IMG/VR virus record: IMGVR_UViG_3300033997_000170
Location: 1-38,617 of that record
DNA length: 38,617 nt
Strand: one strand, 5' to 3'
Source: a virus
Shown: piece after piece, positions 1-38,617 of the stretch
Numbering within the stretch: the stretch's first letter is position 1
How the letters are laid out: every line of letters begins with the position of its first letter
The notes under the pieces: model-generated
What the model was told of the DNA's origin: nothing
Database searches by the model: none
The model's input: the letters and a program-made list of their open reading frames with translations, nothing else
Translations under genes and position numbers: made by a program

Positions 1-127
1 CTTCACGGTCTCTTTCACCCAGCGGTGGATCTTCTGCATCGCCTCGCGGCCGGCGATCTGCTCGTGCTCGTCCAGGGCCTCGAGCGCCTCGAGGCGGCTG
101 CCGTATTTGCTGGCCGGCGCCGCCGGC
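1..127. repeat. Exact 127-bp terminal overlap (1-127 identical to 38491-38617); circular-closure overlap of the assembly
   Basis: Base-by-base comparison of the first and last 127 nt. They are a direct repeat, lie inside a CDS, and keep that CDS in frame. Confidence 0.9.
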
Positions 128-1359
128 TTCGCCGGCGGGGTGTAGTCGATCTTGAAGGCCTTGTAGCTCTCCTGGGTGTCCATATCCTCGTGGCCCAGCA
201 TCTCGCGCCAGAACACGGTCTCGTTGACCTTCGCCCAGCGGGCGTCGCGGGTGAAGTGCAGCTCGAAGACCACCCGCGCCCAGATGGCGCGGCTATCCTT
301 GAAGACCCGCTCCTGGTTGCCGAATACGCGCTTGGCCTGGGTGTTTAGGGTCTTGGCCACCCGGCGGTTCACCTCGGTGTTGTCCAGGTGCTGCAGCTCG
401 AGCACCTCGGGCATGGCGCGCAGCTTGGCGAAGGCCTCGAGCACGACGTCGGCCTGCAGGAGGGTGTAGATCCGGTAGCTGTCGCCGTAGTCCACCCCGC
501 CCCGGCGCTTGGCCTGGCCCGAGAACTCGAGCTCGAACTCGCCGACCTTCTCGAAGCGCGCCAGCTTGAGGATCTCCACCTCGCGGCGCCCGGTAGCCAG
601 TGCCAGCCCCAGGGCCAGGTAGGAGAAGAAGGGCACCGCGGTGCCATCGGCGCGGATCTCGGTCGCGGCCAGCAGCTCGCGGATGGTCTCGACCAGCCAG
701 TGGTAGTTGATCGAGATGGTGTTGGTGGCGCGGTGCTCGAGCGTCTCGACTGCGTCGGTGGCCAGCTGGGCCTTGGTCGCCGCCGGCAGGGTCAGGTGGC
801 GCATGATCTCGTGGTCGAGCTTCATGCCCTTGACCGCCTCGTAGGCATCGTCGTCGCGATCCTGGCGGATCTGCGCCAGCAGGTCGCGATGGGCCAGGCG
901 CAGCTCGGTGATGTCGACCAGGTCGACCATGGCCAGCAGCTGCTCGGCATAGCGCGGGTGATGCTTGGCCAGGCGCTGGGCGCTCTCCTCGATGGAGTGG
1001 TGGCGCCAGTTCTGCGCGGTGATCGCCTTGCGGACGGTGGTCAGGTAGCGGCGGTAGCTCGAGGCCTTGAGCTTGTCCGCATCCTTGCGGCGCCGATCCT
1101 CGTACAGCTTGTTTTTCAGGCGATCGGCCAGGCGCGCCAGGCGCTTGGTCTTGTCGCCGCGGCTCAGGCTGTCGTCGCTGTCGATCGCCTTCACGTCCTC
1201 GAGCAGCTTGTCGATCAACGGCTGCAGCTCGACCTTCTGCCGGGTGGCCCCGCCGTAGTTGCCGAAGCTGACCCGCTCGCGATGGTCGATCGCTTCCTCA
1301 CCCTTGGCCGATTCCGTCACCTGGTCGACCGCCTTCTTAGTTGCCGCTTTCTTCGCCAT
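1..1359 (-). CDS. tel: Protelomerase (TelN/TelK family), N-terminal 453 codons; the ORF runs off the window start and continues at 38490 down to 38176 (558 codons including stop)
   Basis: Hand translation of the minus strand gives MAKKAATKKAVDQV... with the blocks LALATGRREVEILK, FKDSRAIWARVVFELHF and GHEDMDTQESYKAFKID, which resemble the TelN/TelK catalytic core. ATG at 1357-1359 with a GGGAGG SD 8 nt upstream. The ORF track missed it because no stop lies inside the window start. Confidence 0.85.
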   Translation of the reverse strand, partial: MAKKAATKKAVDQVTESAKGEEAIDHRERVSFGNYGGATRQKVELQPLIDKLLEDVKAIDSDDSLSRGDKTKRLARLADRLKNKLYEDRRRKDADKLKASSYRRYLTTVRKAITAQNWRHHSIEESAQRLAKHHPRYAEQLLAMVDLVDITELRLAHRDLLAQIRQDRDDDAYEAVKGMKLDHEIMRHLTLPAATKAQLATDAVETLEHRATNTISINYHWLVETIRELLAATEIRADGTAVPFFSYLALGLALATGRREVEILKLARFEKVGEFELEFSGQAKRRGGVDYGDSYRIYTLLQADVVLEAFAKLRAMPEVLELQHLDNTEVNRRVAKTLNTQAKRVFGNQERVFKDSRAIWARVVFELHFTRDARWAKVNETVFWREMLGHEDMDTQESYKAFKIDYTPPAKPAAPASKYGSRLEALEALDEHEQIAGREAMQKIHRWVKETVK

Positions 1360-1492
1360 GGTCTTGCCTCCCGTTTGGCATTCACCTTTAACCCTAGCGC
1401 ACATTGTACGCACGTCAAGCATACACCGCAAGCCCTAGCACCATATCACATACACCCCTAGCCATAAGGCACGATGCTGCACGATGGTGGAT

Positions 1493-1568
1493 AGGGCCAA
1501 AGGTGCATGCACCCTGGCCCCATTCTATACGTATAGAATGGGGCCAGGGTGCATGCACCCTTGGCCCT
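1493..1568. repeat. Telomere resolution site (telRL-like palindrome); perfect 29-nt arms (1502-1559), extended to 38-nt arms with one mismatch, centre between 1530 and 1531
   Basis: GGTGCATGCACCCTGGCCCCATTCTATAC|GTATAGAATGGGGCCAGGGTGCATGCACC. The core CATTCTATAC/GTATAGAATG resembles the N15 telO core (CCATTATACGCGCGTATAATGG). It lies adjacent to the protelomerase gene. Confidence 0.8.
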
Positions 1569-1588
1569 GGTACGTTGTAGGGCTTGTG

Positions 1589-1607
1589 GTGCATGTTGGC
1601 CATGTGC
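1589..1607. promoter_or_regulatory. GTGCATG-N5-CATGtGC imperfect palindrome related to the GGTGCATGCACC sub-palindromes inside telRL
   Basis: Seen by eye. The same heptamer occurs at 1502-1513 and 1548-1559 (both inside telRL) and at 1742-1756. Confidence 0.35.
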
Positions 1608-1741
1608 TAAAGGTGTATGCAGCGCGGTGGATATACACCTTCAGCCCTACGCCATTAGATGGGAGCCAGTGGATTGGGCGACTTAATCGCCAGAGGGTGG
1701 ACAAGGCGAGCCAATGACCAACAAGGCACAGAAAGCCCCTG

Positions 1742-1756
1742 GTGCATGGCATGCAC
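1742..1756. promoter_or_regulatory. GTGCATG-G-CATGCAC palindrome, the fourth copy of the GTGCATG motif
   Basis: Perfect 7-bp arms around a single central base. Confidence 0.35.
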
Positions 1757-1764
1757 TAAAAGGA

Positions 1765-1896
1765 CGGCGCGTTGCGCCGGCTTGCTTATGGCGCGGGAAA
1801 CCCGCGCCGTTGCTGGGCTCCATCGAATGGAGAAAGGACGGGCGTCGGCGGCGGGACAATGTCGGCGCTATCGCGCCGGCTGTTTTTGGTCTTTTG
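1765..1896 (+). ncRNA. Candidate structured small RNA or leader ending in an intrinsic terminator
   Basis: Four GC-rich hairpins: 1765-1779, 1790-1808, 1818-1832 and 1861-1880. The last is followed by TGTTTTTGGTCTTTTG. There is no credible CDS on this strand upstream. Confidence 0.25.
1861..1896 (+). terminator. Rho-independent terminator (8-bp stem GTCGGCGC/GCGCCGGC, loop TATC, T-rich tail)
   Basis: Direct reading of the stem-loop plus T-run. Confidence 0.55.
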
Positions 1897-1924
1897 TACT
1901 TTTGGCCCGTTGTACTTTTTCACC
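1892..1924 (+). promoter_or_regulatory. Dispersed motif site A: TTTTGTACTTTTGGCC + CGTTGTACTTTTTCACC
   Basis: Near-identical to sites at 33966-33998, 27361-27395 (reverse orientation) and 30001-30047. Confidence 0.5.
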
Positions 1925-1938
1925 AATGGACCTATATT
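1910..1938 (+). promoter_or_regulatory. Putative sigma70 promoter of parA: TTGTAC-N17-TATATT
   Basis: Hexamers at 1910-1915 and 1933-1938, 35 nt upstream of the parA ATG. Confidence 0.4.
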
Positions 1939-1972
1939 GTGCGCACCACCAACAACCGAGGAGGGCGCGGCA

Positions 1973-2626
1973 ATGGCTGCGAAGGTGTTCGCGATACTGA
2001 ATCAGAAGGGCGGTACGTCGAAAACGACCACCGCCACCAACGTGGCCAGCTGCCTGGCCGTAAAGCATGGATTCCGCGTGCTGCTTGTCGACCTCGACCA
2101 GCAGGGCTCGGCGACCGACTGGGCGGCGTCCAGGCCCGAGGCCGAGGACGATGCCGGGGTGATCCCGACCGTCTCGATGGGCAAGGCGCTGGCGCGCGAC
2201 CTGCCGCGCGTAGCGGGGGGCTATGACTACGTCGTGGTCGACGGCGTGCCCCAGATCAGCGAGCTGACCGCCGCTGCCATCCGGGCCGCTGATGCCGTGC
2301 TGATTCCCGTACAGCCGAGCCAGTACGACATCTGGGCATGCGGCGACCTGGTGCAGCTGGTGAAAGACCGCCAGGAGATCGCCGACGGGCGGCCGGTGGC
2401 GGCGATGATGATCGCCCGCGCTATCCCGGGCACGGTGCTCGAGCGCGACGTGCGCGGCACCCTCGAGGCCTACGAGCTGCCCATCCTGCGCAGCCAGACC
2501 TGCCAGCGCCAGTCCTATGTGGCCGGCATCGAGCAGGGGCGCAGCGTCATGGATCTGCCCGAGGACAACAAGGCCCGCCTCGAGATCGAAGCGGTAACCG
2601 CCGAACTACTGGAGCTGACCCAATGA
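1973..2626 (+). CDS. parA: ParA-family partition ATPase, small type Ib (217 aa)
   Basis: MAAKVFAILNQKGGTSKTTTA deviant Walker A motif and VLLVDLDQQGS. GAGGAGGG SD upstream. The longer 1772 start was rejected. Confidence 0.85.
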   Translation: MAAKVFAILNQKGGTSKTTTATNVASCLAVKHGFRVLLVDLDQQGSATDWAASRPEAEDDAGVIPTVSMGKALARDLPRVAGGYDYVVVDGVPQISELTAAAIRAADAVLIPVQPSQYDIWACGDLVQLVKDRQEIADGRPVAAMMIARAIPGTVLERDVRGTLEAYELPILRSQTCQRQSYVAGIEQGRSVMDLPEDNKARLEIEAVTAELLELTQ

Positions 2627-2934
2627 CCACCATCAGCAAGCCGACCACCACCAGGCCGAGCCGAGCCAGCCAGCTGGCAGAGGAGCACGTCGAGAAGGCC
2701 CGCCGCGCAGTGGTGGCCGACGAGGGCGAGAAGCAGCTCAAGGTGCTGGCCGCGCCCAAGTACCACAAGGGCATGGCCGAGCTGAAAAACATGACGACCG
2801 AGGGCGTGCCGGTGAAGCACTTGCTGCTCGAGGCGATCGAGGATCTGTTCGAGAAGTACGGGCGGGGAGACGGCCGGTTCAAGGTCGACGACGTGCCCGA
2901 GCTGCGTCGACGCCTTGAGGCGCTGATGAAGTGA
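2623..2934 (+). CDS. Small partition adaptor / centromere-binding protein (ParG- or RHH-like, 103 aa), inferred from position
   Basis: ATGA overlap with the parA stop. Small basic protein with a KQLKVLAAPKYHKGM beta-strand-like segment followed by helices. Confidence 0.45.
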   Translation: MTTISKPTTTRPSRASQLAEEHVEKARRAVVADEGEKQLKVLAAPKYHKGMAELKNMTTEGVPVKHLLLEAIEDLFEKYGRGDGRFKVDDVPELRRRLEALMK

Positions 2935-3000
2935 AGAAACAGCCCGGCAGCGGCGGCAACCGCTAACCGGGCCAGACACATAGACCTTGGAGGGTTCCCT

Positions 3001-3150
3001 ATGTCCGCACGCGACTATACCACCGCGGCAAGCCTGCCGCTGCACCTGGCACGAGATCCGCGCTATCGCGACCTGGTGCGCCAATTCGCCGAGCAACAGT
3101 GCCTGACAGCCTGGCACGGCATCCTGCGCATGATCGGGGAGGCAGCCTGA
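3001..3150 (+). CDS. Hypothetical 49-aa protein (below the ORF-track cutoff)
   Basis: GGAGGG SD 6 nt upstream. Translation MSARDYTTAASLPLHLARDPRYRDLVRQFAEQQCLTAWHGILRMIGEAA. Its stop overlaps the next ATG (TGATG). Confidence 0.45.
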   Translation: MSARDYTTAASLPLHLARDPRYRDLVRQFAEQQCLTAWHGILRMIGEAA

Positions 3151-3440
3151 TGAATACCACCCTAGAGACCGCCTCGAGCACCATCGAGCCGGAAGACGTC
3201 CACCGCGTCCGCGCGATCGCCGCGGCGCTCCTCGAGCACCAGGGGCACCGGCCGTGCGAGCTGCTCGACCTGGTCATCACCGAGGAGGCCCCGGCGGGCA
3301 CCATCACGCCCCGCCGCGCTCGAGCCGAGAGCGCCGTGCGCATGGCTGCGACCATCGTCAACTACCTGCGCGGCGAGTGGGGTATCGACACCATCGACCA
3401 CGAGCTCCTGCAGGCGCTGCGCCAGGAGGCCGGTCTATGA
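3150..3440 (+). CDS. Hypothetical protein (96 aa)
   Basis: Starts at MNTTLE inside ORF 3099..3440 and is translationally coupled to its neighbours. Confidence 0.5.
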   Translation: MNTTLETASSTIEPEDVHRVRAIAAALLEHQGHRPCELLDLVITEEAPAGTITPRRARAESAVRMAATIVNYLRGEWGIDTIDHELLQALRQEAGL

Positions 3441-3589
3441 GCCGCCACACGTCCAGCCCCGCCGAGCAGCTGCTCGGCCTGCTGTTCGGCGCTGGCGCGG
3501 CCCTGGTGGCCGGCCTGGCGCTGCTGTACCGCATGACCTGCGCCGCCCTGCAGGATCCCGAGACCAACGAAGACCAGGAGCAGCCATGA
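3437..3589 (+). CDS. Small membrane protein (50 aa, one TM helix LLGLLFGAGAALVAGLALLY)
   Basis: ATGA overlap at both ends and a hydrophobic core. Confidence 0.45.
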   Translation: MSRHTSSPAEQLLGLLFGAGAALVAGLALLYRMTCAALQDPETNEDQEQP

Positions 3590-3771
3590 GCAGCCGCACC
3601 CCTAGACAAATCGCCGCCGGCCAGCGCCGCAGCCTGCAGGCCATCGAGAAGAAAATCCGCGCCATGTCCGCCGAATGGATGGACGAGGACGCATTCAACG
3701 AAAACCAGCTGGGCGACCTGGCCGACAAGATCAAAGAAGTTTCCCGCGACCTGGTCGCCGAGGAGGAGTAA
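3586..3771 (+). CDS. Hypothetical protein (61 aa)
   Basis: Present in the ORF track, with an ATGA overlap to the upstream ORF. Confidence 0.5.
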   Translation: MSSRTPRQIAAGQRRSLQAIEKKIRAMSAEWMDEDAFNENQLGDLADKIKEVSRDLVAEEE

Positions 3772-3775
3772 CCCC

Positions 3776-4762
3776 ATGCACCAAGCATCCCACGCAATCG
3801 CCCGCCGCTGGGTGGCCCAGAATGCCGCCATCCTCGACACGGAAACGACCGGCCTCGATGACCAGGCCGAGATCGTCGAGCTCGCTGTCGTCGCCTGCAG
3901 CGGCGAGACCCTCCTGCAGACCCTGGTCAAGCCGACGCGGCCCATCCCGCCAGGCGTGACCGAGATCCACGGCATAACCGACGCCATGGTCGCAGACGCC
4001 CCGAGCTGGCCCGAGGTGCAGGCCCAGCTGCTGCAGATCCTCGAGGGCCGCCAGCTGGTCATCTGGCACGCCGACTACGACCTGCGCCTGATCGAGCAGA
4101 GCGCCGCGGCGCACGGCATCGAGGCGCCCGAGCTGTACGCCGAGTGCGCGCAGTCGGTCTATAAGCACTTCTGGCAGGAGCCCGGCGAGGCTCCGGGCAG
4201 CGTGCGCCGTCAGCGCCTGACCAAGGCCGCAGCGCAGCAGGGCGTCGAGATCACCGGCCAGGAGCACCGCGCCGAGGTCGACTGCCTGACCACTCGCGGC
4301 GTCATCCTCGCCATGGCCAGCGGTACCGGCGCCAGGTGGCGCCCGCTGGTCGTCAGGCCGCCGATTATCGTCAAGTGCAAGGAATGCGGCGCCGACGACC
4401 TGACCTGGCAGACACACAACGTCAACCGCTCAGGCGTGCAGGATGGCCGACTCAGAACCAGCGACATCGAGTGCCAGTGGCTCCTCGGCTGCAATCACTG
4501 CTCGGAGACCCTGGCAACGCTCAGCGCTGACCAGGTGGCCGAGCCGATGAACGCAAGCCGCGACGACCAGGAGACGGCCGACGCGAGACGCTACCGCAAG
4601 CTGCTGCAGGCCGGCCTGCGATTCATGGCCGGCGGCGTGCTCCACAAGACCAAGGCCGAGACCGACGCGGCCATCGACGCGCTGCCGGATCCTCTAAAGG
4701 TCGCCGGCATCGTGGTCGTGATCGACGAGACCCTTCCGCCTGGCACCTGGCGCGTCAACTGA
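3776..4762 (+). CDS. DnaQ-like DEDDh 3'-5' exonuclease domain fused to a C-terminal CxxC...CxxC zinc-ribbon domain (328 aa)
   Basis: Exo I ILDTETTGL, Exo II WHADYDL, Exo III HRAEVDC. C-terminal CKECG...CNHC. GAGGAG SD. Confidence 0.7.
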   Translation: MHQASHAIARRWVAQNAAILDTETTGLDDQAEIVELAVVACSGETLLQTLVKPTRPIPPGVTEIHGITDAMVADAPSWPEVQAQLLQILEGRQLVIWHADYDLRLIEQSAAAHGIEAPELYAECAQSVYKHFWQEPGEAPGSVRRQRLTKAAAQQGVEITGQEHRAEVDCLTTRGVILAMASGTGARWRPLVVRPPIIVKCKECGADDLTWQTHNVNRSGVQDGRLRTSDIECQWLLGCNHCSETLATLSADQVAEPMNASRDDQETADARRYRKLLQAGLRFMAGGVLHKTKAETDAAIDALPDPLKVAGIVVVIDETLPPGTWRVN

Positions 4763-4774
4763 GGAGCCACGCCA

Positions 4775-5212
4775 ATGGACTATTACAACTGGAAAACCAT
4801 AGCAACCGCGCCAGCCTGCCGAGCTGTACGTGCCGGCGCCGAGGTCTGGCCGCTGCCAAACGGCGGCTTCTTCTCGGGCGGGCGCACATACACGCACGGC
4901 CTCAAGACCAAGCGCGGCACCTGCTACGTGGTATGTCGCGAAGTCATGCGCGAAGTCGAGGCCGCCAAGTTTGAGGCCCTGACAGCAAAGCGAGATCCGC
5001 GGCAGGAGCCCCGGGCCGGCGACCAGTTACGAGACGAAACAGGCCGCGTCATGGTGGTCGAGGCGTGCTACTCGCTACCCCACCGACCAAAGCAGTGGCA
5101 AGTCCGCTACACAGCACAGCCCGGCGGCTCCGGGTGCGTGTGCGGCCTAAACAACTGGCGGCGCTACTACAGACGCGCCGAGGTGCTCAGCATCGCGCCC
5201 GACCCCATGTAA
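4775..5212 (+). CDS. Hypothetical protein (145 aa)
   Basis: Present in the ORF track, with a GAGGAG SD. The N-terminus NWKTIATAP resembles small phage proteins of unknown function. Confidence 0.55.
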   Translation: MDYYNWKTIATAPACRAVRAGAEVWPLPNGGFFSGGRTYTHGLKTKRGTCYVVCREVMREVEAAKFEALTAKRDPRQEPRAGDQLRDETGRVMVVEACYSLPHRPKQWQVRYTAQPGGSGCVCGLNNWRRYYRRAEVLSIAPDPM

Positions 5213-5221
5213 CCCACCCCA

Positions 5222-5250
5222 CAAGCCCGCCACCCTGGCGGGCTTTTTGT
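5222..5250 (+). terminator. Rho-independent terminator (AAGCCCGCC/GGCGGGCTT + TTTTGTT)
   Basis: Stem-loop plus T-run immediately after the 4775..5212 stop. Confidence 0.7.
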
Positions 5251-5290
5251 TACCCTGCCGGCCATCTGCCACACCGGAGAAGCCTGCAGG

Positions 5291-5656
5291 ATGAAGAAAA
5301 GCACCAAGATTGTGCTCGGCCTTGGCGCCGTGGCGATCGCCATCGGCGCCTACAAAGACCTCTCGGGCCGAGAGACCAACGGGCTGGCCAACGCCCACAA
5401 GGCGGCCGGCTATGACCCCGCGTGCGAGACCCTGCAGGCCGACGGCGAGACCTGGGCGCTCTGCGCGATCGGGCAAGGCGCGCCGGCCGTATGGCTGCAG
5501 CGCGGCGAAGCCTGGGCGACCGGCAACGGCGTGGCCCAGGGCGTGGCCCAGCGCCTCGAGGCGAACGGCCCTGGCCCCTACCAGCACCTGCCGCGCCTGT
5601 ACGTCGACCGCGAGCGCCCCGTCATCATGCCGGCGCTGGTGCGCGCCAGGCTGTAG
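5291..5656 (+). CDS. Exported or membrane-anchored small protein (121 aa) with an N-terminal signal/anchor
   Basis: MKKSTKIVLGLGAVAIAIGAY hydrophobic N-terminus, GGAGAAG SD, and terminators on both sides. Confidence 0.6.
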   Translation: MKKSTKIVLGLGAVAIAIGAYKDLSGRETNGLANAHKAAGYDPACETLQADGETWALCAIGQGAPAVWLQRGEAWATGNGVAQGVAQRLEANGPGPYQHLPRLYVDRERPVIMPALVRARL

Positions 5657-5672
5657 CGGATCCAGAAACGAC

Positions 5673-5710
5673 AAAAGCCCCCACCGCCGCGAGGCAGTGG
5701 GGGCTTTTCT
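5673..5710. terminator. Bidirectional terminator between convergent genes (GCCCCCAC/GTGGGGGC flanked by A-run and T-run)
   Basis: AAAAGCCCCCAC...GTGGGGGCTTTTCTTT. Confidence 0.7.
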
Positions 5711-5714
5711 TTGG

Positions 5715-6452
5715 TCAGAACTCAGCGCCGAGCGCCTGCAGGCGGCCGGCGGCCACCTGGTGATAGTGCTCGGTCAGCTCGCAGCCGGCCCAGCCGTAGC
5801 CCTCGAGCTCGGCCGCCACCAGGGTGGTGCCGGATCCCGCGAACGGGTCGAGGATCCGGCCGCCAGGCTCGCAGATCTTCACCACCTGGCGCATCAGCTC
5901 GGTCGGCTTGCCGGTCATGTGGTGCTTGTCGGCCTTGCGCACCGGCTCGCGCATCACGCCCGGCAGCACCGGGGCCTTGCGCTGCAGCGGCATGCCGCCC
6001 TTGCTGCCCCACACGACGTACTCGGCCTGGGCGCGGAAGCGGCCCAGCTGGGGCCGCACACCCTCGGTCTTGTCCCACACGGCCACGCCGCGCCAGGTAA
6101 AGCCGGCGGCCTGCAGGGCGTCGGTGGTGATCGGCAGCTGGCGCCAGTCGGTGAACAGGCAGACCGGCGCGCCATCCTTGAGCAGGCGGAAACACTCGGC
6201 GAGCCAGAGCGTCATCCAGAAGGCGTGCGACCGCTGGTCGCGATGGTCGCCCAGGAACTCGGCGTGCAGGTGCTCGAAGCCGCCCTGCTGGTACTTGCTC
6301 GAGGTCACCTGCTGGCGCGCACCCATGTGCAAGCCGCCGCTCGAGTAGGGCGGGTCGGTGATAAGGGCGTCGAAGGTGCCGGTCTCCAGGCCGGCGAGGA
6401 TCTGCAGCGAGTCGCCGCGGTAGAGGGCGTTACGGGTGTTGGTGTTGGTCAT
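5715..6452 (-). CDS. DNA methyltransferase, beta-class N6-adenine (or N4-cytosine) type
   Basis: DPPY (motif IV) near the N-terminus and FAGSGTT (motif I) near the C-terminus. ATG at 6452 preferred over GTG at 6458. Confidence 0.85.
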   Translation of the reverse strand: MTNTNTRNALYRGDSLQILAGLETGTFDALITDPPYSSGGLHMGARQQVTSSKYQQGGFEHLHAEFLGDHRDQRSHAFWMTLWLAECFRLLKDGAPVCLFTDWRQLPITTDALQAAGFTWRGVAVWDKTEGVRPQLGRFRAQAEYVVWGSKGGMPLQRKAPVLPGVMREPVRKADKHHMTGKPTELMRQVVKICEPGGRILDPFAGSGTTLVAAELEGYGWAGCELTEHYHQVAAGRLQALGAEF

Positions 6453-6615
6453 TTCCACAGCCTTTTCGGGGCCGCTCGAGGCGGTCGGCTGGGAGGCTCG
6501 AGGCCTTCAAATGGTTCAGCGTGCCGCAGCGCGGGCACTTGATCTGGATCTCGGCACCGGGGCCGGTCTTGGCGAGGAGGCGCTCACAGCCCCCACAGCG
6601 CATCGGGTTAAGCAT
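6430..6615 (-). CDS. com: Mu Com-like zinc-finger protein (61 aa)
   Basis: RCGGCERLLAKTGPGAEIQIKCPRCGTLN matches the Mu Com pattern RCxxCxKLL...IEIxCPRC. Its 3' end overlaps the methyltransferase start. Confidence 0.75.
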   Translation of the reverse strand: MLNPMRCGGCERLLAKTGPGAEIQIKCPRCGTLNHLKASSLPADRLERPRKGCGNDQHQHP

Positions 6616-6751
6616 TCTGCTAAGCCTTTGATTCTGCTAGGCTCGCCGCCGCTCTCGAGAGCGCGGGGGCCTTGGCTGGCTTGCAGGCGTGATCTGCAGA
6701 CTGGCACCAGGTCGAGCCGTTCCAGCGGCGCGGCCTGGTGCCCTCGTTTTT

Positions 6752-7771
6752 TTACTCCTGGCGCCCGTCGGGATAGGACGCCTCGATGGTGCAGCGGTAG
6801 CTCTGCTGGCGGGATCCGCTGGCGGTCACCTTGTCGATCGACCAGGTGCCGCGCATGAAGCTGGGCCAGCTGTCGTCGAGCTCGAGCAGCCCCTCGGCAC
6901 CGAAAGCCGGGTTGCCCGGGCAGTCGATCCGCAGCTTCGCCGCCTCGCGCTTCGTCTTGCGGTGCTCGCCCTCGGCCGCGGCCTTCGCCTCGGCTTCGTC
7001 CTGGTAGCGCTGGCGCACCGTCTTGAAGGGCGCCTCGCCCACCTCCACCACGCATTCCTTGCCGGCGCTGCCGTCCCACCAGGTTGTCTTGCAGCCCTTG
7101 AAGCGGATCCGGCTATCCTGGTCGATGCTCGCCGCGATGAACGCGCGATCGCCCGGCCTGTTGTCCTTCGTCACCGAGAGGGTGACCGGGGGCAGCGGCT
7201 TGCCGCTCAGCGACTTGACCTGGCCGCGGCGGGCCAGCACATACAGGTCGTTGACCGGCTTCGTCACGGCGTCGTAACGCCGCGCGAGGCGCGTCAGAAA
7301 GCCCATGTCCGTTTCGTTCGACTGGTCGACGTGAACGATCGGGATCGCGTCCAGCTCGGCCGCCACGCGCGGCGAGAAGCCGTGCTTGGTGGTCAGCTGG
7401 CGGAAGATCTGGCCGAGCGTCGTCATGGCGTAGCTGGCCGAGCGGCGGGCCTTGAAGCCCGTCTCGTCCTTCACCTTGAACGGCGCCGCGGTGGCCACGA
7501 TCAGCAGCAGGGCCGGGAACAGCTGGGGCGTGGTGCGCGTGACGACGAACTCGCCCTTGTCGACCAGCCCCGTTTCCTTGTAGCCCACGCGCAGGCCGAT
7601 CTTGCCGTCGACGCTGGGCAGCCCCTCGAGGCCTTCGATGTTCACCGTCAGCTTGAGGGTGTCCGATTCGATGCCCGCCGCGTCGACGTGCTCCCAATCG
7701 ACCAGGCGCGCGTTAATCAGCGCCGCGTTGGCGCCGTAGATCTCCACCGCCGGGGTGTATCCGATGGCCAT
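6752..7771 (-). CDS. Tail protein D (P2 gpD late-control/tail family)
   Basis: Length, position at the end of the tail cluster, sequence character, and a GAGGAGGG SD. Confidence 0.85.
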   Translation of the reverse strand: MAIGYTPAVEIYGANAALINARLVDWEHVDAAGIESDTLKLTVNIEGLEGLPSVDGKIGLRVGYKETGLVDKGEFVVTRTTPQLFPALLLIVATAAPFKVKDETGFKARRSASYAMTTLGQIFRQLTTKHGFSPRVAAELDAIPIVHVDQSNETDMGFLTRLARRYDAVTKPVNDLYVLARRGQVKSLSGKPLPPVTLSVTKDNRPGDRAFIAASIDQDSRIRFKGCKTTWWDGSAGKECVVEVGEAPFKTVRQRYQDEAEAKAAAEGEHRKTKREAAKLRIDCPGNPAFGAEGLLELDDSWPSFMRGTWSIDKVTASGSRQQSYRCTIEASYPDGRQE

Positions 7772-7780
7772 GTACCCTCC

Positions 7781-7993
7781 TCAGTCCCAGGCAGTGATCG
7801 GCGCCGCCTGGGCCGGCTTGCTGGCCAGCTCGGGCAGGTTGACCCAGAGGCCGGACGGCAGGGCCGCGCCGTGCTCGGCCAGCCCCGGGTTGACCAGCCA
7901 GAAGGCCTCCTCGGCCTCGTCGTCGGAGCGTCCCAGCTCCCGGTAAAGCAGCACGTTTGCCGAGTCTCCGGCGATGGTTCTAACCCGTCGCAT
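7781..7993 (-). CDS. Tail protein X (P2 gpX-like)
   Basis: 70 aa. NPGLAEHGAALPSGLWVNLPEL resembles P2 X NPGLAELGAVLPHGTAVELP. Confidence 0.85.
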   Translation of the reverse strand: MRRVRTIAGDSANVLLYRELGRSDDEAEEAFWLVNPGLAEHGAALPSGLWVNLPELASKPAQAAPITAWD

Positions 7994-8369
7994 TGACGAA
8001 CTCCTGCAGCTCGAGCGTCCACGACAGCAGCGTGGCGGTGCCGTCGTCGATCACCCGCTCCTGGTCTTCGTTGACGGCGTCGATTCGCCAGCGGCCCCAC
8101 ACCCGGCCGATTCCGTCGACCAGGGTGTAGGGCTGGCGGGCGTCGGCCATGGCGCGCAGCTCGTCGAGCTTGGCCATGCCGGCGCCCAGCTGGGCCTTGC
8201 CGCTCAGGCGCAGGGACTCCAGGCCCTGGCCGGTGTTGTGCGACATCGGCTTGCTGCTGATGATGTCCAGGTCTACCCAGCCGCCCGTGGTCTTGCGCGA
8301 AAGGCGCTCATACGGGAAGCCGGTCGCGAGCCCGAAAACGAACTCGCCCAGCGCCATCTGCTGTCGCAT
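7980..8369 (-). CDS. Tail protein U (P2 gpU-like)
   Basis: 129 aa, MALGEFVFGL start region, stop-start overlap with the tape measure gene. Confidence 0.8.
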   Translation of the reverse strand: MRQQMALGEFVFGLATGFPYERLSRKTTGGWVDLDIISSKPMSHNTGQGLESLRLSGKAQLGAGMAKLDELRAMADARQPYTLVDGIGRVWGRWRIDAVNEDQERVIDDGTATLLSWTLELQEFVNATG

Positions 8370-10927
8370 CAGTCACTCCCATCGGTCAGCGCCGCCCCGC
8401 GCCGCACGGCGAGCGGGTCGGCCATCATCAGCGGCACGAACTCGCCGCGCATTTTCGCCATCACCTGGTTGGCCAGCGCCTCGCTGGTGGCCTGGTCGGC
8501 ACCGTTGACTTGGATCTGGGGCGCGAAGTTGATCTGCCGGTTGTCGGCATTGGTCACCGCCGCCGCGACCTCGTCGGGGCTGCGCAGGCGATCGACCGCG
8601 GATCCTGCCATGCCGCCAAGGGCGCCGCCGGCTTCGCTGCCCAGCCAGGCGCCCAGGGCGCCGCCGAGGATCCCGCCGATAGCGGTACCGATCACCGGCA
8701 CCACAGAGCCCAGCGCCGCGCCTGCAGCAGCGCCGGCCCACATGCCGCCCATGCCGCCCGCGGTCGAGCCGATCGACTCGCCGTAGTCCTCGCCGGTCGA
8801 TTCGTCATCCATCACCACCTGGGCGAGATCCACCGCGCCGGCCGCCAGCATCAGCGCGCCGCCGCCCTTCATGCCCAGGCCGCGACCGAGGCGCCCACCG
8901 CGGCCACCTCGACCGCCGCGACCACCCCGCCCGCCCAGGTCACCGACCCCGCCGCCAGCGCCCAGGCGGGCCATGGCAGCGTTCAGGCGCATGACCGCGC
9001 CGTCGGCCGTCACCGCCGTGCGGGCGGTGGTGGCGTCGAGCTTGGCCCGGGCCAGCCCGGCCTTGTTGAAGGCCTGGCCGACCAGCAGGCCGGCGAACTT
9101 GAGGCCGAGCGCACCGACCTTCATAGCCGCCAGCGCGCCGCCAGCCACCGCAATGGCCGCCGTCACGTTGGGGAAGGTCTCAGCCGCCCAGCTCAGGCCG
9201 TCGACCAGGGCGCCCAGGGGCACCAGGACGGCGTCCAGGGCCGGCAGCATGGCGGTGCCGACCAGGGTCGAGAGTCGCGTCAGCTTGGCCACGAATCCGT
9301 TCCAGCCAGCGCGCGAGGTGCTGGCCACGCCCTCGGCCTCTTTCATCATCGAGCCGGCGCGGTCGGCGCCGTTGGCCACCGCCGCGAAGGCCCGGTCGAC
9401 CTCCTCGAGGTTGGCCAGCAGCGGCATGATGGCGCCGATTGATTCGGAGCCGAACAGCTGGGTGGCCAGCGCGTTCTGCTCCTCCTCGGGCTGTTGCTTG
9501 AGCGCCTGCAGCACCGAGCGGATCGTCTCCGGCGCGTTCTGCTGCATGCCCCTGGCCAGCTCCTCGGGATCGAAGCCCAGGGCGTCCCAGGTCTCGCGCT
9601 GGCCCTTGGTGGCGGCGCCGCCCTTGGTCAGGGCGCCGAGGAAGTTCTTAAAGCCGGTACCGGCGATTTCCTTCTCGGTGCCCGGGTTGAGGAACGCCGT
9701 CGACAGGGCCGCGCTCTGCTCAGGGCTCAGGCCCGAGGCGCTACCGATGGCGCCGTAGCGCTTGACCACCGCCGCAATGTCGGCCGGGGTGGCGTTGAAC
9801 TGGTTCCCCAGGTGGTTGGTGGCGTTGGCCAGGTCGAGCGTGCCGGCGCGGTCGAGCTTCATCGAGGCCCGCCAGCCGGCCATGGTCTCGCCGGCCGTCT
9901 GGGCGTCGATGTCGAACGCCGCGCCCATGATCGCCGCGTCGCGGGTGAACTCCATCACCGCCCGCTGCTTGCCCTCGCTGGTCTTCTCGTCGCCGCCGAT
10001 GTTGGACTGGCCCGCGGCGTACTGGATCTTGGCGAGATCCACCGCGGTGATACCGGCCGAGGAGATCAGCCGGTCGCTGGCCATGCGCAGGTTCTCCTGC
10101 GCCATCGCCTCGCGCTGGCCCTCCTCAAAGTTGATGACCTTGGCCACGTCGGCCATGGCCACCTCGAGGTTCATCGCCTGGTCTACCGGCTTGGCGGCCA
10201 GGTAGCCGATGGCGGCGGTCTCCAGCATCTGCCCGCGCAGATCCGCGCGAGCGCCCCGATTCGCGTCGATACGCCCCTGGGCGCTGCTCACGGCCTCGAG
10301 CCGTGCGCGCTGCGCCTGCAGGGCCGCGTTGGCCTGTTCCGTGGCCGTCTCGAGGCGCTTCTGCTCGGCTGCCAGCTGGCTGGTGTCCACGCCGGCCTTG
10401 GTCAGCTCGGCCTGCAGGCCCTTGAGCTGATTCCGCTCGGCCCGCTGCGCCGCTTCCAGGGTGCGCAGGCTGGCGGTGTTCTTGTCCTGGGCGTTGTCCA
10501 GGCGCTTGACCTCGGCCGTGGCGCTGGCCAGCTCGCGGCCGAGCCGGTTCTGCTCGACGCGCGCAGCCTTGACCTGGGCCGTGCTGGCCGCCTCGGCGCC
10601 TTCCAGCGCCTTGAGCGTTGCCGCGGCCTGCCCATATTCCTGCTCGAGGCGCGCCACCGTGGCGGTGGCGGCCTGGTGCGTCTTGGCCAGGCTGGCCTGC
10701 TCGACCCTGGCCGCCTGCAGGGCGGCCTTGGTCTTGTCGAGCTTCTCGGTCAGCTTGGTGTAGCCGTCGGCCGAGCGGGCGGCGCGGTTGAGCTTGTCGA
10801 GCTCGGCGCGCTGGCCCTTGATCTCGTCCTGCAGCTGCTCGGCTTTCTTCGAGAAGTCGCCGAACGTCTTCGAGTAGGCGTCCACGGCGGCCAGCCGCAG
10901 CGAGTACTTCGACTTGGTGTCAGCCAT
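8369..10927 (-). CDS. Tail tape measure protein (852 aa)
   Basis: Size, coiled-coil N-terminus, Gly-rich hydrophobic C-terminal part, and position downstream of the E/E' chaperones. Confidence 0.9.
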   Translation of the reverse strand: MADTKSKYSLRLAAVDAYSKTFGDFSKKAEQLQDEIKGQRAELDKLNRAARSADGYTKLTEKLDKTKAALQAARVEQASLAKTHQAATATVARLEQEYGQAAATLKALEGAEAASTAQVKAARVEQNRLGRELASATAEVKRLDNAQDKNTASLRTLEAAQRAERNQLKGLQAELTKAGVDTSQLAAEQKRLETATEQANAALQAQRARLEAVSSAQGRIDANRGARADLRGQMLETAAIGYLAAKPVDQAMNLEVAMADVAKVINFEEGQREAMAQENLRMASDRLISSAGITAVDLAKIQYAAGQSNIGGDEKTSEGKQRAVMEFTRDAAIMGAAFDIDAQTAGETMAGWRASMKLDRAGTLDLANATNHLGNQFNATPADIAAVVKRYGAIGSASGLSPEQSAALSTAFLNPGTEKEIAGTGFKNFLGALTKGGAATKGQRETWDALGFDPEELARGMQQNAPETIRSVLQALKQQPEEEQNALATQLFGSESIGAIMPLLANLEEVDRAFAAVANGADRAGSMMKEAEGVASTSRAGWNGFVAKLTRLSTLVGTAMLPALDAVLVPLGALVDGLSWAAETFPNVTAAIAVAGGALAAMKVGALGLKFAGLLVGQAFNKAGLARAKLDATTARTAVTADGAVMRLNAAMARLGAGGGVGDLGGRGGRGGRGGRGGRLGRGLGMKGGGALMLAAGAVDLAQVVMDDESTGEDYGESIGSTAGGMGGMWAGAAAGAALGSVVPVIGTAIGGILGGALGAWLGSEAGGALGGMAGSAVDRLRSPDEVAAAVTNADNRQINFAPQIQVNGADQATSEALANQVMAKMRGEFVPLMMADPLAVRRGAALTDGSD

Positions 10928-10930
10928 GCC

Positions 10931-11622
10931 CTACCCCTTTTGCTTCGCGCCCAGGCGCGCCATGGCCAGCTCGTAGCGGCGCAGCCCTTTGCCGGCATCC
11001 CACTCCAGAATCTCCGCCTCGCTCACGTGGTAAACGAGGGGCACGACATCGAGGATCACTTCGATGTCGCGTTCGGAAAGTAGTCCGCCGGTTTGTTCAA
11101 AAAAGCGTGCAGGCGCTCCTGCAGCTGCGTCCAATCGGGCAGGCTCAGCCGCACGATTTCCACTGTCGACAGGCCGGTGCAGTGCGCGCTGATGAAGTCC
11201 GCGCGCTCGGCGTCGGTCTTGAGCTTGCGCATGACCTTGGTCGCCTTCATCGCCGGCACCTGCAGGGCGAGGCGGTCGACCGTGCGGCCGATCGCCTTGA
11301 TCGGCACCAGGAGCTCGACGTCGTCGGGATCCTCGGGCTTGCGGCCCAGGAAGTAGCTGGCCGGGAGGTTGACGTACTCGTGCATGCGCTTGACCAGGCT
11401 CACGTAGTCGGGGCGCTTGATCTGCTCGAGCACCGACAGCGACAGGCCGGTGGCGGCCAGCAGCAGGGCCTCGAACTGGTCGTCTTCGTCGTCGCCGACG
11501 GTGGCCAGGGCGGCGCGGTGCTCCTCGACAGTCAGGGCGCGCAGCTCGATGCTGGTCAGGGTCTCGCCGCCCTCGGTGGCGACAGGCCAGCGCAGCGGAT
11601 GCGGTTCGGGTTTCCAGGTCAT
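10931..11622 (-). CDS. Tail assembly chaperone frameshift product (gpE+E'-like) made by -1 slippage at 11098-11104
   Basis: The -1 frame continues as FFEQTGGLLSERDIEVILDVVPLVYHVSEAEILEWDAGKGLRRYELAMARLGAKQKG, which resembles the P2 GpE C-terminal motif (FHWPPSEL...L.EL..W). Confidence 0.7.
11056..11622 (-). CDS. Tail assembly chaperone (P2 gpE-like, 188 aa)
   Basis: Starts MTWKPEPHPL (ATG 11620-11622), lies upstream of the tape measure gene, and contains the slippery site near its 3' end. Confidence 0.75.
   Translation of the reverse strand: MTWKPEPHPLRWPVATEGGETLTSIELRALTVEEHRAALATVGDDEDDQFEALLLAATGLSLSVLEQIKRPDYVSLVKRMHEYVNLPASYFLGRKPEDPDDVELLVPIKAIGRTVDRLALQVPAMKATKVMRKLKTDAERADFISAHCTGLSTVEIVRLSLPDWTQLQERLHAFLNKPADYFPNATSK
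11098..11104 (-). other. Programmed -1 ribosomal frameshift heptamer T TTT TTG
   Basis: The zero-frame codons GCT TTT TTG fit the X XXY YYZ pattern. The heptamer is identical to the P2 E/E+E' one. Confidence 0.7.
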
Positions 11623-11640
11623 TGCGGGGATTCCTTGCAG

Positions 11641-11667
11641 ACACGAAAAGCCGCCCGTAGGCGGCTT
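11641..11667 (-). terminator. Stem-loop with U-tail after the tail tube gene (AAGCCGCC/GGCGGCTT + TTTTCGTG)
   Basis: Read on the minus strand. It lies between the tube and chaperone genes and is probably a partial terminator. Confidence 0.5.
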
Positions 11668-11684
11668 GGTTCGAGGGTTGAGGG

Positions 11685-12191
11685 TTACACCATCAGGGCC
11701 AGGCGGCGGGCGCCCTTGAGCAGATCCACGCCGTTGACCACCACCTTCTGGGTGCGGGTGTCGATGTCGATCACCGGCACGCCCATCTCCAGGCGGGTGT
11801 AGGTGCGCAGGGCGATTTCCAGCACGGTGACCGGCTTGTCGCCCATCTTGAGGGTCTTCTCCTCGAGCTTTTTCAGCTTGCCGCCCTGCACGTGGTAGGT
11901 GAACCACTCGTTGCCGTCCTGGTCTTCGCCGGCCTCCTGCACGGTCAGCAGCACCTCGTCGCCGCCGCTGACGCCCAGGGCCGCCATGATCGGCAGGCCG
12001 ACGCCCTGCAGCGTCAGCTTGCCGGTCAGGGCCTTCATGCCGGTGGCCATCTCCTCGGGGATGTAGCGCCCGCCGCGCATCTCCTCCATGTCGAACTCGA
12101 TCACCGGGGGATCGTAGTCGTCGATGGTCGCGTTAAGCGGCAGGCCTTGCAGGGTTGCGGTGATGATCTGCCGCACTCGGTTGGTAAGCAT
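11685..12191 (-). CDS. Major tail tube protein (P2 gpFII-like)
   Basis: 168 aa, immediately downstream of the sheath gene with overlapping stop and start. Confidence 0.85.
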   Translation of the reverse strand: MLTNRVRQIITATLQGLPLNATIDDYDPPVIEFDMEEMRGGRYIPEEMATGMKALTGKLTLQGVGLPIMAALGVSGGDEVLLTVQEAGEDQDGNEWFTYHVQGGKLKKLEEKTLKMGDKPVTVLEIALRTYTRLEMGVPVIDIDTRTQKVVVNGVDLLKGARRLALMV

Positions 12192-13357
12192 CAGAGAACG
12201 TCCTCCAGAAACTCTTCGATGATCGCGTCAGACGCATTGAGCTGGTAAATCATGTGCTCGTTGGGCGCGTAGCGGCCGTAGTCGATGCACAGGTACCAGG
12301 TGCCGTTCTTGTACTTCTCGACGCTGTTCAGCTCGGGATGCAGGTACACCTTGCCGCCCGGGATGGTCTCGTCCGCCACCAGGGTCTGAATCCAGTCGTT
12401 GATCCGCTTGACCTCCTGCTCCATGAAGGTCTTGGTCAGGTTCTTGGCCATGACCTTCTGGGCCGCCTTCACCAGCTTGCGGGTGATCGCGTCCTCGAGG
12501 CCCACGTAGCTGATGAACTTGCCGGTGATCGAGCGGTTGCCCAGCAGCGAGAAGCCGCCCAGGGTGGTGCGGGCGTAGTAGCTGACGCCGTAGCGGTTGA
12601 GCAGGTCGCCCTCGGTCGACTTGTCGAGGATGTTGTACTCGACGGAACGCGAGACGTCGGCCGCGTAGGTCACCTGGTTGCCCGGGCTCTCCCACTGCTT
12701 GACCGCGGCCATGGCGGCAATGGCCAGGCTCGAGGGCGGCAGGAACACGTTGGCCTTGGCCGCCTTGGAGTAGACCGCCGGCATCTGGTGAACCATGTAG
12801 CAGCGGTCGTAGCCCAGCTCGGCGCCGCCGATTGCCTGGCTGTTGACCACCTGGCCGGCCACGTCGGTGTCCAGGCCGTCGAAGACCACCCGCGCACGGA
12901 TCCGCTTGCCCAGGCTGGCCAGCTCGCTATGCACCGCCTGGGCGTCAGAGAAGCCCGGGGCGCCGATGATGGTCGGCACCTCGGCGCACAGCGCCAGGGC
13001 GCCGAGGCCGGTCACCTGGCCCGACGTCGCGTCGACGCCGCCGATCACGTTGTTAAGGGTGTCGGCCGGGGTGGCGCCCTCCTCGACCACGATCACATAG
13101 ACCGGCACCTTCACCACTTTCAGGATCTGGTGGACGGTGTGATACAGCGAGCCGGCCTCGGTGCCGGTCGGATCCAGCAGCGCGGCCAGGGTGAAGCTGT
13201 TGATGCGGAACGGGGCGTTGCGCGGCACGCTGGCGTCAGCCTTGGGCGCGGTACCGACCAGGCCCACGACGTTGTCGCCAAGGCCGCCCATGGCCTCCGG
13301 GGATTCGGTCGTCTCGACGGAGACGCCGTTGTGCTCGAAATTGGTTACCTCGGCCAT
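12191..13357 (-). CDS. Contractile tail sheath protein (P2 gpFI-like)
   Basis: 388 aa, typical sheath sequence character and position. Confidence 0.9.
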   Translation of the reverse strand: MAEVTNFEHNGVSVETTESPEAMGGLGDNVVGLVGTAPKADASVPRNAPFRINSFTLAALLDPTGTEAGSLYHTVHQILKVVKVPVYVIVVEEGATPADTLNNVIGGVDATSGQVTGLGALALCAEVPTIIGAPGFSDAQAVHSELASLGKRIRARVVFDGLDTDVAGQVVNSQAIGGAELGYDRCYMVHQMPAVYSKAAKANVFLPPSSLAIAAMAAVKQWESPGNQVTYAADVSRSVEYNILDKSTEGDLLNRYGVSYYARTTLGGFSLLGNRSITGKFISYVGLEDAITRKLVKAAQKVMAKNLTKTFMEQEVKRINDWIQTLVADETIPGGKVYLHPELNSVEKYKNGTWYLCIDYGRYAPNEHMIYQLNASDAIIEEFLEDVL

Positions 13358-13359
13358 GG

Positions 13360-13560
13360 TCAGTCCTTAGCGGTGGTTTTCTTGGTGGTAGCCGGCGCGG
13401 CCTGTTCGGCCTCGAGCTCGGCGGTCAGCTTGATGCGGCCGGCCTGGCGCAGGGCCAGGGCCTCGACCTCGAGCAGGTCGACCTTGTCGCCCTTGCGCGT
13501 CCAGTGGCCGCCGCCCTTGGGGTAGGGCACGAGCACGGTGTAGTTCTTGCGGTCTGCCAT
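13360..13560 (-). CDS. Small hypothetical virion-associated protein (66 aa)
   Basis: Starts at MADRKNYTVL with an AGGAGA SD. The longer start at 13635 was rejected. Confidence 0.5.
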   Translation of the reverse strand: MADRKNYTVLVPYPKGGGHWTRKGDKVDLLEVEALALRQAGRIKLTAELEAEQAAPATTKKTTAKD

Positions 13561-13586
13561 GGTGGCGTTCTCCTGTACGGCGCGGC

Positions 13587-14264
13587 TCAGCCGATCGCCT
13601 TGATGGGGTTGATCTCGAACGTGAAGCCCTTCCACTCGCGGGTCGGGTCGGCCTGGTAGTCCTCGAGCCAGTCGGACGGCTCAGGCTTGAAGCCCAGCTG
13701 CACCACCAGGGCGCGGCTGGCACTCCACTGCCAGACCCAATACAGCCCGTAGAAGCGCCACAGCAGGCCCGCACGAGCCATCAGGAAGCGCACGCCGCCC
13801 TTGCCCGGGTCGTCTTCGACCTCCTCGCGGCCCCACCAGGTACAGGCGGTGCGCGTCACCGGGCAGCCGAACAGCCGCGTGAAGCGCAGGTTGTTGGCCG
13901 GGTTGCGGAAGGCGAGCCAGACCAGCATGGAAAACCAGTGGTAGGCGCCGAGGCCGAACGGGGCGTTGGTGTGCCACCAGCCGCGGCGATCGCCCAGGGC
14001 GCCGTCGCGGTCGTTGCTCCAGGGCCAGGCCCAGCGCGGCAGCGTCACCAGGTACCAGGTACCGGCGGCCTGGCTGAAACGCTGGGCGGTGTCGGCGTGG
14101 CGAGTGCGGAACGGCAGGGCCAGCGGCACCACGATGAAGCCAGCCAGGATGAAGGCCACGCGCAACGGCAGGAGCACCGCCAGCTGCAGCACGAACAGCA
14201 CCAGGTGGAACGGCAAAAGCCAGGCACGCCAGCCAGCGGCCGGCGCTCGAGCAAGAGTCGACAT
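13587..14264 (-). CDS. Trp-rich integral membrane protein (225 aa), a moron-like insertion
   Basis: Two N-terminal TM helices and many Trp residues. It has its own GAGGA SD and is preceded by hairpins at 14265-14352. Confidence 0.65.
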   Translation of the reverse strand: MSTLARAPAAGWRAWLLPFHLVLFVLQLAVLLPLRVAFILAGFIVVPLALPFRTRHADTAQRFSQAAGTWYLVTLPRWAWPWSNDRDGALGDRRGWWHTNAPFGLGAYHWFSMLVWLAFRNPANNLRFTRLFGCPVTRTACTWWGREEVEDDPGKGGVRFLMARAGLLWRFYGLYWVWQWSASRALVVQLGFKPEPSDWLEDYQADPTREWKGFTFEINPIKAIG

Positions 14265-14352
14265 AGAAGATCCTCAGATGCGAGAACGCCCCGGATCGCG
14301 GGGCGCGTGAAAGGTGCGACCAGGAACGAAAACGCCTCGACAGTGCGGGGCG

Positions 14353-14712
14353 TTATTGGGCCTGCTCGGCGATCCAGGGCGGCGCCACCGGGCGCTGCTC
14401 AAGGGCAGGGAAGTCCGGCGACTGCGGCCAGTCGCGCAGCGCCTGCAGGTAGACCAGCAGCTCGGCGAACTGCTCAGCGGTCAGCGTGGTGGGACGGACA
14501 AGCTCCAGCTGGTCACGGTGCCGCTCACGTAGCCAGGCCACCCCGGATAGCTCCCCGTCACGCCAAGCACGCTCTCCGGCGGCAGCCTGAACAGGGCTGA
14601 CATACAAAAGCTCGGGACTGCCAGGGGGCAAATACTCTTCAGCGAAGCCCGGCTGCAGGTTGGCGAATTGACCGACGATCTCGCCCCCGGCATTGCGTTG
14701 AATGAATGGCAT
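14353..14712 (-). CDS. Tail fibre assembly chaperone (P2 gpG-like)
   Basis: 119 aa, directly downstream of the tail fibre gene. Confidence 0.75.
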   Translation of the reverse strand: MPFIQRNAGGEIVGQFANLQPGFAEEYLPPGSPELLYVSPVQAAAGERAWRDGELSGVAWLRERHRDQLELVRPTTLTAEQFAELLVYLQALRDWPQSPDFPALEQRPVAPPWIAEQAQ

Positions 14713-14721
14713 ATCTGCTCC

Positions 14722-16416
14722 TTACAACTCTATCCACCCGTAGGTAACAACCCGGAACGCGTATGGAGCCAGCGCACCCGTCGAGAATCGCACGGCGGCC
14801 GCTTCGTTCGTCATCACCTGGGATTCGCTCGCGCCATAGTCTCCCGCCACTCCGGTGCTCATGACGTTGCCGCCCAGGTAGGTGGTGAAGCCCGGCGTGA
14901 TCTGGGCGGCATCAGGCGACATATAGGACGAATAGGAATCGCCACCGGAAGTGAAGATGCCAAGTCGAGCCATCACAGGCGCTCCAGGCGGCACACTGAT
15001 GGTGTAAACCCCATTTACAACGGCTGAAGTAATCGACACGTCCAGTGGCGGCGTATGCCAGCTGAAATGCCGCCCCCTGTTGATGAACGCCAGGATGTTG
15101 CCGCTGCCATCGGTGCGAATCGAGCCGATGCGCCGCACGAGCTCATACCCGGCCGGCACCACGGCCGCCTGCAGGCTCAGCGAGAACAACTGGTCAGCCT
15201 GACCGTCCGAGAGCCGACGCATGGCGAATAGGTGGTACCAGCTGTTGGCAGCACGGGCGCCCGTATCCAGCTTGTTACCGCCAGAACCTGCCGACCAGTC
15301 ACCCGCAGCCTGCAGCACACAGCTCATCGCGCCGCCCAGAGTGACCGGGTTACCCTGGCCGCGCGCCGTACCGGGCTGGACGTCAATGGTGGTGGTCGGT
15401 GCCGCCGCGTTCACAGACATGGTGAAGCCCGACAGATAGCCCTTCGGCGCAGCACCGGTCAGCTGGGCGTCGACCTCAGCCTTGGTATAGGCGTTGTCGA
15501 TCCCGAGCCCCGCCAAGGTCGTCGGACTGGCCCCTGCGATCACCCGCCCGAGCTCGTCGACCGTGACCTTGGTGTAGGTGCCGACGGTGACACCCGTGCG
15601 CCCGGCAATCATTTCGAACACCAGCGGCGTAGTGCCCAAGGTGATCGGCGCGTCGGTGGTTAACTGCCAGACGCTGTCGGCCCCGGCCGTGCCCTGCTCG
15701 ACATGCACGAACAACCCCGGCGTAACTTCAAGGATCGCGTCGGCATCAGCCGCCCTCGACCAAGCGCCATTGGCCGCCACATAAATGCCGTTCTGCGACC
15801 CGGTCGCCTGGTTCTTCACCAGTACGCGGTCGCCCGCCACCACCGCCACGCCGTCGATACTCTGCGCGCCTGACAGGACGATGGCGCCCGTAGTCGCGAC
15901 CCGCACCGAGTTTTTGCTATCGCGCTTGGCCAGCTCGGCGGCGACGTAGTCGATCACGAACGCGCGGGTGGCCTTCACCACCGTGTCGTCGACCACCAGG
16001 GTGACCGAGGCGGCGTTGCTGGTCTCGAAGATCGCCCGGATGTAGAACTCTTTGCCGGCACCGCTGGCCAGCTGGGGCTTGTAGCTCTCCGGGTACTTGC
16101 CGATGGCGTAGAGGATCCCGGTATCAGTCCAGAAGCCCACCTCGCGCACGTACCAGCCGCCGACGTCATCCGGCAGCGACAGCTCGCCCACCAGGTAGCT
16201 GGGGTTCGTTGCGTCCTGCAGGAGGGCGTTGATCGGGCCGCGCCACACTTCGCGGCGCAGGGCCGTCTGCGTTGCGTCGGGGTTGTAGACCGCGCCGTTG
16301 CCATCGCCGACCGACATCTGCTCGAGCTTGATCGGCAGGCCGGCGGCCTTGCGGTTCGCCTCGTAGGCCAGGCCGGCCGACGTCAGGATGGTGTAATACT
16401 CTTGCTGTGCCATCAC
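14722..16416 (-). CDS. Tail fibre protein (P2 gpH-like N-terminus)
   Basis: EYYTILTSAGLAYEANRKAAGLPIKLEQMSVGDGNG matches the conserved gpH N-terminal domain pattern. Confidence 0.85.
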   Translation of the reverse strand: MMAQQEYYTILTSAGLAYEANRKAAGLPIKLEQMSVGDGNGAVYNPDATQTALRREVWRGPINALLQDATNPSYLVGELSLPDDVGGWYVREVGFWTDTGILYAIGKYPESYKPQLASGAGKEFYIRAIFETSNAASVTLVVDDTVVKATRAFVIDYVAAELAKRDSKNSVRVATTGAIVLSGAQSIDGVAVVAGDRVLVKNQATGSQNGIYVAANGAWSRAADADAILEVTPGLFVHVEQGTAGADSVWQLTTDAPITLGTTPLVFEMIAGRTGVTVGTYTKVTVDELGRVIAGASPTTLAGLGIDNAYTKAEVDAQLTGAAPKGYLSGFTMSVNAAAPTTTIDVQPGTARGQGNPVTLGGAMSCVLQAAGDWSAGSGGNKLDTGARAANSWYHLFAMRRLSDGQADQLFSLSLQAAVVPAGYELVRRIGSIRTDGSGNILAFINRGRHFSWHTPPLDVSITSAVVNGVYTISVPPGAPVMARLGIFTSGGDSYSSYMSPDAAQITPGFTTYLGGNVMSTGVAGDYGASESQVMTNEAAAVRFSTGALAPYAFRVVTYGWIEL

Positions 16417-17048
16417 GCCTCCAGCGGGTAAATGGTGGTCGTCTCGACCGTGTTCAGGGCTGCCGCGATGTGTACCGGGTTGCTCTGCTCGAGCTCGGTC
16501 GTCTGCAGCGGGTAGATGGTGGTCGTCTCGCCACAGAGCAGCGCCGAGGCGCGGTAGGTGCGCGACGTGGTGCTAAGCCCGATGCGGGTCGTCAGCACGT
16601 CGCGCTCGCTCATAGCGGCGGCCAGGCGGGCATCCAGCCGGGCGTTGGTCTGCTCGTCGAAGGGCTGCTCGGCCCAGGCCATGACCTCGAAGCTATACGG
16701 CGTGCCGGCGGGCGTTTTCTCGTACCAGGCCGTCACGTCTGGGCGCATCTGCAGGCTCGAGACGGCCTGCTCGAGGGCGCGGCGGGTGCCGGCCAGGCGC
16801 TTGACCTCCCAGGCCGTGCGCACCGTGGCGCGCTTCTCGGCCTCCGGCGCGCTCGGCTGCCATTCGCTGACGCCGCGATCAGCCGCCAGATACGGCAGGA
16901 AGTCGAGCGGCGAGGCCGCCGGATCCATCAGCGCCGGGAACGGTGGCTCGATGCGCTCGAGCAGCTTCGCGAAAGCGAGATCCAGGCCCGCCTCGAGCAG
17001 CGAGCGGTTCGGCGGCAATAGGCTCAGGGCCTGGGCTTCATCGCTCAT
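16413..17048 (-). CDS. Baseplate / tail protein I (P2 gpI-like)
   Basis: LLPPNRSLLE...FLPYLA motif typical of gpI, and position. Confidence 0.8.
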   Translation of the reverse strand: MSDEAQALSLLPPNRSLLEAGLDLAFAKLLERIEPPFPALMDPAASPLDFLPYLAADRGVSEWQPSAPEAEKRATVRTAWEVKRLAGTRRALEQAVSSLQMRPDVTAWYEKTPAGTPYSFEVMAWAEQPFDEQTNARLDARLAAAMSERDVLTTRIGLSTTSRTYRASALLCGETTTIYPLQTTELEQSNPVHIAAALNTVETTTIYPLEA

Positions 17049-18043
17049 AGCGTCCTGACCTCGACGTTAATCCCGGTGCAGTAGGGCGCCTGGTGTGCAG
17101 CGCACTCGATTGGCGCCGTCGGGGCTAGCAGCTCGAGGCGCTCGGCGCCGGCCGCATGCAGCACGTAGTCGATCCGGCTCGGATCCACATAGCTGCCCAG
17201 GCGGTGGCGCTGGGCCGCGTAGGCCGCCAGGGCCTCCTCGGCGGCGGCCTGGGTCAGCTGGGCATCTGGGCCGGGACTGATGTAGACCACCGCGTTGATC
17301 TGGTAGCCGACGATGGCCGCAGCCTGCACGGTGACCTGGTCGGTCTCCGGCTTCACGTCATCGCGGGCGAAGTGCGCCGCGACCGCGGCCAGCAGCTCGG
17401 GGCTGGGCGTGCCGTTACCCTCCCGCGACAGCACGGTGACGGTCACCGCCCCGGGCGCCGTGCGGCGCCCGTTGGCGTCCTTCATCTGCGCGGCGAAGCC
17501 GTCCTCGGCGAAGTTGTAAGTCACCACCAGCTGGCCGGCGCTGGGCGCCTCCACGGTGACCGTGGCGCGCTCGCCCAGGGTCATGGCCTCGCGCCGGTAC
17601 TGCAGGCGAGAGCCAGCGGCCGGGGCATGCGGCGCCAGGTAGTAGCGCAGGCGCAGGTCGTCGTCGCCCTCGAGCACCGGGTCGACCGGCGGGAAGGCGT
17701 TCGGGTCGCCCTCGTCGATGACCCGGCGCTCGAGGCCGAGATCCGCGGCGCGGGCGTCGAGGTTGGAGCCCTCGGCCCACCAGGCCAGCATCTGCTTGAT
17801 GCGGGCGTTGTACTTGCGTTCGTGCATCTGCAGGCGCAGCGTCATGGCCTGCAGGGCCATGGCCAGCAGCTCGCTGTCGTTTTCCAGCGACTCGGCCAGG
17901 CGCGCGGCCTTCTCGGGATCCCGCGCGGCGACATAGGCCAGCAAGTCGGCCTTGAACTCGGCCAGCAGCGTCTCGAACTGCTCGACCTTGACGATTTCCG
18001 GCTCGGCCAGCTGGTTGAGCCCGGGGATAAGCATCGTGCTCAC
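17045..18043 (-). CDS. Baseplate assembly protein J (P2 gpJ-like)
   Basis: 332 aa, positioned between W and I. Confidence 0.8.
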   Translation of the reverse strand: MSTMLIPGLNQLAEPEIVKVEQFETLLAEFKADLLAYVAARDPEKAARLAESLENDSELLAMALQAMTLRLQMHERKYNARIKQMLAWWAEGSNLDARAADLGLERRVIDEGDPNAFPPVDPVLEGDDDLRLRYYLAPHAPAAGSRLQYRREAMTLGERATVTVEAPSAGQLVVTYNFAEDGFAAQMKDANGRRTAPGAVTVTVLSREGNGTPSPELLAAVAAHFARDDVKPETDQVTVQAAAIVGYQINAVVYISPGPDAQLTQAAAEEALAAYAAQRHRLGSYVDPSRIDYVLHAAGAERLELLAPTAPIECAAHQAPYCTGINVEVRTL

Positions 18044-18372
18044 GTGACCACCTCGAACGTCATCTTGCGGTTGTGCCAGGTGCCGGCCAGGCGCAGCCGC
18101 AGGCCGGCGCCTTCACGGGTGGCCACCACCGTTTCGGGCTTGAAGTCGCTGATGCCGTTGGCCTCGTTGTAGAAGGCGTCGACGGCGTCGGCCTGGGCCA
18201 GGATCAGCAGCTGGTCGCCCAGGTTGCGGCCGAACCGCGTCGGTAGCCGGCAGCCATAAAGGGGCCGCTTCTGGCGGGTGCCGAGCGGGGTTGTCAGCGC
18301 GCAGGTGGCGCGCTGCACGAATTGGGGCCAGTCGTCGACCGTCGCCCCAGTGTCTCTGTCGATTCCGATCAT
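18040..18372 (-). CDS. Baseplate assembly protein W (gp25-like)
   Basis: Starts at MIGIDRDTG (ATG 18370-18372), 110 aa. The 459-aa ORF in the track is a composite. Confidence 0.8.
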   Translation of the reverse strand: MIGIDRDTGATVDDWPQFVQRATCALTTPLGTRQKRPLYGCRLPTRFGRNLGDQLLILAQADAVDAFYNEANGISDFKPETVVATREGAGLRLRLAGTWHNRKMTFEVVT

Positions 18373-18986
18373 TGCGGCGGCCCTGATGTGCTGCCGGCTT
18401 GCGGCATGGTGTCTTTGTGCCGGTGATCCTTGCCGATGTTGGTGCCGGCGTGATCGACCGCAGGCCCGACCAGGTGAACGCCCGAGGCGTCGATGCGCAC
18501 GCCGCTGCCGTTGCTCAGCAGCTCGATGCCGGCCTGGTCGGCCTTGACAGTGGTCGGGCCGTTCTTCCATTCCAGGGCATGGGCGGCGTGGTCGTAGCTG
18601 CTTTCGGTGCCGTCCGGGTAGGTGCGGCGGTGCAGTTCGGCGCGATCGGAGACCGGCGGGAACTGCGCCGAGGGCAGCCCCAGGAGGGCCACCGCCTGGG
18701 CGCTGCCGTCGCCGCCGCCGTAGTTCAGCAGCAGGCACTGCTCGCCCACCGACGGGTGCCGGGTCTCGTTGACCTCTCCGGCCGCGAGGCTGGCGTATTT
18801 GATCCAGGGCGAGCGCAGCTCGCCGTGGCTGACCTGGCAGACGCCCTTCACCGGATCCACTGCCGCCACCGTGCCGATGCGGTTGTGCCCCTCGGCGCGG
18901 CGGCGCAGATCCTCGAGCTCGGCCTCCAGCGCCGCCAGGCGCTCGATCAGCGGCCCCAGCTGCAGGCGCAGGTAGGCGTCGAACAT
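18369..18986 (-). CDS. Baseplate assembly protein V / spike (P2 gpV-like)
   Basis: 205 aa. N-terminal coiled segment followed by the GTVAAVDPVKGVCQV OB-like motif. Confidence 0.8.
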   Translation of the reverse strand: MFDAYLRLQLGPLIERLAALEAELEDLRRRAEGHNRIGTVAAVDPVKGVCQVSHGELRSPWIKYASLAAGEVNETRHPSVGEQCLLLNYGGGDGSAQAVALLGLPSAQFPPVSDRAELHRRTYPDGTESSYDHAAHALEWKNGPTTVKADQAGIELLSNGSGVRIDASGVHLVGPAVDHAGTNIGKDHRHKDTMPQAGSTSGPPQ

Positions 18987-18989
18987 GGG

Positions 18990-19520
18990 TCAGGTCTCCA
19001 GCTGGTGATAGCCCTCCGGGTTGTCCAGGTCGTCGACCTGCCAGCTGTACGCAACCAAGGGGGCGGTGTTGAGGAGGATCTCGGCCGGCGGCTCGCCAGG
19101 CGTCACCACCTGCTGGAACGTGGCGCCCCAGGCGTCGTAGCCGTCGGCACCGCGCTGGAACATCGAGGGGCCGCTGCGCATCTCGCAGGGCTGCTCGCAG
19201 TTGCGACCGTGGAAGCCCCAGCGGTTGCGATCGGCCAGGCGCTCCAGGCAGGTGGCCAGGTTGACCGCCTCGAGCGCCGAGTGCTTTCGCCACCGGCCGA
19301 CGACGGCGTGCAGGGTGACGGTGACGGCGTGCGTGTAGCGACCGTCGTTTTGCCTGACTGCCGGGGTGGTGCGCTCGAGCTCGATCAGCACCGAGGCATG
19401 GCGCACCTTGCCGTCCCATTCGTCGTAGTTGGCCACGTCGACGCCCAGGCCCGCGGCGTGGATGGCGTCGCCGATGGCGAAGAACAGGTCGGAGACCTGG
19501 TTAAGCGGTCTGTAGGACAT
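18990..19520 (-). CDS. Tail terminator / tail completion protein (by position)
   Basis: 176 aa, between the Z-like gene and the baseplate genes. Confidence 0.4.
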   Translation of the reverse strand: MSYRPLNQVSDLFFAIGDAIHAAGLGVDVANYDEWDGKVRHASVLIELERTTPAVRQNDGRYTHAVTVTLHAVVGRWRKHSALEAVNLATCLERLADRNRWGFHGRNCEQPCEMRSGPSMFQRGADGYDAWGATFQQVVTPGEPPAEILLNTAPLVAYSWQVDDLDNPEGYHQLET

Positions 19521-20025
19521 AGCGCGCCTCCTGCTCGAACAGCTCCATGAAGCGCTCCAGGGCGCGGCGCTCCCAGCGCTCCAGGGCGCTGACTGCCGGG
19601 CCTTCCCAGTCCTCGGTCACCTTCTCGATCGGCAAGCGCTCGCGGCCCTTGCGACGGAAGACCAGGCGCTGGGTGGACTTCATCGGCGAGATGAATGCCG
19701 CGTCGTACTCCCGGTGGCCGACCTTCACGCCCGTGCGGGTCTGCCGGGGCGTGCCCAGGTAGTGAACGCCGATCGGCTGCAGGCCGACCCAGAGCTTCAC
19801 CTCGCGGGCCGTCGACTGGCTGTAGATGTTGTAGCGGTGCCGGATCGGGCTTTGCGTGATGCCGAGCTCGCGGGCGATCTCCCTCGAACTATGCGTGCGC
19901 AGCCACTGCGCCGTCTTGCGCAGGGCGCGGGCGGCGGCAACGTCCAGCTTGCGCGGGGCGTCGGCTATGGCGCGTTCCACGTCGCCCCAGCCGTCCACCT
20001 CGAAATTCAGTTGGAAGCCTGCCAC
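19501..20025 (-). CDS. Tail completion protein (lambda gpZ / Minor_tail_Z-like)
   Basis: 174 aa. The pattern ARALRKTAQWLRTHSSREIARELGITQSPIRHR and its position support the call. Confidence 0.5.
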   Translation of the reverse strand: MAGFQLNFEVDGWGDVERAIADAPRKLDVAAARALRKTAQWLRTHSSREIARELGITQSPIRHRYNIYSQSTAREVKLWVGLQPIGVHYLGTPRQTRTGVKVGHREYDAAFISPMKSTQRLVFRRKGRERLPIEKVTEDWEGPAVSALERWERRALERFMELFEQEARYVLQTA

Positions 20026-20387
20026 TTTCCACGCTCCCCGGCCGGGGCCGAGCGGTCACCGTAGGGGATCAGGGTCAGCAGCACGCGCAGCCGGCCCAGC
20101 GGTTCCACGTTGGCGATCGAGTAATCCGACCCAGCGAGCACCGCCTTGGTCAGCTTCCAGTCGGCCGGGGCGTCAGCCCGGGCCAGCTGCAGCTTCACCT
20201 GGTCGGGCCTGACGCGCAGGCTCGAGGCGTTCGGATCCACGCCCGACCGATACAGCCGGCCGGATCCGTCCGGTGCCCCCTCGAGGGCGCGCACGGTGCG
20301 CGCAGGCTGCCCAGGCTCGAGCAGCTGCACGGTGGTACCGAACTCGTCGGGGTCGAAGAAGTCGCCGAGATCCTCGGCGCCGATCAC
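20007..20387 (-). CDS. Head-tail joining protein (lambda gpFII-like)
   Basis: 126 aa. DFFDPDEFGT...SLRVRPDQV...ANVEPLG pattern resembles lambda FII. Confidence 0.55.
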   Translation of the reverse strand: MIGAEDLGDFFDPDEFGTTVQLLEPGQPARTVRALEGAPDGSGRLYRSGVDPNASSLRVRPDQVKLQLARADAPADWKLTKAVLAGSDYSIANVEPLGRLRVLLTLIPYGDRSAPAGERGKWQASN

Positions 20388-20818
20388 TTCTTAGCCGCCG
20401 CGGCCTTGGCCTTTTCCAGGGCCGCGACTTCATCGGCCAGGGCCTTCTTCTGCTTGCCCAGGTCGTCGACCTCGGCCTGCAGGGTGGTGCGCTGCTGGCC
20501 GAACTGCTCGATGTCGCTTTCCAGCGCCTTGAGGTCACCGGCCAGCTCGGTCTTGCGCTCCTGCAGGCGATCGACGTCGGCGATCAGCTGCGCCTGGTCA
20601 GCCTGCAGCTGGGCGTCGAAGGCATCCGCGCCGCCCTCCTGGGCACGATACTCGGCGATCTCCTCGGGAGTCGCGTCGCGGCACAGCTTCGAGCCGAACC
20701 AGTCGTTGCGGATGGCGCGCTCGACCTCGAGCGTGGTGTTTTCGGGGATCACGTCACCGTGCACGGTGAGATCCGTCAGCAGCACCACCAGGGCGGTGCG
20801 GGCTTGCGTGGTAGACAT
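20384..20818 (-). CDS. Hypothetical head-associated protein with a C-terminal coiled coil (144 aa)
   Basis: ATG at 20818 preferred over GTG at 20827. Long heptad-like C-terminal region. Confidence 0.5.
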   Translation of the reverse strand: MSTTQARTALVVLLTDLTVHGDVIPENTTLEVERAIRNDWFGSKLCRDATPEEIAEYRAQEGGADAFDAQLQADQAQLIADVDRLQERKTELAGDLKALESDIEQFGQQRTTLQAEVDDLGKQKKALADEVAALEKAKAAAAKK

Positions 20819-20890
20819 AGGGAGCACCTATTCAGGGAAAGAGGCAAAACGGGGGCCGGAGCCCCCTACCTGCCCGCTTTCAGGTTCGGG

Positions 20891-22765
20891 TTAGGCGGCG
20901 GCTTTCTTGCCGACGCAGAAGGCTTCTTTGCGGCGCACGGCGGCGTCGACGTCTTGGAAGACGCGCAGCATCAGGCCGTCGCTGCCAGCCAGGGCATACG
21001 GGTCGGGCTTGAGATCCAGCACGCCCCACAGGCCGCACACCAGCTGCGAGAAGTCGCCATAGAGCCAGTCATCGGCCGGCATCTGGTTGGTGGCGTGGGC
21101 GGCGTAGCCGTTGACCTCGCCGCCTTGCCAGATCCGCTCGCCGGTATTCGCGAAGACCTGGGTCTTCTTCGCCGCGCCACGCTGCACCGGGCTGGTCAGG
21201 TAGGCCAGGCCGCTGCCCTCGACGTTGAAGGTGGCCGCCTTGGTCTCCATCTCGACGACGGAAGCCCAGTCGATGCCGCCGATCGGGTAGGTCACCGACG
21301 GCAGGCCGACCTGGTTCAGCAGGCCCAGCGGCTGGTTGTCGGCGCCGGTACCGCGCAGCATGGCCAGGTCGATGGCAACGCCCAGGCCTTCGACCAGGTC
21401 GCTGATGATGAGCGCCTCGACCGACTTCGCCGCCTGCTTGCGCAGCTTGCGGGTGACCGGGATCGCGCCCGCGATGGTCTTCGGCGACAGCGCGATGGTG
21501 GTCAGGTCGAAGTCGCTCGGGGTGACGTTGTCGCCCTCGCCCAGCCAGTAGAAGTTGGAGCCGTTGACCTTCTTCGGCAGATCCAGGTCGCCGACCAGGC
21601 CGCCGAGCATGCGCATGCCCAGCTTGGCCATCATGGTCTTGTTGCGCAGGATGTCGATGAACTGGTCGACGCGCAGCTCGGTGGCCACCAGCTCGCCGCC
21701 CTTGCCCGCTTCGCCCTTCGACATACCACGCACGAGCAGGTCATGCGGCACGAAGAAGCCGCGGGCCTCTTTCTTGAGGGTGTCGGCCAGGGCGAGGCTG
21801 ACTTCGCGCTCGAGGCCGGCCTTCGACCAGTCCTTCTCGGCGTAGGCGTTCAGGGCACGCATCAGCGAGAACTGATCCATTTCCTTTTCGGTCATGCCCA
21901 TGCCGCGCGCGGAAACATCCTTGACGAAGCCCGGCAGGTCGCGCTCGCCGTCCTTCGGAGCCTTGGGCGCGAGCGGCTTCGGCTGGCCCGGCATGGCGCG
22001 CTCGAGCAGCACGGCGCGGAATTGGTCGATCGACTGGCCGGAGCTCACCGCGCTGGCGGCCAGCTCGCGCTGGTTGTAGCGCTCGCCCAGGATGTTGATG
22101 TCGGCGATGCGCTGACGCTCCAGCAGCACCGGGTCGGTGGTAACGGCCGGCTGCTCGCGGGTCTGACCGTCGTCTTGGGGTTCGTTCGGCTTCGGCATTG
22201 CAATACCTCGAATGGTGATGGTGTTGGTTGTTGCATCGTTGGAGCGCCCCACCCCGACGGTCGGGTCTGCAGGCACGGAAACGCTGGAAACCTCGTAGGG
22301 CTCCCAGCGGGTAACGCGGTAGTGATCGAGGCCGTTCTCCGAACGCTCGAGCACCATTTCATGCACCAGGTAGCCGCAGCTGATGTTGCGGCGGATCCCG
22401 TCGGCGACGTCCTGCCAGATCTCCTCGGCGTACTGCCCTCGGGAGAAGCGCACCAGGGCGCGCAGCTTGCGGTCGCCGTCCAGCCAGGCCTTCTCGACGA
22501 CGCCGATCTGCCGCCAGTGCTGGTCGAGCAGCGGCGCGCCGGCATGCAGGCGGGTGAGGTCGATCGAGTCGGGCGAGTGGTCGAGCACTTCCATGCCGAA
22601 CCAGCGCCGCACGGGGTATTCACTGGATACCGCGACCTCGACGGTGCGCTGTTCGGTGTCCAGGGTGCCGATGTCCACGGCAAGCGAGCGCTGCAGCTGC
22701 TGCCCTTCGATCTGGCGAATGACAGGCAGCGGCGCGCTACTCGTCGGAGTCGAGCTCTTCGGCAT
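20891..22765 (-). CDS. Prohead protease (S78 / HK97 type) fused to scaffold linker and HK97-fold major capsid protein (624 aa)
   Basis: N-terminal LLDQHWRQIGVVEKAWLDGDRKL...ISCGYLVHE protease-like region and a C-terminal HK97-type capsid region. GAGGAG SD. The start overlaps the portal end by 29 nt. Confidence 0.75.
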   Translation of the reverse strand: MPKSSTPTSSAPLPVIRQIEGQQLQRSLAVDIGTLDTEQRTVEVAVSSEYPVRRWFGMEVLDHSPDSIDLTRLHAGAPLLDQHWRQIGVVEKAWLDGDRKLRALVRFSRGQYAEEIWQDVADGIRRNISCGYLVHEMVLERSENGLDHYRVTRWEPYEVSSVSVPADPTVGVGRSNDATTNTITIRGIAMPKPNEPQDDGQTREQPAVTTDPVLLERQRIADINILGERYNQRELAASAVSSGQSIDQFRAVLLERAMPGQPKPLAPKAPKDGERDLPGFVKDVSARGMGMTEKEMDQFSLMRALNAYAEKDWSKAGLEREVSLALADTLKKEARGFFVPHDLLVRGMSKGEAGKGGELVATELRVDQFIDILRNKTMMAKLGMRMLGGLVGDLDLPKKVNGSNFYWLGEGDNVTPSDFDLTTIALSPKTIAGAIPVTRKLRKQAAKSVEALIISDLVEGLGVAIDLAMLRGTGADNQPLGLLNQVGLPSVTYPIGGIDWASVVEMETKAATFNVEGSGLAYLTSPVQRGAAKKTQVFANTGERIWQGGEVNGYAAHATNQMPADDWLYGDFSQLVCGLWGVLDLKPDPYALAGSDGLMLRVFQDVDAAVRRKEAFCVGKKAAA

Positions 22766-24242
22766 TGGCCGGCTCCTCTGCTTTCGGTTTGTTGGGATCA
22801 GCGAGCAGCCCCTTCTCGCGGAGCAGCTGCTCCTCGGCCTCGATCTCCTCGAAGATCTCGTCGGGGTCGTCGCCATTGAGGCGGATGTAATAGGCGCGCG
22901 ACTTGGTGCGGTTGCCAATGCTCTCGGTCGCCGCTTTCGAGTCTTTCAAGGGGTCGACCCAATCCCAGCCACGGGCCTGCCATTCCTGGTCGCTGCAGCG
23001 GGCCAGATCGCGCGGGGCGATCTTGATCGCGCCCTTGAGCAAGGCGCAGTTGAACCACTCCTCGCCCACGCGCTCGAGCAGCTCGCTGATGACGAACTCC
23101 TGGCAGCACTTGTAGAAGTCGCGCTCGTCCAGCTCGCCGGAGCGCAGCGAGGAGTAGCTGACGCCCTCCAGGTCGTTGGCCAGGCGGTTGTAGCTCGGCC
23201 CCAGGCCGGCAGCGCCGCCGCGCAGGGTGTCCTTCACGAACGGCGCGTAGTCGCTACCGGGCGAGGCGTTCTGGTGCGGCTTGTAGGTCAAGCCGTAGGG
23301 CAGCACCTTGGTGGTGCCGGCCTCGACCTCCTCGAGCACGTCGACGTCTTCGCCCTCGTCGGGCGGATCCAGCCACTCGGCGTCCTGCTCATAGAAGCCG
23401 GTGATCTTCGCGCCGTGCTCGGCCTTGACCAGGGTCGCCGAGCGAAACTCGCCCAGGTGGTGGATGTCCACCGCCGCCGCGTGCGTCCAGGTGAAGCCGC
23501 GCGACTGATGAGGCCGCCACGGGTCGAAGGTATGGATCAGCTCGCTGGCCGGGATCCGCTCGTAGCGTTCCTCGGCGCGGCGCAGGATGTCGCCGGGGTG
23601 GTCTCTCAGCATCCAGTACGCGACCGGGCGCTCCCACTCGTCGATCTCGACGCCCATCCTGATGCGGTTGCCGTTGTCCAGCAGCTCGTTGAGGTGCAGG
23701 TCGAGGCGATCGGCCTCGAGGATCTGCAGCGCGAAGCCCCAGCGGTTCGGCCAGTTTCGCACCAGGCGCACGAGCACCTCGCCATCGCGGGCCAGGGTGT
23801 CGAGCCACAGCCAGGAGAAGGTGACGTAGCTATAGCGGCCGGTGACGTCGAAGACGCCCTTTTTGCAGAACTTGCGCCACTCCTTTTCGATCAGGCGCCG
23901 GGTGATCCGGTCGGCCTTGCCGTCCGGCAGCACGGCCTTGGACTGCAGGCGGATGCCATACGGCCCGATGACGTTCTGCCGCAGCAGGCGGTAGAAGCGC
24001 TTGAGGTAGGAGGTGTTGATCGACTGCTCTCGAGCCCGCTGCCGCAGGGTCTCGTGGTCGGCGAAGATCAGCTGGTCGGCATCGGTGCCGCTCGTGCGGC
24101 CCGACCAGGCCTTCGCCAGGCGCCCGCCGCTGGCCATCTTGAAGCCGCGGCGCCGCCCCACTTGCGGCTCGATTCGAGCAGCTGCAGGCGATGGGGCACC
24201 GCCCAGGCCGAACAAGCGGCCCAGGGCTTTCAACGGTTGCAT
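22737..24242 (-). CDS. Portal protein (lambda gpB family)
   Basis: 501 aa, typical lambda-family portal sequence, acidic C-terminus. Confidence 0.85.
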   Translation of the reverse strand: MQPLKALGRLFGLGGAPSPAAARIEPQVGRRRGFKMASGGRLAKAWSGRTSGTDADQLIFADHETLRQRAREQSINTSYLKRFYRLLRQNVIGPYGIRLQSKAVLPDGKADRITRRLIEKEWRKFCKKGVFDVTGRYSYVTFSWLWLDTLARDGEVLVRLVRNWPNRWGFALQILEADRLDLHLNELLDNGNRIRMGVEIDEWERPVAYWMLRDHPGDILRRAEERYERIPASELIHTFDPWRPHQSRGFTWTHAAAVDIHHLGEFRSATLVKAEHGAKITGFYEQDAEWLDPPDEGEDVDVLEEVEAGTTKVLPYGLTYKPHQNASPGSDYAPFVKDTLRGGAAGLGPSYNRLANDLEGVSYSSLRSGELDERDFYKCCQEFVISELLERVGEEWFNCALLKGAIKIAPRDLARCSDQEWQARGWDWVDPLKDSKAATESIGNRTKSRAYYIRLNGDDPDEIFEEIEAEEQLLREKGLLADPNKPKAEEPANAEELDSDE

Positions 24243-24245
24243 AGG

Positions 24246-24761
24246 CTACCCCATGGACAATTTGACCACCCGGCCGGTCGGCCAGCGGCGGTTCTTCTCG
24301 CGCTGCAGCTCGCGCCGGTACTTGCTGCGCAGGGCATCGAGGCGCTCGATCGGGATCCGGTCGAGCCGCATGCCGTCGATCTCGTAGCTCTGCTGGTCTT
24401 TCGGGATCCGCTTCTCGAGCGCGGCCTCGATCAGCGCGAGCATGCGCTGGGCATGGCTGCGCGCGTCCGATGGCTCGGCCGTCTCGAGGTTGGCGCCGAT
24501 CTCCAGCGTGCCGCTGTCGAGCGTCAGGCGCTGGCCCGCCTTGATGGCCAGGGCCACCCAGCGATACAGCCCTGGCGCCCAGCTGGCGGTGGTCTCGGCG
24601 GCGATCTCGACCCGGTACGGGGCGCCCGCCTGGGCCTCGATCACGTGCCGGTCTGGCCCGCTCAGCACATAGCGCAGCGACCAGCCGGCCGATGCCGGAT
24701 ATTCCGGCACGTCGCGCTCCCAGGCGACGGAGTCGCCCGCGTGCAGTTGTGTCGGTTCCAT
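24246..24761 (-). CDS. Head-tail joining protein with a gpW-like C-terminal domain (171 aa)
   Basis: Lies between terL and the portal gene, as in lambda. C-terminal SYEIDGMRLDRIPIERLDALRSKYRREL resembles the gpW family. Confidence 0.5.
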   Translation of the reverse strand: MEPTQLHAGDSVAWERDVPEYPASAGWSLRYVLSGPDRHVIEAQAGAPYRVEIAAETTASWAPGLYRWVALAIKAGQRLTLDSGTLEIGANLETAEPSDARSHAQRMLALIEAALEKRIPKDQQSYEIDGMRLDRIPIERLDALRSKYRRELQREKNRRWPTGRVVKLSMG

Positions 24762-24787
24762 GGGAATGCCTCAGCCGCCGGCAGCGA

Positions 24788-26935
24788 TCACCGCCGGGGC
24801 TTCCTGATGATGTTGAAGCGGGACTTAGCCTTGGCCTTCGGGGCATCTGCCTTGCGGGTCGCCGCGGGCTTGGCCACCGGCTTGGTGACCTCCTCGGCTT
24901 CCTGCAGATCCTCGGCCGGCTCCTCCTGGTCAGCGTCAGCGACCGGGGCGGGCTCGTCGGGCAGGCGATCGGCAAGCGGGCCGGCCTTGATCGCCTCGCG
25001 CAGCTGCGCCTTGGTCAGCTGGCCCGCCTTGCGGCGGTGCAGCTTGGCGCGCATGGCCATGATGTATTGCATAGCCTCGCAGTCCAGGTAGTGGTTTTCG
25101 CCGACTTGGTCGAACTTGCCCTCAGACTCTCGCCACTCCTCGCCGACCAGCTGCTTGCAGTAGTCGTCGGTGACCTGCTGATGCAGCAGCCACCAGCCCG
25201 GGCGGGTGTCAGGGCGCCCGAAACGGCTATGCACCCAGCGCTTGGCCAGGGGCGAGTCGAATGCCCAACGGGCGTCGCCGCGCTTGCGGGTCTTGCCCTT
25301 GCGGTCGACCTCGACCACTTCCTTGCGGAACGGCTTGTCGAGGCGATCGCGCCCGCGCAGGGCTAACGCCCGGCCTTTGTGCTCGTTGATAAAGCCGTAG
25401 ACCTGGTCGTCGCGGTAGCCGATGTCGATGCCGGCCTCGTTGATCGGGTGGCCGTCGTAGTCGGTGTCGATCAGCTCGCTAAGCTGCTCCCAGACGGCGT
25501 CCTGGTCGGTCTCGCCCCAGAGCTCGCCGTGCTCGAGGAGCATCGAGCCGAGGCCGGCGTACCAGGCGCGGATCACGTACACCAGGCGGTTTTTCTGCAC
25601 GTCCACAGTGCAGAAGATCCGCAGCGGTTCGAGCAGCAGCTCGCCGGCCGCGTAGCCATAGCACTGGGCTCGAACCTCCTCCCAGCTTGGCGCATCGCCC
25701 GCCTCGGCGTAGCACTCGCCGAAACCGGTGTTGTAGACCGCCTGCAGCTTGGCAGGGTCGCCGGAGACTTGCGCCGCCAGCAGCTTCTTGGCCAGAAACC
25801 CGTAGGACTTCTTGACGGCAAACGAGCACAGCCCGGAGACCCATATCGAGTAGTGGGTGAAGCCCGCGGTGTCGGCTTCGCCGCGGATCTCGCCGGCCTT
25901 GCTGACCGACTCGCCCGGGGCGACCGCCACGCCGCGCTGATTCATCCAGGGGCGCCACTTGTCCTCGATCATGCAGCCGTTACCTGGGCAGGCCAGGCGC
26001 GCATGCTTGAAGGCCTCGTCGGGCGTGCATTCATCTGGCGAGCCCTTGCCAGGCCACCACAGCAGATCCGACCAGGGCACGAAGTACTCGCCGCAATGCG
26101 GGCACGGTACCGCCCACTCGTGGCGCGTGCCGCTCTGCCAGAGCTGCCAGATCTTCGAGCTAATCGCCTGGGTCTTGCCGACTACCCAATGCCACAGCCC
26201 AGTGCGCGGATCCGCGCGGCGCTCGACCTTGCCCGCCGTCGGGGTGGCGGTGTAGCCCACTTTCGAGTCGGCGTAGGCATCGCCCCGCGCCTCGATGATT
26301 TCGGTGGTGTCGCCTTCGCCCGTGTTCACGATGCGGTCGACCTCGTCGACCATCACCAGGCCGGCAGAGTCGGCGGCGAGCTCAGTCGGCGAGCCAGCCC
26401 AGGCGAAGCGGAACTTGGTACCGCCCAGCCACTTAACCGTCTGGGTGCTGCGCGCCTCATACTTCGCCGCCAGCGACTCGCACTCGGTAAACATGGCCAT
26501 GAACTTGGGCTCGACCGTGCCGCTAATCAGCGGCTTTGTCGGCGCCACGTACAGGCACGGCGTCGGATCCTCGTCGAGCCGGTGGCCGATGATGTTCTCC
26601 ATCGTCACCGACTTGCCCATCTGGGTGCCCATGACGAAGGTCACCCGGGAAAAGCACGGCTGCGAGAAGGCCCAGGCCACCGGGCGCATATAGGGGTTGG
26701 TGTCGGGGTTGAACGGCCCAGGTATCGGCGCGCTCGGCGGCATCACCCGCTTGTCGCGCGCCCACTCGTCGCTAGTCCTCGGCGGCGGCGCCTGCACCAT
26801 CGTCGCGACGAAGTGAATCGAGCTCGCCAGCTTCTGCAGCGAAGGCGCGTGCGCGATGTTCGAGGCGGTCGGCTGTAGCCGCGCGGATTCGCCGCGTCTC
26901 CTCAAGTAGTCGAGCTCGGATTGTGGCAGGGTCAT
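24788..26935 (-). CDS. terL: Terminase large subunit (lambda gpA family)
   Basis: SDEWARDKRVMPP..., the Walker-like block VTFVMGTQMGKS and MVDEVDRI. I prefer the start at 26935 on third-position GC; the alternative ATG is at 26800. Confidence 0.85.
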   Translation of the reverse strand: MTLPQSELDYLRRRGESARLQPTASNIAHAPSLQKLASSIHFVATMVQAPPPRTSDEWARDKRVMPPSAPIPGPFNPDTNPYMRPVAWAFSQPCFSRVTFVMGTQMGKSVTMENIIGHRLDEDPTPCLYVAPTKPLISGTVEPKFMAMFTECESLAAKYEARSTQTVKWLGGTKFRFAWAGSPTELAADSAGLVMVDEVDRIVNTGEGDTTEIIEARGDAYADSKVGYTATPTAGKVERRADPRTGLWHWVVGKTQAISSKIWQLWQSGTRHEWAVPCPHCGEYFVPWSDLLWWPGKGSPDECTPDEAFKHARLACPGNGCMIEDKWRPWMNQRGVAVAPGESVSKAGEIRGEADTAGFTHYSIWVSGLCSFAVKKSYGFLAKKLLAAQVSGDPAKLQAVYNTGFGECYAEAGDAPSWEEVRAQCYGYAAGELLLEPLRIFCTVDVQKNRLVYVIRAWYAGLGSMLLEHGELWGETDQDAVWEQLSELIDTDYDGHPINEAGIDIGYRDDQVYGFINEHKGRALALRGRDRLDKPFRKEVVEVDRKGKTRKRGDARWAFDSPLAKRWVHSRFGRPDTRPGWWLLHQQVTDDYCKQLVGEEWRESEGKFDQVGENHYLDCEAMQYIMAMRAKLHRRKAGQLTKAQLREAIKAGPLADRLPDEPAPVADADQEEPAEDLQEAEEVTKPVAKPAATRKADAPKAKAKSRFNIIRKPRR

Positions 26936-27341
26936 CGAGCACCGCCAGGTCAGAGGCGCACCGGCTTGGCAGGGAGTCGAGCTGGGTCGCGTAGACCGCC
27001 GCAATGCTGGTGGCAAGGGTGATAACGGCGTCGATCGGCACAAGCCGCCCGCGCTCTTTGTCGATCTCGATCTGCAGCTTCTCGCGGCGGGCGCGCTTGA
27101 GCAGGCGCTCCTCGGTTGAGGCCGAGCCGGCGCCCTCGTCGTCGTCGCCCTCCTCGCCCAGCTCGCGCCGAACTTCACGGGCGATCAGCCACTCGATGGC
27201 GGCCTGGCTGTCGATCTGCACGGCCACGCCGCGGCCACCGCCGCCGCATGTGGGCAGGCCCTCCTCGATCAGCTTCGAGATCCAGCGCTCTGACTTGCCC
27301 AGCAGGTCGGCCAGGTCTTTCTTGCTGATGATCTTGGCCAT
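26772..27341 (-). CDS. terS: Terminase small subunit (Nu1-like, N-terminal wHTH)
   Basis: MAKIISKKDLADLLGKSERWISKLIEEGLP HTH, positioned upstream of terL. The TTG start at 27389 was rejected. Confidence 0.75.
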   Translation of the reverse strand: MAKIISKKDLADLLGKSERWISKLIEEGLPTCGGGGRGVAVQIDSQAAIEWLIAREVRRELGEEGDDDEGAGSASTEERLLKRARREKLQIEIDKERGRLVPIDAVITLATSIAAVYATQLDSLPSRCASDLAVLDDPATIRARLLEETRRIRAATADRLEHRARAFAAEAGELDSLRRDDGAGAAAED

Positions 27342-27360
27342 AGGGGAGAAAGGACTAAGG

Positions 27361-27395
27361 GCGAAAGGTACAAAAGGCCAAAGGCGCAAAAGTCC
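27361..27395 (-). promoter_or_regulatory. Dispersed motif site B (reverse orientation): ACTTTTGCGCCTTTGGCCTTTTGTACCTTTCGC
   Basis: Lies 20-55 nt upstream of the terS ATG and matches sites A, C and D. Confidence 0.5.
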
Positions 27396-27584
27396 TTTTT
27401 GACTTCTGCCCTTTGGGCTTTCCGTGAATAGGGTCGAGGCCTAGCCGCGCCTGGCCGCGAGGTCAGTCGGGCGATGCAGGCCGGCAGGCCTCGAGATAGG
27501 AAGAACGGACTCGACTCGCGAGCCCAAACACGCGCGAGGCCCGCGAGTTTCACACCCGTGAAGGGGGAGGGGCCGGGGGAGTAC

Positions 27585-28157
27585 CTAAACCCCTGGCGCG
27601 GGCAGGGCTTCGACCTTCGGGGCTTTGCAGCGCGAGCACGGACAGATCGACTCGGTCGGTTCGAGCTCGACGATGGCGCCGGCCTGGCACTGCCCCTGGC
27701 ATTCTGCGCAGGGCGCGGTCTGATGAATCGCCACGAACGGAACGGCCGAGGCGGCCCACACGTCGGCCAGCTCGGGCGGCATGTTGGCCGCCACCTCGAG
27801 CACCTGGTCGAGGCCGCCGAGCTCCTGCAGGTCGAGCAGGTTGCGCTTCAAGCGGTAACCCTCGAGCTCCCACAGCTGACCGCGGGCCGCATCCTTCGCC
27901 CGGGAGATCGCGCGATTGCGCCCGACCATCTCGTCGAAGTTCGCAGCGCTTGCAGCGCCAGACTTGCCCAGGGCCACCACGATATTGCCCGGCGCGATGG
28001 CCGCGGCCACCGTCACGGTGGTGCCCGGGATCACGTAGGTGTGGAAGCTCAGCTGGTTGACCAGGTCGTCGATCTGCTCGGGCAGCACGCGCGGGGCGGT
28101 CAGGCCCTTGGCCAGGATCTGCGCCTCGAGGGCCTTGTCTTGTTCGCTTGGGGTCAT
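27585..28157 (-). CDS. Gp49/Gp66-like phage protein with a Cys-rich C-terminal extension (190 aa)
   Basis: TYVIPGTTVTVAAAIAPGNIVVALGKSGAASAANFD...GQLWELEGY pattern, followed by the CAECQGQC...CPCSRC tail. Confidence 0.5.
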   Translation of the reverse strand: MTPSEQDKALEAQILAKGLTAPRVLPEQIDDLVNQLSFHTYVIPGTTVTVAAAIAPGNIVVALGKSGAASAANFDEMVGRNRAISRAKDAARGQLWELEGYRLKRNLLDLQELGGLDQVLEVAANMPPELADVWAASAVPFVAIHQTAPCAECQGQCQAGAIVELEPTESICPCSRCKAPKVEALPAPGV

Positions 28158-28447
28158 GGGCGGGCCTTCTGCTTTCGGTTGAATTGATCCAGCTCGGCGA
28201 GCGCGGCGCGCTTGGCGGCGCGGCGCGTGCGGTAGAGCGGGCAGTGCTTGGCGATATGCTCGACCAGCTCAGGGCGCAGGCGGTACGGGTACCACTCACC
28301 CTCGGCCGGCCAGTGACCGGCGGCGCGGCTGGTGACCAGGTACTCTTGAACCACCGGGCGCGGCGTCAGCGTCATCATGTCGAGCCAGGCGACGAAGAAC
28401 GTGTGCCCGGCGCGCAGCTCGGCGGGCCGGTAAGTGCGCCGCTTCAT
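28154..28447 (-). CDS. Hypothetical protein (97 aa)
   Basis: Present in the ORF track, overlapping stops and starts with both neighbours. Confidence 0.5.
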   Translation of the reverse strand: MKRRTYRPAELRAGHTFFVAWLDMMTLTPRPVVQEYLVTSRAAGHWPAEGEWYPYRLRPELVEHIAKHCPLYRTRRAAKRAALAELDQFNRKQKARP

Positions 28448-28950
28448 TCCTTCGCCCCTTGGGTGATCGCCTGGTGCTCGCGCAGGTACTCCTGCAGCTT
28501 GCTCAGCTGCTCGGCGTTTGCGTGGCAGGCGGTGTAGTTTTCGGCGACGGTGCCGGCGACGGCAGAGAGCGCAACTCCCGAGGCGGCTTCATCAGCAGCG
28601 CCGGCAGATCCAGGGGCTGGCAATCCTGCCGCGACTGCGTCGTGCAGCCGGACAAAGCCAGCAGGGACAGGGCAAGCGCGGTCGGCAGCTTCGGAGACAT
28701 AGATGGGCACCTCTTTGATGATGGTCTGGCCGCGCTTCTCGATGACTTGAACACGGTCGACGTACTCGGTGACGACGCGGTCGCGCACCGTTCCCAGCTG
28801 TCGGCCTTGCTCGAAGGCCTGGCGCAGCTGCTCGTGCTCGAGGGCCTTCGCCTGGGCCTGCTCGTGGCTTGCGCCTCGAGTCCAGCCCAGGAGGTAGATC
28901 AGCCCGGCAATGACCAGCAAGCCCGCGAGGGCGGCGATTCTCGACTTCAT
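28444..28950 (-). CDS. Rz: i-spanin (Rz-like, 168 aa, N-terminal TM helix)
   Basis: MKSRIAALAGLLVIAGLIYLLGW followed by a coiled periplasmic domain. ATG at 28948-28950. Confidence 0.75.
   Translation of the reverse strand: MKSRIAALAGLLVIAGLIYLLGWTRGASHEQAQAKALEHEQLRQAFEQGRQLGTVRDRVVTEYVDRVQVIEKRGQTIIKEVPIYVSEAADRACPVPAGFVRLHDAVAAGLPAPGSAGAADEAASGVALSAVAGTVAENYTACHANAEQLSKLQEYLREHQAITQGAKE
28503..28700 (-). CDS. Rz1: o-spanin lipoprotein (Rz1-like, 65 aa) embedded in the Rz gene in another frame
   Basis: MSPKLPTALALSLLALSGC lipobox, Pro-rich mature part, entirely inside the Rz gene. Confidence 0.7.
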   Translation of the reverse strand: MSPKLPTALALSLLALSGCTTQSRQDCQPLDLPALLMKPPRELRSLPSPAPSPKTTPPATQTPSS

Positions 28951-29498
28951 AGGCGCACCAGGTAGACAGAGCGCTGCAGCTCCCGGCGCACCGGGATGCC
29001 GCGGCAGTTGTTTTTCGGATCCCGGCAATCGAGGCCGGCGACGAACATCCAGCGCATGAACTGCTCGGCCGCGCGCTCGTGCATGCCGGCCTTGGCCAGC
29101 TGCAGCAGCGTCGAGCGGGCCAGCGCGCCGATGCCCACGTTGTAGGCAAAGTCGGCCATGGCGATCTTGGCGAACAGTGGGGCGTCTGGCGCCGCGCGCA
29201 TGACGTAGTCCACCGCCTGGCCCAGGTCGGCCTGCAGGTAGGCCTCGCACTGCTCAGGCGTGGCCACGTCGCCGCGCCTGACGCCTTTCGTGTGGCCGGT
29301 GCAGATCGTCCAGACGCCGCCGGAATCGGGGTAGGCCTCATAGACCGTGCCCTCCATTTCCGGCGTCATCACCAGCAGGGCGGCGACGATGGCCGCGCGC
29401 TCGACCGGCGCCGGCAGGCCCGTTTCGTTCACCGTGAAGCCGGCCGCGGCAAGCGTCAGGGTCACCGCGGCGACCATGCGCTTAATCAGGCCCTTCAT
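28947..29498 (-). CDS. SAR endolysin (GH24 lysozyme, 183 aa)
   Basis: N-terminal MKGLIKRMVAAVTLTLAAAGFTV weakly hydrophobic anchor. Catalytic E-x8-D-x5-T in EGTVYEAYPDSGGVWT. GGTGGAG SD. Confidence 0.8.
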   Translation of the reverse strand: MKGLIKRMVAAVTLTLAAAGFTVNETGLPAPVERAAIVAALLVMTPEMEGTVYEAYPDSGGVWTICTGHTKGVRRGDVATPEQCEAYLQADLGQAVDYVMRAAPDAPLFAKIAMADFAYNVGIGALARSTLLQLAKAGMHERAAEQFMRWMFVAGLDCRDPKNNCRGIPVRRELQRSVYLVRL

Positions 29499-29737
29499 GG
29501 CTCCACCTGGCGGCAGGCTGGCGGATCTCGGCGGCTGCGCATGTGGCGCACGAGCGGGATCAGCCAGCGGCGCACCACCAGGTCGAGGAACAGGCCGGCC
29601 GCGTACAGGCAGCCGAAAACGAGCGTCCACTCCTGCAGGGTCAGCCCCCACAGCACCAGAGACGCGCCGAACGGCGCCGCCTTGGCGGCCTCGATCTTGA
29701 GCGCCCCAGCGAGCGCGACGTCGTCAGCAGCAGCCAT
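29495..29737 (-). CDS. Holin, pinholin-like with two TMDs (80 aa)
   Basis: Starts at MAAADDV with a GGAGG SD. Two hydrophobic segments, a basic C-terminus, and position upstream of the SAR endolysin. Confidence 0.65.
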   Translation of the reverse strand: MAAADDVALAGALKIEAAKAAPFGASLVLWGLTLQEWTLVFGCLYAAGLFLDLVVRRWLIPLVRHMRSRRDPPACRQVEP

Positions 29738-29750
29738 GAGGCGGCCTCCA

Positions 29751-29777
29751 GAATAGAAAACCCCGCACATGGCGGGG
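29751..29777 (-). terminator. Hairpin CCCCGC/GCGGGG followed by TTTTCTATTC, just upstream of the holin SD
   Basis: Read on the minus strand. Confidence 0.45.
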
Positions 29778-29910
29778 CTGGGGAAGTGCAGGCCGTGGCC
29801 TGCATGAGGAGAGAAGGGGCGGCGCCTGCCGGCCGGGAACTCCCAGCCCTGCAGCAGGCCCGCCAGGTAGAGGGCTTACATACATGCCTCCAGGTCAGCG
29901 AGTACCGGAA

Positions 29911-29940
29911 ACGAAAAAGCCCGCCAAGAGGCGGGCTTTA
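29911..29940 (-). terminator. Rho-independent terminator (AAGCCCGCC/GGCGGGCTT + TTTTTCGTTT on the minus strand)
   Basis: Strong stem-loop with a T-run, at the end of the early operon. Confidence 0.7.
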
Positions 29941-29981
29941 GTCGTTTGTATCGCAGAGTGGGTAAATTACCCCGTGCGCCC

Positions 29982-30233
29982 TTACTTTTGCAAGGGGTCA
30001 TTTGCACATTTTCGCAAAAGGCCGCTTTGGCAAATGCACTTTTGGCCATTGGTACAATTGACCTCGACCAGCTCGGCGTCTGCCTTGTGCACGATATTGA
30101 TGTAGCCGGCAGGCTCCCGCGACCAGTAACAGTCGGCCTCCTCGCGAACCAGCGGCACCACCTGGCCGACCAGGCCCGCGTACCACATGTGCGGGTCCCG
30201 ACAGTTGGTGACCCTCAGCGCACGCCCCTTCAT
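29982..30233 (-). CDS. Hypothetical protein (83 aa)
   Basis: Starts at MKGRALRVTN with an ATGA overlap to the upstream gene. The 3' end runs into AT-rich motif site D. Confidence 0.5.
   Translation of the reverse strand: MKGRALRVTNCRDPHMWYAGLVGQVVPLVREEADCYWSREPAGYINIVHKADAELVEVNCTNGQKCICQSGLLRKCANDPLQK
29985..30056 (+). promoter_or_regulatory. Dispersed motif site D: TTTTGCAAGGGG + TTTGCACATTTTCGC + ATGCACTTTTGGCC
   Basis: Same two-part motif order as site C. The 12-mer TTTTGCAAGGGG recurs exactly at 33777-33788. Confidence 0.45.
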
Positions 30234-30547
30234 CGCGTAGCCCTCGCCCAGCCAGCCCGGGAACCCTCGAGCGAGCCATAACCATGGTCGACGAAGTCGC
30301 AGCACGGGCAGCGACTGCCCCACTTGCCGCCACTGATGAAGAAGCGCGGCACGCCCTGGTCTATGCAGGTATGCCGCGGCATATCCTCGTCGTTGACCAG
30401 GTTCCAGCTGGCCAAGGCCCGGCTATCGCTTGGCGTGGCCTCGCCGCGGTTGTTGCACACCGGACAGATCCACATGACCAGCCCGGTGCCCTCCTGCTGA
30501 CGCCGCTCGGGCGGCACCTGGCAATGGATGCAGAGCACGGCGGCCAT
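30230..30547 (-). CDS. Lar-like zinc-finger protein (restriction-alleviation family, tentative; 105 aa)
   Basis: CIHCQ...WICPVCNNRGEATPSDSRALASWN matches the Lar pattern CPFCG...W.V.C..C...A...WN. Confidence 0.45.
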   Translation of the reverse strand: MAAVLCIHCQVPPERRQQEGTGLVMWICPVCNNRGEATPSDSRALASWNLVNDEDMPRHTCIDQGVPRFFISGGKWGSRCPCCDFVDHGYGSLEGSRAGWARATR

Positions 30548-30549
30548 GG

Positions 30550-30876
30550 TCAGTCCCAGGAGCTCGAGGAGCTCGAGCTGCAGCTGCTCGAGGAGTCAGA
30601 CCCCGACCAGCTCGAGGAGCTGTCAGAGGCGAAGCTGCTCGAGCAACTGACAGAGCGGCGATCATCATCGAGCACGGCCGACATCAGCAGCGCCTGGTTA
30701 ACGCCCAACGGGTCGCCTTGGTGTACCGGCGTCGAGTAGGCCGGCGACGGGCTATAGGCCGGCGGTACCGGCCGGGTGCGCGCCTGGTCGAGCCGCGCGG
30801 CCTCGAACTGGCGAACGCTATCCAGAGACTTGCGTGCCTTGCGCGCCAACAGACGCCGCTTGATCCATCCGAACAT
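30550..30876 (-). CDS. Hypothetical protein with a basic N-terminus and a poly-Ser/Asp C-terminal tail (108 aa)
   Basis: Strong GAGGAGG SD and MFGWIKRRLLARKARK start. The C-terminal tail reads SSSFASDSSSSWSGSDSSSSCSSSSSSSWD. Confidence 0.5.
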   Translation of the reverse strand: MFGWIKRRLLARKARKSLDSVRQFEAARLDQARTRPVPPAYSPSPAYSTPVHQGDPLGVNQALLMSAVLDDDRRSVSCSSSFASDSSSSWSGSDSSSSCSSSSSSSWD

Positions 30877-30886
30877 ACCTACCTCC

Positions 30887-31705
30887 TCACTTGTCGTTGT
30901 ATTGCTGCAGCACCGCCCGCAGGGCCTCCTCGTCCAGGCGCTCGAGCGCCTCGAGGAGCGCCTTCCAGCGAGGGCGCCAGTGCTGGTCGTAGTTGCTCGT
31001 GGTAACGCCCAGCAGCTCAGCCAGGCGGGCGGCCGAGTACAGCTCGGTGCCGGCGTTCGCATAGCGCTTGCCATGCTGCACAGCGAGGTGCGCCAGGCCC
31101 TTGGCCTTGGCCAGCGTCTTGGCCTGCATCTTGCCCAGCCCAGGGGCCACACGCGCCCACAGCTCGACCACTGCGCCGGCCTCGTCGGCCCACTCTTTCG
31201 AGTCGGCGTAGGCATAGCGCAGCCAGTGGCGGTAGGCCGGCGCCTGGGCGGCCACGATGCGCACCAGGCGCGCGTCGTCGAAGGCGCTCGGCGGCAGCGG
31301 GTCGGAGCTGGTCTTTTTCTTGCGGGTCTCGCTGACAGTCACGCGGGTGGTATCCCTGGCCAGGCTGGCCACGTAGTCGAGGGGCAGGCGCTTGGCCTGG
31401 CCGCCGTCGGCCGGGCACTCGGCCAGCTCCTCGGCCCGCCAGCGCGGAAAAGCGTCACGGGTGGTGCTGGTGTCGTAGGCGCCCAGGATCTTCTGGGGCG
31501 GCCTGTCGTCGCGGTAGTCGCCCGGGGCCAGGAAGGCGAACATCAGGCGCTCGCGCAGCCACTGCAGATCCTGCAGGGTCACCTCCGGCACGCGCCAGGC
31601 GCGGCGCGGGCGGCGGGACAGGGGCGCGGCATCTTCCAGCTCGACCCAGCCCTCAGCCGTCGACGGAACCAGCGCGACGTGGCGGATCTCGAGAGCGAAG
31701 GTCAT
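30887..31705 (-). CDS. Q-like late-gene antiterminator (tentative; 272 aa)
   Basis: The C-terminal region WLRYAYADS...SNYDQHWRPRWKALLEALERLDEEALRAV resembles the lambda Q C-terminus (TQPTWSRTVKPLYDALVVQCHKEESIADNIL). AGGAGG SD. It lies upstream of the terminators and the lysis genes. Confidence 0.5.
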   Translation of the reverse strand: MTFALEIRHVALVPSTAEGWVELEDAAPLSRRPRRAWRVPEVTLQDLQWLRERLMFAFLAPGDYRDDRPPQKILGAYDTSTTRDAFPRWRAEELAECPADGGQAKRLPLDYVASLARDTTRVTVSETRKKKTSSDPLPPSAFDDARLVRIVAAQAPAYRHWLRYAYADSKEWADEAGAVVELWARVAPGLGKMQAKTLAKAKGLAHLAVQHGKRYANAGTELYSAARLAELLGVTTSNYDQHWRPRWKALLEALERLDEEALRAVLQQYNDK

Positions 31706-31923
31706 AGCGCACGCCTCCTGGCCAGGCAGGGGATGCCAGAGCAGAGCGTGCAACGGCGCGCGGCGGCGAAAACCGCCAGGCGCGCCGCGTCAATCTCCCG
31801 GCCGCATGCCGCGCATGAAGGCCGCGAGGGCGAGGCCGAGCGCAGCTCGGCGTCGATCAATTCAGCCAGGGCGACAGCATCGGCCTGGCTCAGTTCGAGA
31901 GGGGCGGGCTCATGCGTCAGCAT
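31702..31923 (-). CDS. TraR/DksA-type C4 zinc-finger protein (73 aa)
   Basis: CAACGREIDAARLAVFAAARRCTLC. Confidence 0.65.
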   Translation of the reverse strand: MLTHEPAPLELSQADAVALAELIDAELRSASPSRPSCAACGREIDAARLAVFAAARRCTLCSGIPCLARRRAL

Positions 31924-32299
31924 CGGCGAAAACCTGGTGTGACGGCGGGGCGATCAACTGCGCGAAAGCGTGACTGTCACGCGCTGCCAAAGCGGCGGCA
32001 CCATGCAGCAGCAGGGTGATGGCCTCCTCGGCTGCCTGGGGGCCGTCGAAGCCGCCGGCCTCGATCACCGCCTGCAGGGCCTTGACGCTGCCCTGATACA
32101 GATCGAGCGGCACCTTCACGGCCTCGGCTTTCAGCTTCGCCTGGGCCTCGCGGGCGCGTTGCGCGCGCTTTCGGTCGCGGGCCAGGCGGCGCTCGCGATC
32201 CTCTTTGCTCTCGCCTGCAGGGGCGTGGAAGTGGTCGTGCAGATCCGCGCCGGTCGGTACCGGGGCGCCATCCTGGGTCGCAAGGCGCAGAGCCGACAT
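31910..32299 (-). CDS. Hypothetical early protein (129 aa)
   Basis: Present in the ORF track, within the early operon. Confidence 0.5.
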   Translation of the reverse strand: MSALRLATQDGAPVPTGADLHDHFHAPAGESKEDRERRLARDRKRAQRAREAQAKLKAEAVKVPLDLYQGSVKALQAVIEAGGFDGPQAAEEAITLLLHGAAALAARDSHAFAQLIAPPSHQVFADADA

Positions 32300-32300
32300 A

Positions 32301-32891
32301 TCAGCGGCCCTCGATCTTGCCGAGCACCAGCAGCGGCAGCGGGCGGCCGGTACCCGTCGAGACGGCGATCATCTCGTTGACCATCGCGGCGATCGCCTCG
32401 GCGCCTTCACGCAGCATGCGGTCGACGGCGGCCGGGTCGTCGGTGCGGTCGTAGCGGCCGTTGTGTGCCGGGGTGGCCGCGGCGATGAAGTCGCCGAGCT
32501 CGCGGGTCACTTCGCCCAGGCGGGCCTGGGTGGCCTCGAGCGCCATGCCGCCGACGAACTCCGGCAGGCGCACGTCGAAGCAACCGGCCATGGCCAGCAG
32601 CTCGTGACGCGCGGCGCGCTGGTACTCCTCGGGCAGGCAGGACAGCCAGACCCACTTCCACTCAAGCGGGAACGGCTGGGTGCCGTGGAAGATCCGGCCG
32701 ATACGAATGCCCCAAGCCTTGCGGGTGCGCAGATACTCGGCGACGTCCTCGGGATCCCCGACGGGGTCAATCAGCCCGGCAGCGGACAGGGCCGGCGCCA
32801 GGCGCTCGCTGGCGAAGCGCTCGAGCGACCACTCCGAATTGGTGAACCAGCGGCTAGTCTGATCGACAACGATCTCGCGTTCCGTTCGCAT
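32301..32891 (-). CDS. First gene of the early leftward operon; possibly a CII (CP76)/YdaT-like regulator (196 aa)
   Basis: Starts at MRTEREIV with an AGAGGA SD. The resemblance to the phage 186 CII architecture is weak. Confidence 0.35.
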   Translation of the reverse strand: MRTEREIVVDQTSRWFTNSEWSLERFASERLAPALSAAGLIDPVGDPEDVAEYLRTRKAWGIRIGRIFHGTQPFPLEWKWVWLSCLPEEYQRAARHELLAMAGCFDVRLPEFVGGMALEATQARLGEVTRELGDFIAAATPAHNGRYDRTDDPAAVDRMLREGAEAIAAMVNEMIAVSTGTGRPLPLLVLGKIEGR

Positions 32892-33037
32892 AGCACGTTT
32901 CCTCTCGATGGTGGTCGCATGTGGGGTTTCCCACATTCTCAACATATAGAGAAAAAACGCAATTAGATTTCGTTATTTAGAGTGCCAATGCTCGGCATAT
33001 CTAAGGACAATAAGCAATGGATTGAGGAGGAGATTCC
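32892..33037. promoter_or_regulatory. Immunity switch region: AT-rich divergent promoter/operator region between the early operon and cI, with the palindrome ATGTGGG-N4-CCCACAT at 32919-32936
   Basis: It is markedly AT-rich compared with the rest of the window, contains dyad symmetries, and is flanked by divergent genes. Confidence 0.55.
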
Positions 33038-33703
33038 ATGTCACGCGACTACCGAATAGGCGCAGCCATAAGGAAGCGGCGGCAAGCCCTTGGCTGGGGC
33101 CTACAAAGACTGATCGACGCGGCCGGGGGCGATATGTCCACCGGCTATCTGTCGACCCTAGAAACGACGGACGTCGCCCCGAGCGTCTACGTCGCCGACA
33201 ACCTGGCAAAAGCCCTGGGCACGTCCGTGGATACGCTCCTGGCCGAGGCCCGCGACCCTGACAGCATCACACCGCCGGGCGAGCCGGCCCAGCGGGTTCC
33301 GCTGATCGCCTGGGAAATGGCCGCAGAATGGGCACGTAACCCCGACGCCAAGCGCCTGCCGGCGGGCACCTGCTGGATCATGCCGAGCGAAACGCCACCG
33401 GGGAGGGTGTTCGCCCTGGTCGTGCGCGACGAGCTCATGCAGGCGCCGACCGGGGTCAGCTTCCCGCGGGGCTACACCATTTTCGTCGACCCGATGCGCA
33501 AGGCGGCGCCTGGTGACTTCATCATCGGGCACCTGGGGGATCCGGCCTCGCCGGTCTTCAAGAAGCTGACCAGAGACGGCGCCATGCTCTACCTGCGCGC
33601 CCTGAATCCGCAGTTTCCGATGCAGCAGGTTGGTGATACTTTCGAGGTCGTCGGGGTCGTCGTAGGAGTGCGGGCGACGTTCGACAAAGGAGAGGTTCTA
33701 TAA
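33038..33703 (+). CDS. cI: Lambda CI-like repressor (XRE HTH + S24 LexA-like C-terminal domain) lacking the Ser nucleophile
   Basis: C-terminal LMQAPTGVSFPRGYTIFVDP...PGDF...FKKLTRDG...LNPQFPM aligns to lambda CI [23 protein letters not shown]...FKKLIRDS...LNPQYPM. Confidence 0.85.
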   Translation: MSRDYRIGAAIRKRRQALGWGLQRLIDAAGGDMSTGYLSTLETTDVAPSVYVADNLAKALGTSVDTLLAEARDPDSITPPGEPAQRVPLIAWEMAAEWARNPDAKRLPAGTCWIMPSETPPGRVFALVVRDELMQAPTGVSFPRGYTIFVDPMRKAAPGDFIIGHLGDPASPVFKKLTRDGAMLYLRALNPQFPMQQVGDTFEVVGVVVGVRATFDKGEVL

Positions 33704-33746
33704 AAAGAGATCGCCGGGCTTCAATATTTTGAGATTCCGGCTTACA

Positions 33747-33785
33747 GTAGCGGCGCTTTCCCGCTACGAATTTTGATTTTGCAAG
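33747..33785 (+). terminator. cI terminator (GTAGCGG/CCGCTAC + GAATTTTGATTTTG)
   Basis: 7-bp stem followed by a T-rich tail. Confidence 0.55.
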
Positions 33786-33790
33786 GGGCC

Positions 33791-33833
33791 AGAAAAGGAA
33801 AAGGCCAGGGGGCTTTAGCAACCCCCCGGCCTT
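33791..33833 (-). terminator. Minus-strand intrinsic terminator (12-bp stem AAGGCCGGGGGG/CCCCCTGGCCTT + TTCCTTTTCT)
   Basis: The T-rich tail is present only on the minus strand. Confidence 0.5.
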
Positions 33834-33930
33834 CACGATTGACGGCACCAACAACCGGGCACCTTCACCGAGCACAAACGTTTGATCTGTTTAGCGGGCA
33901 GACAAACGAAAACCGAACTTGTCCAGTTCA
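33791..33930 (-). ncRNA. Candidate ~140-nt leftward small RNA, from promoter TTGACG-N16-TAAACT (33964-33937) to the terminator at 33791-33833
   Basis: Good sigma70 hexamers on the minus strand, a unidirectional terminator, and no credible ORF. Confidence 0.3.
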
Positions 33931-33965
33931 GTGCTCAGTTTAGACCCGGCTGGTGGTGCGTCAAT

Positions 33966-33998
33966 CGTTTGTACCTTTTCGCCTTTGTACTTTTGGCC
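33966..33998 (+). promoter_or_regulatory. Dispersed motif site C: CGTTTGTACCTTTTCGCC + TTTGTACTTTTGGCC, ending 12 nt before the repA ATG
   Basis: 15 of 16 identity with site A, and matches sites B and D. Confidence 0.5.
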
Positions 33999-34009
33999 AA
34001 AGGGATAAA

Positions 34010-37000
34010 ATGACAAACGTACCACAGGGCAAGGGGCTAGGGGCCTTCTACAAAGAGCGATTCAACGCCGACCCATACGCCCTCGCCGACTACTGCTACG
34101 ACCAGATTTCCGACGCTGCCGCCGAGGCCTATGTCGACTGGTCGTCGGTCTGCAACGCCGTCCACTACAACGGCGAGCGCCTGAAGAAGTACTCGAAGGT
34201 CAAGATCAAGGCCACCGTCGAGAAGTACAACGGCAAGGTCATGGTCTGGGGCGACATTCGCACCGCCCGCGGTACCGACAAGCTCGCGCCCTTCGACTAC
34301 CCCACCCTTACCTTCTCGAACAACGCCGCCAACCCCAGCACATGGTCGGGCCTGGCCGCCCTGGCCGAGATCTACGAACGCGAGGGCGGCAAGCTCACCG
34401 ACGCCCGCCACCTCGAGTGGAAACAGCGCCAGGAGCAGCGCCGCGCCGAGCGCGAAGCGCGCAAGCTCGAAGACGAGCGCCAGGCCCGCGAGAAGGCCGA
34501 ACGGATCCACGCCGAGCGCCTTGCCTATGACCGCGCCTGGCTGACTGGCGAGACCTGCACCTTCCTCTATGAGCACGGCGACCAGATCCGCGAGGGCACG
34601 GTCGAAGTGATCGGCCCCGAGGATGGCACCGCGCCGTACCTGGTCAAGAAACAGGTCGGCGCCATCGCGTCACGCTTCAAAATGCAGCGTATGCGTGACC
34701 GTCACGGTGTATTCACGGCGGTGCCGATGCACGACATCGACGGCAACTTCCTGGGCCTGCAGCGCCTCTATGCCGACAAGAAACTGCAGGGCACCGGGGT
34801 GAAGATGGACGGCGCGCATTGCGTCCTGGGCGACCTCGAGAACGCCAAGCGCCGCTACTCGGCCGAGGGCTTCGCGACCGGCGCCAGCATCTACCTGGCA
34901 GAGCTCGAGGCCGGCCGCGGCGACGAGGTCGCCGTGGTCATCGCGTTCAACGTCGACAACCTGCTCAAGGTGCTGCGCGCCTACGCCAAGCGCTACCCCG
35001 CCTGGCGCTTCCACAACGCCGCCGACAATGACCAGTGGAAAGACGGCAACGCCGGCCTGCTGGCCGCGCTCGAGATCCACCGCGACCTTCACCACCAGGG
35101 CATCGTCCCGAACTTTGCCGCCCACCTCGAGCTGCTCGAGTGCAGCGCCCAGGCAATCGCCGAGCTCAGAGCCCAGAACAGGGCGCCCGTGATCGGCTTC
35201 TGCGCCGAGGAGCTCGCCGCCTTCAAGGCCGCGGGCAAAGGCCCCACCGACTGGAACGACTACCACTGCCTGTTCGGCCTCGAGGCGACTGCCAAGGCCC
35301 TGCGCGCACGCGACAGCGTGTTCCGTGCGGAAAAGGACTGGTTCGCCTACTGCCTGCAGCGCCTGCAGTACAGCGGCAAGCGCCTGGGCGAGAAGAACGC
35401 CATGGCCGCGGTGGCGGCCGGCATGATGCTCTCCCCGATCAAGTACAGCTACGACCAGGTCGTGCAGGCGATCCTCAAGGCACTGCCGGCAGCCGTCGAC
35501 AGCACCAGCCGCTTCAAGATCCGCAGCCGCGCCCACTGGCTGGCCAAGCAAAAGCTGCAGCAGGCGCGCCAGCTGCGCGGCTTCTCCAGCGCAGCGCTGG
35601 CCAAGCCAAACGTGCAGCACCTCAGCATCGAGGGAGTGCGAGCCGCGCACGGTGGCATCGAGCTGCCGGCGCACATGGCCGCCCTGGTCGAATCGCTCGA
35701 GGGCGTCATCATCGTGCGCGCGCCGATGGGCTCGGGGAAAACCGAGAAGCTGATCGCGCCGCTGATGCAGGCCTCCAGCCGTGCCGCCTACGTTGCGCAC
35801 CGGATCTCGCTCCTCGATGACGCTGCCGCCCGCCTGGGCGTCGAGCACTACAAACAGGTCTTCGCCTGGCAGATGCAGCACGTCTCGCACCTGGCCTGCT
35901 GCGTCAACAGCCTGACCAAGCCCATGTTCTACAACGCCGAGGAGCGCAGCTGGTTTACCACCCTCGAGACGCTGTGCATCGACGAGGCCAGCCAGGTGCT
36001 GCGCCACACCACCACCGGCCCGGTCGAGGGTCGGGTCAAGGTCATGGATGCGCTGATCGACGCCGTCGGCGCCGCCAAGCGCGTGCTGCTCTGCGACGCC
36101 GACGCCAACGACAGCCTGATCGAGTTCTGCGAGCTCGCCCGCCCAGGCGAGACGATCACCATCCTCGAGGTCGGCGGATCCGCCGAGCACATCCGCATCG
36201 ACCACGCCGAGGACGAGGCCGTCTGGCAGCTGGCGATCGACAACGTGAAGGCCGGCAAGCGCGTGCTGGTCGCCAACGACTCGGCCGAGTCGGCCAAGAA
36301 AATGGCCGCCCTGATCGAAGCCATGGTCGAGGAGGGCGAGATCAAGCCCGTGCGCATGCTCCTGGTACACGCCGACAGCAAGGCCGACCAGGACGTCGAG
36401 GCCTTCCTATGCAACCCCAACGCCGAGGCGATCAAGTACGACGTGCTGATCTATTCGCCCGCGATCTCCTCGGGCGTGTCGATGACCACCCCGCACTTCG
36501 ACGCCCACTTCGGCCTGTTCAGCGGTAACACGGTCGGCCCGTCCGACGCCGTGCAGATGCTGCGCCGCGACCGCACAGCCCGCCACTACGTGATCGGCAT
36601 CGGCCACACCAGCGCCCAACGCGAAACCGACCGGGAGAAGATCTGGCGCGGCCACATGAAGGCCGACGAGGTCGCCTGCGAGTTCGAGGAGACCAGCGAG
36701 GAGATCATCCTGCGCCGTCGCAAGACCGCGTTCGACCACCTCTACCTGGCCACCGTCACCGCCGAGAACGCGGCCCGGAACAACTTCGCCAACAACCTGC
36801 TGCTGATGCTCTACGCCGACGGCTACAACGTGCAGCGCCTCGACATCGCCGGCCTGGGCTACGACGAGGAGGCCCTCACTAAGGAATCGCGCAGCAACCG
36901 CAAGGTGGCCGGCGCGATCGTGTTCGACAAGCGCATGGATCTGATCGAGAGCGTCCAGACGCCCGACGAGGAGCAGTTCCTCAAGCTCAGCCGGCAGGAG

Positions 37001-37894
37001 GTGCGCAGCGAGGCCGAGAGCGCCCAGCTCGACCGCTACCACATCGAGCACCAGCTCGGCGTCGACGAGATCACCGCCGACGACGTGGCCTTCTACGATG
37101 ACCGCGGCATTTCCAAGGTGGTGGCCATGGAGCTGCTGCAGGCCGACGAGGAGCAGGCCAGGAACTACGACAAGGCGCAGCGCAAGGCGAAGGTAACCCT
37201 CACCCTGCACCGCTGGAAAACGCCCGCGCACGCGCTCCTGGGGCGCGTCTTCGAGATCCTCGGCGTCGATCGCTTCACGGGCGAGGGCGAGTTCACCTCA
37301 GAGCAATGCCGCCAGGTGCTCGAGTACCTCACCACCAGCGCCGACCAGGTCGAGCTCTACAACGCCCTCAAGCTGGGGCGCTACATCCCCAGCACCAGCG
37401 CGCGCATGTGCGCCACTACCCTGGTCAAGTCGATTTTCGAGCGCCTCGGCCTCGCTATCACAAAGCGCAAGACGAACGGTGTGCACTTGTTCTCAGTAAA
37501 CCCGGACAATTGGCAGTTCATCATGGCCTATTGCCAGCGACGCGCAGCGAAGAACGTCCACTCGCTGACCACCCACGAGCACGACGCGGCCCACCAGCCC
37601 AAGCTCGCGCCAGAGCCCCAGGCAGACGCCCAGGCCACGCCTGGCGCGGCTTCCAGCGACAGGGATACTTTGCAGTGTGATGGTGTAAGCGAGAGTGGAA
37701 AGTATCCCTTGAGCGTGCGGGAGAGGATCTTCGCCGTTGCTTCTCGCTTCGCCGCACCCGCCGGTATCTCGCTGACGCGACTCGTGGGGGCGCTGACGCC
37801 AGAGGTGGCGGGCAGCCTGGCCAAGCCGGGAGCGGAGCAGAGCCGAACGCTAGGGTTCACCCTTGCGTATGCGGCCAAGCTGCTGCGATCCTAG
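34010..37894 (+). CDS. repA: N15 RepA-like multifunctional replication protein (TOPRIM primase + helicase, 1294 aa)
   Basis: Primase-like EGFATGASIYLA...AFNVDNL...ADND. Walker A APMGSGKTEK and Walker B LCIDEASQ. Size and position match N15-type phages. ATG at 34010 preferred over GTG at 33953. Confidence 0.8.
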   Translation: MTNVPQGKGLGAFYKERFNADPYALADYCYDQISDAAAEAYVDWSSVCNAVHYNGERLKKYSKVKIKATVEKYNGKVMVWGDIRTARGTDKLAPFDYPTLTFSNNAANPSTWSGLAALAEIYEREGGKLTDARHLEWKQRQEQRRAEREARKLEDERQAREKAERIHAERLAYDRAWLTGETCTFLYEHGDQIREGTVEVIGPEDGTAPYLVKKQVGAIASRFKMQRMRDRHGVFTAVPMHDIDGNFLGLQRLYADKKLQGTGVKMDGAHCVLGDLENAKRRYSAEGFATGASIYLAELEAGRGDEVAVVIAFNVDNLLKVLRAYAKRYPAWRFHNAADNDQWKDGNAGLLAALEIHRDLHHQGIVPNFAAHLELLECSAQAIAELRAQNRAPVIGFCAEELAAFKAAGKGPTDWNDYHCLFGLEATAKALRARDSVFRAEKDWFAYCLQRLQYSGKRLGEKNAMAAVAAGMMLSPIKYSYDQVVQAILKALPAAVDSTSRFKIRSRAHWLAKQKLQQARQLRGFSSAALAKPNVQHLSIEGVRAAHGGIELPAHMAALVESLEGVIIVRAPMGSGKTEKLIAPLMQASSRAAYVAHRISLLDDAAARLGVEHYKQVFAWQMQHVSHLACCVNSLTKPMFYNAEERSWFTTLETLCIDEASQVLRHTTTGPVEGRVKVMDALIDAVGAAKRVLLCDADANDSLIEFCELARPGETITILEVGGSAEHIRIDHAEDEAVWQLAIDNVKAGKRVLVANDSAESAKKMAALIEAMVEEGEIKPVRMLLVHADSKADQDVEAFLCNPNAEAIKYDVLIYSPAISSGVSMTTPHFDAHFGLFSGNTVGPSDAVQMLRRDRTARHYVIGIGHTSAQRETDREKIWRGHMKADEVACEFEETSEEIILRRRKTAFDHLYLATVTAENAARNNFANNLLLMLYADGYNVQRLDIAGLGYDEEALTKESRSNRKVAGAIVFDKRMDLIESVQTPDEEQFLKLSRQEVRSEAESAQLDRYHIEHQLGVDEITADDVAFYDDRGISKVVAMELLQADEEQARNYDKAQRKAKVTLTLHRWKTPAHALLGRVFEILGVDRFTGEGEFTSEQCRQVLEYLTTSADQVELYNALKLGRYIPSTSARMCATTLVKSIFERLGLAITKRKTNGVHLFSVNPDNWQFIMAYCQRRAAKNVHSLTTHEHDAAHQPKLAPEPQADAQATPGAASSDRDTLQCDGVSESGKYPLSVRERIFAVASRFAAPAGISLTRLVGALTPEVAGSLAKPGAEQSRTLGFTLAYAAKLLRS

Positions 37895-37902
37895 CGCCGT
37901 GG

Positions 37903-37922
37903 TACTGTACAAACAACCAGTA
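37903..37922. promoter_or_regulatory. LexA-box-like palindrome TACTG-N10-CAGTA (CTGT-N8-CCAG)
   Basis: TACTGTACAAACAACCAGTA compared with the gammaproteobacterial SOS box TACTGTATATATATACAGTA. A consensus TTGACA hexamer lies at 37931-37936. Confidence 0.45.
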
Positions 37923-37972
37923 ATGGCCGATTGACACAAGGGGAGGGAAGTACCTTGCAATGCCGTGAAAAG

Positions 37973-38218
37973 ATGGACAGAGCGTCCGCCAAACTCAGCC
38001 GCGCCAGGTCGGCGCTAACGCTGGCCATGAAGGCCGGCCCCGAGGCAACCAAGGGCGAGCTGCTGGACGCAGTCCTAGCCGCCCTCGAGCACATTGATGC
38101 CGCCGACGCGGCCCTGGGAGATGAGGAAACGCGAGCAGGTCGGCCGGGGCATATAGCCCCGGCGACCGAGGCAGGTCACCCGCGGCTAGTCGTCGCCGCC
38201 ACCTGCAGCGCCTCGTAA
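37973..38218 (+). CDS. Small orphan protein (81 aa from the ATG; 87 aa if TTG at 37955 with the GGGAGGG SD is used) in the repA-tel locus; candidate antirepressor
   Basis: High third-position GC over the first ~45 codons and predicted helical character. Its 3' end overlaps the convergent protelomerase gene by 43 nt. Confidence 0.4.
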   Translation: MDRASAKLSRARSALTLAMKAGPEATKGELLDAVLAALEHIDAADAALGDEETRAGRPGHIAPATEAGHPRLVVAATCSAS

Positions 38219-38617
38219 GCTGCAGCCCGGTCGGCCCCCTCACCGCGCGCCACCTCGACGCCATTCACGCGGGCCACCGCCACCCACTTGCCGCTGGATA
38301 CCTCGCTGACCGAGATCCGCGGCTTAGCTTTCACCACCTCAGCCGGTACAGCCGGGGCGATCTCCTCGACAGGTCGCGCCGGACTGGCAAGCGCCTCGGC
38401 CGCCAGCTCGAGATACTCCTTGATGACCGGGCGATAGCTGCCGACATTGGTCGCGATCGCCTTCTGCGAGATCCGCGCCTCGGGCGCCGCCTTCACGGTC
38501 TCTTTCACCCAGCGGTGGATCTTCTGCATCGCCTCGCGGCCGGCGATCTGCTCGTGCTCGTCCAGGGCCTCGAGCGCCTCGAGGCGGCTGCCGTATTTGC
38601 TGGCCGGCGCCGCCGGC
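38176..38617 (-). CDS. tel: Protelomerase C-terminal part (continues from position 1 across the circular junction)
   Basis: ...EAMQKIHRWVKETVKAAPEARISQK... is in frame with the minus-strand ORF at 1-1359. 1359 + 315 = 1674 nt is divisible by 3. Confidence 0.8.
   Translation of the reverse strand, partial: PAAPASKYGSRLEALEALDEHEQIAGREAMQKIHRWVKETVKAAPEARISQKAIATNVGSYRPVIKEYLELAAEALASPARPVEEIAPAVPAEVVKAKPRISVSEVSSGKWVAVARVNGVEVARGEGADRAAAYEALQVAATTSRG

What the first reader, a model, noticed from the sequence alone, without database searches (positions are those of the whole stretch)
37895..38218. LexA-box-like site and orphan small ORF in the repA-tel locus: candidate SOS-controlled antirepressor
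- **Seen:** Between the repA stop (37894) and the convergent protelomerase stop (38176) there is only one small ORF of 81-87 aa. It has high third-position GC and looks helical.
- **Seen:** It is preceded by TACTGTACAAACAACCAGTA (37903-37922). This satisfies the CTG-N10-CAG core, with perfect TACTG/CAGTA ends, of the gammaproteobacterial LexA box. A consensus TTGACA hexamer follows at 37931-37936.
- **Established:** In N15 the antirepressor AntC is LexA-controlled. In VP882-type linear plasmid phages the repA-tel locus carries small antirepressors (Qtip) with their sensors.
- **Inference:** The CI-like repressor of this phage appears unable to self-cleave (separate finding). So this ORF is the best candidate for the induction trigger, here wired directly to SOS with no phage-encoded transcription factor. 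I recognise no similarity between the protein and any known family.
Basis: partly seen in the sequence, partly recalled or inferred. Interest (0 to 1): 0.7.

Follow-up and report, generated by a model that had tools for sequence, protein, structure and literature searches.

The report
SOS-wired small antirepressor candidate, Qtip position
A Pseudomonas aeruginosa linear-plasmid prophage carries one host LexA (DNA-damage) operator, placed just ahead of a conserved 87-residue gene where related phages keep their repressor-inactivating protein; this is probably how a phage whose repressor cannot cut itself still senses DNA damage.

Summary
TACTGTACAAACAACCAGTA (37903-37922) is the only LexA-type site in the 38.6-kb window (0.01 expected by chance). 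The same box sits at the same place in about 50 related phiHAP-1/VP882-like loci.

- **The box belongs to the ORF.** It lies 42-62 nt upstream of an 80-98 aa ORF with a strong ribosome-binding site. Its distance to the repA stop varies from -7 to +107 nt.
- **The ORF is a real gene.** It runs 37955-38218 with a TTG start. It has dN/dS 0.22 over the first 57 codons and 22 database homologues. The predicted fold is a two-helix hairpin with a disordered tail.
- **It occupies the Qtip position.** It lies between convergent repA and tel and overlaps the tel 3' end.
- **No sensor gene, and a dead repressor.** All box-bearing loci lack a transcription-factor gene. Their CI repressors have lost the Ala-Gly cleavage site; in the window the catalytic Ser is also Leu. 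VP882 keeps a cleavable cI and has no box.
- **The small protein tracks cI.** Its identity follows cI identity, not RepA or Tel.

Not upheld: the TTGACA hexamer is not conserved.

Antirepressor activity and LexA binding are inferred, not shown. No significant homology to Qtip, the presumed N15 AntC or any curated family was found.

Verdict: a new variant of a known kind.

The parts
33038..33703 (+). CI-like prophage repressor (HTH plus degenerate S24 domain), the proposed target of the small protein
   Evidence: - Pfam Peptidase_S24 (E 7e-13) and HTH_31.
- Aligned with lambda CI, LexA and VP882 cI: the cleavage site Ala-Gly is Ala-Ala, the catalytic Ser is Leu, and the Lys is kept.
33953..37894 (+). 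repA (primase/helicase-type replication protein); the true start is probably ATG 34011
   Evidence: - 51% identical to phiHAP-1 RepA and 46% to VP882 RepA.
- RefSeq names it 'plasmid replication protein, CyRepA1 family' in a 98% identical P. aeruginosa plasmid.
37903..37922 (.). LexA (SOS) operator TACTGTACAAACAACCAGTA
   Evidence: - Unique in the window, 0.01 expected.
- Scores 20.8-24.5 bits, with the next best site below 5.
- Present in about 50 of 51 distinct related short-gap loci; their consensus is TACTGTATAAATAAACAGTA.
- Core information 1.88 bits per position, against about 0.4 in the flanks.
37901..37908 (+). Candidate -10 element overlapping the left arm of the box (GGTACT or TACTGT, preceded by TG at 37899-37900)
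   Evidence: - 41 of 43 distinct relatives have A at the position of 37902. This gives GATACT, TATACT, AATACT or TACACT.
- phiHAP-1 has TTGACC, 18 nt, then TACTGT.
- The window itself has G at 37902.
- This is inference. The consensus promoter scan found nothing in 37700-38400.
37931..37936 (+).
   Evidence: - Not conserved in close relatives, which read TTAAAC, TTCAAA, TCGACC, TAAACA or TAGACA at this place.
- A -10 placed 17 nt after it would cover the SD and start codon.
37940..37948 (+). Shine-Dalgarno sequence GGGGAGGGA
   Evidence: - Conserved in all family-A relatives, 6 nt upstream of the TTG start.
37955..38218 (+). Small ORF, 87 aa, TTG start. Residues 1-58 (37955-38128) form a two-helix hairpin; residues 59-87 form a variable disordered tail.
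   Evidence: - 22 homologues at 49-98% identity.
- dN/dS is 0.22 in the first 57 codons and 0.57 in the tail. The other frames show stops and ratios above 1.4, except the antisense frame in codon phase with the ORF (0.30, 2 stops).
- AF2 pLDDT is about 90 for helices 2-26 and 33-55, and below 50 for residues 62-87.
- hhalign links it to the sister families at the same locus (probability 94-95%).
38139..38168 (.). GC-rich hairpin GGTCGGCCGGGGC-ATATA-GCCCCGGCGACC just downstream of the tel stop; probably the tel terminator, read through by the small ORF (codons 62-71)
   Evidence: - (dG -21 kcal/mol).
- The same arrangement is seen in several other families (L013, L016, L030, L053) and in VP882 qtip, where a T-run follows on the tel strand.
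- It encodes the 'PGxxAPA' motif of the tail.
38176..38617 (-). 3' part of the protelomerase gene (tel); runs off the window end and overlaps the small ORF by 43 nt
   Evidence: - tblastn against Tel of relatives.
- Relatives' full genes hit Pfam ResT-TelK_cat and TelK_N.
- RefSeq annotates 'protelomerase family protein'.

Best explanation
The window is a phiHAP-1/VP882-like linear-plasmid prophage of Pseudomonas aeruginosa.

**Proposed mechanism**
1. In the lysogen, host LexA binds the single operator at 37903-37922. This operator overlaps the -10 region of a promoter at the very end of repA.
2. LexA binding keeps the 87-aa gene (37955-38218) silent. Its weak TTG start further limits basal expression.
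3. DNA damage activates RecA and LexA cleaves itself. The gene is then transcribed.
4. Its two-helix-hairpin product binds and inactivates the phage CI-like repressor. That repressor has lost the Ala-Gly site and the catalytic Ser, so it cannot respond to RecA itself.
5. The lytic promoter is de-repressed.

This is the Qtip slot of the repA-tel locus, with the phage-encoded sensor replaced by the host SOS repressor.

**Status of each step**
- Shown by sequence and comparison: the operator, its conservation, its linkage to the ORF, the coding status of the ORF, the synteny with qtip, the degenerate repressor, and the co-variation of the small protein with cI.
- Inferred: LexA binding, the position of the promoter, and the repressor as the target.
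For: - **Operator.**
  - It is unique and high-scoring.
  - It is conserved at the homologous place in phiHAP-1, in 9 metagenomic relatives and in about 50 of 51 distinct loci from IMG/VR.
  - The relatives' consensus is essentially the canonical gammaproteobacterial LexA box.
- **Linkage to the ORF.** The distance from the box to the start codon is 42-62 nt across all families. The distance from the box to the repA stop varies from -7 to +107 nt.
- **Real gene.** There are 22 homologues, dN/dS is 0.22, and the SD and start are conserved.
- **Synteny.** VP882 qtip and phiHAP-1 gp35 lie at the same place and also overlap the tel end. Qtip and other repA-telN small ORFs inactivate cI experimentally (bioRxiv 10.1101/2019.12.16.877910 and PMC10432266).
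- **Repressor state.**
  - Every box-bearing locus lacks Ala-Gly. Many also lack the Ser or the Lys.
  - VP882 cI keeps all three, is RecA-cleavable, and has a transcription factor instead of a box.
- **Co-variation with cI.**
  - At equal RepA identity (62-68%), loci split into two groups: cI 70-75% with small ORF 60-68%, and cI 47-50% with small ORF 23-28%.
  - Partial Mantel r is 0.40, p = 5e-4.
- **Precedent.** LexA-controlled antirepressors paired with non-cleavable repressors are known: 186 Tum, N15 AntC and the Gifsy antirepressors GfoA/GftA (PMC3121763).
Against: - No binding or expression data exist.
- No consensus sigma-70 promoter is detected.
- The window's own -10-like hexamer is the weakest of the set: GGTACT, with G where 41 of 43 relatives have A.
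- No terminator separates repA from the ORF, so repA read-through could also express it.
- There is no significant sequence similarity to Qtip (hhalign E 0.006-0.1), to the presumed N15 AntC (E 0.03-0.09) or to any Pfam, PHROG, NCBIfam or PDB family.
- Helical hairpins are structurally non-specific.
- Some box-bearing repressors keep both Ser and Lys (families B and F, L004), so loss of cleavage there rests only on the changed Gly.
- The co-variation test cannot fully separate function from linkage. A residual correlation with RepA (0.32) remains.
Confidence: 0.62

Rival explanations
1. The gene is LexA-controlled, but its product has another target. Candidates are RepA or protelomerase (switching from plasmid maintenance to lytic replication), cell division (SulA/Icd-like), or RecA/LexA themselves (DinI- or gp7-like).
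For: - The gene lies between the replication and telomere-resolution genes and overlaps tel.
- Its identity also correlates with RepA after controlling for cI (partial r 0.32).
- There is no homology to a proven antirepressor.
Against: - It sits in the position of Qtip and of other repA-telN small ORFs that act on cI.
- It strictly co-occurs with repressors lacking the cleavage site.
- It tracks cI more strongly than Tel (partial r 0.40 against 0.03).
- A non-cleavable repressor needs some SOS-linked inactivator, and this gene follows the only LexA site in the genome.
Confidence: 0.22
2. The LexA site does not mainly control the small ORF. It acts on repA or tel instead, for example as a roadblock to repA read-through or as the control of an antisense or convergent transcript. 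The ORF would be expressed independently.
For: - The box abuts or overlaps the repA stop in most loci (offsets -7 to +22).
- The box is palindromic, so it has no orientation.
- No clear promoter is detected.
Against: - In family F and in L050 the box lies 40-107 nt beyond the repA stop, yet keeps its 42-62 nt spacing to the ORF start.
- A conserved A just upstream of the box gives a rightward -10-like hexamer.
- No conserved leftward feature was seen.
Confidence: 0.1
3. The box and the ORF are chance features of a GC-rich intergenic region and have no function.
For: - GC-rich genomes carry many spurious ORFs.
- The bare CTG-N10-CAG core is not enriched in the window.
Against: - 0.01 full sites are expected by chance.
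- The box and the ORF are conserved across about 50 loci down to 50% RepA identity.
- Purifying selection acts on the ORF.
Confidence: 0.01

Closest known systems
Qtip (VP882 gp55) and the TF-smORF modules of linear plasmid-like phages (Silpe & Bassler 2019; Silpe et al. 2023, PMC10432266)
   Same: - Same slot between convergent repA and telN, same strand, about 80-90 aa, with the 3' end overlapping tel.
- The ORF reads through the tel terminator hairpin.
- The predicted fold is a helical hairpin. Qtip's predicted structure appears among the Foldseek hits (TM 0.53/0.58), but not significantly.
- Qtip is an experimentally shown cI antirepressor.
   Different: - No divergently transcribed transcription-factor or sensor gene; a host LexA operator takes its place.
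- The partner cI is non-cleavable here, whereas VP882 cI is autoproteolytic.
- The module is expected to be the SOS pathway itself, not an SOS-independent one.
- No significant sequence homology.
- Silpe et al. 2023 explicitly set aside phages with non-proteolytic repressors.
LexA-controlled antirepressors: N15 AntC, coliphage 186 Tum, Gifsy GfoA/GftA
   Same: - Same logic: a non-cleavable repressor plus a small antirepressor gene under a LexA box (PMC3121763; PMC4488713).
- N15 is also a telomere phage.
- The presumed N15 antC ORF shares the motifs C-E-K-L-D and A-S-P-E-A-S with the window family's C-x-E-K-M-D and A-G-P-E-A-T.
   Different: - In N15 the LexA box and ORF lie at 39.56-39.83 kb, between genes 47 and 48, not between telN and repA.
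- The profile comparison is not significant (E 0.03-0.05, probability 1-2%).
- The window protein matches no Pfam family. From background knowledge, Tum is larger and carries a DinI-like half, and the Gifsy proteins are unrelated.
phiHAP-1 gp35 (HAPgp35, 'hypothetical protein')
   Same: - Same slot, 95 aa, preceded by TACTGTATACTTGAACAGTA directly after the repA stop.
- Its repressor lacks Ala-Gly and the catalytic Lys.
   Different: - Sequence similarity is only marginal: hhalign E 1e-3, probability 20%, with a colinear alignment.
- No function has been reported for it in the papers searched.

Membership tests
Gammaproteobacterial LexA operator (SOS box) | 16-bp palindrome CTGT-N8-ACAG with an A/T-rich spacer, usually flanked by TA...TA | tested here: met
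   - The site is TACTGTACAAACAACCAGTA. The right arm is CCAG, as in several E. coli boxes.
- It scores 20.8 bits on an E. coli-box matrix, whose training median is 21.4.
- That matrix was recalled from memory.
Gammaproteobacterial LexA operator (SOS box) | Conserved at orthologous positions while surrounding non-coding sequence diverges | tested here: met
   - About 50 of 51 distinct loci carry it.
- Core information is 1.88 bits, against 0.36-0.42 in the flanks.
- My search pattern forced positions 3-5 and 16-18, and partly 6 and 15. Positions 1, 2, 7, 19 and 20 were free and still match the consensus.
Gammaproteobacterial LexA operator (SOS box) | Overlaps or adjoins the promoter it represses | tested here: inconclusive
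   - A -10-like hexamer nATACT overlaps the left arm in 41 of 43 loci.
- phiHAP-1 has TTGACC, 18 nt, then TACTGT.
- The scan tool found no promoter in the window, and the window's own hexamer is GGTACT.
Gammaproteobacterial LexA operator (SOS box) | Bound by host LexA and de-repressed on DNA damage | not testable with these tools
   This needs EMSA or footprinting, and reporter or RNA-seq experiments.
LexA-controlled antirepressor systems (Tum / AntC / Gifsy type) | The cognate repressor is not RecA-cleavable | tested here: met
   - By sequence only: Ala-Gly is Ala-Ala and Ser is Leu in the window.
- Ala-Gly is absent from all box-bearing loci.
LexA-controlled antirepressor systems (Tum / AntC / Gifsy type) | A small gene directly downstream of a LexA box, outside the immunity region | tested here: met
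LexA-controlled antirepressor systems (Tum / AntC / Gifsy type) | The protein binds the repressor and blocks operator binding | not testable with these tools
- The only indirect support is the co-variation with cI.
LexA-controlled antirepressor systems (Tum / AntC / Gifsy type) | Sequence homology to a characterised antirepressor | tested here: not met
   - No Pfam, PHROG, NCBIfam or PDB hit.
- Against the presumed N15 AntC family, E is 0.03-0.05.
Qtip / TF-smORF modules of linear plasmid-like phages | Small ORF between convergent repA and telN | tested here: met
Qtip / TF-smORF modules of linear plasmid-like phages | A divergently transcribed phage transcription factor activates the small ORF | tested here: not met
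   - The repA-tel gap is 281 nt in the window and 260-430 nt in relatives, with no room for another gene.
- VP882-type loci have gaps of about 1060-1175 nt.
Qtip / TF-smORF modules of linear plasmid-like phages | Sequence homology to Qtip | tested here: not met
   - hhalign against Qtip gives E 0.006 (probability 6%) with the family-A profile and E 0.099 (probability 0.6%) with the broader profile.
- BLASTP gives only an 8-residue match.
Qtip / TF-smORF modules of linear plasmid-like phages | The partner cI is autoproteolytic, so the module is an SOS-independent second input | tested here: not met
   The repressor lacks the cleavage site and the Ser nucleophile, and the ORF has a LexA box.
Autoproteolytic S24 repressors (lambda CI / LexA), applied to the window's CI | Ala-Gly scissile bond, Ser nucleophile and Lys general base | tested here: not met
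   The window has Ala-Ala, Leu and Lys.

The most novel reading that the evidence does not exclude
One ancient, fast-evolving lineage of helical-hairpin antirepressors occupies telomere phages. It would include the window family, its sister families at this locus, phiHAP-1 gp35, Qtip and perhaps N15 AntC. Its input has been rewired repeatedly between host LexA and phage-borne sensors, in step with loss or retention of cI autoproteolysis. In other words, the 'SOS-independent' TF-smORF modules and the classical LexA-antirepressor circuit would be two states of one evolving device.
Probability: 0.3. Interest if true: 0.7.

Novelty: new variant of a known kind. Interest (0 to 1): 0.55.

Why it matters
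- **It fills a stated gap.** The study that defined the small-ORF modules of linear plasmid-like phages set aside phages with non-proteolytic repressors (PMC10432266). Here those phages show a simple, uniform solution: the same slot holds a small gene wired to host LexA.
- **It gives a testable induction mechanism.** The prophage family is common in clinical P. aeruginosa. The exact protein occurs on 145 contigs, and RefSeq plasmids from human isolates are 98-99% identical.
- **It defines a new protein family.** The family has at least four detectably related subfamilies. It is annotated as hypothetical, or is missing from the gene table held for one RefSeq plasmid.
- **It offers a natural series for evolutionary study.** About 43 cognate cI and small-protein pairs could be used to study specificity and how regulatory input is rewired.

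Tried and rejected
- **TTGACA (37931-37936) as the -35.** Rejected. It is not conserved, and its -10 would fall on the SD and start codon.
- **ATG 37973 or TTG 37931 as the start.** Rejected in favour of TTG 37955. The SD spacing is conserved, and residues 1-6 are conserved in 22 homologues.
- **The box as a cI operator.** No similar sequence lies in the cI-upstream or cI-repA intergenic regions.
- **Other LexA sites in the window.** None found.
- **Antisense ORF 37891-38094.** It is the codon-phase shadow of the real frame, and it carries 2 stops among the 19 aligned relatives.
- **Homology searches that gave nothing.**
  - Pfam, PHROGs, NCBIfam and PDB by sequence.
  - Foldseek against BFVD and PDB: no hit with E below 0.4.
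  - The exhaustive HMMER search added only 5 cluster representatives.
- **N15 comparison.**
  - There is no box between telN and repA.
  - The only box is near genes 47/48, followed by an unannotated 75-aa ORF that I take to be antC.
  - The Mardanov & Ravin 2007 paper could not be read.
  - Profile comparison of that family with the window family is not significant.
- **Literature.** No paper in the library describes LexA control at this locus, nor induction of a P. aeruginosa linear-plasmid prophage. A search for the published Pseudomonas LexA box string found nothing, so the match to the host motif rests on background knowledge.

Full report
**1. What is in the sequence**

repA ends at 37894 and the convergent reading frame ends at 38176. 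That frame is the 3' part of a protelomerase gene. It aligns with Tel of relatives, whose full-length genes hit Pfam ResT-TelK_cat and TelK_N.

TACTGTACAAACAACCAGTA lies at 37903-37922 and TTGACA at 37931-37936. One frame stays open up to the stop at 38216-38218.

The full TACTG-N10-CAGTA pattern occurs once in the window, with 0.01 expected. The bare CTG-N10-CAG core is not enriched. With position matrices the site scores 20.8 bits (E. coli SOS boxes, recalled from memory) and 24.5 bits (boxes of relatives, own site left out). Nothing else in the 38.6 kb exceeds 5 bits. The phage therefore has exactly one LexA-type site.

**2. What the element is**

RepA is 51% identical to that of Halomonas phage phiHAP-1 and 46% to that of Vibrio phage VP882.

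The host is Pseudomonas aeruginosa:
- The exact small protein occurs on 145 contigs and is deposited as 'hypothetical protein' from P. aeruginosa.
- Two P. aeruginosa plasmid records from human isolates are 98-99% identical over 33000-38617.
- One of them, deposited as a 77-kb circle, carries two inverted tel genes. This is what a head-to-head assembly of a 38.5-kb hairpin-ended linear prophage would look like. Its gene table lists nothing between repA and tel.

**3. Synteny with Qtip**

In VP882 the repA-telN interval holds vqmA-Phage and, next to telN, qtip. Qtip is 79 aa, on the same strand as repA, and overlaps the telN end.

In phiHAP-1 the interval holds only gp35 (95 aa) in the same position. 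Directly after the repA stop comes TACTGTATACTTGAACAGTA. The window has the phiHAP-1 layout.

**4. The operator is a phylogenetic footprint**

I collected two sets of related loci:
- Nine relatives found through the small protein.
- 54 loci found in IMG/VR with a Tel profile.

Every distinct locus with a short repA-tel gap (about 260-430 nt) has a CTGT-N8-(A/C)CAG box. The exceptions are one CTGG...CCAG variant and one contig with a deletion.

The consensus of 51 distinct loci is TACTGTATAAATAAACAGTA. Information content is 1.88 bits per core position, against about 0.4 in the flanks. My search pattern forced part of the core. Positions 1, 2, 7, 19 and 20 were not forced and still match the LexA consensus.

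The box lies 42-62 nt (median 53) upstream of the small-ORF start. Its offset from the repA stop varies from -7 to +107 nt. It therefore belongs to the ORF, not to repA.

Of the long-gap loci (about 1060-1175 nt; a transcription factor plus small ORF in VP882-type loci), four distinct ones have no box: L002, L060, L061 and L067. L065 has a box-like site at +58.

**5. The promoter**

Its -10 would fall on the ribosome-binding site.

Instead, 41 of 43 distinct loci have an A just before the 20-mer. This gives GATACT, TATACT, AATACT or TACACT overlapping the left arm of the box. phiHAP-1 has TTGACC, 18 nt, then TACTGT.

This placement would let LexA occlude the -10. It is inference, because the consensus scan found no promoter. 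The window is the one locus with G at that position (37902).

**6. The ORF is a gene**

- There are 22 homologues at 49-98% identity, all 80-113 aa.
- SD GGGGAGGGA and the TTG start at 37955 are conserved, as is the N-terminus MQC(R/Q)EK.
- Over 19 distinct sequences, the first 57 codons give dN/dS 0.22. Variable sites by codon position are 30, 25 and 52, and there are no stops.
- The other frames give ratios above 1.4 with many stops. The exception is the antisense frame in codon phase (0.30, 2 stops).
- The tail gives dN/dS 0.57.
- AlphaFold2 predicts helices 2-26 and 33-55 at pLDDT about 90, and a disordered tail from residue 62.
- The tail reads through a GC-rich hairpin (38139-38168) that lies just downstream of the tel stop. 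In the window, several other families and VP882 a comparable hairpin sits at about codons 59-73. In VP882 it is followed by a T-run on the tel strand. The recurrent 'PGxxAPA' motif is simply its translation.

**7. Family relations**

The small ORFs at this slot fall into several families. Profile comparison links the window's family to two of them (probability 95%, E 2e-8; probability 94%, E 9e-8). The link to the phiHAP-1 family is only marginal (E 1e-3, probability 20%). There is no significant link to Qtip.

No Pfam, PHROG, NCBIfam or PDB family matches. Foldseek finds only non-specific helical hairpins. Qtip's predicted structure is among them without significance.

**8. The repressor**

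The window's CI-like protein has HTH and S24 domains. When aligned with lambda CI, LexA and VP882 cI, Ala-Gly is Ala-Ala and the catalytic Ser is Leu. The Lys is kept.

Across all box-bearing loci the Gly is never present. The Ser is often Leu, Gly, Thr or Ala. In the phiHAP-1 group the Lys is Arg.

VP882 cI keeps all three. It is cleaved in a RecA-dependent way, and G92D, S130A and K172A are the cleavage-site and catalytic-site variants used to test it (bioRxiv 10.1101/2019.12.16.877910).

**9. Co-variation**

At equal RepA identity to the window (62-68%), loci split into two groups. One has cI at 70-75% and the small ORF at 60-68%. The other has cI at 47-50% and the small ORF at 23-28%.

The partial Mantel correlation of small-ORF distance with cI distance, controlling for RepA and Tel, is 0.40 (p = 5e-4). 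With Tel it is 0.03 and with RepA 0.32. This supports a functional tie to cI but does not prove one.

**10. Comparison with what is known**

LexA-controlled antirepressors paired with non-cleavable repressors are established for 186 Tum, N15 AntC and the Gifsy prophages (PMC3121763, PMC4488713).

In N15 the only LexA-type box lies at 39564-39579, outside the telN-repA interval. It is followed by an unannotated 75-aa ORF that I take to be antC. Its conserved C-E-K-L-D and A-S-P-E-A-S motifs resemble those of the window family. The profile comparison is not significant.

Small-ORF antirepressors at the repA-telN slot are established for VP882 and other phages. In those cases a phage transcription factor controls them, and the partner cI is cleavable. 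The authors set aside phages with non-proteolytic repressors (PMC10432266). They list phiHAP-1 and a Pseudomonas plasmid among their loci, but neither the paper nor its supplements discuss LexA control of this locus.

**11. Verdict**

The gene is a LexA-repressed small gene in the Qtip slot. It is most likely the SOS-triggered antirepressor of a repressor that cannot cleave itself.

It is a new variant of a known kind, not a member of any described family. I put LexA control at about 0.85 and the full mechanism, including cI as the target, at about 0.6.

Noticed in passing
L069 4563-4829 (NC_001901.1 39562-39828): - Of the N15 regions scanned (record 24000-46375), the only CTGT-N8-ACAG box that is a LexA-type palindrome is followed by an unannotated 75-aa ORF, presumably antC.
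- Its invariant motifs CEKLD and ASPEAS resemble CxEKMD and AGPEAT of the window family.
- hhalign is not significant (E 0.03-0.05).
   Followed up: partly
window 37902: - The window has G where 41 of 43 distinct relatives have A. This includes a 98% identical phage, L015.
- That A would be the key second base of a -10-like hexamer overlapping the LexA box.
- The window copy may therefore have a weaker promoter.
   Followed up: partly
window 38139-38168: - The GC-rich tel terminator hairpin lies inside the small ORF (codons 62-71).
- It imposes the recurrent 'PGxxAPA' peptide motif.
- VP882 qtip has the same arrangement.
- If the hairpin also terminates rightward transcripts, the ORF's mRNA would lack a stop codon.
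   Followed up: partly
L070 (NZ_CP096940.1 36684-40373): - A RefSeq P. aeruginosa plasmid deposited as a 77-kb circle carries two copies of the same protelomerase protein in inverted orientation.
- This is consistent with a head-to-head assembly artefact of a 38.5-kb hairpin-ended linear prophage.
- The small ORF is not in its gene table.
   Followed up: no
L061 / L062 (IMG/VR), repA-tel gap of 1073 nt: This locus has a long gap with extra genes and a small ORF, no LexA box, and a cI lacking both Ala-Gly and the catalytic Lys. It may be a phage with no direct SOS input at all.
   Followed up: no
L058 (IMG/VR, phiHAP-1-like): A deletion or misassembly removes the LexA box and the N-terminal half of the gp35-like ORF.
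   Followed up: no
window 33953-34030: - repA more likely starts at ATG 34011 (MTNVPQGKG...) than at the GTG 33953 listed mechanically.
- A 22-nt imperfect inverted repeat (33966-33987 and 33998-34019) and TTTGTAC(C/T)TTT direct repeats flank that start. They may be a regulatory site.
   Followed up: no
window 37955 and relatives: The TTG start codon is conserved throughout families A and C (22 of 43 distinct loci). This is consistent with selection for low basal translation of an induction trigger.
   Followed up: partly
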